From the NCBI GenBank assembly GCA_951406725.2, contig OX597821.1, positions 54,002,001 to 54,066,000 on the forward strand: a DNA stretch of 64,000 nucleotides. The letters are read 5' to 3'. Below are positions 1 to 64,000 of this stretch, in pieces. Position numbers and translations under genes: made by a program. Each line of letters opens with the position of its first letter. Within the stretch, counting starts at the first letter, position 1. The notes beneath the pieces were generated by a model that saw only the letters and a program-made list of their open reading frames with translations, made no database searches and had not been told where the DNA came from. This DNA comes from Octopus vulgaris. Its lineage: Eukaryota.

Positions 1-258
1 TCTTTTGCCAAACTGCTAAGTTATGGGGACATAAACACACCACCATCGATTGGGGGGACAAACATATACACACACATACATATATACATATATACGACTG
101 GCTTCTTTCAGTTTCCATCTACCAAATCCACTCACAAGGCTTTGGTCAGCCTGAGGCTATAGTAGAAGACACTTGCCCAAGGTGCCACACAGTGGGACTG
201 AACTCGGAACCATGTGGTTTGTAAGCAAGCTACTTACCACACAGCCACTCCTGCGCCG
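1..258 (-). mobile_element. tRNA-derived SINE (family A), cut by window edge
   Basis: Reverse complement of the copy at 5178-5602 (GGCGCAGGAGTGGCTGTGTGGTAAG...GGTTCCGAGTTCAGTCCCACTG...GGATTTGGTAGATGGAAACTGAAAGAAGCC). Confidence 0.9.
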
Positions 259-1147
259 CAAGAATATATACCACAAAGAATTCTATCTAACTGTTTGTTC
301 TACCTTTGACATTTCTTTGAAATAATATTTCAATCTCGTTAATTTAATAACGATCATATATAAATCTAATTAAACATAACTTTCCATTTATATGCTAAGC
401 ATAATCCCTCAACACTCCTTACAATTGCATGGGATAAATTATTATTCAGTATTATATATTCTGGACATGACATAATACCAGAAGATTTATACTTCAAACT
501 GTTACTCTTGTCCAACACTTTAGATGCTTCTCTTGCTATCACTAAGCCAATCCCATTATTATTATGCATATACGTATGTTTTATATGTATGTATATGTGT
601 ATATATGTATCTCTATGTGTATCCGACTTAGAGCAGCGTGGAAAAGTGAATTTAAAATGATCATTACGAGGATGCTGATATGTGGGTGTGTCTTTGTATT
701 TATGTCTGTTTGTAAGCATCACATGACAACTGGTGCTAGTTTGTTTATATCATTGTAACTTAGCAGTTCAGCAAAAGAGGCTAACAGAATAAGTAACAGA
801 CTTAAAGAATAAATACTGAGGTCAATTCATTTGACTAAAACCCTTCAAGGTGGTGCCCCAGTATGGCCACAATTCAATGACTGAAGCAAATAAAAGATAA
901 AAGATGTGCTCTTGCACACACACACATAAACACATACGTGTGTGTGTGTATGTATATGTGTGTGTGAATGCAAGTGTGCAAATATTTGCATCATATGACA
1001 GTTATGAATAATTGTCACTATCATGAAAGCAGTGCCATTCATTTCCAATATTCCACAAGAACCTGTCCAAGGGTGGGGGAAATTACCTTGCTTGGAAATG
1101 AGTGAGCAATGGTGACAATAAAGGCATCTGGCTGTAGGAAGTCTATG

Positions 1148-1510
1148 ATCCATTGATGCTAAAGCGACTCCTTTAATTGATTAAGGAAAACATTACATTA
1201 TTGCAAAGAAACCATTTTCATCAAATGACTGGATAGTCTTCAGACACAAAGGACAAACCAACTGCTTTAACATATTCATATCAACCAATGGAGTTCAAAT
1301 ATTTACATTGATTCTAATGCTGTATCTTTGGCAGAATGAGTTTGTAGTGTTGAACCCACTAGAATTTAGAGGTTAGTAGAGGTTGTAGTAGTGGGAGTAA
1401 TAATTGACAGTAGTGACCAAGTTACTTACACCTTGAAAATATTTTCTTTGTATTAATGTAATGTTTGCATTAATCAATTAAAGGAGTCACTTGAAACGGC
1501 CGTAATGAAT
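1148..1510 (+). ncRNA. Decayed hammerhead-like motif with a ~330-nt stem II
   Basis: Inverted arms 1162-1220 and 1434-1492 end exactly at GAAA-CGGCCG-TA (1493-1504). The 5' core is degraded (CATTGATGCTA) and stem I is weak (TCCAT/ATGAA). Confidence 0.4.
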
Positions 1511-1811
1511 TTACACCTGTACATCTTTATTACCTATTTCTATTTCATTCACTTACCCTGGAATCTGCACTTTAGAAATTTTATAGAAAGTATTTTTTGT
1601 ATTTTTATATAAAGTACATGTCTGAACAATCAGGAGTGGATCTCTTCACTAAGTTGGGTCGTGCTATCTGCATACACTGCAAGAATATCAAATACAAACA
1701 CTTCTGCGCAGAGTTTGATATTCGCCTGATATTGTCTGGGTGTGTAAATTAGATCGTCCTAGCAAGGTACCTCAATTTAAGCAACTAATTCAACTGAATC
1801 TTAATTTTATA

Positions 1812-1858
<47 letters not shown>

Positions 1859-2040
1859 GAGAAATTGTACAAAATCTATAAAAGGATGATGAGTAAAGCA
1901 CCAGCAGTTTCGATTACCTGTTGTTATCCATAGAAATATATATATGTATGTATGTATATATATATATATATATATGTGTATTTTTGTATGTTTGTATGTG
2001 TATATATATATATATATAAATTAATAATAATAATAATAAT

Positions 2041-2081
<41 letters not shown>

Positions 2082-2279
2082 AATTTATAAGTATAAATTA
2101 TTAATTTAAATAATTTTTAAAATTTTAACTTTAAATTTAAATAATTTAAATTTTGAATTTTATATTTTATATATTTTTTATTAATTAATTTTATTTCTAT
2201 GTATTGGTTTATGATTTTCACTGTTTGATTTGTCTAACAGTGGTTTTATCTCTAATTATATATATATATATGTATCCAT

Positions 2280-3750
2280 AGGAAGGAAAGAGAAGGTGTG
2301 CAGGTGCAGATATAAGAGTGTAACCATGTTTTGAGATAGGCATAAGGAGGTGGAGGTTAGCAGTGTGCATGTGTTGCTTTTGGACCTGTGATTGTTTGTA
2401 GAAATGTGTAAGTGCAGAAATGGGATTGTGAGGTAGGGAGGTGTTGGTGTGTGTGTGATTGTCTTGAGTGTGCATGAAAGAAGTGTGTAATTGAAAGAGG
2501 AAGGACAGGGTGCATGAATAAAGTAAAAGTGAAGACAGGACAAATGTGGAGGGTGTGATAACAGAGTATGCATGAGTATGGATGTGAAACATAACTGCAT
2601 GGAAGGAAAACTTGAACAAGAAAAGTAATGAAGGGAGAAAACAAGGCATAAAAAGTTATTTTGTTCTGTGAAAGAAAGAAATTAGTAAAACATGTGGAAT
2701 ACATCTGTTTGATTGTAAAGGGTGTACAAACGGTGGGGGTTAATCAAAAGAATATGAAAAAATGAATAAGACAGAAAAGAAGACAAAAGATGTAAATTTA
2801 GGGGAAGAAAAGGTGTGAGAGAAAAACTGGAGAAAAACTTATTACAATATAACACTAATATATCTACTTTAAATAATTACAAGTTCTGTGCTAGAAGAAA
2901 TTAAAAAACTACACAGTAAAACAAGAAAAGTGCAGGAGGTTACAAAACTGGTACTAAGTCTGGGGTAATAGAAATGTCCATAGTATGCTGAGAAACCTAT
3001 TAAAAAGCAAATTAGGTGAGGTATAGAGAGAGGCAAGAGGAATGTGGTAGATGTGTTAGAATCTGAGGTAGATAAACCATTTGTAACAAAAGAGAGATTT
3101 TTTTTTTAATTACACAGCTAGTAGTAAGTCTTCAGAATCCAAAAATGTTGAAGAAATGGTAAATTCCACGGGGAGAAAAATCGATAAAAATCAGCTGAAG
3201 ATAGTTGAGTTGAAGTTTATGGTGTTGGAGAATATGGTACAAACATGTGGTGGAGGAAAAGGGTAGGAAAACAAATCTCTTTTGACAGAAGAGTGAAAAG
3301 GAAGGGAAGGAAGAAACACAGGAAGCAGAAAACAGTGTAACACACATGTTGCCAAGCTCAGTGTGAAACACAGTTGTTAAGCAAAGTGCTAGTAGTGGAA
3401 CGAGGAGGAATATATGTGAGTGAATGAGAATATGTGAGCATAAGTATGTGTATGGGCGACGTGCATTCTTGTGTAAGTGGTTGTGTAAGTGGAGCAGTGT
3501 GTGTGTATAATTTGTGAAACAGAATGTCTAGTAAAGAAGTTTTAGTTAACATTTCTTGTAAGTTTAAGTGATCACAAATCTATTAGGGGCTCCTTCTGCT
3601 CTTTTGGGTGTCTGGTTGATTTGATTGATAGAATAAGGGAATGAGAAGGTGGCATGGAGCTGATCGAGTAGGGAGGAGGACGAGTGGGGGTTGGTGCAGA
3701 TGATGTGATGGGATGGTAAATTATTGTTGTGGATGTAGTGGACACAAATA
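2280..3750. repeat. Purine-skewed degenerate interspersed repeat, possibly PLE-related
   Basis: Strong G/A strand skew and no coherent ORF. It is preceded at 2195-2260 by a tail (TATGTATTGG...AGTGGTTTTATCTCTAATTA) that is also found after the HHR at 44200-44262. Confidence 0.35.
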
Positions 3751-3819
3751 TACATATATGTTTAAGTGCAAGTGTTGGTGAGTATGTGTGTGTGAGTATG
3801 TATATATATACAATATTAT

Positions 3820-4235
3820 AGGTGCAGGTGTGACTGTTTAGTAAGAAGTCTACTTTTCAACTATATGGTTCCTGGTTCAGTCCTACTGCGTGGTACTTTG
3901 GGCAAGTGACTTCTACTATGGTCTTGAGCTGACCAAAGACTTGAGTGGATTTGGTAGATGGAAACTGAAAGAAGCCTATCGGATATTAATATATATGTGT
4001 GTGTGTGGTAAGTGTATGCGTATGTGTGTGTCTCTGTGTCTATGTTTGTCCCCCATTACGCTGCTTGACAACTGGTGGTTGTATGTTAACATCACCATAA
4101 CTTAGCAGTTCAGCAGAACAGAGTGATAGAATAAGTATCAGTTTTTTAAAAAAATAAATAAATAAATAACTGGGGTCAATCCGTTTGTCTAAAAACTTCA
4201 AAGCAGTTCCCTACCACAGAAACAAATAAAAGATA
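3820..4235 (+). mobile_element. SINE family A, diverged copy
   Basis: tRNA-like head, internal TG microsatellite and 3' module, collinear with 5178-5602. Confidence 0.85.
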
Positions 4236-4422
4236 AATGATAAAACACACACACACATATATATATAAATGAACATATATGCACACTCAAAATGGAGGGG
4301 AAAAGTTCAAAACAGTATTTATTTAGAATGTGTAGGTTATTTATGGCTATTACTTCTGGCATCTCAAATCAAGTCACTGAAATTTCACATTACTGATTAT
4401 TACACAGGATTCAATGGCCAAG

Positions 4423-4460
<38 letters not shown>

Positions 4461-5148
4461 CACACACACACATATGCACCTGATTGTGTCTGCTGTTGGA
4501 AGAGAAGGAAAAGTTGCTGCAGTCAGTAAAAAGTGCTTCATACAAAATCATTTGTAATGCTTATAAAATTGACTATTACAAAATGCTAGCTTCTTTTTAC
4601 CAAAGGTGCATCCGAGAATAAAAATAACATAAATGTCTAAGGTACGAAGATGAGAGGATAACATAAAGAAAGAAATGAAGGTAAGATCAGAGTAAAAAAG
4701 AATATTGCAGCTAGCAAACTACTAAATGCACAAGAACATGTCTGCAAGAGAGGATAATATTGAGACAGTTGCAATTGCCTAATTTGGCATGGAATTCTAA
4801 GTATATCCAAATCTTTGGACCAATGGTAAACATAGCAGAGATTTTAGAACAAAACTAGATCAAACTTATATTGTAAATGCTCTACAGTGAAAGTAAGTAG
4901 TCAAAAGGAGGAATTCAAAAGTACTTAATTGTCATCTGATTATCTTGGGAGGGAGACTGTTTCCTACAGGATTTATATATCATTTATCTTTTATTTTTTA
5001 AGTAATTAGACTGTGGGCATGGTGGTGTACCATCTTGATAAATTTTACTCAAGGAAATCAACTCACCTGGTACTTATTCTGTCAGGTTTATTTGCCAAAC
5101 ATGAAATCATGAGTGAAACACCCTAACCACTAGGTCACGTACCCTGAG

Positions 5149-5177
<29 letters not shown>

Positions 5178-5197
<20 letters not shown>

Positions 5198-5602
5198 GGC
5201 GCAGGAGTGGCTGTGTGGTAAGTAGCTTGTTTACCAATCACATGGTTCCGGGTTCAGTCCCACTGTGTGGCACCTTGGGCAAGTGTCTTCTACTATAGCC
5301 TCGGGCCGACCAAAGCCTTGTGAGTGGATTTGGTAGACGGAAACTGAAAGAAGCCTGTCGTATATATGTATATATATATGCGTGTGTGTGTGTTTGTGTG
5401 TCTGTGTTTGTCCCTCTAGCATTGCTTGACAACCGATGCTGTTGTGTTTACGTCCCCGTTACTTAGCGGTTCGGCAAAAGAGACCGATAGAATAAGTACT
5501 GGGCTTACAAAAGAATAAGTCCCGGGGTCGAGTTGCTCGATTAAAGGCGGTGCTCCAGCATGGCCGCAGTCAAATGACTGAAACAAGTAAAAGAGTAAAA
5601 GA
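5178..5602 (+). mobile_element. Full-length tRNA-derived SINE (family A), reference copy
   Basis: Pol III A box TGGCTGTGTGG and B box GGTTCAGTCC, an internal (TA)/(TG) tract, and a 3' module ending in (GTAAAAGA)n. Many further partial copies, e.g. 690-900, 10518-10748, 11906-12066, 13350-13570, 14870-15090, 35070-35210, 40668-40830, 48100-48450, 49445-49602, 61325-61530. Confidence 0.93.
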
Positions 5603-6231
5603 GTATATATTATATTATCTTTTTTATCTTAATAAAATTTATGCAACACTTCCTATCTCTGTCTGTCTCTTTTCTTCCCCTTTTTTGTTTCCTCTCTCTC
5701 TTCTTTTCTTATTCTCTTTATCTCTTCTTCTCTCCCTTTCGTTTTCCTCTCTCATCCTTCCCTCCCCTCCTCTCTCTCTCCCTCACCCTTCTGCCTTTGC
5801 TTTCTCGTAGCTCACATGTGACCATCAGCCATCTTTCTTTTACTAACTTGAATTCCTTTCTTTCTCTCTGATCAGCCACGGGGTTTGGACGCATTTTTTT
5901 CTGTATCCTGTTAGAGCTCATTTCTCCATGTTCACCAACTCAACTCGTCTAGGCTTAGCAGCCCTTCCTGTCTGTTTTCACTGTCTTACTTTTGCTACCA
6001 GCTTTGACCTTCCACAAAATCCCAAATTTTATTTAATTCGATTTGTGGGAGCAACTGCTATGTTAGAAATGTATCTCGTTGTGAAATGCTCGAAATGCGA
6101 AGTAGAAAAACAACCAACAATTGATGAAGGGTCATTTGTTCATGTTGCTTGTTTCTTTTGTAGTTCGCAAAAAATGTTTGTATTCCATGTTTGCATATTT
6201 TGTATTTCATGTTGTTTTTTTGTAGTTCATG

Positions 6232-6267
<36 letters not shown>

Positions 6268-6310
6268 TATATATAAAAATGGGACAAGAACGTAAAAAAC
6301 ACAAAGAGAC

Positions 6311-6344
<34 letters not shown>

Positions 6345-6350
<6 letters not shown>

Positions 6351-7624
6351 CATCCCATAAATAATGAGAATTTTTTAATACTTCTTTTAGTTTTCAAAAT
6401 TAAGATAAACAAAGTTCTTTTTTAAACTAAAATATATTCTTCTTCATTTTCTACAATGCTCTTCCATCTATCTGGTAGACTTGAAAGGCTCCTCTTCCAA
6501 AATTACTTTGTCCATGATGAAAAATACTCCTCTGGTACTGTTTTGATCTCTTCTTGAGAATTCATATTTTTTCCACCCAAATGATTTTGAAGACTGTGGA
6601 ATAAATGATAATCAGATGGGGCAATGTCCAGTGAGTATGGTGGGCGGGGCATCGTTCTCCATTCAAACTACTCTAGCCTTTGGAATGTCATCCTCACTGT
6701 ATATGGCTAAGCATTATCCTGATGGAAAAACCCCTTTTATCTTCAAATCAAAGAAGGTAATTTTTCTTCTAGCACTGACCTACGCCGCTCAAGCTGCTCA
6801 CAGTAGATCTCCTTTGTTATTGTTTGGTTTGAGTTTAAAAGTTCAAAGTGGAATAAGCCTTTCGTATTCCACGAAACTGAAAACAACACCTTACATGGGT
6901 GAAGACCTTCTTTAATCTGGGGTGCCAGTATTTCTCCTTTCCCAGCACACTGTCTTTGGCACTTGACATTTTTATAGAGAACCCATTTCTCATCACCAGT
7001 TGCTGTTTGGTCCCAAAACGTTTCATTCATGAGGCATGACAGTAAAGATGGGCACATATTGACTCTCTGCACACGATTAGACTGGGGAAATTTGTAAAGA
7101 ACCCATTGACCCAACTTTCTGACTTTTCTGATGGCATGCAGGTACCAATGATGGTTGAACGACCAAATCCTAGCTTCTCTACTAGTTCCTCAACAGTTAC
7201 AATGGGATTTTGTTACACAAGGGTTTGCAGGACAGCCTCGTCGAGCTCTACAGATCTTCAGGACAAGGCTCATATTCTAGGCTATAGTTTCTGACTCAGA
7301 ATTTCTGGAACAACTTTTGACACTGGCCTGTGGTTAATGTCTGATTCCTATATATTGCATTAATGTTCTTCACACTTTCTGTTGCATTGTTGCCTTTATT
7401 GAACTCATAAAGCAAAATATGCTCCTTTGTCACTGCTGTTACAGCTTTGAAAAAGTAACTGTTAAAATCGAACTGTACTCTTCAAAAATTGCACTAAGAA
7501 TAAGAACAAGGTAAAATTATTACCTGCTTGTACTGCAAGTTGATGCAGGTAGTTTATCTCATCCCCCTCTGACTTTTTGTTCATGCAATAGAAAAGCCCT
7601 CATTATCTATAAGATGATCCTGTA
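6345..7624 (-). mobile_element. Mariner transposon with pseudogenised transposase
   Basis: TIRs ATCATCCCATAAATAATGAG / CTCATTATCTATAAGATGAT lie in TA tracts. Minus-strand motifs TGDEKWVLYKNVK, HFELL..NQTITKEIYCEQL and APSDYHLF are present with frameshifts. A small fragment of the same element sits at 9372-9440 (+). Confidence 0.92.
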
Positions 7625-7648
7625 TATATATATATATATATATATATT

Positions 7649-8066
7649 CTTTTATTCTTTTATTTTTTCAGACACTTGACTGCAGCCATGCTGGAGCAGC
7701 ACTTTTAGTCGAACAAATCAACCCCAGTACTTATTCCTTGTAAACATAGTACTTCTACCGGTCTCTTTTGCCGAACCACAAAAGTTACAGGGATGTGAAC
7801 ACACCAACATCGGTTGTCAAGCAATAGTGGGGGACAAACACAAAAACCAAAACAAACACACACACACACACACATATACATATATATATATATATATATA
7901 TACGACGGGCTTCTTTCAGTTTCCGTCTACCAAATCCCCTCACAAGGCTTTGGTTGGCCCAAGGCTATAGCTGAAGACACTTGCCCAAGGTGCTACACAC
8001 CGGGACTGAACCTGGAACCATGTGGTTGGTAAGCAAGCTACTTATCACACAGCCACTCTTGCACCT
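7649..8066 (-). mobile_element. SINE family A, full length
   Basis: Reverse complement of 5178-5602. Confidence 0.9.
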
Positions 8067-8118
8067 ATAAATATATATATAAATATATAAGTATATATAT
8101 ATATATATATACACTTAC

Positions 8119-8149
<31 letters not shown>

Positions 8150-8214
8150 AATATACATATATATATGTGTGTGTGTGTGTGTATGTGCATGTGTGTGTGT
8201 GTGGTGGGGTGTTT

Positions 8215-8940
8215 AATAGTATCAGGGTAATAAAGATTTTAGAAAGTTTTACTACCAGTGGCCTAGCGTATAGAAAAATTAAATAGACTATATATTATTC
8301 ATATAAAAACACAATGTAGATTTAAACACATAAGAGGTGTCCATCATAGGACTCCCTTGCGCTAGAAGGAACAGATAAAGTCCAAACTACTAATTAGGGA
8401 TAAAAATTTCGAAGGGAATGAAAAATAAAAACATTTATAATCTATTTCCTGAACTTTTTGTTTAGCAAATAAAAATAATTTGCTAGGCAAAGTCTTCATC
8501 AGCAGGTATGCCAAGTTTAAACATATAAACACGAGGCAAATCCAGTATGTGCCTCTTGCTTATACATTATAATTTTCCAAATCTACCACGCAAGCGCAGT
8601 TTTTTGTTGGCACCAAAAACATGCCTGCAATTTCTTCAAACAATTTTTAGAGAAATCATTATTACCCTATTATTAATTATGTACATACTGGATTTGCCTC
8701 GTGCTTATATGTTTAATCTTGGTGTACCTGCTGATGAAGACTTCGCCTAGCAAATTATTTTATTTGCTAAAAAAGAAGTCTGAAACCATGGTCCAGGAAA
8801 TAGATGGTAAATGTTTTTATTTTTATTCCCTTCAAAATTTTTATCCCTAATTAGTAGTTTGGACTTTAGCAGTTTCAGTCAAGTGTAAGGGAGTCCTATA
8901 TGGACACTTCTTATGTGTTTAAATGTACGCTGTATTTTAT
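8215..8940. mobile_element. Inverted pair of HHR-bearing non-coding units (retrozyme/PLE-repeat-like)
   Basis: 8303-8548 is the reverse complement of 8683-8940. The pair is flanked by TG/TA microsatellites. The right copy has an intact HHR and the left copy has lost the 3' core. Confidence 0.8.
8727..8797 (+). ncRNA. Type I hammerhead ribozyme, intact core
   Basis: CCTG-CTGATGA-AGACTTC...(inner TAGCAAAT/ATTTGCTA hairpin)...GAAGTCT-GAAA-CCATGG-TC-CAGG. Stem I is 4 bp, stem II is 7 bp and stem III is palindromic. Predicted cleavage after GUC at 8793. Confidence 0.88.
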
Positions 8941-8997
8941 ATATATATATATGAAGGTAAGTCATATATATGAAAGTAAGTCACATTTATCATTCCA

Positions 8998-9361
8998 CAT
9001 AAAAAGACCCAGTATGCCCTGTAAAATACAAGGCATTAGGAAGGGCAACAAACCATAGAAACCATGACAAAATATGGTTTCTATGCAATTTATTCACATG
9101 TATGTGTTTGTTGTAATTTGCATCTCACATCTAGTTATTTAAATTTCACATTCCTGATCAACAAACAGAACAAACATATACACTTTATATCCGACTGATG
9201 AACAGGAATGTGAAATTTAAATAACTAGATGTGAGATGCATATTACAACAAACACATACATATGAATAAATTGCATAGAAACCAGATTTTGTCATGGTTT
9301 CTATGGTTTGTTGCCCTTCCTAATGCCTTGTATTTTACAGGGTATACTGGGTCTTTTTATG
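8998..9361. repeat. Long near-perfect inverted repeat (~160-bp arms, ~35-nt spacer)
   Basis: 8998-9160 is the reverse complement of 9196-9361 with few mismatches. Confidence 0.92.
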
Positions 9362-9563
9362 TTACTGGTGTAACAAAATCTCATTGTAACTGTTGAGGAA
9401 CTTGTAGAGAAGCTTGGATTTGGTCGTTCAACCATTCATTGATAAAAATATAAGACATTGCTTTACCATCACTTACCATTCAGGTCACTCACCTTTACTA
9501 GTTTTCTAAATATGGAATCTCTTATTAGAAATCCCCAAACCAGCAAACATTTTGTTAGCAGGG

Positions 9564-9860
9564 AATAGGGTAAAGACCCCCTTCGGTCATGAATGACCAT
9601 GGGATTGCACCTAGAAAGTTACCCTCCTAGACACAAGTCCGGGCAAGGTTGTTTATGGAAGACCAGCAGTCGCCCATGCATACCAGCCTCCCCTCTCCAC
9701 GCCACTAGTGTTATTCAAGGGAAAGACAGAGGTCGATACAGCTTGGCACCAGTGACGTTGCAACTCATTTCTACAGCTGAGTGAACTGGAGCAACGTGAA
9801 ATAAAGTGCTTTGCTCAAGAACACAAAACGCAGCCCGGTCCGGGATTTGAGCTCACAACC
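9564..9860 (-). mobile_element. SINE family B (CORE-like central domain)
   Basis: Minus strand reads GCACTTTATTTCACGTTGCTCCAGTTCACTCAGCTGTAGAAATGAG after a B-box remnant. A second copy with its tRNA head is at 30915-31152. Confidence 0.8.
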
Positions 9861-9962
9861 ATCATTACTAGATGCACAGAGATTTTTAGCAAAGAACAAA
9901 TGTAAAGAAACATACATTCACATACACATAAACGAACAAATAACAACACATACATATATGTG

Positions 9963-10499
9963 GAGCAGGTATGACAGTGTGGTAAGAAGTTTGCTTCTCA
10001 ACCACATGTTCAGTGCCACTGCATGGCACCTTTGGTGAGTGTCTCCTACTATAACGTCAGGCTAACAAAATCCTTGTCAGTGGATTTGATAGACAGAAAC
10101 TAAAAGAAGACTGTAATATACTCTTTTCTCCCTTTACTTGTTTCAGTCATGTGACTGTGGCCATGCTGGAGCACCGCCTTTAGTCGAGTAAATCGACCCC
10201 AGGACTTATTCTTTGTAAGCCTAGTACTTAGAATTCTATCGGTCTCTTTTGCTAAACACACCATCATCGGTTGTCACGCAATATTGGGGAACAAACATAG
10301 ACACACAAACACACACATATATACATATACATATATACGACACGCTTCTTTCAGTTTCCGTCTACTAAATCCACTCACAAGGCTTTGGTCGGCCCGAAGC
10401 TATAGTAGAAGACACTTGCCCAAGATGCCACGCAGTGGGACTGAACCCGGAAACATGTGGTTGATAAGCAAGCTACTTACCACAGAGCCACTCCTGCAC
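9963..10499. mobile_element. Convergent pair of family A SINEs (head at 9963-10110 +, full copy at 10122-10499 -)
   Basis: Both match 5178-5602, in opposite orientations. Confidence 0.85.
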
Positions 10500-11113
10500 C
10501 AATGGATATATGTATATATCTGTGTCTTTTTGTATCTGGGTTTTTCCCCTACCACTTGCTTGTCAACTGGTGCTGGTGTGTTTACGTCCCCATAACTTAG
10601 TGATTCAGCAAAAGAGACTGATAGAATATTTACCAGGCTTAAAAGAAAAAACAAATTAACACCGGGTCAATTCATTCTACTAAAAATTCTTCAAGGTGGT
10701 GCCATAGCATGGCTGTAGTCAAATGGCGGAAACAAGTAAAAGGTAAAAAAATAGACTAAGAAATTCAAATCAATTTTGTATTGTCTGTCTAAATTTTATT
10801 TCATTTGAAAATAAAATTCACCAAAATTGTTTTTATACTGAAGATATTTTTTCAGATTACCTCCACCTTCTAGATATTAGTGCCATAGCATCATTTTCTT
10901 CAAGTTAACTTCCTAAAACATGAAAGTTCATTTGAAAATAAAAAAATTATAAAAAGCAAAATACTAGTTAAGTCTGAATTTTGTATGTACATAGATTATA
11001 GATCACGTGGGCACACATATATATACACAGACACATATTCATATGTATATAAATACATGTATGTATCTCTGTATCACGCTTTCTCTCTATCTATATGTGT
11101 GTTTATGTGTATT

Positions 11114-11146
<33 letters not shown>

Positions 11147-11175
11147 AAATACGTATGTATATATATATGTATATG

Positions 11176-11214
<39 letters not shown>

Positions 11215-11237
11215 ACAAATACGTATGTATATATATA

Positions 11238-11270
<33 letters not shown>

Positions 11271-12082
11271 GTATGAGAAGAAAATGGATATAATAACAAT
11301 GGGAAACTCATGGTCTATGCTGGCATGTATATATATATATATATTTGTAATAAATATACATATGTGTATATATGCATATACATGTGTGTTTGAATATGGC
11401 TGCATGCATAAGCATGCAATTATGTACACTCAGAGAGAGAGAGCAATTCCACTTAGATGAAAGTGTATTAAACCAATTTTAGTAATAACTAATCCATAAG
11501 GACACTAAAACTTTCTTGTTGCTATGGCAACCGTTGTTACAACAATGACCTTTCAATAATTACTTATTGATATACTTAAACTTGCTTTAGTGTCCATAAG
11601 TCACCAAACCAAAATCTATTTTTCCTGACAGCCCACTACTACGATGAGACTTGACAACATAAATACTCATTTTATTGGTTTTTATTGGCCAAGTATTGGC
11701 TTCTGTATTTTGGTATTGTTTGGTTGAAGTTCCATGGAGCATTATGATGGTGGCTACCACCATAATAAGACTGAATACAATCTTAGATGTGTCTTGAATT
11801 TCTTTCTAAATAGAATCTTGTAAAGAGGGACATTAATATACATATAATAAAGGAATGATTTTAAATCTTGGAAATTATTAGTAGTATTATGCATAAAAAA
11901 TGTATAGGCACAGATGTGGCTGTGTGGTAAGCTTGTCTCCCAACCACATGGTTCCAGATTCAGTCTCACTGCATGGCACCTTGGGCAAGTATCTTCTACT
12001 ACAGACTCACACTGACTAAAACCTTGTGAGTGGACTTGGAAGACAAACCCTGGAAGAAGCCCATCATATCTATATAAATATC

Positions 12083-12430
12083 ATCATTATCATCATCATC
12101 ATCATCATCGTTTAACGTCCGTTTTCTATGCTAGTATGGGTTGGGTAGTTCGACTGCAATCTGGGAAGCCAGGAGGTTGCACCAGCACCCAACCTGATCT
12201 GGCAGTGTTTCTACAGCTGGATGCCCTTCCTAATGCCAACCACTCTGAGAGTGTAGTGGGTGCTTTTTACATGCCACTGGCAAAGGGGCCAGAGGAGCTG
12301 GCATCCACCACGATCGGATGGTGCTCTTTATGTGCCACCGGCACAGAAGCCAGTCAAGGTGGCACTGGCATCAGCCACATTTGGATGGTGCTTTTTACGT
12401 GCTACCGGCACAGGGCTCACAACTACAATT
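12083..12430 (-). mobile_element. (GAT)n-tailed short retroposon / RTE-type 3' module
   Basis: (CAT)n-CGTTTAACGTCCGTTTTC...CTACAGCTGGATGCCCTTCCTAATGCCAACCACTC. Other copies at 21190-21680, 22295-22520, 24205-24385, 24770-24992, 33420-33650, 47045-47292, 50835-51060, 57570-57830 and 60280-60515. Confidence 0.85.
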
Positions 12431-12539
12431 TCCATTTGATTTGATTTTGATATTGCTGTTGATGTTGATGTACTTGACTCACTCTACGATCCAAAGTACT
12501 CTTGAGTGGGCTGGTTATGCGACACTGGTGTAAGTTACG

Positions 12540-13345
12540 GCTGTGGACTCACTTTATTTGCCAGGTCTTCTCAGTCACAGTATATCTCCAGAGGTCTCAG
12601 TCTTTTGTCATTGCCTCTGTGAGGCCAAATATTCGAAGGTCATGCTTCAACACCTCATCCCATGTATTCCTGGGTCTCCCTCTACCCCATATATCTTCCA
12701 CTGTTTGGGGAGTGACACTTCTTCACACAGCTCTCCTTATCCATCTGCAGTATGTGACCATACCAAAGCAAACATCTCTCTTGCATGCCACATCCGATGC
12801 TTCTTATGTCTAACATTTCTCTCAGGGCACTTACATTCTGTCGTGTGTGCACACTGACAATACGCATCCAACGGATCATGCTAGCTTCATTTCTTTTGAG
12901 CCTATGCATGTCTTCAGCAGTCTCAGCCCATGTTTCACTGCCATGAAGCATGGCAGTTCGCACACATGCATCATACAATCTACCTTTCACTCTGAGCGAG
13001 AGATCCTTTGTCACTAGCAGGAGTAGAAGCTTTCTGAACTTTGCCCAGGCTATTCTTATTCTTGTGGAAACACTCTCTGAGCATCCACTCCCACTACAGA
13101 CTTGGTCACTTAGGTAGTGGAAGCCATCAACTAGCCTCTTACCCTGGCATGTGATGGAGTCTGTTTTCTGAGCATCTGTGGTGTTTATTGCCCCTGTGCA
13201 CTTGCTGCACATGAAAGCTATCTTCACGGTTAATCTTCCTTGGATGTTGCTGCACCTCTTATGCGTCCATAGCTTACACTGGATACGTCTTATGGAGTTT
13301 CTGCCTACACCTTTTCTACAGATCGAGCAGTGCCACCTGCCTGAA
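12540..13345 (-). mobile_element. RTE-clade LINE, 3' fragment (C-terminal to RT)
   Basis: ORF 12682-13227: FHYLSD...RIRIAWAKFRKL...SLRVKGRLYDACVRTAMLHGSETW...MIRWM...LLWYGHILQM, typical of RTE ORF ends. Confidence 0.9.
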
Positions 13346-13574
13346 GGGGTGTGTGTGTATTTGTGTCTGTGTTTTTCCCCCCAACATCGCTTGACAACCG
13401 ATGCTGGTGTGTTTACGTCCCGTAACTTAGCAGTTCAGCAAAAGAGAATGATAGAAAAAGTACTAGGCTTACAAAAAATAAGTTCTGGGGTCAATTTGCT
13501 CGACTAAAGGCAGTGCTCCAGCATGGCCACAGTCAAATGACTGAAAGAGTAAAAGTAAAAGAGTAAAAGAGAGA

Positions 13575-13626
<52 letters not shown>

Positions 13627-16109
13627 GTGTGTGTGTGTGTGTGTACAAGCTGAATAGCACGTCATTGCCAGGCTATTTTAACAATAGAATGCCTTATATA
13701 AATTTTTGTTTATTTCATGTCAGACCATGCCTTCTCTGATATAGACCTCTTGATCAGGATAGATTTTTGCAAATTTTCACAAAAAACTTTGTTGAGGATA
13801 TTTTCCTTTCTAAATTATCTTCATGTCTGTTCAACTGTTTGACATGACTATATTCATGAAAACTTATTGAAACTTCAGAAGTTATTACAATTTAGGTTGT
13901 CATAATGCTTTTCTTTCCTTTGTTTAATAAAAATACCTCCTCATAATGATTTTGCTTTCATTTTGTGATAGACATCTATAATGCAGAAAATGCCAGCTTC
14001 CAAATCTTTTTTCAGTTTAGGTAAAATTGATTAAACTTTAAACCTCAGTAACATTTTTCTGTAATTTTTCTGGAACAAATAAATAACAAAAGTAGATTTA
14101 ACATGGACAATTATTTCAATATACCAAATTTGAAAGTTTTGACATAATTCTAAAATTTCTCAATATGTGACTGCAACAGGGAAGACCTGACAAGATTAAA
14201 GAGACAGACAGTTATGGGATGTGACACACACACATTTACAAATGTATACACAGGTAATCACTTGGTGCATAGCAGACATTTGTATGTATACATGTGCACA
14301 TGTATATATATATGTATGTGGTGTGTGTGAGTGTTTCTTTGTGATGGACAGCAGAAAAAGCCACCTGTGAACAATTGTTATCAACTTACTCTGTCTCTCC
14401 TTAAAGCTATGCATTCTTCACACCCACCATTCTTTCCCTACCTCGGCATTTTAAAAGTTATTTATGTGTATGTGTGTGTGAGTGTGTGTGTGTATTTGTG
14501 TATTTGTGTCTGCATGGATCTATGTATTTATGAAAGCATGTATACAGCGTCGCATGTACATCCCTGAATGACAGCTATATTAATGTTAGCATCCCACTGC
14601 CACTTCCTATTTGTCACACAACTTCGTTCTCCCCTTCCCTGATATCATCTACACTCACTATGCCACCACATTTTCCTCACACTAACACTCTTGCACCATT
14701 CTCATTTTACCAAATAATAGCCCAACTCCACCAATAAGCCTATAATTCAAATGGATGTTAGTTTAACATATATGCAAAGTTTTGTCAAGATTGGTTCACT
14801 GGTGTAGGCAGCAACATGGTAACAGACAGACAAAGATAAAGACAGAAGATGTATATATCAGTGTGTGTGTGTGTGCTTGTGTTTGTATCTGTGTATGTCC
14901 CCTTATTACTGCTTACTGCTAGTGTTTGTATGTTTACGTCTCTATCACTTAGTAGTTCTGCAAAACAGTCTGATAGAAGAAGTACTAGGCTTAAAAAGTA
15001 AAGTCCTGGCATTGATTTGTTCAACCAGAAACCCTTCAAATTGGTACCTCAGCATTGCTACAGTCTAATGACCGAAACAAGTTAAAGATACAATGCAAAA
15101 ATGTATTCTTAAAGTAGAAAAACTATTTTCAGTTTAGAAAATATATTTCCTTATGAAAATTGATTTTAATGTTAGAAACAATGTTAGCTTAATAGAAGTA
15201 ATTTTTGATGTTAAAAAAATTATTTACCGTAATGAAAATTGTATTACATTTGATTAAAATAATTATTTTAACAATATAATGAATATTTTTCCAAAGAAAA
15301 GTTATTATAATCTTTGAAAATTATGTCTAGTTTTAAAATACCAGTTTAACGTGATAAAAATAGTAATAAATTGTATAAAACATCATTTTAATGATAGAAA
15401 AAGTAATTTGTTATAAAAATGTTTTTTCTAACATTAAAATATTTTTCTTTTATGTAATTATTTTTATTGTTATGAAAATTCTATTTTATTGAAAATAATT
15501 TTTTGTCAGAAAAATTAATGTGAAGAATATTATTTTTGATTATATTTAGAAAATTATTTTGTAAAAAATTTCTTGGAGGCAGATAAAAACCAGAAAATTT
15601 CGTAATGATGAGGTGTGGCCAGCGTTATAGTCATTACCTTTATTTCATATCACTTTTGTTTAACAGGAATATGGCTGCATACAAACATCACAGGAGCAAA
15701 TCTTATTTTAGTGTATTATTCCTAGCCAGTGTAACAATGATGTCTCTGTAAGATGTGTAAGGGACAAATGAAGAGGCACATTTATTTGTGAGCATCAGTT
15801 TCATGGCATTTTTTAAAGGATACTGACATCTTTCATCATCACATGAAAAATATATACACACACACACAATTCACATGTACATATTAAAAACTATATGTTA
15901 TATATATATATATTTCATGAAATCATTAATAGTCTTGCCACTGGTTGACTTTGTAAGAATCCAAACAAGGTCTTTCACTGGTGAATCTCCCAAGTCATTC
16001 TCAATAAAATTATTAAAAATAAACATATATATAATTACTTAAATAAATCTATCTACCCATTTAAATACTGTATGCATACATGCATGACTACTTACATACA
16101 TATATAGGG

Positions 16110-16320
16110 TCAGAGACACAGGAAAATTATACATTGTGAAAACGATGCAGGCTTTGTGGACTTAAATTCAACGATGTCACCCACATCATAAGCAGTTGTC
16201 CAAAACTGACATCATAGTATTATCTAACGATGAGACATGGTGTTGTAGCGAAGACACTGTATAATGAGATTTGTTGGAATGATAGTACCGAAGCCAAAGA
16301 GATTAGAACCCACTGACATT
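16110..16320 (+). mobile_element. RLE-type (R4/NeSL-like) LINE fragment, CCHC knuckle
   Basis: Translates KRCRLCGLKFNDVTHIISSCPKLTS*YYLTMRHGVVAKTLY, matching the CxxC-H-C and RHD motifs upstream of restriction-like endonucleases. Confidence 0.75.
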
Positions 16321-16329
16321 ACCCATCTA

Positions 16330-17790
16330 ACAGAACATACCAGATTTATTTCTACATGTCCTCTGTAGTTGTAGCCCATGTTTCACTGCCATGTAGCACA
16401 GCTGTTAGTACACAGGTATCATACAATCTACCCTTTACTCTGAAGGAGAGAGCCCTAAAGGTAGTAATTCTCTGAACTTTTCCCAGCCTATTCTTATTCT
16501 AGCAACTAAGCTTTTAGAATTTCCGCTTCCACTGCTAACATGGTCGTCTGGGTAATGAAAGCTATCTACTACTTCTAAGGATTTCCCCTGGACATTTGAG
16601 AAAGTCTATCCTGTGTACATTCTTAGTGTTTATTGTACATACATATCTGCCACACAAAGACTATTTTCTATCTTGAACTTCTGATTATACTGGACCTCTT
16701 ATGTGTCCATAGCTTGCACTGAGTTTCTATCAGCACCTTTCCTACATATGTGCAGGGCTATCTCACAAAGGCTTTTGTGATTTGTCTCTTTTACTACATA
16801 TAAGAACTTTGATCTAAGCTAAATTATCTCTAAGGCCCTTAGATTCCAGACCTTCCTTCCACATCTGAAATTTCCTCTCTAGTTCAAGTAGTGATTCAGC
16901 AATAAGAACAAGGTCATCAGTGTAGAGGAGCTCCAAGGGCACCCAGTCTTAAATTCCTCTGTTATGGCCTGGAGAACTGAGATAAACAAGAGGGTGCTGA
17001 GAACTGATCCTTGGTAAACTTCTACTCATAAGCTAAATTCATTGCTTTACACATAACTGATCTTTACCTTACTGGAAACATCTTTGTATATGGCTTGTAC
17101 AACTCTCACCAACCACTTATCTATCTCCAGCTTCTGCATTAACCACCAGGTGATGGAGTTGAGGAATCTGTCAAAGGCTTTCTACATGTCAACAAAAGCG
17201 AAATACAGAGGTTTATTCTTGGTTAAATGCTTCTCCTGAAGTTGCCTTATGAGGAAAATAGCATCACTTGTGTTTTCCCCTGGCACACAACTGAATTGCA
17301 TCTCATAGGTTAACTTCTTCCTAATTAATTGAGCTATGACCCCTTCTCTAACTTTCATCACTTGGTCCAGCAATTTAATATTTCTGTAATTATTTCTGTC
17401 TAAGCTGTCACCTTTACCTTTGTAGCAGTTGACTATGGTACTACTATGCCAGTCGTTGGGTATGACTCCCTAGTGGACAACCTGAATAACTATACAGGCG
17501 CTTAGGACATATCCCACTCAACTGGTTATTTTAAGTATCTCAGTATTGATTCCTGATGGGCCAGAGACTTTCCTTGTCTTCATATCCTTAATTGCTTTAT
17601 CTACTAAGCCAGTCTTGATTCACATAGTTGGTACCTCTGTAGAGTCCACATTAGGTAGACTCTCCTTCTTACATGCATTCTCTATATTTAGCAGCATTTC
17701 ACAATGGAATTGCTGAGCTTTTTTCTTCAGAGTATCACTAACAGCAGGTGAACCATCATCCATGCAAACACACTTTTCTCGACTGCCTTA
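16330..17790 (-). mobile_element. RTE-clade LINE reverse transcriptase pseudogene
   Basis: Minus strand: TSDAIFLIRQLQEKH..KNKPLYFAFVDM*KAFD, QGSVLSTLLF, ELLYTDDLVLIA (YADD box) and LHGSETW, with many stops. Confidence 0.92.
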
Positions 17791-17852
17791 TCAACTGAAT
17801 ATATATATATATATATATTTATATGTGTGTGTGTGTATATATATATATAATA

Positions 17853-18408
17853 TTTGCGGTTTTGAGTTTAGCTGCTCTTTTCAAGTGAGTCGAACGACCT
17901 TCTCAGGGTCATTCCTTAATTATTTGTTGAATATATTATATAGTCTGTGACTATCTCTATTTTCTCACTTGACCGCTGGTTGCAGAAAATTTCTCTTGAA
18001 TTTTTTGTTACCCTTATATTGATTGATTAATGAATTCTTGACTAATTCTGAAATTTGTATCAGCAGTTTATATTTGCTGCGGAGTAGATGGCACGATTAC
18101 GGTGAATTCAAAAATTTAGGATATATAGACCCGAGGCTTAGATGGTGTAGCCTCGTGTATATATATCTCCCCCTCTTTTGGCGACTTTGCTGACGAGACA
18201 AGCCAAGCGTAAACAGATTTAATTTAATTTAATTAAATTTGATTGCGTGAAAGATGTTGAAACCTTGCAGGGTACAAAGTTTGAAGGGGATAAATGTTTT
18301 TATTTCTCCTCTAGTTTCAGAATTACTACTATTTTTGCGGTTTTGAGTTTAGCTGCTCTTTTCAAGTGAGTCGAACGACCTTCTCAGGGTCATTCCTTAA
18401 TTATTTGT

Positions 18409-18411
<3 letters not shown>
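17853..18411 (+). mobile_element. Terminally redundant 481-bp HHR unit (retrozyme-like) within (TA)n
   Basis: Apparently identical 78-bp direct repeats at 17853-17930 and 18334-18411, a central HHR, and TA microsatellite on both sides. Confidence 0.85.
18184..18280 (+). ncRNA. Type I hammerhead ribozyme, intact core
   Basis: ACTTTG-CTGACGA-GACA...(54 nt)...TGTT-GAAA-CCTTGCAGGG-TA-CAAAGT. Stem I is a perfect 6 bp. Predicted cleavage after GUA at 18274. Confidence 0.85.
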
Positions 18412-18446
<35 letters not shown>

Positions 18447-18779
18447 GTGGCCTTAATATAGGGTCAGTAAGAACAAGTGTATTGAAATATTTATTATAGA
18501 AGATTAACAAAATGTTAGGACTAGATATTCTACACATAAACAAAACGTTGAGACTAGTTATTTTACCCATAGATAGATATATCTAATATCGATCTTTCGT
18601 GAATATTTCAAATGGAATGGAATAAATATTTTGTAAGTTATGAGGAAGTAAACAAATTATCTTCGGAACTGCAACGACCAAAAGTTAAAGATCACTTAAA
18701 AAACAATTTAAAATGGAACAAGACCCAAAAAGAAAACCTTACTATTAATATCTTGTGAACATCCCTTTACTATCAATGA

Positions 18780-19560
18780 CCACCTGACATCTGTTACCAC
18801 AGGGCTGAATTAATTTCATGCAAAGTGATGGAGTATTATTGTTCCATTCGTTTTTCAATAACTCTCAGAGTTCATCATGGTTCTTTGAATTTCTCCTTCG
18901 TGCCCCATCTCCAATAATCTTCTAGACGTTTTCTATAGAGTTGAGACCGGGATGTTGAAGCAGCCAGTCCATGAGGTCATCCCCTTCATTGCACAAAAAC
19001 TCTTTGACTCGCTTCGCAGTGTGCCAGGGAGTGTTGTCCTGCATGATAATAGTGGTAATAGGAGGTTGAACTGACGAGGTTCAGAGATATGGAAGGGCAG
19101 GGCATGCTGTCTAAGAATCTGCTTGTAGATTTCAGCATTGACAGTCCCAAGAAGCAGCAGCAGAGATCACTCCCCATATTATTACATTGCCTCCTCCATA
19201 TTTCACTGCCTTCTTCACACATGCACAAGATAACCTTTCACCACTTCTTCGTCAGACGTACATCGGAATCAATCACATTAAACTTCGATTCATCGCTAAA
19301 ATGAACCTGTAATCACTGTTCTGTCCAAAAGACATGTTCATTAGCAAAACCAAGACAGGCTTTTTGATTCATCTTGGAGATCAGAGGTTTCTTTACCTGT
19401 GTCCGAGCAAGCAACCCAGAAACTCATAACTTCCAAGAAACTGTTTTGCATGTAGTGAAAGCACAGAATTGCATACATGTATACATATGTACTGCCAGGG
19501 ACTGAAATCACTTGAAAATGCTGGTCGAGAATTTCCTATACTGATTGGTCAGTTTCAACT
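18780..19560 (-). mobile_element. Tc1-like transposase pseudogene
   Basis: Minus-strand remnants VHFSDESKFN, IMQDNTPWH and SIENV* (degenerate PIENVW). Confidence 0.75.
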
Positions 19561-19676
19561 AATTCCATAGCCTCATCAGTAGGAACTGCTTGATTTGGCT
19601 TGATTCCAGACTTAATTCTTTGTCAGTACATATGTATTCACCATAAAAATCAATGGATGATTTAGCAACTCACTAA

Positions 19677-19785
19677 TGTGTATACAAAAAATTAATATAG
19701 ACAGCCGTGTGCAATGTTTTACCAAAAAGGAATTTTCCTTTTGGTAACACATTGCACATAGCTGTCTATATTAATTTTATACACA
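19677..19785. repeat. ~110-bp palindrome
   Basis: AAAATTAATATAGACAGCCGTGTGCAATGTTTTACCAAAAAGGAA-TT-TTCCTTTTGGTAACACATTGCACATAGCTGTCTATATTAATTTT. Confidence 0.9.
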
Positions 19786-19795
19786 CACATACATA

Positions 19796-20140
19796 TACTT
19801 ACTTACTTGTGGCGACATTCACCCTGGGCGGGTTGAGTTGGCTTCTTCATTGCAAGAGATTTCGTGGGAATATATGGATTTCACAAGCGGTCCCGCATAT
19901 AGAGACATCCTGTTTGCCGCAGATTGTCTGCAGACGCAGGGACAGAACGACCGAGGAGCCGCCGGTTGCCGAAACAGACACTCCAAGGATTTTCACCAGA
20001 TCCCCGTCTGCCAGGTTGTGGCCCTAATACCACTCGGTGTCAAACCAATCTGCCTTGGGTGGCCCTACCAGGAACCAAAGTTCCCAACGGCATAGCTCTG
20101 ACACTACCCGTTGCCAGTGTCCCCACCACGGTGAGGAGGG
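19796..20140 (-). mobile_element. Short non-autonomous RTE-derived retroposon (5' UTR fused to 3' end)
   Basis: Minus strand starts CCTCACCGTGGTGGGG...AGAGCTATGCCG...TAGGGCCACCCAAGGC, resembling RTE/BovB 5' UTRs, and ends in a (TAAG)n tail. GC- and CpG-rich relative to the flanks. Confidence 0.6.
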
Positions 20141-20504
20141 GATGGACTTTTTCATTCTAAATTTGACTAATTTTGGATCACCTTAAAACATCGTGCCATC
20201 ATGTATTTTCAGAAATATTTATTTCTATGACATTTTCTATATGAAATATGCTGATACAACAGCAACAGTTGTTGGCTTTATAAGATGATTTCTACAATAA
20301 AAGATGTGATTTTCTGTATTCATATTTTTGCTGTCTAATACTCTGAATTTCTTGAATTTCTTCTAAATAATATTTGGATCTGGTTGTCATACATGAGGAA
20401 TAACCTTGGAGCTAAATTCTACTTGTATTTATAGGATATAGTTAACCAAATTCGTTTAAAACTGAGTGCTTTATTGATATCTGCCTGAATTTTTAAAATC
20501 CTTT

Positions 20505-20700
20505 TTCTCTTCCCCTTCTTCTTCTTCCTCCTCCTCCTCCTCATTTTTGTTCTTCTTCTTCTTCCTCCTCCTCCTTTTCTTTTTCTCCTTCTTCTTCTTC
20601 TTCTTCTTCTTCTTCTTCTTCTTCTTCTTCTTCTTCTAATTAATATTTGTATTATTATTATTATTATTACTATTATTATTATTATTATTATTATTATAAT
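20505..20700. repeat. Compound (CTT/CCT)n-(ATT)n microsatellite
   Basis: Directly visible; it explains the poly-R/poly-I ORF at 20419-20769. Confidence 0.95.
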
Positions 20701-21160
20701 ATCCATCCTATTTTTCTGGACTGCCATGTTAGCTTGGTGATAACTAATAATACCCAGTACTGCTGCCATAGTCTCCTTTAGAGAAATTTAGAAATAATAA
20801 TACTTCTACTTTTGAAAACCAGTGGATGTGTTCCACTGAATATATATAAACCTTCGAACAGACAGTCAACAGCGACAGCTGCTAGGTTTGACTGCTCCAC
20901 ATTGATAAAGGGTAAATACCCCGAAACTAGTCTGTGGATTTCTGAACCAGCAAGGGGAAGGTGATGACCTCCCCTGTTCAAAGGTTGTAATGGACACAGG
21001 TTTGTGTGTCACATAGCTAGCTAGTGGCAATGGCCTCTTGGAGCTAATCAATGGCAGCATTCATCCTATTTTTCTGGACTACTATGTTAGCTTGGAGATA
21101 ACTATAAATACCCAGTACTGCTGCCATAGTCTCGTTTAGAGAGATTTAGAAATAATAATA
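20701..21160 (+). mobile_element. Terminally redundant 358-bp unit with decayed HHR
   Basis: ~100-bp direct repeats at 20701-20802 and 21059-21160 with several mismatches. The unit lies between (ATT)n and (TA)n. Confidence 0.8.
20896..20938 (+). ncRNA. Minimal type I hammerhead, core mutated
   Basis: TCCACA-TTGATAA-AGGGTAAATACCCC-GAAA-CTAG-TC-TGTGGA. Stem I is a perfect 6 bp and the core is two transitions from CTGATGA. Confidence 0.75.
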
Positions 21161-21711
21161 TTTATATATATATATATATATATACGAGTGTGATCGTTGA
21201 CAGAGCAGCTAACCGGATTCCATGCCAGTGGCACATAAAAGGCACTATTTGAGTGTGATCGTTGCCAGCTTTGCCTTACTGGCACTTGTGCCCCATGCTA
21301 GTAGGGTACTAAAAGCACCATCTGAGCGTGATCATTGCCAGAGTGACTAACTGGCTTCGATGCCGGTGGCATGTAGGAGGCACCATTCAAGTGGGATCAT
21401 TACCAGCATCGCCTTACTGGCACCTGTGCCATTGGCATGTGTAAAAACAATTCAAACGAGATCATTGCCAGTACCGCCTGACCGGGCCCCCATGCTGGTG
21501 GCACATAAAAGCACCCACTACACTCTCGGAGTGGTTGGCATTAGGAAGGGCATCCAGCTGTAGAAACTCTGCCAGATCAAGACAGGAGCCTGGTGCAGCC
21601 TTCTGGTTCGCCAACCCACAGTCAAACCGTCCAACCCATGCTAGCATGGAAAGCGGACATTAAACGACAATGATGATGATATATGTATATGTATGCATGC
21701 ATGTATGTATA

Positions 21712-21891
21712 CAAGGGAGTGCTGAAAAGTTCCTGGTATTAGATAAAAGAAAATACAGGGGTATCAGTTAATTATGATTTTATACAATATATTCTCTCTC
21801 AGCTTCACACACTTATTGCAATAGTTCTTTAGTCTTCCTAAGTCCTGTAAAAGAACTTGGATAGTTGGAGTAACTTTTCAGCACCCCCTCA
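21712..21891. mobile_element. Mariner-type MITE
   Basis: TIRs AAGGGAGTGCTGAAAAGTT / AACTTTTCAGCACCCCCTC around a non-coding interior. Confidence 0.75.
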
Positions 21892-21913
21892 TGCATGTAT
21901 ATATATGTATATA

Positions 21914-22070
<157 letters not shown>

Positions 22071-23749
22071 TTTATTTATCTATTGGCTCAGTGAAACTCA
22101 AAGGAGATGATACTATAAAGAGTTGCATATAAATATTTATATAGAAAACATCAAAGGCTATCTGTCAGAGTCAAACTCACATCTCCTAGGAACATGACAC
22201 ATGTTCTACCATTCTTTGAATTTCTCTATTTTTAAAACTTTATTCTTAGCAATGAGAACTGCGTTGATGTTATATAAGTTTATAAGCTTCAAAATTCATC
22301 ATCATCATTCAACATCTGTTTTTCATGCTGGTATGGGTTGGACAGTTTGAGGGGAGCTGACCAACTGAAGGACTGTTCAGATTCCATATCTGTTTTGGCA
22401 TGGTCTCTATGGCTTGATGCCCTGCCTAATGTCAACCACTTTACAGAGAGTACTGGATGATTTTATGCAGCACCGGTAAGGGCACTTTTTATATGGCACC
22501 AGCACCTTCATGATCACAAGATTAGGGATGCTCAGCTGGGGAGGATTGCAGGAGACAAACCTGTGTACAAGGGTAACCATGTTTTTACTTAGCTTGGCAT
22601 GTCTTTTCAAGCACAGCCAATCGCCAGGAATCTCAGACCCCTGTTATCTTCTCTGTGAGAGCTGCCTTTACATCCTTTTAAAGATTATGTGAAATAATTC
22701 TTTTTGGAAATTTGAAGCTGATAAAGCTATATATTAATCTGTGTGTACGTGCATGTGCATGTGTGTGTGTGTGTGTGTGTGCATGTATACATGCACTCAT
22801 ACATATATAAAGATGCATGCATACATATGTATTATTATCAGCAGCAGTTACTAAATAATATTATCATAATTCTATAGATTCACTTCTGATATTTTACTTC
22901 ACTGCAAAATGGTTCTACTATGTTGCAAAATTATTATTGATACTTTTAGGACCATTCCTACAACCTTTTGCATTCTTTCTTATCAGAGTCTAGACAATAA
23001 GCAAAAGAGAAAAAAGATATGCAATGATATATCTTTGAACTATGACAAATATTTGCTTCAATGCCTCTGTGTGCTAAACAATGGACGTAAAAAGCCTTAA
23101 TTTACATCAGAAATACATTTGCATGTAATATAATTATAATTGTTTGTATGAAACATAATTTTATCTGTGTTTTGTGTTAGATATGTAAAAAGCATTTATT
23201 TTTATGTTGACCATAACAAAAGGCTTTGAATAATTTCCCTACATCTCACATAAAATGATGTAATAATGTTTCACGTACAATTTTGCAACTAATTTAGACC
23301 ATATGAATAAAAGAGAATTTCTACAATATTAATTACTAATTATGGTAATACTCATTTATTCAAGAAATATTAATTATTAATTAATAGGTACATAGTTGAA
23401 ATTAAAAGTTACTGCACCACACATACATAATATACATAAAATACATACATTATTTATAGTATTTTTTAAATATATTCATTATTAAGATGTTTAGCAAAAT
23501 AGAAAAATACAAAAGAAAGAAACCACAGAGATAAATTAAAAATGAGACATTAGAAACAGTAGTTAATTTACAGAAGTAATTAATAGAAAAATGGAAATTA
23601 ATTCTTTTCCAAAGTCTTTCTTTTTTTGCTTTCATTAATAGACAATAAACACTTACATTATGGCAATTTATCAAATACTATTAATATTCATGAAGAACTG
23701 AAGTAAAACATGATCTTGTAAGGAATATCATCTATGATATAAACAGAGC

Positions 23750-24025
23750 CAACAGCCACAACAAACAATACAGTAAACATTGACAACAACATCAACAACA
23801 CAACAAACAACCACAACACAACTACAAAAGCAATAACAACATAATAAACACCCACAGCAATACATCAACCACAACAGCACACCATATTGTCACAATGAAA
23901 ATAATAACAAAGTAACGACAACAACAACATCAGTGACAACAACACATTTAATAGCCAACACAATAGACAGCTACTACATCAACAACAACAACAACACTAA
24001 AAACAGTTACAAGAACGATAACTAA
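23750..24025. repeat. Degenerate (CAA)n tract
   Basis: Low-complexity ACA/CAA run. Confidence 0.85.
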
Positions 24026-24989
24026 ACAGAAAATTATTCAATGACAATATATGGCAGAATAGGAATTTCCTTATTGTTTTTCAATGTAATGGATGATAAT
24101 TCTCTCTCTCTCTCTCTCATACACACACACAAATATATATATTTGACTTTGCGTTAAAGTGTGGGTTAGTGGGTGTTAGGTGCATCCTTATGTAGGTACA
24201 ATGGCCCCTGGCACGTAAAAAGTGCCCACTACACTCTCAGAGTGGTTGGCGTTAGGAAGGGCATCCAGCTGTAGAAACACTGCCAGATCAGAACTGGAGC
24301 CTGGTGCAGCCTTCTGGCTTCCCAGATCCCCGGTCGAACCGTCCAACCCATGCTAGCATGGAGAACGGACGTGAAATGATCATGATGTGTATTTATTTTA
24401 ACAGGACATAATTATCTAGTGTTAGTCTCTTTGTGTTGCTTTTCATATTTTGATGACACTGAAGTGTCATACTCGTCATCATCATCATCATCATTGTTGT
24501 CATTATTTTACATCTATTTTCTATACAATGTCAGACAGTCACAATGGTCTGAGTCTGTTCTTTTTCAGAATTAGTGCACTCCACCTAAAGAAGTTTAAGG
24601 ACAATGGCTGGCTCAAATGTTTCAATTTTGTTTTGTACTATTCAGCTGGAATCACAGTACAGTGATTACTGAGCACATTTTTATCATGGTACCACCAAGC
24701 ACTGGAGATGTGAGGCTATGACAAATGACTGAGACTGTTGGCAATTTGCTGGGGACACATAAAAGGCTGGTGACACGTAAAAGGCACCTGAGCGAGTGAC
24801 ACATAAAAAGCACACATATTGGTGACATGTTAAAAGTACCCATGCCAGTGACTTGTTAAAGGAACCTGGTACACTCTGCAGAGTGGTTGGCATTAGGAAT
24901 GGCATCAAGCCATAGAAACCAAACCAAAACATACTGGAGCCTAGTGCAGTGTCTAACCCTTGTCAGCATGGAAAACAGATGCTAGATGA

Positions 24990-25039
<50 letters not shown>

Positions 25040-25166
25040 AAATATAAGAGAGTTAACGTTAAATAGGTCAATTCTAGTATTCTGGTATAGCCGCCGACGA
25101 TACCTCCACATAGAAATAGCACTAGCCTCAACGTAAGGAAAGTGAAATACAACTAAAAAATAGATT

Positions 25167-25245
25167 AATGTTGTACAATTGTTTCTTTATCAATATAATA
25201 TGCAAATTACACTCACATATATATCTATAAATCATCAGCAACATT
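25167..25245 (-). ncRNA. Type I hammerhead ribozyme, intact core (minus copy)
   Basis: Reverse complement reads AATGTTG-CTGATGA-TTTAT...ATAAA-GAAA-CAATTG-TA-CAACATT. Confidence 0.88.
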
Positions 25246-25650
25246 TGTCATTGATACAATTTATCAGGCCTACACGAGCGACGATTACCCATGCGGTCTA
25301 ATCGATTGCATTCAGGGTTGTAGTTACAAGTTCCCCGCCAAAAGCATATGCTAAGACTTAGTGGAAGCGGATACCGCATGTAATATTTACTGCAGTGTAT
25401 CAATTTCATAAATTCAAAAATAAGGGTGAAAAATTAGATATTAATTTAATAATACCATTAGTTTAACACCAAGTGACCTTGCATTTATGAAATTGATACG
25501 CTGCAGTAAATATTACATGCGGTATCCACTTCCACTAAGTCTTAGCATATGCTTTTGGCGGGGAACTTGCAACTACAACCCTGAATGCAATCGATTAGAC
25601 CACATGGGTAATCGTCGCCCGTGTAGGCCTGATAAATTGAATCAATGACA

Positions 25651-25729
25651 AATGTTGCTGATGATTTATAGATATATATGTGAGTATAATTTGAATATTA
25701 TATTGATAAAGAAACAATTGTACAACATT
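25651..25729 (+). ncRNA. Type I hammerhead ribozyme, intact core (plus copy)
   Basis: AATGTTG-CTGATGA-TTTAT...ATAAA-GAAA-CAATTG-TA-CAACATT, with a 7-bp stem I. Predicted cleavage after GUA at 25722. Confidence 0.88.
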
Positions 25730-26019
25730 AATCTATTTTTTAGTTGTTTTTCACTTTCCTTACGTTGAGGCTAGTGCTATTTCTATGTGGAGGTATCATC
25801 GGCGGCTATACCAGAATACGGAGCTATTTCTAGCACTAGAGTTGACCTATTTAACGTTAACTCTTTTATATTTACGGATAAATATGTATCATCTCCCTGG
25901 TTTGTTATGTGCTAGGTCGCTCGGTGTTAAACTAATGGTATTATTAAATTAATATCTAATTTTTCACCCTTATTTTTGAATGTATATATATAATCTCTCT
26001 GGATCTTTCCTTCTCCTAT

Positions 26020-26054
26020 GTTTCTGACGAAGAGCTCCGCTCGAAACGTTAAAC
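26020..26054 (+). ncRNA. Minimal PLE-type hammerhead in a short repeat (25992-26155)
   Basis: GTTT-CTGACGA-A-GAGC-TCC-GCTC-GAAA-CG-TT-AAAC. Confidence 0.72.
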
Positions 26055-26799
26055 CCTCCTTCTTTCCTTCTTTCCTGAGCGTCCAATAATACTATATTTG
26101 TTCCACGTCCTCGCGTTGTTGTGTTTTTTGTGCTTTCTTGTTTGGATTAACTTTATATATATATATATAACAATAAACTACATCCAGCAGCAATGCCACT
26201 GATCTGGAGACTGGATGATCTGAGGAGTATGGAAACACATCTTTATTGTTATTGTTCCCAGGTTCTCCTGGTAGATAAAGGTCACACAGTGACACCCCCA
26301 ATGCCACCAAACTTTAACTTAAAATCTTCCTGCCAGTCACTCTGGCTGAGGAAGGTGAGGGCCTATAGATTTGGAGCTACAACTTCACAGGTGATCTTCA
26401 AAGATCTGGAGTCAGCATGTCACACCATGGCTGCCACAAAACAAGGGCCTGGTGTCATAGTGTATGATTTTCTGCCCAACAAGCTGTCGTCCACCTTAAA
26501 CAATTTCATGCCAATGGCTCATTTCAGCATCTTCTTCTGCTTCTTTCCTACTCCCCAAGTTTTACAAAAGTCCAAAGGTGATGGTATAAGGATGTTGGGA
26601 GCAGGCTGTAATGTAGCAGGAAGCTCCTGGTCCAGAGCTGCACTTCAGCAGCAGTTATGTGATGGTCAGTTTCCTATGACCTATGATGACACAGGAATCT
26701 GATCCTGCACCTGCGACTGGGCAGTCCTTTTTAGGAGTACTGCTGCCCACCTCAAATTGAGAAGGTCCAGTAGTCACATTATACACCTGGTTTATGGAA

Positions 26800-28605
26800 C
26801 TGCATTAGTGGGTCCTGCAATGTACGAACTCTCTTAGACTGAAAGGGCACAGAGTGTTCTGAGCAAAGAACAGTACTCGTTTCAAAGGAACTTGCCAGAT
26901 TCAAAGTTGACATTGCTGCTTTAAGTGAGACCTGCATACCAGAAGAAGGCCAGTGAGAAGAAACCAGAGCTTGTTACCCCTTCTTTTGGAAGGGCAAAAT
27001 CCAGAAAGGTCTGCATGACTATGGTGCTGGTTTCTACCATCAGGAGTCAGCTTGTCAGAAAGCACAGCCTGGCATCCAAAGCCATCAACAAGCACCTCAT
27101 AATAATATGCATTCCATGTCCTAAGATAATATGCATCCCACTTCATGACCCAGATATCTGCTTATGCCCCAGTACTTGATGCAGAGGAAGACATCAAAGA
27201 GGCATTTTAGCAGCAACTGGGTACCACTGTCTGACATGTTCCAAGGAGAGACCACCTCCTGCTCTTGGATGACTTTAATGCTTGAGTAGAACAGGACCAC
27301 CGATTATGGCCAAATATAACTAAGAGAGAAGAAATTGGAAACTGTAATGAAAATGGTCAGCTCCTTCTTGGCACCTGTGCTGAACATGAGCTGTTCATCA
27401 CAAGTACCCAGTCACAACTCACGACCTGGCATAAAACAACCTGGAAATACCCACAATCAAAAAAGTGGCACACTCTTGACTACATTGTAAGGTAGTGCCA
27501 TAAGAAGGACATTCTCATTGTCAGACGTATACCAGGGCTGATGACTGCAGGAAAGATCACCATCTGCTAATCACAAGACTAAAGTTAAACCTTTGTAGTA
27601 AACACTGAAATTGTTTACAAAATGAGGCAAGAAAATGGTATGATCTGACCAAGTTATGAGACCCAACTGTATCTGAGAACTTACAAATGGAATTCTAGCA
27701 GTGCCTTGCTTTGAACCCACCCAATAGGAAATCAATGAACACGGACTGAAATTTGAGAAGTGGTAAAAGATGCAGTTGAAATAGCCATTGGATTTAGAAG
27801 AAGGCAAACCAAGACTGATTTGATTAGTAAAGGCCTTGAAATGACAATGCTAACAGATGCAAAATGAAAAGCTTGAATTAGCTATGATCAAGACCCACAA
27901 TCGATAGAAGGAAACAGGTGGAATTTTAACGTCTGAAAGCTTAATGTCGAACCACACTAAAGGAAATGCAAAATAACCAATGGAAACAAAAGGGGCCGAA
28001 GAACTGCAGCACTTTGCCAACACCAGAGATCATTGCATCTTTAATGCAGGAACCAAGGTGATATATTGTCTGATCCAGTCCAGTCTGTAGTGGGGACCCT
28101 CCTGTCAGTAGACAACACCCGCTTGATGGAGAGTAATGGCATCCTTACATGACAGATAGAGGTCATGTTGGAACATTTCAATGCCCTGCTCAATAGGGAT
28201 ACAACTATTACAGATGATTGTCTAAACAAAGTTCCACAATACCTCCCTCAACTTTGGATGTCTGTTCCACCCATCTACAATGGATTTCATGTAGCATTGA
28301 GGTACATGCACCACAGAAAAGGTGCAGGTCCACACGAAATTCCTGCAGAGGTCCTCCTCCTACATGGTGGTCTACCCTTAATGATCCACCTGCACCCTTT
28401 GATCCTAGGAATGTGGGAAGCCAAATACATTGCAAATGAGTTTAAAGATGCACTCATTGTCACAATATTTAAGAAACGGGATTGTAACATCTGTGGCATT
28501 TACCTTGGTATATCATTATTCTCCATCACAAGGAAAATTCTTGCCGAAGAAACTCTGAACAGATTAGAAAACTTTGCAGACAACAGTCTGCCAGATGTTC
28601 TCTGA
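26800..28605 (+). mobile_element. RTE-clade LINE, APE endonuclease to start of RT, pseudogene
   Basis: DIAALSET...FFWKG, SAYAP, LLLDDFNA, NENGQLLL, WHTLDY, then KGAGPHEIPAEV and FKDALIVTIFKK...GISLFSITRKILA. Confidence 0.9.
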
Positions 28606-28742
28606 AGAGTACTATTATAAATCAAAATTCCCAGGAAATGACTGCCAACCAATGCACATATATATATGTACAAAATGTAACCACATGTGAATTGTTGGTG
28701 ATCTTTTTTCTTCTGTCTTTCTTTTCTATTCGACTTTCCTCT

Positions 28743-28777
28743 GTTTCTGAAGAAGAGCTTTGCTCGAAATGTAAAAC
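28743..28777 (+). ncRNA. Minimal PLE-type hammerhead (same repeat family as 26020)
   Basis: GTTT-CTGAAGA-A-GAGC-TTT-GCTC-GAAA-TG-TA-AAAC, with CG>TG decay in stem III. The downstream flank is similar to 26055-26150. Confidence 0.68.
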
Positions 28778-28918
28778 CACCTTTCTTTCCTTCCCCGAGT
28801 ATCTGCTAATATTTTACATGTACCACGTCCTTGCATTGTTGTATCTTTTGTGTTTGTTCTTCATTTTTTGGGATTTACATATATATATGTGTGTGTGTGT
28901 AAACATATATATACACAT

Positions 28919-28965
<47 letters not shown>

Positions 28966-29099
28966 CACACACACACAAACACAAACATATATATATATAT
29001 ATATACATAGTTGGAATTTACAAAAAAACAAAAGTCGAAGACAGGTGTGTAAGCAACAAACAGGTGTATTAGTTTAATGCCTGGGAAGGTGAGAAAGTC

Positions 29100-29134
29100 T
29101 TTTACGTTTCGAGCCTACATTCTTCAACAGAAAA
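29100..29134 (-). ncRNA. Decayed minimal hammerhead-like motif
   Basis: Minus strand reads TTTT-CTGTTGA-AGAATGTAGGCTC-GAAA-CG-TA-AAAG. The core and stem II are damaged. The host repeat (29010-29180) is related to 26020 and 28743. Confidence 0.45.
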
Positions 29135-29229
29135 TAAACAGAGAGAGAATAAAAAAAAGCTTTAGTAGCTAGCAGTCAATCATGGCAATATATATACATA
29201 CACACACACATATATATTATATATTTTAT

Positions 29230-30750
29230 ATATACTATTGAACATTGGTAGGGGCATTATGGTGGTCATAATAAACACACACTGGTTCAGTCCTTTATTG
29301 TTATTGTTAGTTAATGGGTTAGTTACATCACTAACAAATTTATCGATCAGCCGTTTTCTTTCTCTAGTTTTTCTAACTTGTATGTTAAACACTTTAGTCA
29401 AACAGTTAATCGATTGTTCAAATGTTCAGTATTGTTCATACTGCCATTTCTTATTTTATTTTTATTTGCCAAATAATTATTTCATAACATTTTTGAAATC
29501 TCTTCAGTGACACGTCTCTCTACTTCCATTTTGTTTAAAACTTATGTTCCAGTTTGGGGATTTGTCCGAGTTCTGCCCGAGATGAGTATCTGAGTGTGTG
29601 TATGTCTGGATGTGTGTGTGTTTATATGTAAGTATGTGTGTCTGTATGTGTGTATTTAAATACTAACTTATGTCATTTTTCGTATGCATAAGATAAAGTT
29701 TTGGATCTTTTCCTTTTGAAAGGCACTTTGTAACAAAATTAAATAGAGAATATACTATATTAATATAACCTAAGAGAAAGCTCAAGGTATCCTAAAAAAG
29801 CTATAATACCTAGCTGTGCTACTGTCGTGGTGGCTTCTTACATTTGTGCTGTTACTGTAGTGGTAATGTCCTAACCTCCACCTAATCTTAGTGAATATTT
29901 TGTTAATTTTGGACAGACAATTGGTCTTACTGACCTTCTTATACTTGGCATACTTTGGTGGTAATCCTAGGGCACACATTTCGTTTTTATCCAGTTGTAT
30001 TGCACCATACACTCCAGGTGTGTGATTGTTATCATTTGTGATAGAGTTGTAGTTCGCTGTCTGACATCACAAATCCGTCGATGTTGTTTGGGTATCTGCT
30101 TTTGTTTCTCACATGTTGTTGTGGTTGTCATTGTTGTCTCATCCATTTCAATTCGTTACTGAAGTGTTTGTTACAGGCTCGGTTTATGCAGTTATACTCT
30201 CGTTGGATTATCTCTACGAGTCTTAATCCCTCGTATGGTGGAATTATGTTCTTGAGTTTCTCTTGCAGGATTCTTTTTCTCTTTTGGCACTGGCTAATTT
30301 CTTTGTGTATTCTCTTTTTGATGTTGATCAGTAGCGTGAGCCTTAGTCTACCAGCTTGACCTTCTGTGAGCCTGAGTCATTTTACAGTTGAGTTGAGGCC
30401 TTGATATATATAGCTTGGAAATGATACAGTTCTTAATAAAGTGAGGCTGTCTGGTGGTTATTTTGATTTTTAGACTGCAGAACACAGTGTCCTTCAACAT
30501 CTTGCTGGCTTGGCTGGAGCTTATCATAGGTCGTATTTGTATTTGATTTGCCTGATTCTTGATGTGAATTCGTGTGTTGAAAGAAATACTATTGAATCTT
30601 GGGAGAGGCATTATTTCGGTAGTAATAACCACATGCACTTGTTTGGTCTTTTACTGTTATTGTTAGTAAGCAGGTTAGTTACACCACTAATAAATGTATC
30701 AATCAGCCATTTACATAATAACAATAAAGGGCTGAACCAGGGCGTGACAC
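29230..30750 (-). mobile_element. Truncated Penelope-like element (N-terminal ORF remnant between diverged direct repeats)
   Basis: Direct repeats 29232-29352 and 30586-30710, plus an inverted stub at 30716-30740. The minus peptide QLDKNEMCALGLPPKYA...INKIFTKIRW resembles the LxxxExxxLxLGPKF region that precedes PLE RTs. Confidence 0.55.
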
Positions 30751-30914
30751 TGTCATGGTATTAGCTGTCAGAAGTGAAAGTAGAAAAATCTGTCGTCAAC
30801 TTCGTGTATTTATGTCAGGTTTATACCTTCGTTAATTTACGCCGTTTATTTACGTACCACCACGCTGTTAGGTTTATAAAACAATTGAAGTTCAGTTTAA
30901 AGTTTACAAATAAG

Positions 30915-31152
30915 ACCAGCAGTTGCCCATTCATACCGGCCTCCCCTCTCCACACCACTAGTGTTATCCAAGGGAAAGGCAACATCAGATGCTGCTTGGC
31001 ACCTGTGATGTAACTCATTTCTACAGCTGAGTGAACTGGAGCAACGTGAATAGTGTCTTGCTCAAGAACACAACATGCAGCCTGGTCCAGGATTCGAACT
31101 CACAACCTCATGATCGTAAGCTCGACGCTCTAACCACTGAGCCATGCGCCTT
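30915..31152 (-). mobile_element. SINE family B with tRNA head
   Basis: Minus strand GAAGGCGCATGGCTCAGTGGTTAGAGCGTCGAGCTTACGATCATGAGGTTGTGAGTTCGAATCC. The body matches 9564-9860. Confidence 0.85.
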
Positions 31153-31199
31153 CACACACACACATAATATATATATATATATACATATTTACTACAGAA

Positions 31200-31592
31200 C
31201 AAAAGTAAAGCATAAGGAAATAGTCATTGGACTGTGGTGCCACCTTACAGGGTTTTAGTCAAATAAGCAAATCAACCCCAGTACTTTTTTTTTATCATAT
31301 AAGCCTGGTACTTATTCTGTCAGTTTCTTTTACCAAACTGCTAAGTCATAGAGCCATGCACAAATCGAACCCAGCTGGCAAGGGATGGTGAGGAACAAGT
31401 ACATACACAAATACACATACACATAGATATATATACATACTTGCATACATATGATGGGCTTCAGTTCCCATCAACCATATCCATTCACAAGGATTTGTTT
31501 GGCCAAGCCTATAGCAGAAGACACTTGATCAAGGTGCCATGCAGTGGGATTGAACTATGGTTGGGAAGCAAGCTTCTTACCACACAGCCACA
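31200..31592 (-). mobile_element. SINE family A, diverged
   Basis: Collinear with the reverse complement of 5178-5602. Confidence 0.75.
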
Positions 31593-33174
31593 TATTTCTC
31601 TTGAAATTACAAAATTGCAAGATAACTGTTTAATTTCAACAATTTATTATTTACTCCATATATACATATATCTTGGCCTTTGAAGTCTTTTCTACAAGTC
31701 ATTTTTCTTGGTAATAAATTGTATTGAATGAAGTATTTCATTTCGAGACAGATTGCATTTCAAGGAGTTCACCATTTGTGAGTTGCTATTGTATTATGTA
31801 TATCATTCTCAAAACAAATGTATAGATGTGAGAAAAATTTAATCTACTGGAAAAGAGAAAAAAAAATTTATCCATCAAAAACCGTGTTCATCTGATTTAA
31901 CATCTTTTAACAAATATGCATAATGTTTTATAGACTTGCAACATTGCTTATCTCTTTAATGTCTATACACATATTCTTGAAATATTCGAAACAGAATTCA
32001 TTGCAATAAATACAGGCTTATGTAAAACTGATGAGTTGACTATAACCAGCATGCCAATAAAACATATTGGACACATAAAATAAAAACTTAATTAATATTT
32101 ATGATAATTTCAGCTGAAAAATAACTATTACTCCTCACCCGGTTATGAAAATTTTATAAATATTATTTGCAACGTAATTATAAAACACATTCATAATAGC
32201 AAACCTAATGAAAATTTTGAATTTACATATAATTCTGTGAATTAGATTCTCTAACCTGTAATGAAATATAGAAATTTTCAATTTTTGACAATGCAACCAC
32301 CTACCACAGTAAAGCATTAGGAGCTAAGCAACTGGAAAATAAGATTATATATACACCTAATTCCCCACTGTCCAAGAGTAAGAAAAAATACTGAAACAGT
32401 ATATGAGTTATCCTCTCCCTCTTATTAAATATTAGGTCTAAAAGCCTTCCAGCACAAATAAATAAACAATTCTCTATTTATAGCTGATACAGAAAATAAT
32501 TTGATAGAAATAATTTGAAACTGAGTTTTAGTTGTACAATCAATAAGAGAAACTTTATAACAAACCAACCAAATTAGCTGAGGAGAATAAATGAATGCAC
32601 TTTAAATCAGCCAAGCAACACTGAAGTGTTGCATGGTGATGCATTGTAAGGGATAAAACAATGTGGTGTATGATATTATATCACTAAGCATTGTATACCA
32701 TTATGGTGTATGGCTTGTATTGTAGTGTGCTATATGTAGTAATATAATATAGTGAGGTATAGTACAGTATAATGAAGTGTATTGCAGCATGGTTTAAGTG
32801 TGGAATATTATTGTATAGTGCCGTGTGATATAGTACAGTGTAACACAATGCATGTTCAGTATGGTGCAGCTTGGTATTGAAGTCAAGAAATGTTACATCA
32901 GGAAATGTACCCATGATCAGCATTTCTCTTGCTGGTTCATATTCCATTTTAAATCCGTCAAATAATTACCAGTTTCATTCATCCACAATGCCTTAATTCT
33001 TTAGGCACATATGCTATAATTCCACCACAACAACATACTATAAGCATTTACTTTAAGTACAGTTTTCTTGCTTAAGGGGTTGGCATAGGGATCACCAGTA
33101 TGGAACTTAACATGATTCCTATTTTGTGGCAGTGTTTTACAGTCAGATAACCCTTTCATCACCAATCCTTTTAG

Positions 33175-33510
33175 GTGCCACATAAAAAGGCACCCATGCC
33201 AGTTTCACATAAAAGGGCATCTGTGCCAGTGCATCATAAAAAGGCACGTGTGCTAGTTTCATATAAAAGGGCATCTGTGCCAGTGCCTCATAAAAGACAC
33301 CTGTGCCAGTTTCATATAAAAGGGCATCTGTGCCAGTGCATTATAAAAAGGCACCTGTGCCAGTTTCATATAAAAGGGCATCTGTGCCAGTGCTTCATAA
33401 AAAGGCACCTGTGCCAGTGACACATAAAAGCACTGGTGCTGGTGCCATGTATGAAACACCTGTGCTGGTGCCATGTATAAAACAACTGTGCTAGTTCCAT
33501 GTAAAAAGCA
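33175..33510 (+). repeat. ~23-bp minisatellite with alternating variants
   Basis: CATATAAAAGGGCATCTGTGCCAGTG and CATAAAAAGGCACCTGTGCCAGTTT units, about 14 copies, running into the (GAT)n retroposon 3' module. Confidence 0.9.
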
Positions 33511-34121
33511 CATTACACACTGTAAAGTAGTTGGCATTGGGAAGGGCATCCAGCCATAGAAACCAGGCTAAAACAGACAATTGAAGTTTGGGCAGATCCA
33601 AACCATGGAAATAGCATAGAAAAAAAGACAGTGAACGATGACAATGATGATTATGACACTTTTAGGCATCTCTTACAACACACAGGATTATGGTACATAT
33701 AATCTAAAACAAGAAGACAATGACTATAATTCTGCCATATCATCTATTCATTTAGCGACATAACAGAGACATTGCCAAGGTAACAGATTTGTTGCAGAGA
33801 GCAGACATCATGATTCTTATGGATAATGATTCTAAGTTCAATTCTTCTTATACTTGCTATTACCAATTCTTCATCTTGGTGCATTATAAAACAAGAACCA
33901 ATCATTAAAAGATATTAATTTAATTGATAAGTCTTGCTCTGCTCTGTTCAAACAGAATCATGGACAATATTGCTTTCAAGAATAAAAACCTACTGGCCAC
34001 AAAATTTCAGATAAGCTAAATTAGTGGGTAAATACTTCTATGTTTATCTATAATTCAATGACAGAGGTTGGAACAGAATATGTTCTTTTGAGAGTTTTCA
34101 ATCTCATTATTTATATATATA

Positions 34122-34175
<54 letters not shown>

Positions 34176-34905
34176 ACAAACATTTTCTTTCCACTCCACT
34201 AACCTTCAAAATACATGAAAATAAATGTAATTTCAAAACTTCTTAATGTCTTAAATGAAGTGACTCTCGCAACCTGGGAGCAATATTCATGTGACATGTT
34301 GGATGGCATTGCATTAAAATATCATTCAGTACTACAAAGCTTTTACCTTGAGAATAAAATTAAGGGATAAATATTTTTATATTGAGTTCTGTATAGTATA
34401 TTATATATTATGTGATATATTGTATATCATATTTGATATCACATCTTATGTTTCTATTTCAAGTTATATGCTATATTTCCATTTCATATTATATGTTATA
34501 TTATATATAAACATATGTTATAAGCTATATGATATATATATATAATATTTTATTACATATATTTTATTATATATATGATATATTATATATTATATTTAAT
34601 ATTACATCCATTACATCCTTTGTTCCTATTTCATGTTATATGCTATATTTTCATTTCATATTATGTGCTATTATATATATGTTATAAGCTATATAATATA
34701 TATAAAATATTTTATTTCATATGAAATATGTTTTTATTTTATATCACTTGGATATTGATAATCATGACATATTTTAAATTCAGGGATTATTTTCTTCATT
34801 ATCTTTCTCCATTTCAGATAAATACTTAAAGAAAAAGAAATGGAAAGTTCATAGATGCTCATGATGTTGTGAGTGTCATTAATTTTTTTATAAAGCAAAT
34901 ATTGA

Positions 34906-34974
<69 letters not shown>

Positions 34975-35428
34975 CTGTATATGTCTGTATAGCCACAGCA
35001 GTATGTACATACAAACATGCTCAGAAATATATATATATATATATATATATGCCGTATAGTTGTAGGCTTGGGCATGTGGTTAAGAAGCTAGCTTCCCAAC
35101 TATGTGGTTTGGGGTTCAGTCTTACTTGGACAAGTGATCTCTATTATAGCCCCAGGCTGATTAAAGTCCTGTGAGTGGATTTCATTGACAGAAACTGAAA
35201 GAAGTCCACCTGCCCTCACATGGCAGCAAGTGCAATGACTCAAACAAGTAAAAACTAATGAATGAATGAATGCATGTATGTATGTATACCCATAATTATT
35301 TATATTTATATATTAGGGCAGTGCTCCAGCATGGCCACAGTCAAATGACTGAAACAAGTAAAAGAATATATACATCAAATGTAAATATGTATGTGTGCAT
35401 GTGTGCATGAATATGTATGCATACATGC

Positions 35429-35475
<47 letters not shown>

Positions 35476-36280
35476 CACACACATAACTATATATATGTAT
35501 ACACACACAGACACACATACATATATATAGATATATATATCAAACTTTGAGTATGAATACATACATATTATGTATACACACATATACAAATGCATATATC
35601 AATAGCTCTGTTTATATATATATATATATGTATACATAAGGAGAGAGAATAAAATGCAGAAAAGTTTCATTATACATATAATTCATAATTTAAGTGTGTT
35701 CTACACCTGTTTAAAGAGAGTAAAAGATTTAGCAGTTATATAATTATGTTATTAACATATATAATTAATTAACTGAGATATATGAGTTACCCATTTCTGC
35801 AGAAGTTAAAAAAGAAAACTACAAACCAAAACTGTTTTTGCTGATAAATCCTAAGCAGTATTTTGATTTCCAATTTTTCAAAATGCATGGAAGAGACTAT
35901 ATTTTTGTATGTGTTTGTGTATGAACTTTATGTGTACATATATCAAATACTCACAGAAGTATGGCAACACATACAAAAATACATGACACATAGATGACCA
36001 TGCTCACATACTGAACAACTCATTTTTCACATTTCTCACACACCCATAGTAGTATGCACACACACACACACACACATACATACAGACACATGTACCACTC
36101 AATTTCCAATAGACAGCAACCAGCAGGTATACAAACATAGAAACACTCACAATGCATTATGATGGGTAGACATGTTTCTGTGTCTACATGCATAAATATA
36201 GGAACATACCAATATAGGAGACACACACACACATATATACATATGTATGCATAGATAAATATTGATATAGATATATATAT

Positions 36281-36320
<40 letters not shown>

Positions 36321-36346
36321 ATATTCATAGATATATATGCACATGC

Positions 36347-36395
<49 letters not shown>

Positions 36396-37613
36396 CACAC
36401 GTGTACACACACATTTAATATATATATTTACACAACATGCACACACACTAGCAAACATATTTATGCATGTGAATATCATAGATAGCAAGTATAAACATAT
36501 TTTATGAATGAACCACGAAATATTGTGCAATTATTGTTGAAACCTTAACAAAACTACACTAAAAGCTGCACTTGCAAAATCATATATTTCTTCATTTTAT
36601 ACCTAAGAGCTTTTACTTTTTAGGAACAAGCATCTCAAAATCTTTCCTATTTCCTTAGTATTGCATGAATAAAAAGATTTGGCAATCACAAAAAAACAAC
36701 AGTATCAAAAATGTTTAAAAAACCATCAACCTAAAAATCAATTTAATAAAATTATTTTTAAGATCTACATGAAGGGAAATAAGAGAATATTGAAAGATAC
36801 AGCAAGAATTTTCAAGGAAATGATTTTCATTGCATGCTTAAAAGGTTTTAAAACAAACAATTTTAATAGCTTATAGAAATATTTGAGCTCTCAAAATAAT
36901 TTCATTCTGAATCTATATCTTTAGTAATATATCTGAAGAATTCTTTAAAGTTTTAAATTTAATTTAATTGAGAAATGCTAGCTAAGGAATATGGGAAAAG
37001 ATTGTCTGATAAAGCATCTGACCATTTATGGAGTTTTCATAGTACTTACAATAGCACATATAGGTATAATTATTTGTATGCAAGTATAGGCATGTGTATG
37101 ACATGCTCATTTTCACTCATTTTTCATGACAGAAAAGGTTGGGTTGATCTTCTCTAGCACAGTTCTCTGCTACTTATTGCAGGCTTTTTGGCAGATGATT
37201 GCATATATGTGTGTGTGTGTGTGTGTTATTATCATCATCATTATTATTTAACGTTTGTCTTGCCTTGGACGTTTCGACAAGAGTTGCTATGCTAGAAAGC
37301 TGAACCAGGTTCCACCCTTTGCTTTGGCATGATTTCTATGGCTTGGATACCCTTTCCTAATGCCAACTACAACACAGAGTGCATAGGGTGCTCTTTATAT
37401 GGTACCGGCACTGGTGCTTTTTGTGTCACCAACAACAATGGGGTCACCATGTGACTTGTGGGATTAAAACCCCTCTGAGAGTTTAGATTATAATAGAGAT
37501 ATAGGTGTCTTTCTATGGAGGAGATACTTGGCTGCCCCAGTAGTGAGAGGAAGGAGAGATAGGGTTAGAGAAACACCTAGAGAGACTGTCAAAATATGTG
37601 TGTGTGTGTGTGT

Positions 37614-37645
<32 letters not shown>

Positions 37646-37999
37646 AAGAGACAGGCAGAAAGAAAGAGAAACAGATGGTGTTGGAGATGTAATATACATA
37701 CATTCTAGAGCCTTAAGAAAGATCTAATTCACACCCTTAATTCTTCAGGGCTTAAAGATACAATAAAAACCATTTTTAATTTCCTCAATGTGGCATTAGG
37801 TTTTACATAGGTACCTATAAACATTTTAAAAAATTGAACAAGAGGCTGGAATATATTAAAACAGGTTCCTGCCACCCAACCATATTTTTCAGAAGCCTGA
37901 TAGAGGATGTTAACTAAAAATTTCCAGTCTATCTTCAAGTAAGGAGATTTTGGAAACCATAATCCTGTACTACAAGGCCCTAGCAGCCAGAGATTTTGA

Positions 38000-40620
38000 G
38001 GATAGAATTAAGTATATGCCCAAACTTAATCTTATCAAGGAAAATGGCCCCATTTTCTCTGAATGTAAAATCTTGTACAAGCAGGATCTTTCTTAGTTTA
38101 ATCAATAATTATTTCCTCCAAGCACATAGATTCAGGAAAATATTTAATATACACACCTTGAGGGTACGTTTAGATGTGCTCCAAGCAAAATAAAAATATT
38201 ATCAAGAAGGCAAAAATCTGGAATGGAAGCAGGCTGCTCATGCAGAGCTAACATCACATGCCAACCTAACTACCGTTGCAGTACAGAAACTAGTTTGTAT
38301 GAGATGGAGATGATATCAAAGAATTCAAATAGAGTGACAGACATACAAAAGATATGGAAGTGACAGGTCTCCTCAAAACCAGATTCAACTACCATGAGTT
38401 TTTGTTTGACATTCAAGAGAAGTGATATGTCACATCTCTAGCATGGCATATCAGGACAGTGAAGAAAGATGCCGTGGAGGATGTGGGGAAAATCCAAACA
38501 TTATTTTAACAGTAGTAGAAGATGCAAGCTTTTTTAACTGAGAAAAGTATTATACTAAAGAACTTTTTCCATCCAAGGAATCTCTTTGAATTGTAAGAGT
38601 GATTTTCCAATCCTGCCCTCATGTACACAGATTTGTCCTAACATACTCTCCAATTGCATCATGAATATAAACACTGGAGTACCTGCATCAGTTTTTCATT
38701 TCACAAAATATGAGGAGTTAATATAAGACTTGCTACACCCATCTGTGGCACATATACACGGATTCACACATTCACACATATATATGCACACATTTACACA
38801 TAATGATAAAACATTAATGGATATGTCATAGTCTGATCTTTTCAGTAGATATCTAAAGGAAATCATCTCAATTTCAACAAGGTTAGAAATGAGTCTGTAT
38901 GAAAAGAGAAATGATCAATGATGGGGAAAAAATGGGAAAAAGTAACTGCAATATAATGAATGATGTCAGATGAAAAATATGAAATGAAACAAACAAGGAG
39001 TTCACAACATATTGTCTTATGACCATAGCAATGGTATGAAGGTAGTAACTCATAGAGAAATATCACCTTGTAGCCTCCATCATGCTAAGAGACAAAATCA
39101 GCCATCCATTCTCTATAAAACCAAAAGGGGAAAGTGGAAGATTTGGGCAAAAAGGCAGAAGGGTAGTAGGAGGTCATAGCAAGTGAGTATAGATAATGAT
39201 TGTCATGGAGAAATGGAGAGGATAAATGGTAACTGAATGCCAGGTGGAAAGATATATATATAGGTAGATACGGATATGTAAGAAGTTATATATTAATGTT
39301 ACCATTGATACCATTTTCACTTTGTGCCAGCTTACCCTGCATTTTCCCTTGGTAAGATGGGTCTTCTCCAGCACACTGTTTTGGAACTTTCTCTTCTTCT
39401 TTTGTGAGGTTCAGCTGTGCAAATTCAGATTTCCTCATTTCTGTTCATATCTTTCTTTGATCTTTCTCATGTCTTTCTTTGATCTTTCTCATGTCTTTCT
39501 TTGATCTATTTACATTGTTTAGAACACGATTATCCAATTGTTATCCTTCATGTTTGCACCAGACCTGTCTTATTTTTTATTACATCCAAGTTTTCTTAAA
39601 GTTAGTTTTTATCTCAGTTCATTTGCACCATGTTATTCGTGAAATCTAACATTACACATTCAAAGGAACATACCTTCTCTCTTCCCATCACTCACAAATT
39701 CTGCACACTGAATATACATGTCCCACCACTATGAAATTTCACATGCTGTACACAAGCATCGTGCAATCTACTCTCTATTGTAAATCAGAAGCCTTTTATT
39801 GCCAGCAGAAAACATAACTCTGAACGTTTCCTCACTTTTTCATTTTCCAGGCTACTCAGCTTTCAGAACGTTCATTCCCACTGCTAATTAGATCAACTAG
39901 GTAAAAGAATTTGTCAACTTCTACTAATGAGCATGATTACTTTTTAAAAGAATTTATTTCATGTGGGCCTTTCCTGTTCACCACTCCTGCACCTCTGCTG
40001 TATATGAATTTCTCCACAAAATCCTTCTTTCCTGTGTTGCTTATGACGTAACTGCATTTTGTCACCTATAATTTGCTTTTACATTTTAAAGATTTTCTAC
40101 CAAATTCTTTTCTGTATATCAAGCATGGTAGCTGCTCAGAAAGTCAGCAGAGAATTGCATGACTTCTTAATTATAAGATTTTCTTCCATATTTGATATTT
40201 TTCCCAAATTCTTTAATATATTAATTGGCATGCAGTGGCTCCCATGCACAGCAAGTCTTCATCTTCTCTATTATAGCTTTTAAACTTCAACAGACAGGAA
40301 GAAATTGAGAAACAAGCCTTGATTGATGAATTCCTTACTGAACTCATTGCCAATTCTCACCTTACTGACAGCATTTTCGTAGTTGGCTTTCATGACTTTC
40401 ACAAAGCATTCATTTATCTATACTTTGTCTTTTTTCTTAGCAACCACCAGATTTCAGAGTTGTAACTAGCTCTGGCACATGTCCAAACTTCATCTCATTT
40501 AAGCTAATTTTCTTTCAAAACAGTTGTGCTGGAAGTTTTTCATAACTTGGTCAATTAATTGGCAATAACGATACTGTTCTGTCAGTAAATATAAACGATC
40601 CTTTCATGGAATACATGATC
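38000..40620. mobile_element. Highly decayed LINE (RTE-like) fragments, probably both orientations
   Basis: Minus remnant LVEVDKFFYLVDLISSG near 39875-39930 and VSKVRIGNEFSKEF near 40330-40370. The plus-strand part is weaker. Confidence 0.5.
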
Positions 40621-40843
40621 GAATCTGTCCTTTACTGGTGCATATCTGACTTCATCAAGGTTGTATAGATGCAGATGTGGCTGTGTGGTAAGAAGTTTGT
40701 TTCCCAGATACATGGTTTCAGGTTGTATCACACTATGTGGCATCATGGGTAAATGTCTCTATTTTAGCTCCAGACTGACCAAAGTCTTGTGAGTGGGTAT
40801 ATTAAATAAAAACTGAGAGGCTTGTCATATATGTATGTATTCA

Positions 40844-40874
<31 letters not shown>

Positions 40875-43779
40875 TTGTGCATGTGTGTGTTAGTGTACTC
40901 ATGCACTTGTGTGCACATGTAAATGTTACTGACTACTTATTCTGACATCATATGATAATTGCGATTGAGTGTCACCACCATGAAAGCAGCATCAGTCATT
41001 ACCAGTCTTCTGAGAAAGCATGTCTGGTTATGGGGAAATATTAATTTGCTTGGAAACAAGTGATGGCTGGTAATAGCAAGGGCATCTGGCCATAAAAGAG
41101 TCACAGCAACAATTTCCATACAACTCATGTAATTATAGAAAAGTGGATGATAAAACAATGTTGATGATGATGATTAGCAAATATCCTTAATGGTCTGGTT
41201 AATTTATCTGCCTTCATCTCCTCAATAGTTATTCCAACTACATAACCATCAATGTTAATAGTAGTTCCTCACTCTGCCACATATTCTCATCATTCAGCAA
41301 TCTTTCATACAATAAATATACTTCTGTCATTAAACCTTTTATGTTGTAAATAAATTTACAGCCATACATTTAATAAATACCTATTTAGTCTCATTGCCCA
41401 AATAGATTCTAAGTTTAAATTACAAGGTTATCTCTTCAGAAAAACTTCAGAAGTTTCACTGGTATTTATAAGCTTGTCAGCAGTGTTTACACCACTAAAT
41501 CTACGGAGAGAGAGACAAGCAGACAGAAACACAGTAGCTGATAGCTATTTATGGAATGTACAATGAAAAGCAGACACCAGTTTTAGTAAATTTACATATT
41601 TGTACAACTGTTGGAAACTCATCATATTAATTAACTGAAAAACTGAGACAGCAAATTAATTTCTGCATAATGAAGTTTAAGATTTCATGTTGTGTTTATA
41701 TTGAAGAGAATCTTTAACTGTTATGAAACTAACAACATGTAAATTAGTTTATCCATGTCTAAACTAAACCACATTTCCGTATAGCTACAAGCTATCATTT
41801 TCTAAATAGTATATCAGAGTTAATTGAAAATTGAAAATCAATAATAATAGTAAAGCTGGTCATCCTGTTATAAATACTCTACTGCTAAAAACTCATGAAA
41901 TATACTCCAGGATGTATTCCATCTGAATATTTTCTATTTATAAAGTATATAAATATATTTTAATGAACTAAATCATAGAGATTGTTTGTTTGTGGATAAG
42001 TTTGTTGATATATTTTCTTGTATACATGTAATAAATATTTGCTGAAACATTCTTTGTAAACAAACCCTGCAGTTAAACCTGAGTTATCTCAATGAAGAAC
42101 TGATTGGAAAACAAGTTCAACTAGTTTCACCGCTCATTGTCACCCCATCAGGAGTGTTTTAATTCCTCAGAGAGAGAGACAGACAGACAGATAGAGAGTA
42201 AGAGAGTGAGTGTGTATATCTTATAGTTACTTATTTAAAATGTAATGAGCAATTGATACTACTCTTCTTCACTCGTATATCAGTAAGTTCAAAACATATC
42301 AAATTAGTAAATTTGAAGAAAGTTAATTCAATTTCTTGATTTCCACTTTTAAAATGTCTGGCTTTTTATAAAACTAGACTAAATGTACATGTCTTTTTAT
42401 GTAGTTATGTAAGTATATTTTGCCCCACAAGCACACTATCTCCATACATTTTTTTTATATATAGCATCAGTGTCTACATCATTGTACACCTATGGCCTGA
42501 ATGAAACTCATTAAGATAGTATTCTACCTACAGCTAGATGTCTTTGCTTATTTCTCAAGAGAGACATTTTATTCCATGAATTTGTACATCAAACCACTAT
42601 ATTGCCAGATATTTTATTTATGCAATACTTATACATGCGTAGCTTATTTCCTTAGTCATATATATGCATATATATTCATCTAAATAAATTAACCATGAAA
42701 ATTAATTTTTTTTCCTTCATATATATATTTTTTTTTTTTTTGCTTTTTTTACTATTTTTAATATTTGAGATATTTTTATAATTGTCTCCCCTACTCTGGA
42801 AATCTTAAATAGAGAGGATAGTATTTTATTTAGTACTGGTATTCAATAAATAAGAATTATCTCCCCTACATGGGAAATCATAAGTAGAGGACATAACTTC
42901 AGTAGCCATGTTTAAATTGTGGAGTTGACTGGTGCTCATCAAAAAGATAAATCATGTTCATACTTTTCTTTAAAACTGTTAAATCTTATCAATTATTTAT
43001 AAAGTATAGTCTAATTGTAACGTCTTCATCTATGTTGTAAATTTATTTTATGATATTGAGACCTGCAGAGTGGCTATGTATCGTTGGATTACAGAAATAT
43101 TAATTTTTGCTTATCGATTTTCATATTGTAGATTCATATACATAGTCACAAAATGCGCATCATCATTTTTAATGTGTATTATTTAGCATAGAAATTTTTA
43201 GCACGATATTAATAATAAAGTCGTTTTAATATGTAGAAATTTTAAGTACAACGTTAATAATTATATATTTAAATTTATATAATAACTTACAGTATCAATT
43301 GAATTATTTTATGGAGGTTCTATCTCTTAATTATATATATATATATATAATACTGCTTTACACTGAGGAATGGTAAGATAGAATAGGAACATGAACTTAA
43401 ATACATTAGTGGATTACTGACCCGGTTTGGCACAGCCAGAGACTTGTTTTTCTCATCAGTCAGGTTGAAAAGGTCAAAATTTAGGTTAGTTTTAGGAACA
43501 CTAACACCATGTGGAAGAACATTTTGGGTGGGCTAGTAATTTGTTAGATGGTATCTGAGAAAGGCAGTTAAATTCTACTCTGATGAAGCAGCATCAGTAA
43601 TTAGCACCAAAATGCACATCAAGATGTAAAATTTGCAGTGTGCACTGACGTGCAGCAGAAACACATATTGGTACTGACAAAGGAAGATGTGAGTGACTGT
43701 ATAATAAAACCTGGATATGTAAATCTCTGTTCTCTTAATTTATTAATTTATCATAAATATATGTGTGTGTGTGTGTGTG

Positions 43780-44070
43780 TGGAGGTACATGGCCTAGTGG
43801 TTAGAGCAGTGGACTCGTGGTCACGGGATTGTGGGTTCGAATCTCAGACCGTGCGATGTGTGTTTATGACCAAAGCACCTAAGCTCCATGTGGCTCCGGC
43901 AGAATGTAATGGCAAACTTCTGCTGAATCTTTCACCACAACTTTCTCCCACTCTTTCCTCCTGCATCATGTAGGTCACCAGCGACCCATCCAGGTGGAGA
44001 ACTTATACACCAAGGAAAATGGGAAACCAGCCCTTATGAGCCAAGCATGGCTCGAGAAGGAACAAACAAG
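43780..44070 (+). mobile_element. SINE family C (tRNA-derived)
   Basis: GGAGGTACATGGCCTAGTGGTTAGAGCAGTGGACTCGTGGTCACGGGATTGTGGGTTCGAATC head. A second copy is at 51213-51518 (-). Confidence 0.88.
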
Positions 44071-44119
44071 ACATATATATATATACATATAATTTAAAAT
44101 TGAATAGAAGGTCTGAAAA

Positions 44120-44165
44120 CCACCTGATGAATGTCCTTAGAAGTGACAAGAAACAATTGTAGTGG
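44120..44165 (+). ncRNA. Type I hammerhead, near intact
   Basis: CCAC-CTGATGA-ATGTC-CTTAGAAGT-GACAA-GAAA-CAATTG-TA-GTGG, with an A/A mismatch at the base of stem II. It lies in a ~180-bp TA-flanked fragment. Confidence 0.75.
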
Positions 44166-44514
44166 ATAACTTAATTTTATTTAATTTATATAAAATTTTT
44201 TATGTATTGGATTAAGTCTTTCTTTGTATGATTTGCATAATAGTGGTTTTGTCTCTAATTAATATTATACATATATATATATATATACATATGCCTATTA
44301 GTCCTTTCTACTATAGGCATAAGGCCTGAAATTTGAGGTGAAGGGCTAGTTGATTACATCAGCCCCAGTGAGCAACTGGTTTTAATGAAAGTCAAAGTCA
44401 GCCTTGGTGGATTTTTAACTCAGAATGTAAAGACTGACAAATTACTGTTAAGCATCTTGTACAGCAGATTAACGATTTTGCTAGCTCACTACCTTATATA
44501 TCTATCTTTATATG

Positions 44515-44930
44515 TAGGAGGTGGTATCAAAATATTCCTGGACTAGTTCTGTAGCATGCCAACTGATAGCAGCTCATTGTTGCCTGTAGCAGTGAAAGCT
44601 AGCAGTGACCTTCATGAAGCAGTGTGCCAAATGATATAGCTGTGTTTACTTCACAAGTTGTGAAATTTATGTTTTTGTACTCATGTGTATGCTGTAGTCT
44701 GTGATTTTGTCATGGACAGGAACAAAGATCTAGTGTGAAATTTTGCGTTAAACTTGTGATGTCTGCTACAGAGACATTGAGCATGCTTTGGTAAGCTTAC
44801 AGTGATGAAGGAATGGGTTGTACGCAATGTTTTCAGTGGCAAGGGCACTTCAACCATAGAAGAACATCCCTGGAAGGTGATGAGCAATCTGGAAGACCTG
44901 TCATGAGCATAACCCCCAGAAATGTGATAT
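44515..44930 (+). mobile_element. Mariner 5' fragment (TIR plus HTH region)
   Basis: EQRSSVKFCVKL..SATETLSML..AYSDEGM...QCFQW..F...RTSLEGDEQSGRP. Confidence 0.85.
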
Positions 44931-44989
44931 TCGGATGAATAATAACAACATAGTTTTGGTCTCTGAGGACAACCCCAACAGAATCAAAT

Positions 44990-45382
44990 TTATGTCTAAT
45001 AATTCTAAGATTAAAAATTCTATATACCAATGTAAAATTTTTCAGGTACCGATGTCTATTTCTATATTGGTGCTTCCTCTTCCCAGTTAACTAAGAGACT
45101 TTCCAATCATTATTCTTCATTTAGGGATAGCAGTTAAATGCAATAGCACAGGGCTTAGTAAATTGGTTTGGTATCTTAAAGACAACAATAAGGATTTTAA
45201 ATTAGACTGGTTCATCCTGTCCATCTCTTTCCCTTATGACAAGGGTAAAGGATTTTGTAACATTTGTGACTCTGAACTCTTCCATATTCTCTTCTCTAAG
45301 AATCACCTGGTTAACACACTTATAGAGTGATCTTACAAATGTAAGCACTGGCAGAAACACACTTTTAGCTCATATAAGTGAT
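44990..45382 (+). pseudogene. Penelope-like GIY-YIG endonuclease remnant
   Basis: With two frameshifts: KNSIYQCKI..FYIGASSSQLTKRLSNHYSSFRD..STGLSKLVWYLKDNNKDFKLDWFIL..PYDKGKGFCNICDSE...LVNTLIE*SYKCKHWQK*. Confidence 0.85.
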
Positions 45383-45668
45383 TTATACCAGTCTGTATAG
45401 TTTGAACATTTAGTTCACCTTGCACTTTACTTCAATAGAGAAATCTACTTCTAAGCCTTTGAAAATTTTTTCAACCAGCATATCCCTTTATATTTCGCCT
45501 TTATGTGTTGTCTACTTATTATTTCTTTACCCCTTCTTTTTCTATGGTCTACCTTTGATGTCAGATCTACTAACGGTTATTTTTAAAAATACATAACAGC
45601 GTTCTGTTTATCATTTATGCAATCATCAAAATTGTTATAATGTCTTGTTGTTGAGATGGGTTCTCTTT

Positions 45669-45753
45669 CTTTTCTGATGAGAAGATTACATTATTTTACA
45701 CCGGTTATTCCTTTGGAATAAAAACCAATGTTGTCTTTGAAACATGTCGAAAG
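45669..45753 (+). ncRNA. Type I hammerhead in the 3' non-coding region of the PLE, intact core
   Basis: CTTTT-CTGATGA-GAAGATTACATT...AATGTTGTCTTT-GAAA-CATG-TC-GAAAG. Predicted cleavage after GUC at 45748. Confidence 0.82.
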
Positions 45754-46261
45754 TAAAAGAATTTTAATAACATCTGTGTTCAACTCCATTTATTTACTTA
45801 TATGTTCAATATATATGCAGCCATATGCATTTTGATAAGTGATTGTTGATAGTATTTTTGGAAATATACCCCCCCCCCCTACTATATAAGTGCTTGTTTT
45901 GATTTCCATTACAATTTTTGCTGTTGTAATTGCATCATAAATATTATATTCAGTTTCACAAATTCAGTATGGCACTAACAGTGCTAGACTTTTCAACCGA
46001 AACGAAATTGGTCTTGGACCAACCTAATTGCTGTTAATGGGAAAGAAATTTTAAACAGAATGGAAAATATATTTATATTTACAACATAAACAGTCAGCCA
46101 AAAAGTAAAATACGTCTATATTGAATATTTAGTCTCTGTGGACTTGAATATAATGAAGTAGCATGTTTAGGAAGTGGATAAATAGAATATCAGCTTCTAC
46201 CTTAAACATTTTAGTAATCATATTTCTATTTCAAATATTTTCTCTACATGTTTGATTATCT

Positions 46262-46880
46262 GCTATCTTTTACTTGTTTCAACCATTGAACTGTGGCCAT
46301 GCTAAGGTTTTAGTCAGATGGATCGATACCAGTAGTAATTTTTTAAGCATGGTACTTATTCTATCAGTCTCTTTTGTCAAACTGCTAAGTTACAGAAGGG
46401 TACACAAACCAACACTGGTTGCCATGCAGTAGTAGAGGAGATACAGAAACATAGGTATGGCTGTGTGATAAAAAAAACTTGATCCCCAACTGCATGCTCT
46501 CAGGTTCAATCCCACTGCATGGCTTCCTGGGCAAGTCTCTACTACAATAGTTTTGGGCTGACCAAAGCCTTACGAATGGATTTGGTAGAGGGAAAATGAA
46601 AAAACCTGCTGTGAGTACGCACACACACACACATATACATATGCATATATATAAGTGTATGTCTGTGTGTCTTTGTGTACCTCCCACCATCGCTTGACAA
46701 CCAGTGTTGGTGTGTTTATGCCCCCATAACATAGCAATTTGGCAAATGAGACCGATAGAATAAGTACCAGGCATAAAAGAAAATAAGTACTGCAGTTGAT
46801 TCATTTGACTAAAAATTATTCAAGACAGTGCCTCTGTATGGCTGCAGCCTAGTGACTGAAACAAGTAAAAGGCAAAAGAT
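46262..46880. mobile_element. Composite of family A SINEs (3' module -, full copy +)
   Basis: Matches to 5178-5602 in both orientations. Confidence 0.8.
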
Positions 46881-46938
46881 ACATATGTCTATATATATAT
46901 AACAACATAAACTCGCAAGGTACCGTACAAGTAAAAAT

Positions 46939-47044
46939 ATATAGGAAAGAGGGATTGAAAATGCAGAGGTCTTTTAAAGATGTTTACTGACTTAAATAAA
47001 CATCTTTAAAAGACCTCTGCATTTTCAAACCCTCTTTCCTATAT
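46939..47044. repeat. Hairpin with 48-bp arms and a 10-nt loop
   Basis: ATATAGGAAAGAGGGATTGAAAATGCAGAGGTCTTTTAAAGATGTTTA and its reverse complement, with one mismatch. Confidence 0.93.
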
Positions 47045-47608
47045 CATCATCATCATCATCATCATCATCGTTTAACGTCCGTTTTCCGCGCTAGCACGGG
47101 TTGGACGGTTTCGACCAGGGTCTGGGGAGCTAGGGACTGCCCCAGGCTCCAGTCTAGTCTGGCAGAGTTTCTACGGCTGGATGCCCTTCCTAACGCCAAC
47201 CACTCCGCGAGTGTAGTGGGTGTTTTTTACGTGCCACCTGCACAGGTGCCAGAGGGGTCTGGCATTGGCCACGTTCGGATGGTGCTTTTTTTATGTGGGG
47301 GGGGGGGGTGCAGAAATATAGGGGAGCACCAGTGGGGAGGGGTGGTTCAGAGAAATGATGACAGGTTCTAGGCAAGTAGAACGTAGGATATCAAGAGAGG
47401 GGTAATGCATGGTGAAATAGCATATTGAAGAGGGGGTTCGAAGAGTAGACACCTATTATGGTGGTGGGAGAAGCGACATCCGGTATGGATGGAGCAAAAA
47501 TATAGAGATATCCGGTATTGGTGGTGGGGGTGGGCAGGGCGGGTGCACCGCGAATACACGATGGTTGATGAATACACGAGAGGCGAGATGGGTAATGGAT
47601 ATATATAT

Positions 47609-47653
<45 letters not shown>

Positions 47654-47761
47654 TATATATATATAGATAGATAGATAGATAGATATGAATAAATAAAAAA
47701 TTTTTCATAATGAGATAAAAAAAAACCAAGTATGTGTAGATTTTAGAACATTTATAGATAG

Positions 47762-47809
47762 GTCTTACTGCTGTTTCCAGGATGTTTATTATATCCCTTC
47801 ATTGGAGAC
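47762..47809 (-). ncRNA. Decayed hammerhead-like motif
   Basis: Minus strand reads GTCT-CCAATGA-AGGGAT..ATCCTG-GAAA-CAGCAG-TA-AGAC. The stems are retained and the core is mutated. Confidence 0.55.
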
Positions 47810-48527
47810 AGTTTGAGAGGATGGTAAAGCAATAGTTACTTTATATAATATATATATGTATATATATATATGTATATATATGTATATGTGTATATATATA
47901 TATACACACTCACACACACACATATATATCTTTAATAATTAAGCGTACAAGCAAACAGTACCAGCATGCTGACACAGCAGTCAAACTGACCGAACCAGAA
48001 GTTATCACTAAACACAAAGGTGAAATCGGGCAAATGAATTAAAGACCTTAAGAAACCTATCCAGATAATGAAAAAATCGAAAATTGAAAGCCCTGGCTTT
48101 CAGTTTCCATTTACCAAGTTCATTCACATTGTAGAAGACACTTGCCCAAGGTTCCAAACAGCAGGACCGAGCCTGGAATCATTTGGTTGCGAAGCAAAGT
48201 TCTTACAACGCAGCCATGCCTGCACATGTGATGTTGAAAATAATGTGAAATATGTTTGTATTATTTTCTCTCTTTTATTTATTCCAGTTGTTAGACTGTA
48301 GGCATGTTGGGAGACCAGACTGAAGAATTTTAGTCAAACGAATCAACTCCAAGACTTTTTTTTTCTTTTTCGTAATGCCTGCTACATACTCTACCAGTCT
48401 CTTTAGCTGAACTGCTAAGTTATGGATATGTAAACACATCAACAATGGTTGTCAAGTTGTGGTACTGGTACTGGTGGTGGTGGTGGTGGGGAACAAATAC
48501 AGACATAAAGACACAGACAGACAGACA

Positions 48528-48563
<36 letters not shown>

Positions 48564-48568
<5 letters not shown>

Positions 48569-49433
48569 GGTGATATGGGTGAAGTGCCGCCATTTTATAT
48601 CTTCAATTTCTCACATGTGCATTGCTTGTTTTTGATTTTGTCGACTACACAGTATAGTAGGGACAGTTGGGCACTGTATTTGAGAAAAACAGCACCATGA
48701 CTCAATTCACTCAGAAATTTCGAAATTTCATGCTGTGCTGCTTGTCATTCGTACCAGAAGCTCAAATACAAACATTTCAATGTTGGGTGTAAATGTGCGT
48801 CCCCAAAACATGTAGTGAGAGTGATAAAAATCAAACATCCAGTCAACATCATGGTGTTTGGACAGATCACTAGTGATGGCGACATTATGCCTCCATTCAT
48901 CTTCCTACACGGCCTCACACTCAACATGGAGGCCTACATCAAGTGCCTAGAGGAGGTAGCACTGCCCTGGGTCAAAAGAGTGGCTGCTGGAAGATGCTAT
49001 ATCTGGCAACTGTACTCTGTACCAGGTCACAGAAGCAGAAGAACCCAGTCATGGCTGTCAGACAATTTCTGCGATCACATCATCCCTAGCATCTAGCCAT
49101 CTAACTCCCCAAACTGCAACCGCATTGATTATTATATGTGGGGCACAGTTGAGTGACAGACCAACAAATCTCCCTGTAATACCAAAGATAAACTGAAGGC
49201 AAAAGTTATGGCAGCATTTACTAACTTAAACATGGAGACCATCCAGAAGAGTTGGAGGAGATTGTAAAGTCATCTGGAGGCTACGGTTGAAGCCAACATC
49301 GATTTTGAATAAATTTACTCTTTAGATTTCAAGATATTTTTATGCAATTTTGGTAAATATATCTGTTAAAATGAGATGTTAGTGTTATTTTCATTTTTGT
49401 GTAATTTAGACAATTCATTCACTGCACTCTGTA
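48564..49433 (+). mobile_element. Tc1/mariner superfamily element, probably DD37D/maT-like, internally deleted
   Basis: KHPVNIMVFGQITSDGDIMPPFIF...YIWQLYSVPGH...PSNSPNCNRIDYYMWG. Ends CAGAGGGTG / CACTCTGTA. Confidence 0.85.
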
Positions 49434-50169
49434 TATACCACATACTTCTTTTTGTTTCTGTCAACCAAATTCACTTACAAGGCTTTGGTTGGCCTGAGAC
49501 TCTAATAGAAGACACCTGCTCAAGGTGCCACACAGTGCAACTGAATCTGGAACCATGTGGTTGGGAAGCAAACATCTTACCACACAGCTAAAACTGCACC
49601 TATAGTATTAAAATAACAAACATTTATTTCTACGTTTTGTCTATATTTAGTAAATAAGAAAACAAAATGATCTTACAAATAATTATGAAGAAATATTTTG
49701 TTTTAAATATAAACACATTAAAACACAATTTTGTATCAAAGAATCAGGGTCTATTTCAGACAAACTATATCAGAGAAGTAATCTCAGACAGTTTTGTATC
49801 AAAAATTTTGATCTTATCAGATTTCATTCCAGTGTCCTCTTTGTGATGGCTAAATATGACAGGCTTCTACACAAAGCGTAATTAAAATATTTTTATTTCA
49901 TGGTAGTTTAAAATGATAACTTAATAATAATTTGAATAATCTGCAATAGAATGACTGTTTGGAATTTTGACTAAAATTACAAACAACAGTGAATATGTTG
50001 AAGTCTGTTAATAGGTTCAGTAATCTGGCAGCACATCCTAGAAATGAATTTTAATCAAAAGAGCAAGGTAGATTTCTTTTAGTTTTGCCAGTTAATTCAT
50101 ATTTGTACATAAAAGTATACATACATACAAGCATGTGTGTTTTCTGTGAGGATTTGATAAGCAGTCCTG

Positions 50170-50785
50170 AGTTTTACAATTCTGTAAGTAATGATGATAA
50201 TATTTTATAAGGTTAAAGAATATAAGCGATCTCCATGTATTGACAAAAGAAAATAGCTTAATATTGGGGCATATAAACCCTCAATGGAAAAAAAGTGGGA
50301 TTTCTGTATGCATGCGGCTCAAACCCACACCTCTGTCTTCACGACAAGTGTGCTACCATTACACCAATGTACCCACTTGCTTCTTTCTGTCAGATTTAAG
50401 AACTATAATTTCATAGTGTTGTTTTTATAAACAAGTACATGCCCCAATATTAGTCTATTTTCTTTAGTCAATAGATGTTGATTGCTTATAAGCTTTAAGC
50501 TCATAAAATATTATTATTATTATTATTATTATTTACAGAATTATAAAACTTGGTAACAACATTACGAAATTATAGTCCTAAAATCTGAGAGGAAGAAGTA
50601 AGTAGGTACATTGGTGTAGTGGTTGCTCACTTGTCATGAAAACATTGAGCTGTAGGTACCAGCCCCACATGTACAGAAAACCCACTTTTTCTGTTAAGGG
50701 CTTATATGCCCCAATATTAGAATATTTTTTTAGTTAATATATGGTGATCACTTGTAAGTTTTAGGCTTATAAAATATCAATATAT
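50170..50785. repeat. Inverted and tandem arrangement of a 267-bp unit containing a tRNA-like module
   Basis: ATGCCCCAATATTAG recurs at 50439 and 50706 (+) and at ~50258-50272 (-). tRNA-like segments are at ~50605-50675 (+) and ~50305-50375 (-). Confidence 0.75.
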
Positions 50786-51212
50786 ACTTACATATATATG
50801 TCTGTGTGTGTGCATGTTTATGTATACTTACATATCTTCATCATTTAGCATCCATTTCCATGCTGGCATGAATTAGATGGTTTGACAGAGATGAGTAGGT
50901 CGGAGAGCTTCACAAGGCTCCAGTCTGTTTTGGCTTGATTTCAATAGCTGGATGCCCTTCCTAACACCAACCACTCCACAGAGTGTACCAGGTGCCCTTT
51001 ACATATCACTGGTATGGGGGCCTTTTGTGTGTTACCAGCACTGGCCACAACTATGATTTCTCTTAGTTTAACATTAGTCTTACTTGACATCATGTTCATA
51101 AGACTCAACATGCATAGATCATATTTCACCACCTCAACCTACGTCTTCCTAGGTCTACTTCTTTTAGAGGTTACTTCCACCATTAGAGATCAGTACTTCT
51201 TTATGCAGCTAT

Positions 51213-51518
51213 TGTGGTTGCTCCTTCTCGAGCCATGTCTGGCTCATAAGGGCCAGTTTTCCGGTTTCCTTGGCATATAGGTTCCCCACCTGGACAGGAT
51301 GCCAGTCCATTGCAGGTGAGCTGCAAGATGCAGGAGGAAAGAGTGAGAGAAAGTTGTGGTGAAAGTGTCAGCAGAAGTTCGCCATTACCTTCTGCCGGAG
51401 CCGTGTGGAGCTTAGGGGTTTCGCTCATAAACACACACATCGCCTGGGCTGAGATTCGAACCCACGATCCCTTGACCGTGAGTCCACTGCTCTAACCACT
51501 AGGCCAGGTGCCTCCACT
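51213..51518 (-). mobile_element. SINE family C inserted in an RTE-type tail
   Basis: Reverse complement of 43780-44070, flanked by the TATGCAGCTAT duplication (51202-51212 and 51520-51530). Confidence 0.9.
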
Positions 51519-51821
51519 ATATGCAGCTATCCTCATCCATGTTCCATCTCTTTTCTGCAACTAATGACTGAAGATTATTTTCAAAGCACCGTTAAATATT
51601 CCATGTCTGGAAAAGGATAGGTGTTGATGTAGTGCCTGTATTTTACCATTTTTACCAAGATAGATTGGCTTCAACATTTCTCTAACTTGTGGAGAACATT
51701 TTCTCATTTTGAAACATCCTTTGTCAACAGATGTTCCAATATTCCCTTTTTCACAAAAGAAGGCTTTCCAATGAATATGCCAAATTTTATATGTGTCTCT
51801 TTGTGTGTATGCACGACATAA

Positions 51822-51860
<39 letters not shown>

Positions 51861-52252
51861 TGTGAGCATACATAAAAGTATCTATTTATGTATGTATCTA
51901 TCTACACACTCATACACACACAGTTATGTATGTATGTATGTATGTATGTGTGAAGCAAATCAGAAATATATATTTCTACTAGAAAGCTGAGATAGTAAAT
52001 CTAAGAGATTACGTTCTAAAATATCTCTGTTTCCCAAAAGAGGGAGAAAAAAAAATCATATTTGGTAAATTCAATCATACTTAGATCTTTTTCTATTTCT
52101 TCTTTGTTCACTTCATATTTCTCTTGGATCCTTATACAACATATATATATATATATATGCAGATACACACGCACATACACACACATGAATGTTCTTGCAT
52201 ATATATATAAGTATACATGAATGTTCTTGTGTGTATCTATATTATACATATA

Positions 52253-52365
<113 letters not shown>

Positions 52366-52571
52366 TTACATACATACATATATACATACATTCTGCAACG
52401 TTTTATGTTTTATGTTAGTTATATCTGAGATGATGGTTTTCAGCCATGGCTTCAGTGATCAAATAACTTAACAGATTTTTAAAGCTTAATATGTTCCTGC
52501 ATTCATGCAGTAGATATGTACCGTATAACGCTAAAAAAATATTCTGTACATACATGTGTATATGCATATGG

Positions 52572-52649
<78 letters not shown>

Positions 52650-52735
52650 GTATAGTTAGACAGCTAGCTTAGATATAGAAGTAGGTTTCTCATTCTCTTT
52701 CTCACTCTTTCTCTGTATATATCACACACACACAC

Positions 52736-52768
<33 letters not shown>

Positions 52769-52883
52769 AATATACACACATATATATACACACACATAAA
52801 TATATATAAATGCATGTGTGTGTGTAAATATATATTAATATACATATTTATCTATCTATCAATCTATCTATATATATATATAT

Positions 52884-52918
<35 letters not shown>

Positions 52919-53597
52919 TGTATATATATATATATGAATGTATATATATATATACCTAAAATATATATATATATATATAAAGAGAGAGAGAGAGAGAAAT
53001 AGGAGGATAGGGATGTAGGATGGTAACCAATATTTCAGAAGCAAATCGCCCAGAAGAAAATTCATCCCATTGAACATAAAGTTCTGGTTTCAGTTCTGTG
53101 AACCGATACCAAAGTTGATTGAAACTCCAGCGCAAATATAATTTTATTAATTTTCATTGGGTTATTGCTTTATTATATTTTATATCATATACTCTTATCA
53201 ATTTATTAGTGAATGAACACATATGTGTATATGTATGTATGAACAGTTGTATATACGTGCTTATATGTATCAAACTTTCTATATCTCTCTTAGAGTGTTT
53301 CTCTTCATTTTGAGATGTGTGTGTGTAGTGAGGTGGCCTATATTAAAGGTTTCATTATCATATTTTATCTTACCCAAATAATTTTTACCCCCAAATTTCT
53401 TGATATGAATTACTTATCATCACATCTCTTTCATAACTCTAGGGAGAAAGGTATAAGAGAATTGTATAAAGTATCATGTATGTATGTATGTATGTATGTA
53501 TGTATGTATGTATGTATGTATGTATGTATGTATGTATGAAAAAATGTATGTGTGTCTGCATGTGTGTGTGGGGATGTTCTCTTCTGTTTTTAATCAT

Positions 53598-53823
53598 TTA
53601 ACCCTTTCATTACAAACCCAGTTGAAACCGCTTCTGGCTCTCAAGTACAAATATCTTGTTTTCATAAATTTTGAATTCAAATCTTTCACCAAACTTTAGT
53701 CACAATTTATGTTCCTTACACTATCTTAATAACTAAGTTATTTAAATAAATTCTTTGTCACATTTAAAATAATTGGAAGAAATACAGAGCATCTCAAAAT
53801 GAATATGGTAACAAAAGGGTTAA
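53598..53823. mobile_element. piggyBac-like MITE
   Basis: TTAA-CCCTTTCATTAC ... GTAACAAAAGGG-TTAA. Confidence 0.8.
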
Positions 53824-53989
53824 ATTCTTCCTTTGAGGAAGGAGCTGATTTCTAGCAAAGATACAAAGTTTCATCATTGAATGTAGATAACAAAACCAGG
53901 TCACAATTTAAACTTGAGAAAGGTCTTGCATATTTTTACTGTTCCATTTATAGATTGTATTTGTAATATGAAAGTTGCCTGACTTCTTT

Positions 53990-54450
53990 TTCTGAAAACA
54001 CTAGCTTATCTGGATTGTCACTGGCATTTACTCATAAAACCAAATGCACTAATAATTATTAGTGTAAATGTGAATTTGTTGTCTGCATATAGAAGCTGAA
54101 GGTTCCAAAGCAGTTGTCCAAAGTTATCCTTTTCTCTTTGATTTTCAAAGAATTATTCACATCAGCAAAGCAGCTGACCTCTGTGACATCACATGCTTCT
54201 TATTTGTCCCAAACAAAAATATCCAGTCTGTTACGTTCACATTCAATAGATATTTTGATGGGAACATTCCACAAGTATTCCTTCTGCTGATATTTGTATA
54301 TGTGTTCAATAACAGGGTTTTCTTTATATTTGTTCTAGGACTGTCTTTTTTTCTGAATGGCATTGTACATTGTTTTTGCAACAATATTGTGTCACATAGG
54401 GAAGTGATAAACTGATGACACTTTCTGGCAGCTACAAATCATGTGTCTAG
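53990..54450 (-). mobile_element. RLE-type LINE restriction-like endonuclease remnant
   Basis: Minus strand EYLWNVPIKISIECERNRLDIFVWDK*..TEVSCFADVNNSLKIKEK..NFGQLLWNLQLLY...IIISAFG, matching the NRPD...E...K pattern. Confidence 0.75.
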
Positions 54451-54987
54451 GTTCGCCGAGTTGAATGCTCTCCATCCTGCTCTTAATGTGTGTCTGTCTT
54501 GAGAAGTACGCAAACAATTTCATTCAAATTTTACACATGCATTACATAGGGTCCATGAAGTGTCATGGGCCAAAACATGTCTTGTCTAATGTGGGCTCGG
54601 AGCAATCTTTTAGACTGGTTCAGTATTATGTGTCAAAAGTGAATATTGTTTCACTTTTTTTCATTCGCTTTTAATTCTAATGTGATAAGATTATAATATT
54701 GTTTCACTTTTGTTCTTTTACTTTTAATTCAAATGTGATAACACTAAGTCTAAGGTATATGAAAATACACATTTACTGTTCAATTACCAGTTAATAATTA
54801 TAGCAGCAGCTGCAAGGTATTTAGAGTTACATATTAACCCTTAAATTAACATTCAATGCATGTGCTTAATATATATATATTAAGAAATTTATCTATAATA
54901 ATTATTGTGGCATTTAGCGTTAAATTAGCAGTTCATACATGTGCTTCTGTTTGGTTAATCTATGTATATAAAATTCTTTGTCGAAAT

Positions 54988-56700
54988 CTATATATATAAA
55001 ATTCCTTGTTTCTCTGTCTATCTGTTCCCAATGCATTCTCAAATGGCTCCACCAAATCAAATTAAATTTTACAAGGTAATAGTATCGCACCCCACGAATA
55101 TGAACAGGTAATTTTTTTCCATTTCGATTAATATAATATAACATTTTATAGATATAATCTTTCTATAGTCAAATATAGTACAGGACATTTTATACAATGA
55201 CAACAACATCACATTTGTATATGAATGTGTATGTGTCTGTATATGAATGTGCATGCATGCAAATGTATGAATGTGTATGTGTCTGTCCGTGTGTGTGTGT
55301 GTGTGTTTCTGTGTTCAACGACGTCACATGTTGTATATGAGTGTCTATGTGTCTGTGAATGTGTGTGTGTGAGTGTATGAGTGTGTATGTGTCTGAGTGT
55401 GTGTTTCTGCATTAAGGACGTTATTCAAAACACACACACACAGCTACACATACATATACATATGTGACGTCTGACATGTGTGAATGTATGTCTGTGTCTG
55501 TCTTTCTTACTATATACTATTACACCCCACGACTGTCAATATGTAATTTTTTCCATTTCAATTTTAAAATATAACATTTCATTGACATAATCTTTCTAAA
55601 CACAACTATAGTACAGGGCATTTTATATGAGTGTGTATGTGTCTGTGTGTGTGTTTTCACGTTCGATACATACAAGATAGTAAATGACAATTTATGTCAT
55701 GACAATGATGATGCCACATTTTGTATATGAGTGTCTATGTGGCTGTGAGTGTATGTATGTGGGTGTATGTCTCCGTGACTGTGTGTGTGCTTCTGCATTA
55801 GGTACATTATTAAACACACACACATCTACACATACATATACATATGTGACGACTGATATGTATGTATGTATGTGTCTCTCTTACTATATGTATGTGACTG
55901 TATGTAAGAGTGTATGTGTGTGTATCGTCACATTTTGTATATGACTATATGTGTCTGTAAGTGTGAGCGTTTGCACATAAAACTCTTAATAAAATAATTA
56001 GGTGGCACGTCCAAGGTATATAAAAATACACATCTACCATTCAATTACCAGTTCATAATTAGCGCAGCAGTTGCAAGGTTGCGAGGTATTTACAATTTGC
56101 TTATATTTGGCTAATTTACACTGCAAACAAAAATACAGACATACTACATGCATACAACTGCTTACAAAAATAGAGATTAACGTATGTTTTTTCTATGTTC
56201 ATACTTTCTTGTTCACAATATTGAAAAATACAATATGCCACCAAAGAAAAAACATAATCTCTCCAGCAAGGGGGATTGCAGAAAACCGAAGGCAAGGGTC
56301 TCAAGAGATAAAGGACATGAGACTTTATCAAGATCAGCAAAGGCATGTTGCTGCATGTCTTATGGAATCTCAAGAGAGAAGGGAGATGAGACTTTCTTAA
56401 AATCAGCAAAGGCATGCTGCAGTATATCAGATGGAGTCTCAAGAGAGAAGGGAGATGAAACTTTCCCAAGATCAGCAAAGGTATGCTGTAGCACTTAATG
56501 CTGAATCATTAAAATAACGTTTAGCACACCAGATTACGTAGAGGTGCAATACAACAGCTCTCAGAAACAGACCACGTACAAGTTCATTCTTCACAACTCC
56601 TGGAGCTGCTTTCAAATATGATCCATCCCATTCTTATAAAAATTATAATTCTATCCAAATTAGTGTGCTAAACTCGAATTGTCATTTTTACAAAGCTTTC
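54988..56700 (+). mobile_element. Helitron 5' portion with decayed N-terminal ORF
   Basis: Starts TCTATATATATAAAA. At 56235-56700: MPPKKK..., 21-aa repeats ESQERREMRLS.DQQRH, then AAFKYDPSHSY...CHFYKA, as in Rep/Helicase N-termini. Confidence 0.7.
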
Positions 56701-56765
56701 CTGTATCCCTTGTTTCAACATAACTGTAATATATATATATATATACACACACAATCATATACACG

Positions 56766-56802
<37 letters not shown>

Positions 56803-56807
56803 GTATA

Positions 56808-56975
56808 TACGATGGGCTTCTGTCAGTTTCCCTCTACCAAATCCACTCACAAGGGTTTGGTCGGCCAGAGGCTATAGTAGAAAACACTTGCCCATGGAGC
56901 CATGCAGTGGGATTGAACCCAGAACCATGTGGTTCGTAAGCAAGCTACTTACCACACAACCACTCCTACGCCTGT
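56808..56975 (-). mobile_element. SINE family A head
   Basis: Reverse complement of 5178-5360. Similar copies at 61080-61245 and 63230-63660. Confidence 0.88.
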
Positions 56976-57064
56976 ATATATAATCATCATATATATATAT
57001 ATATATAGAATAATATGAGGGAATATTATTCCAATCTTACAGGGAAAAATTCAATTTAGAAATA

Positions 57065-57083
57065 CTAAATCAAATTTCACAAA

Positions 57084-57121
<38 letters not shown>

Positions 57122-57565
57122 AATACCATCTTTCATCAATTCAATAATGAAAAATTAGTTATTCTACCAAATATATATGTTTTATTTATTATTTTGCACA
57201 TTACTTAATCATTGTTATATGTTTTATCTTTCTATAAGATGTAATTTTTCTAAATGGTATAATTTAATTTTTCATTATTGAATTGATGAAAGGTGTTTTT
57301 TTTCTGATTTATATATATATATATAAAAATCAGAAAAAAAACACCTTTCATCAATTCAATAATGAAAAATTAAATTATACCATTTAGAAAAATTACATCT
57401 TATAGAAAGTTAAAACATATAACAATGATTAAGTAATATGCAAAATAATAAATAAAACATATATATTTGGTAGAATAACTAATTTTTCATTATTGAATTG
57501 ATGAAAGATGGTATTTTTTCTAATATATATATATATTATATTATATTTTGTGAAATTTGATTTAA
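57065..57565. repeat. ~500-bp nested palindrome centred on (TA)n
   Basis: 57065-57310 mirrors 57326-57565. Each arm itself has inverted CTTTCATCAATTCAATAATGAAAAATT ends. Confidence 0.92.
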
Positions 57566-60500
57566 TATATATCATCAATTTAACATCTGTTTTCCATGCT
57601 AGCATGGGTTGGATAGCTTGACAGGAGCTACCTAGGCAGGAGACTGCACTGTGCTCTGCTGTCTGTTTTGGCATGGTTTCTTATGGCTGGATGCTCTTTC
57701 TAACTCCAACCATTCTGTAGAGTGGACTGAGTGCTTTTTATGTGGCACCAGTACAGGTGTAGTCAGTTTTGGCATGTCTTTGTTACAGCAGGATGTCCTT
57801 CCAAATAACAACCAATTTACAGTGTGGATTAAGTGGTTAAATGGTTAAGAAACTGCGTATGTATGTGCATGTGACACCTTGAGCAAGTGTCCTGTACACT
57901 ATCAGCATGCCAACTACATTATTAATAGATCTGGTTGACAGAAATTGTCAACCAAATTACTTTACACATTCTTACGTTTCTTTGTATGTCTATATGTGCT
58001 TTATTGTGTGTATGTATGTGTGTGCTTGCCTCCTGGTGTTGACATTGCATGACTGTTGTAAACAAGTATCACCACCATATGGGTAGTGTCATTCTTGCCA
58101 ATCTCCCAGGAAAGTATTTTTGGCCATGAGAAAATATTACTTAGGAACAGATGAGTGTTGATGATGAGAAAGGTGGTCTACCTCAGCATATTCTATCTGA
58201 CTTATGCAAGCATGAACATTTGGTTGTTTGGTGGATGATGATTATGATATAAATATGAGAACTATTAGACTATAATATGACAAGATCATATATTGTGAAA
58301 TATCTGTACTTATGTATTTGGTAAGGTTTCTAAATGCAAATATAGTTTTTCTATTTATGATAAATTTATATTGTTGTAGTAGTGTCTGAAATTTTATATA
58401 TTCTGGAATTATGTATTTATGTATGTGTACATGTGTGTCAGTGTGTACATATAAACACTTGAATGTATGTATGTATGTGTGCGTGTACCTGTGTATGTGT
58501 GTCAGTGTGTACATATGAATGCTTGAATGTATGTATGTATGAATGTGTATGTGTGTCAGTGTGTACATATGAACACTTGAATGTACGTATGCATGTGTGT
58601 GTGTGTGTGTACATGTGTATGTGTGTCTGTGTACATATGAATGCTTGAATGTATGTTTGTAGTCAAATGTGTATGTTTCTTTTGTTTGTGTGTGTGCATA
58701 TGTGCTTGAATATATTTATATAAATTATTGTTTGTATTAGTGTCTGCATGTGAAAAAGCTATGTATTAGCTTTTGAAGGGTGAAATGGTATGTATAGACG
58801 CGTGTGTGTATATGAAAGAGAGAGAGAAAGAGAAAGCGAGAGTGAATAATATTTTTTTGTTGATATGTGCACACACACACACACAGAAGTATAACATTTA
58901 TATTCATACAGTTATTTTTTTTATAAATATTAATTTATACCCTGCTGGTTATATTGAAGTATTGGTTTCTGTAACATACAGATGATTACTAAATATTTCT
59001 TAATATTTTTGTAAGTAACTTTTGAAATAAATTCACTGTTATCTTTTTGATTTCTTTTATTTTTTTCTTACCATTTTGTTAGTAATAAGTGAGTTCTACT
59101 CCTTCTAGGTTGTGTTAATTAAAAATTAATTCAGACAAAATTTCTCAGCTTGAAAAATATCAACACAAGCCATCATGTTAAATTTTAAAAAAGTTTTGAT
59201 AGCTGTTGTAATCCTATTTGACAAACAACATGCTATCTTTGGAAATATCTCTAGCAGAAGCTAAACTATTGAGATATTTCAAAAGTGTATATATTTTTAG
59301 ATAGAACATACTGCTTCACAAAAACATTTTTTCATACATTTCTGCTTTTCGGTTTTACTTTATAGGGATTATTTCCATCATATGATTTAGAAAATCAAAT
59401 GTGTGTTACTTATTTTCTGAATTTTTCAATACATTTGGGATTTACTCTTCTTATTTAACCATTCTTAAAGAAATAAAAGTATTAAAGAATTTTTTAACAT
59501 GCGCAAACTAGAAACATATACAAGCATTGTAGATAAGAATATATTTGATGCTTTTATACACAAACAAAGTTTACAAACAATAAAACTCATGTAACATTAT
59601 TTTGTAAAACAGATTGTGAGCTAACAGTTTGTCATTAAATTTCTTACAATTTATGTTGAACTTCACAGATATATCTGTACACGTCTTAAACTTATTGTCC
59701 TATATCAGATGTCCATGACTTCATATAGTGTTTGAGATAGGAATGTACCAAAGTAGTACTCCACCACCATCACCATCACCACCTTGCTGTCTCCATTATA
59801 ACTTTATGTAACTTTCCACAATTCATAGTACTCTTACTGCCCAAGCTTATACTTCAGTGTCACACTTAAAACATTCCTATATTATGACAAGACAATAACT
59901 TCTTTACCAAATGAGATTTTAATTCTGAAATTTCTGTCTCTTTGTTAATCTAGCATTGTACAAAAACAACTTCTAGAAGTATTGTCTTGTAGTTGCTGCT
60001 GTTAAGTAGCACTGATGAATTCCAATTGACAGGCCAAGAGTGGTCAAACACGTTACAAATATGACATTCCAATACTATTTGAAGACATGCAATATTAAGG
60101 ACTATATTAAACAATGTCTTTTTTCAAGACTAAAAAACATGATTTAAAATAGATTTGTACTGTGTTCTGAATTGTGCTGTGTTCACATGTATTGTGTATA
60201 TGCTATATATAGCATATGTGTATGTTCTACTCTTATGACTTGATTGGCAATAACTGAATTTGGATTTCTATTTGGCTTGTAAAAAGCACCAACTGATCAT
60301 GGCCGTTGTCAGCCTCCCCTGGCACCTGTGCCGATGGCATGTAAAAAGCACCCACTACACTTACAGAGTGGTTGGTGTTAAGAAGGGCATCCAGCTGTAG
60401 AAACACTGCCAGATCAGACTGGAATCTGGTGCGGCCTCCTGGCTTCCCAGACCCCAGTCAAACCGTCCAACCCATGCTAGCATGGAAAACGGATGTTAAA

Positions 60501-61260
60501 CGATGATGATGATGATGTGTGAGTAGAGAGAGGAGGGAGAAAATGATGAAATAAAGAGAGGGAAAGACAGAAAAGAAAGAGCTGATAAATTTGTTAATGA
60601 GAATCAATATAATTATCAAGTATACAAATGGTTTGGGGAAAGCAGCCTGATTTTACTGAATTATATCATAAGTCCAGGTGTGGCTGTGTGGTAAGAAATT
60701 GTTTCCTATCCATATGGTCTTGGGTTCAGTCCCACTATATGGAAGCTTGGGAAAGTGTCTTGTACCACAGCTTGGTCACTTCTCATTGCTTCCATGATGC
60801 CCTGTTTGAAGGGTACTTTTTACATGCCACTGGCACAGGTGCCAACTATATGACACTGGCATTGACCATGACTATAATTTTACTTGGCTTCACGGGTCTT
60901 GTCAAGCACAGCATATCACCAAATGTTTCAGTTCCATATCGTTGCCTCTGTGAGGCCCAACAATTGAAGATTATGCTTCACCACCTCGTCCCATGTCTTT
61001 CTGGGGCTATCCCTTACACAGGCTCCCTCCACAGAAATTAACACTTCTTTACATAGTTTTCTCGTCCATATACATATATACGATGGGCTTCTTTCTGTTT
61101 TCGTCTACCAAATCCACTCACAAGGCTTTGGTCAGCCCGAGGCTATAGTAGAATACATTTGCCCAAGGTGCCACACAGTGGGATTGAACCCGGAACCATG
61201 TGGTTTGTAAGCAAGCTACTTACCGCACAGCCACTCCTACACCTATGTGTGTGTGTGTGT

Positions 61261-61305
<45 letters not shown>

Positions 61306-62689
61306 TGTGTGTGTATACATATATGTGTCTTTGTGTCTGTGTTTGCACCTCGCTACCACTTGACAACCAGTGTTGGTGAGTTTACATCCCTATAACTTAG
61401 CAATTCAGAAAAAGAAACCAACACAAGTAAGTACCAAGCTTTAAAAGAAAAGGTATTGGGGTTGATTCAATCAGCTAAAAAATTTTCAAGATGGTGCCTC
61501 AGCAGTCTAATGAGTGAAACAAAGAAAAGATGAATGATAAAAGATAAAGATCATAGTCTAATTTTGGCTGCTATTTCACCCACTTCAAGTGACGCTGCAG
61601 AGGCCCCATTTTTTAAAATCATGTTAAAAATTTCTAAACTGAAATATAGTTATAATATAACTATAATTACAAACATAATACAGAATAGAAAAATAGCTAC
61701 AATAATTTATATAAATATATGAAATATAAATCAAGTTACTGTGTATTCATAAAATATTGACCTCTGGCTGGATTTCACATACAAAATAACATAGCAGATT
61801 CCAAGAGAGTTTGGTTCTTTGTGTTTTGTCTAATCTGTAGATCATATCAGCGTAGTATATTCTTGCTAAATAACTTTTGTGCTGTCTTTAATCCTTAAAT
61901 TACATGAACGGAACATATAGCATGACAATAAGACCTTTGTCTTCACATTCTTACAGCATCAGATCAATGACTGAACCCTAGTGACTCTTTTGATAAAAAG
62001 CATGTGGTATGATGATTATGGAATTTTCAGGAGAGAGAATGAGACTGATTTCACACTACCTTCCTTAAAGTATTGTCACTAGACACCATTACATTAATCA
62101 TATGTATCTGAAGGAGGAGGAGGAGGACAACACAAGTGTCTCAGTACTTGATATCTTTTTCTAGACTTCAAAAAGAGGAAATTCATAATTGATTTTCATA
62201 TGATTTGAACTTAGAGCAGAGGAACCAAAACATATTCTACTGGGATTCTCTCCAACACTGTTTGTTTTACCAGTTTACCACCTTCAACTTTTCCCTGAAA
62301 TAATACTTATATCTCACTATTTTAACATGGATTATATACATCTAATTAAACATAGCATTCTCTTTACCAGTTGAACCAATACCTCCTCATATCTTACTGC
62401 TTGGGGAAATAATGACGCATTATTCAGTATTATATAGTCTGGACATTAAATAATACCAAAAAAATTTATTCTTCAAACTACTACACTTGGCAAACATTTT
62501 GCATGTTTCTCTGTTCCCATTAAGCCAATCCCATTACTCCATACATCTACATATGCATGCAGGTAAGCACATACATACGTGCGTGTGTATGTGTGTGAGG
62601 TATTTATGTATATGTGTATGTATGTCAGTATGTATATCTCTCTGTGTGTATTCAATGTACAGCTGTATAGAAAAGTGAATTCAAAATTC

Positions 62690-62740
<51 letters not shown>

Positions 62741-64000
62741 CATCATCATTATATATTTATATTCACCATGTGTGTGTGTGTGTATGTGTGTGTACATATA
62801 TAATAAAATACGATTATTATTTCTAGGAAATACTGAAAATGCAGCTGTCTCTGTCATTTCTTCAGCACAATAAACTCTGATGCAGCAACATTTCTACAGT
62901 TCTACATTATACCTTGTGTTGCTACAATTATATTCCACCAAACTCACTTTTCGTTGAAACTAAGCTATTTGAAAGAATGAAAAGAAACATATATTATATT
63001 TTCATATGTGCATGTATAAATGCACACAAACATATACGTTCTATATACACACTTAGAGAAACAGGAGGTGTGTGATTGCTGATTTCACAATGACTTCAAA
63101 CTACTAGATTGTCACAAGACAAGTGCAAACAACACACACTATACTATTGGCATTATCATAGTGCTAACATCGTTCATCATGACCTTGTCATTACCACTAT
63201 AGCAATAAGCCATATCAAATAGTCAGATATATCTTTTATTTGCTTCAGTTACTGGACTGCAGCTATGCTGGGGACATCATCTTGAATACTGGGGTGAAAG
63301 AAATTGAATACTGGGGGTCAAACGAATTGATCCCTGTATTTAACATTTTAAGTCTGGTACTTATTTAGTTGGTCTCTGTTGCTAAACTTGCTAAGCTAAA
63401 GGGAGATAAACAAACCAACACCTGTTCTCAAACCTTGGCGCAGGACATATGCAACATAAAGACCAACAAACAGACCCACAGCACACACACACACACACAC
63501 ACGATGGGTTTCTTTCAGTTTCTGTTCACAAAAACACAAAATCCACTCACAAGACTTTGGTCAGCCTGGGTCTATGCCCAAGGTGTTGCACAGTTGAACT
63601 GAACTCAAGATGGCAAGATTAGTAAGCAAGCTTCTCAACTTCACAGCCATGCCAGCACCTATATAACTGACATACAACTAATATAGAACTGAGATAATTC
63701 TAATAATTATTGACCCTACAAATGTACATTATTCTATATCAACATAGTGATTCTGTCATTAATTGAGGCACTCCAATAAGACTGAGATATTTCTAATATT
63801 GTGTTTGCCCCACCTCCTATACATAGCAAGGTCTTTTAAATAACATTATTTACTGAGCTATTGTCCTTATCTTCTTAAGTTTTCTTCTCTTCATAGCAAT
63901 ACATGGTGATTCCTCTATTTGTTTCAATGATGAGCATTCAATTGTTAAATGATTTTTCTGTTTGGGGAAATTATCGTGTAAGTGGCTGAGTATTCCACTG

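Follow-up and report, generated by a model that had tools for sequence, protein, structure and literature searches.

We found that the 559-nt insert at positions 17853-18411 of the window (the whole 64,000-nt stretch of Octopus vulgaris DNA analysed here, contig OX597821.1) is a 5'-truncated copy of an animal non-LTR retrozyme family, likely pasted into a (TA)n microsatellite in trans by the RT/GIY-YIG protein of a PLE (probability about 0.85). Its copies are dispersed, end 3' at one of two fixed sites next to (TA)n, begin at variable 5' points, occur in tandem arrays and as arms joined head-to-head, and carry a covarying ribozyme. The element is of a known class, which behaves as a non-autonomous PLE and presents every retrozyme feature that can be tested from DNA; cleavage of its RNA and the partner enzyme are inferred, as are any circles. 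The features of the locus are as follows (window positions).

17799..17852, no strand: target microsatellite on the left side, (TA)n that includes a run of (TG)n.
17853..18411, + strand: whole insert, a 5'-truncated single arm of one 481-nt unit plus 78 nt, terminating at the short end of the family.
17853..17930, + strand: first copy of the 78-nt overlap; its left edge is the 5' truncation point of the window copy, and 5' ends differ among copies.
17931..18027, + strand: 'tail' of about 97 nt, from the short end (unit position ~78) to the long end (171-175), internal in the window copy.
18061..18079, + strand: hairpin CAGCAG (18061) / TTGCTG (18074), found in the sister family too.
18132..18155, + strand: hairpin CGAGGCT (18132) / AGCCTCG (18149); the sister family retains a GAGGC/GCCTC core.
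18183..18281, + strand: type I hammerhead motif with a 54-nt insert in stem II, predicted cut 18274/18275.
18284..18312, + strand: purine/pyrimidine hairpin directly 3' of the predicted cut; site of many head-to-head junctions of the family.
18334..18411, + strand: second copy of the 78-nt overlap, terminating at the fixed short end (likely reverse-transcription start).
18412..18443 (also given from 18411), no strand: right target microsatellite, (TA)16.

The insert is bounded by microsatellites on both sides. Repeat comparison within the window showed that 17853-17930 and 18334-18411 are identical over 78 nt with a period of 481 nt (extendable to 81 nt with one mismatch), and the hammerhead pairs and core at 18184-18280 lie in the unique middle, outside the repeated ends; both points agree with what the sequence-only reading had stated. 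The 481-nt unit has 35% GC and a CpG observed/expected ratio of 0.89 versus 0.31 in the window, a value that only 4 tiles of 481 nt out of 133 attain. Among the other copies, the nearest are 99.2% identical over 501 nt and 99.4% identical over 175 nt, and therefore the insertion is young. The earlier claim of a recent retro-insertion into (TA)n thus holds, given these relatives and the microsatellite flanks. As to the grounds it had offered for youth, CpG retention stands; 78 identical nt on their own bound divergence only at about 3.8% (arithmetic, 95%), and the nearest copies serve better. No ORF of at least 200 aa overlapping the insert was found. When the empty site was looked up in three other sequencing runs, contigs broke at the microsatellites, and among the joints listed none skips the insert.

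Some further features of the window were recorded. A pyrimidine tract followed by AG at 18297-18321, 3' of the ribozyme, is splice-acceptor-like, and introns adjoining the ribozyme are described as possible in PLE pLTRs (PMC4209133). Decayed Hydra-like PLE protein fragments lie at 37816-38166 and 45148-45372 (tblastn E 0.01, 1e-4, 7e-6), and two inverted repeats, possibly MITE-like, at 19478-19790 (32-nt arms; 57-nt arms with a 1-nt spacer). On the reverse strand, a 250-aa open stretch at 12685-13434 with a Cys/His-rich start looks by eye like LINE-derived frames at other loci.

The insert has many relatives. A search of the 2.8-Gb genome returned at least 94 family matches, with 40 of 1917 candidates scored, and exact matches numbered 155 for the stem III/I motif and 275 for a 19-nt marker (reversed-pattern controls 0). 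Copies are dispersed across most large contigs, form arrays with a unit spacing of 481-487 nt, and fall into subfamilies about 2, 5 and 10% divergent from the window copy. A sister family is 76% identical over 511 columns, and its own motif has 237 exact matches. This sister retrozyme family (L296:1500-1990; L283-L307) has a unit of about 458-475 nt and the same two ends, and its hammerhead has the cleavage triplet GUC and a G-C pair at the stem II base. In a look-up for RNA evidence no holder was recorded as RNA, and the contigs of four guessed-RNA runs contain family sequence, which carries no strand, end or circle information. Neither 'ribozyme' nor 'retrozyme' occurs in the one octopus repeat paper that was checked, and, as judged by a limited search on retrozymes in cephalopods, the family looks undescribed in the open literature.

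The ends of the copies carry the main argument. We mapped 208 arms on a natural 4.5-unit array, leaving 202 arms from 132 loci after duplicate loci were dropped (L039, L092, L093); further rows were dropped as duplicates or register artefacts (L028 and L082, from exact-match and junction counts; L090 and L168). Among the 202 arms, 98 terminate at the short 3' end (unit position ~78), 101 at the long one (171-175) and 3 elsewhere, and thus two fixed 3' ends 97 nt apart together hold 199 of the 202. The 5' ends are scattered, starting at unit position 136 in the last unit and reaching as far as 4.5 units upstream. Head-to-head pairs join one short and one long end in 57 of 65 cases, the remainder being four long-long (at least two because the reference ended), three long-other and one short-short, and TA lies within 4 nt of the end at 143 of 175 scored ends. 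The 97-nt tail is terminal in about half of all family arms and internal in the window copy. A 13-nt duplication inside the tail leaves the long end in place, as do tail deletions in the sister family; therefore the ends are set by sequence. The family thus has these features of a non-autonomous PLE: two fixed 3' ends bounding a tail, 5' truncation, partial tandems, an inverted 5'-truncated arm and (TA)n targeting. This pattern of two ends, tail, truncation and inverted arm is the published PLE 'tail' footprint. Craig et al. 2021 (PMC8557442) describe PLE insertions into (TA)n as partial tandems that include an inverted, 5'-truncated copy and have a tail on one side. In the in vitro work of Frangieh et al. 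2024 (PMC11167929), a PLE protein is reported to cut both strands of AT-rich DNA and to start reverse transcription inside the RNA, at two sites between which the tail lies.

The window copy consists of one arm that has the short end and stopped at 559 nt. The overlap of 78 nt therefore follows from that fixed end and a 5' stop that fell by chance, and the figure of 1.16 units is accidental. The sequence-only reading had taken the overlap as a record of reverse transcription going slightly more than once round a circle, and had suggested comparing overlap positions among copies; that comparison gives the idea no support, the 3' end being a family-wide fixed end and the 5' ends being spread over the unit and up to 4.5 units. 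The same reading had excluded an LTR-type layout, and rightly: the ribozyme is type I and outside the repeat, and overlap length varies among copies. The 78-bp ends are not common to all copies and the hammerhead motif is conserved, so that, as far as tested, neither finding named there as a refutation was made. An LTR retrozyme, with a type III hammerhead inside fixed LTRs, was likewise considered as an identity for the insert and rejected on these grounds.

An origin at the DNA level alone, through local tandem duplication or satellite-type recombination without an RNA intermediate, could account for arrays that look homogenised after insertion, such as one with three identical units (L118), and for the segmental duplicates among the loci (L093/L095, L091/L092). 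Against it stand the dispersal over most large contigs, the 5' truncation, the inverted arms, the fixed TA ends and the compensatory changes in the ribozyme; it is already contradicted by the end pattern, and we consider it highly improbable.

For retrotransposition by a PLE protein, we propose the following course. A tandem source locus would give multimeric RNA, and the protein would nick one or both strands of (TA)n; cDNA would start at one of two places, unit position ~78 (short site) or ~175 (long site), and synthesis would run backwards through at least one unit to a variable stop. The window copy would represent a short-site start and a stop at 559 nt, leaving the 78-nt overlap. Its template, longer than one unit, would have been either a linear multimer, uncut or cut in part, or a circle closed by ligation.

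The putative ribozyme consists of stem I (18184-18189/18275-18280), CUGACGA (18190-18196), stem II (18197-18200/18255-18258), which closes the 54-nt insert, GAAA (18259-18262) and stem III (18262-18265/18270-18273) with a palindromic UGCA loop, and the predicted cut is at 18274/18275. In the window family the base of stem II is G.U instead of G-C. An Rfam scan of the window at the gathering score returned no match, for which the long stem II insert is our guess at a cause, and a pattern that combined this stem III with a short stem II matched one sequence, which lacks a credible stem II. The exact full-core hammerhead motif has 61 matches in the genome (control 0). Among 16 hammerheads from the two families, 97.8% of cells are paired, and 6 of 14 pairs have changed on both sides, two per stem in all three stems, whereas controls with a slid structure reached at most 44% paired and at most one pair changed on both sides. 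The observed value of 'pairs with a change on both sides' was reached in 71 of 500 shuffles, and because the 16 rows are related, the shuffle control overstates significance and only a handful of events are represented. Judged from these alignments, the hammerhead is kept by compensatory change.

The hammerhead-constrained fold (-24.0 kcal/mol) costs 1.6 kcal/mol over the unconstrained best (-25.6 kcal/mol), which is not a hammerhead. Stem III gives -18.9 kcal/mol as a self-duplex versus -1.7 kcal/mol as a hairpin, and the ribozyme is predicted probably to cut best as a dimer via its palindromic stem III. Folding the circularised unit, a check proposed in the sequence-only reading, gave -121.6 kcal/mol versus -99.6 +/- 6.5 kcal/mol for 60 dinucleotide shuffles (z = -3.4, 65% paired; reverse strand -101.5), and the two hairpins named there, CAGCAG/TTGCTG and CGAGGCT/AGCCTCG, are both present and both form in this circular fold. 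Release of a monomer by double cleavage requires two ribozymes according to the 2026 preprint of Li, Clavereau and Pollet (10.64898/2026.07.22.740005), and the window copy has one; therefore it would be a product of the cycle that cannot excise a monomer. The same preprint reports cleavage in only one of the nine retrozyme dimers tested, which calls for caution about the predicted activity of the octopus hammerhead.

A ligated 481-nt monomeric circle may have served as the template, the overlap then being just over one round. Reverse transcription of a circle beyond unit length was already proposed for PLEs (PMC4209133), and therefore the circle model of the sequence-only reading is a published hypothesis; it is compatible with PLE chemistry given a fixed priming site on the circle, and retrozymes of coral, mussel and axolotl are reported to form circles (PMC7229834). 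In the unbiased set chosen by the 3' marker, 46 of 89 arms (64 loci) cross the cleavage site, and each of the 136 crossings that the pattern recovered is of native length, with no sloppy template jumps seen; therefore the templates were longer than one cut monomer. Partner arms of the same locus show 107 differences in 6954 nt (1.5%, 48 pairs), and in 9 pairs the first arm is nearer to its partner than to any other locus; none lies clearly at between-subfamily distance (highest 7/119 and 5/77), which points to one source RNA read in two registers. These observations and the circular fold speak for a circle. Against the circle, the fixed 3' and scattered 5' ends make the figure of 1.16 an accident, natural linear sources exist in arrays of up to 4.5 units (L118), and unprocessed RNA is reported as the dominant PLE substrate in vitro (PMC11167929). 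A unit-in-register test found nine recurrent differences between the last and the previous unit, four of them common to two independent multi-unit copies (L206 and L231); two of these four survive proper alignment (one CpG change and one 1-nt length change) and two vanish, which is a weak hint of a non-identical multimer. A circular template is thus possible, an uncut linear multimer fits equally well, and the monomeric circle is an alternative that we consider less likely than not.

We found three young autonomous PLE families in the genome, with near-identical copies and open frames. The Hydra-type family (L149:1700-5522; G000:C1:194225000-194232500) has a 727-aa frame with RWK, DKT and CxCX5C motifs, a canonical small hammerhead and a tail of about 72 nt, and 150 of 150 scored matches are at 98-100% protein identity. 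The first Neptune-type family (L277:3829-8099; G000:C5:5977000-5986900) has a 775-aa RT/EN frame in a unit of about 4.27 kb, with copies 99.6-99.8% identical; an upstream 454-aa frame overlaps the 775-aa frame, some copies have a 1199-aa open frame, and a hammerhead-like motif in the 3' region has the variant core CCGAAGA and a stem III that is minimal and palindromic. Its assignment to the Neptune clade uses the CX2-5CxxC linker and RT motifs. The third family is a C-rich Neptune type with a long CA-rich 3' region (L308-L315; found at L179). A Pfam search with a PLE C-terminal piece gave nothing useful. The Hydra-type and 775-aa Neptune-type families each have a short and a long end at (TA)n; their tails measure about 30-46 and about 72 nt, and the 97-nt tail of the retrozyme matches neither. 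The predicted cut of the retrozyme lies 137 nt from its short end, compared with about 142 nt for the first Neptune type and 41 nt for the Hydra type.

The retrozyme family might be the detached pseudo-LTR of an undiscovered autonomous PLE, its copies being heavily 5'-truncated cis products. There is a precedent in Xenopus, where 24 of 57 retrozyme families are reported as homologous to annotated TEs at the pLTRs, 21 of the 22 TEs being PLEs (10.64898/2026.07.22.740005), and the genome searches scored only the best candidates, leaving room for other PLE families. On the other side, the arms longer than one unit lead, in the loci examined, either to a further unit or to an inverted arm, and in no case to a PLE ORF lying upstream on the same strand, no PLE parent was found attached upstream of retrozyme units in those loci, and the unit closes on itself head-to-tail. 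We regard this origin of the copies as improbable; an ancient pLTR origin of the family is possible.

For mobilisation in trans, the best lead to a partner comes from a locus where a short-end retrozyme arm stands head-to-head with a 5'-truncated Neptune-type PLE with no TA between them, the PLE terminating at its own long end (L243/L244). The PLE part is 98.6-98.8% identical to its own family and the retrozyme arm 97-98% to its nearest relatives, and the ages agree, at about 1.3%; the locus would follow the one-short-one-long rule with arms taken from two RNAs. At another locus (L179) a retrozyme long end is fused directly to a truncated PLE of the third family, both about 100% identical to their families, while a Hydra-type PLE follows a TA run beside a family copy at L020 and an older Neptune-like piece is found at L063. 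The PLEs at these four loci differ in family and all share the TA target; serial insertion can therefore explain each. The PLE pieces at L243:1791 and L179:1329, from two different families, both break off close to one RT motif (G.AMGT), at most a few codons away, probably by chance. Against mobilisation by these PLEs count the differing tail lengths and the comparison of the unit with the pLTR regions of the Neptune-type and Hydra-type families, which detected no homology (local scores 30 versus shuffled means of 32 and 38), nor was any found in the 3.4-kb loci of the third family. A Neptune-type PLE is the most likely partner, at slightly short of even odds.

The 5' ends offer a lead only on ribozyme cutting. 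In the 89 arms from 64 loci chosen by the 3' marker, synthesis stopped 3.5 times as often per position within the 20 nt that follow the predicted cut as within the 100 nt before it (14/1068 versus 15/3978, p = 0.001). This excess is confounded by the adjoining hairpin: without 16 arms from pairs with both arms ending in or near it, the excess falls to 1.6 times (p = 0.23), and one other window of the unit has an equally high stop rate, on 4 ends. Arms starting at the first base after the cut number 4 of 198 versus 0.5 expected (p = 0.002); by eye only L095 and L196 are clean, and microhomology blurs the other two, L029 and L216. It is conceivable, if rather unlikely, that a Neptune-type protein primes one multimeric or circular retrozyme RNA at both starts, sometimes taking its own RNA for the second arm (L243), and that some templates are ribozyme-cut with cDNA run-off at 18275. 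Ribozyme mutants are reported to have left PLE insertion unchanged in vitro (PMC11167929). If this Neptune-type life cycle were true, a mobiliser would be named for an animal retrozyme lacking pLTR homology, and there would be genomic evidence of a hammerhead cutting transposition templates, an effect that the in vitro results of that study did not reveal.

Taken alone, the locus is nothing unusual, being a truncated member of a class already known. The family as a whole can serve as a test system, since one genome combines a small non-coding RNA, a covarying ribozyme and three PLE families. With it one could ask by what enzyme animal retrozymes are moved, and if their template is circular or a multimer left uncut.

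Animal non-LTR retrozymes were defined with circles in coral, mussel and axolotl and with PLEs proposed as mobilisers (Cervera and de la Pena 2020, PMC7229834), and retrozymes have been argued to be non-autonomous PLE derivatives (Li, Clavereau and Pollet 2026). Like the animal elements described there, the octopus family has a non-coding head-to-tail unit with GC below 50% (35%), one type I hammerhead per unit, a palindromic loop III, a predicted self-paired RNA, co-occurring PLEs, and monomers, dimers and multimers. Its 481-nt unit is above the 150-450 bp given in PMC7229834 and within the range of 51-972 bp that the 2026 preprint gives. Among the animal retrozymes in these accounts, its stem II insert of 54 nt and its G.U base pair are atypical; the two fixed ends and head-to-head arms do not feature in the retrozyme descriptions of either source. 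With plant LTR retrozymes as described in PMC7229834 and the preprint, the family shares a non-autonomous, hammerhead-bearing nature and, in the window copy alone, a terminal direct repeat; it differs in its type I rather than type III ribozyme, which lies outside a repeat of variable length, and in its (TA)n target. Unlike EN+ PLEs as they are generally described, it has no ORF, its tail is about 97 nt versus the usual 30-40, and no homology was detected to the pLTRs of the autonomous families tested. Like EN+ PLEs of the Neptune and Hydra clades and the non-autonomous MRC1 (PMC8557442, PMC11167929, PMC3846280, PMC4209133), it shows partial tandems, 5' truncation, an inverted 5'-truncated arm, a tail at one end, a hammerhead upstream of the ends and (TA)n targets with no discernible TSD, a TSD being indistinguishable inside (TA)n. 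Targeting of (TA)n is thus common to the octopus family and to Naiad, Neptune and Hydra.

What the first reader, a model, noticed from the sequence alone, without database searches (positions are those of the whole stretch)
25035..25981. Direct sequence evidence of circular permutation in a 497-nt HHR unit
The plus copy runs ATTTATGAAATTGATAC...(HHR)...CACCCTTATTTTTGAAT, about one monomer. The adjacent minus copy contains those two ends fused (CCCTTATTTTTGAATTTATGAAATTGATAC, across ~25413), so the template was circular or tandem. Both HHR cores are intact and their differences fall in the stem II insert. The back-to-back layout matches the inverted 5' segments known from PLE insertions.
Basis: partly seen in the sequence, partly recalled or inferred. 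Interest (0 to 1): 0.85.

Follow-up and report, generated by a model that had tools for sequence, protein, structure and literature searches.

The report
Hammerhead retrozyme with Penelope-type insertion
This is one aged copy of a family of protein-free, roughly 500-base mobile repeats that carry a predicted self-cutting hammerhead RNA and land in TA repeats as two back-to-back arms; the kind is known, and the family's copies suggest, without proving, that they are copied from a circular RNA by a Penelope-type retrotransposon enzyme.

Summary
The layout is real. A plus arm of one 497-nt unit (25484-25981) sits back to back with a minus arm (25483 to ~25034) that runs through the unit's end-to-start junction. 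Each arm has a type I hammerhead whose stems covary across relatives.

The junction is not special to this locus. It is the ordinary head-to-tail join of a dispersed non-coding family (25 of 66 loci), and position 1 is no natural start.

The family carries Penelope-like (PLE) insertion marks: partial tandems, inverted arms, (TA)n targets, and two fixed 3' ends 102 nt apart. In 34 of 35 classifiable two-armed loci, each arm ends at a different one.

The junction alone shows only 'tandem or circular'. Better support for a circle comes from other loci: arrays of up to ~5.6 near-identical units, and 0 of 103 5' ends at the ribozyme cut. This locus has one ribozyme per strand, so it cannot release a monomer. 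No RNA evidence and no autonomous partner were found.

Verdict: new member of a known kind (animal non-LTR retrozyme / non-autonomous PLE). The scan reported this kind before on other DNA of this genome.

The parts
25484..25981 (+). Plus arm: one full 497-nt unit (q1-498), 3' end at the distal fixed end E2
25034..25483 (-). Minus arm: q427-498 joined to q1-~396, 3' end at the proximal fixed end E1; carries a private 17-nt deletion (plus-arm 25818-25834)
25397..25426 (-). Head-to-tail junction q498|q1 (join at 25412)
   Evidence: same join in 25 of 66 family loci
25651..25729 (+). Type I hammerhead: stem I 7 bp, core CUGAUGA 25658-25664, long stem II 25665-25710, GAAA 25711-25714, 1-bp stem III with palindromic loop, predicted cut 25722/25723
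   Evidence: cleavage untested; this copy alone does not fold as a hammerhead in the MFE
25167..25245 (-). Type I hammerhead of the minus arm, predicted cut 25174/25173
   Evidence: centroid forms stems I and II
25880..25981 (+). 102-nt tail between the two fixed 3' ends E1 (q396) and E2 (q498)
25483..25484 (.). Head-to-head inversion point, 1-nt overlap, no spacer
24991..25033 (.). Left (TA)n target flank
   Evidence: 96 of 101 outer ends in the family abut (TA)4
25982..25992 (.). Right short (TA)n target flank

Best explanation
The locus is a single insertion of a non-coding ~497-nt hammerhead repeat (an animal non-LTR retrozyme) that was likely pasted into a TA microsatellite by a Penelope-like retrotransposon protein acting in trans, probably from a circular RNA monomer. 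Shown: the unit, its head-to-tail join, the covarying hammerhead, the two fixed 3' ends with one per arm, TA targets, and multi-unit arrays in relatives. Inferred steps: (1) a source locus with two or more same-strand ribozymes is transcribed and the ribozymes, likely as dimers through the palindromic loop III, cut out a monomer that a host ligase would close; (2) a PLE RT-GIY-YIG protein nicks both strands of (TA)n and starts two cDNAs inside the RNA, one at E1 and one at E2; (3) each cDNA runs for a variable length, round the circle when long, and the two 5' ends are joined, giving head-to-head arms. This copy got 1.0 unit on one arm and ~0.94 on the other, and has since decayed ~2% per arm.
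For: Family of dispersed copies: 1349 first-look candidates, 40 scored. 25 of 66 distinct loci hold the join. Of 41 loci with two outward 3' ends, 34 are E1+E2, 1 is E1+E1, 0 are E2+E2 and 6 have a broken end; P~1e-9 for 34 of 35 against a 50:50 mix. Sister family C (72% identical, 493 nt): 10 of 10 classifiable two-armed loci are E1+E2, out of 23 loci. Hammerhead pairs over 48 sequences: 93.2% of cells paired, 9 of 25 pairs with changes on both sides, 0 of 500 shuffles as high, slid controls 28-47%. For a re-read monomer: 15 tandem pairs show 68 differences in 2277 nt and no fixed upstream-versus-downstream difference; L260 crosses the join twice with 0 mismatches over ~405 nt; the units of L298 and the arms of L299 share locus haplotypes; 0 of 103 5' ends lie within 8 nt of the cut and 58 of 111 chains read through it. 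An anole PLE protein nicks and extends both strands of AT-rich DNA and starts RT at two internal sites that bound the tail (PMC11167929).
Against: No autonomous partner found: no DNA homology of the unit to the 3' regions of 70 of 74 fetched PLE-coding stretches. Loci able to release a monomer are rare in family A: 1 of 66 and 3 of 29. In PMC11167929, ribozyme-dead RNA inserted as well as wild type and uncut RNA was the main substrate, so read-through of the cut site does not need a circle. In the longest array (L296) one variant recurs in 2 of the 5 units covering that site, which one monomer circle does not explain. The tail is 102 nt against 30-40 nt reported for PLEs. End-rule exceptions exist (L104 E1+E1; family B L166 E2+E2). 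Loci were picked by similarity or motif, not at random.
Confidence: 0.6

Rival explanations
1. Same non-autonomous PLE passenger, but the template is a linear, uncut multimeric read-through RNA. Tandems are rebuilt by in-register template jumps and kept alike by gene conversion or local duplication; the ribozyme has some other role, such as 5' processing or turnover.
For: Uncut RNA was the dominant substrate in vitro (PMC11167929). 58 of 111 chains cross the cut site. The recurring variant within L296 fits a multimer or local duplication. 5' ends of short copies bunch at q92-140, which could mark a transcription start.
Against: A linear two-repeat master should build fixed differences between its repeats; none were seen. 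Chains cross the join up to five times with a single haplotype. The stems keep covarying across families 60-72% alike, so the fold is under selection.
Confidence: 0.3
2. The unit is only the pseudo-LTR left by 5'-truncated copies of a longer coding PLE.
For: All insertion marks are those of PLEs. One family-B locus (L169/L196) adjoins PLE coding DNA.
Against: Upstream of the tail lies the unit again, in arrays up to ~5.6 units. Only 1 of 160 non-PLE loci had PLE protein matches, and that PLE has its own different 3' end.
Confidence: 0.06
3. Assembly fold-back or a local DNA rearrangement made the inverted layout.
For: Inverted repeats next to microsatellites are assembly-prone; no read spans the locus.
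Against: The arms differ by 15 substitutions and a deletion, both outer ends are exactly the family's fixed ends, and 34 loci show the same pairing.
Confidence: 0.04

Closest known systems
Metazoan non-LTR retrozymes (Cervera and de la Pena 2020, PMC7229834, passages; review PMC7761336, passages)
   Same: Non-coding, AT-rich tandem unit of a few hundred bases with one type I hammerhead per unit and a weak helix III; proposed circRNA intermediate mobilised by PLEs.
   Different: Unit 497 nt (150-450 quoted there); mostly short partial tandems; 46-nt stem II; inverted arms and two fixed ends, which those passages do not describe ('inverted' 0 hits in PMC7229834). circRNA is shown for coral, mussel and axolotl, not here.
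[quoted passage not shown]
   Same: Same conclusion on PLE origin; unit lengths 51-972 bp include ~497.
   Different: Their link is co-occurrence and pLTR homology, mostly in vertebrates. Here the link is the insertion footprint and no homologous pLTR was found. They saw cleavage in 1 of 9 dimers tested.
EN+ Penelope-like elements (Neptune, Poseidon, Naiad; PMC8557442 and PMC3846280, passages; PMC11167929, parts 1-2 of 4; PMC4209133, passages)
   Same: Partial tandems, adjacent inverted 5'-truncated copy, a tail often at one end only, AT-rich or microsatellite targets, type I hammerhead with palindromic loop III, two internal RT start sites.
   Different: No RT-GIY-YIG ORF; whole unit ~0.5 kb; tail 102 nt rather than 30-40 nt.
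Non-autonomous Chlamys PLEs such as MRC1 (PMC8557442, passage)
   Same: Non-coding PLE passengers with pLTR-like and multicopy head-to-tail insertions.
   Different: Those generally resemble an autonomous family at the 3' end; no such partner was found here.

Membership tests
Animal non-LTR retrozyme | Type I hammerhead in each unit | tested here: met
   (core conserved, stems covary)
Animal non-LTR retrozyme | Head-to-tail repeats of a few hundred bases | tested here: met
   497-nt period; join in 25 of 66 loci; arrays to ~5.6 units in sister family C
Animal non-LTR retrozyme | No protein coding | tested here: met
   ATG ORFs in the unit are 53 and 55 aa at most; no PLE protein match in the window
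Animal non-LTR retrozyme | At least two consecutive same-strand hammerheads ('active' definition of the 2026 preprint), at this locus | tested here: not met
   One ribozyme per strand here. Met elsewhere in the family: L020, L260, L264 and family C arrays
Animal non-LTR retrozyme | Circular RNA accumulates in vivo | tested here: inconclusive
   Only assembled contigs of guessed RNA runs were available
Animal non-LTR retrozyme | Self-cleavage | not testable with these tools
   needs in vitro transcription
Animal non-LTR retrozyme | Target-site duplication longer than 4 bp when present | tested here: inconclusive
   Ends lie in (TA)n, which hides a duplication
Animal non-LTR retrozyme | No LTR, tRNA primer site or polypurine tract | not tested
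   no tRNA-complement search was run
Autonomous EN+ PLE | ORF with RT and GIY-YIG endonuclease | tested here: not met
PLE-mobilised (non-autonomous) element | Partial tandem plus adjacent inverted 5'-truncated copy | tested here: met
PLE-mobilised (non-autonomous) element | [quoted passage not shown] | tested here: met
   34 of 35 and 10 of 10; length 102 nt, longer than the 30-40 nt reported
PLE-mobilised (non-autonomous) element | AT-rich or microsatellite target | tested here: met
   96 of 101 outer ends
PLE-mobilised (non-autonomous) element | Sequence homology to the pLTR or 3' end of an autonomous PLE | tested here: not met
   none in 70 PLE 3' regions, drawn from the top 148 of 6136 GIY-YIG candidates; Naiad ends were not examined, so the search is incomplete

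The most novel reading that the evidence does not exclude
These ~500-nt families are circular ribozyme RNAs that a PLE protein copies by priming both strands of a TA target at two different fixed sites on the circle at once, rolling past unit length. That would explain in one model the PLE tail, the inverted arm and the tandem pseudo-LTR, and would give a minimal 0.5-kb substrate for the unsolved PLE integration mechanism.
Probability: 0.45. Interest if true: 0.65.

Novelty: new member of a known kind. Interest (0 to 1): 0.4.

Why it matters
How PLEs build tandem and inverted insertions, and what their hammerheads do, is open (PMC8557442, PMC11167929). Which enzyme moves animal retrozymes is proposed, not shown. 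These short families put the PLE footprint on a retrozyme in countable form (one arm per fixed end; no 5' ends at the cut; single-haplotype arrays) and offer young natural multimers (L260, L296, L298) for direct tests. The class is already described, this copy is aged and cannot release a monomer, and the scan has noted the same kind repeatedly in this genome, so added value is moderate.

Tried and rejected
Rfam scan of the window at gathering thresholds: 0 matches.

RNA search: no RNA holder listed on record; only contigs. Laying them on the window and on L260 gave short pieces and no informative joint or molecule end. This says nothing for or against expression or circles.

Partner hunt: GIY-YIG search, 74 PLE stretches examined, no homology in 70 oriented 3' regions. 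A non-unit sequence upstream of one tail (L130) led to an unrelated low-copy repeat. Four unit motifs had 0 hits in the one supplement file held for PMC8557442, of which I saw only metadata rows; consensus sequence files may not be held, so this blank is weak. A weak shared terminal motif between the unit's E2 and Neptune-type ends was seen by eye and not tested.

The 53-aa ORF at q4 is rejected: the start codon is missing in other subfamilies. The idea that q1 is a natural start or a one-round stop is rejected. 5'-end clusters at q336-348 and q383-398 were not interpreted: they coincide with an alignment indel and a TA-like stretch.

Whole-unit folding as a circle: z -2.0 (L020) and -5.0 (L260), moderately paired and not rod-like; the MFE closed stem I across the ligation point for L020 but not for L260.

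Paper searches for a description of this family found none, within an open-access library only.

Full report
Observation. With q1 = window 25484, the plus arm is q1-498 (period 497) and the minus arm reads q427-498 then q1-~396, joined at 25412. Both arms hold a type I hammerhead with a 7-bp stem I, an intact core, a 46-nt stem II and a 1-bp stem III with a palindromic loop; the plus cut site is 25722/25723. Rfam gave 0 matches at gathering thresholds. The arms differ by 15 substitutions along the unit and by a 17-nt deletion found only in the minus arm; 2 substitutions are in the ribozyme, both in the stem II insert. The element is flanked by (TA)n on both sides.

Family. The window lies in a 2.8-Gb genome. 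Earlier scan notes call it octopus; I did not test that. A DNA search gave 1349 first-look candidates, 40 scored. From 115 fetched loci, 81 were distinct with a match and 66 were kept as family A. The 15 dropped were sister-family or weak matches. Selection was by similarity or motif, not random. 25 of 66 hold the q498|q1 join. In a sample picked only for q16-43, 28 of 29 loci continue upstream through the join (read by eye from the printed flanks), so q1 is simply the base after a fixed end and not a start. Two colinear sister families exist: B (~534 nt, 60% identical, 4820 candidates) and C (493 nt, 72% identical).

Two fixed ends. Copies end at q~396 (E1) or q498 (E2), and 96 of 101 outer ends abut (TA)4. 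Of 41 family-A loci with two outward 3' ends, 34 have one E1 and one E2, 1 has E1 twice, none has E2 twice, and 6 have a broken end (P~1e-9 for 34 of 35). In family C, 10 of 11 two-armed loci among 23 are E1+E2 and 1 has a broken end. Family B was not tallied; it shows one E2+E2 locus (L166). The window's locus is a typical E1+E2 case. PLE papers describe a 30-40-nt tail often present at one end only (PMC8557442, PMC3846280, passages), and the anole PLE protein nicks and extends both strands and starts RT at two internal sites bounding the tail (PMC11167929, parts 1-2 of 4). Here the tail is 102 nt.

Ribozyme. On 48 sequences from families A and B, the hammerhead structure I named had 93.2% of cells paired, 9 of 25 pairs changed on both sides, and 0 of 500 shuffles as high; slid controls were 28-47%. 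The sequences are related, so the shuffle count is not a probability, but stem I occurs in at least four compensated versions, and family C adds a fifth. Family C has C in place of U at core position 4. The plus copy in the window does not fold as a hammerhead on its own, while the minus copy's centroid does. Cleavage is untested.

Circle or linear template. The join shows only that the template was tandem or circular. For a re-read monomer: 15 tandem pairs have 68 differences in 2277 nt, with only two sites recurring twice, both in the pyrimidine/TA-like stretch, and some pairs share rare variants (8 in L014). L260 crosses the join twice with no mismatch over ~405 nt. Family C arrays reach ~5.6 units plus an inverted arm, and units within L298 or L299 share a locus haplotype. 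No 5' end (0 of 103) lies within 8 nt of the cut, and 58 of 111 chains read through it, which argues against cut linear monomers. Against: two full same-strand ribozymes occur in only 1 of 66 and 3 of 29 family-A loci; uncut RNA was the main substrate in vitro (PMC11167929); one variant recurs in 2 of 5 units of L296; gene conversion or local duplication could also make repeats alike. The window's locus has one ribozyme per strand and cannot release a monomer. The circle model was already proposed for PLEs and retrozymes (PMC4209133, PMC7761336, passages).

Partner. The genome holds many RT-GIY-YIG elements (6136 candidates, 148 matches; Pfam). I call them Neptune-type from the zinc-finger-like motif before the nuclease (described in PMC8557442); no tree was built. 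They also end in (TA)n and one family shows two ends ~39 nt apart. No DNA homology to units A or B was found in 70 oriented 3' regions of 74 stretches, some the same place twice. Three PLE proteins matched 1 of 160 non-PLE loci and not the window. At that locus a PLE is joined to family-B arms with no TA run and 7 nt of microhomology. This could be a template switch or a deletion between neighbours, and is weak evidence. Naiad ends were not examined.

RNA. No holder on record as RNA; contigs only; inconclusive.

Comparison and verdict. It works like a non-autonomous PLE and fits animal non-LTR retrozymes on ribozyme, tandem unit and lack of coding; circles and cleavage are unshown. The PLE origin of animal retrozymes is argued in a 2026 preprint (10.64898/2026.07.22.740005, parts 1-3 of 5 read; supplements not seen). 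My searches found no description of this family or of the end-pairing count, within an open-access library. The scan's earlier notes report the same kind, with the same two-end pattern, on other DNA of this genome; my reading was recorded before seeing them. New member of a known kind; interest 0.4.

Noticed in passing
window 25996-26130 (+), second copy 28737-28793: A separate, very high-copy ~135-nt repeat with a minimal hammerhead-like motif (core at 26024) sits 15 nt right of the element; contig depth is far above the unit's.
   Followed up: partly
window 8731 (+), 18190 (+), 45674 (+), 19579 (-): Further hammerhead-like motif matches from a simple pattern scan, each with a different sequence; no chance control was run.
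   Followed up: no
L296 1307-4141; L297; L298; L299: Young sister family C (493 nt) with arrays of 3-5.6 near-identical units and inverted arms; hammerhead core has C at position 4. Best material for bench tests.
   Followed up: partly
L196 / L169 (G000:C12:44.25-44.26 Mb): A Neptune-type PLE joined through an inverted coding fragment to family-B arms without a TA run; outer ends are the PLE 3' end and B's E2.
   Followed up: partly
L109 268-3968, L113, L111, L107: Abundant PLE family with a second upstream ORF (479 aa stop to stop, no Pfam match) overlapping the 781-aa RT-GIY-YIG frame, and a variant hammerhead-like motif near its 3' end.
   Followed up: partly
family A, q92-140: 5' ends of short copies bunch here (16 of 103), possibly a transcription start or an RT stall; the sampling is biased.
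   Followed up: no
window 12682-13434 (-), 28153-28605 (+): Stop-to-stop ORFs that look like fragments of LINE-type retrotransposons (by eye).
   Followed up: no
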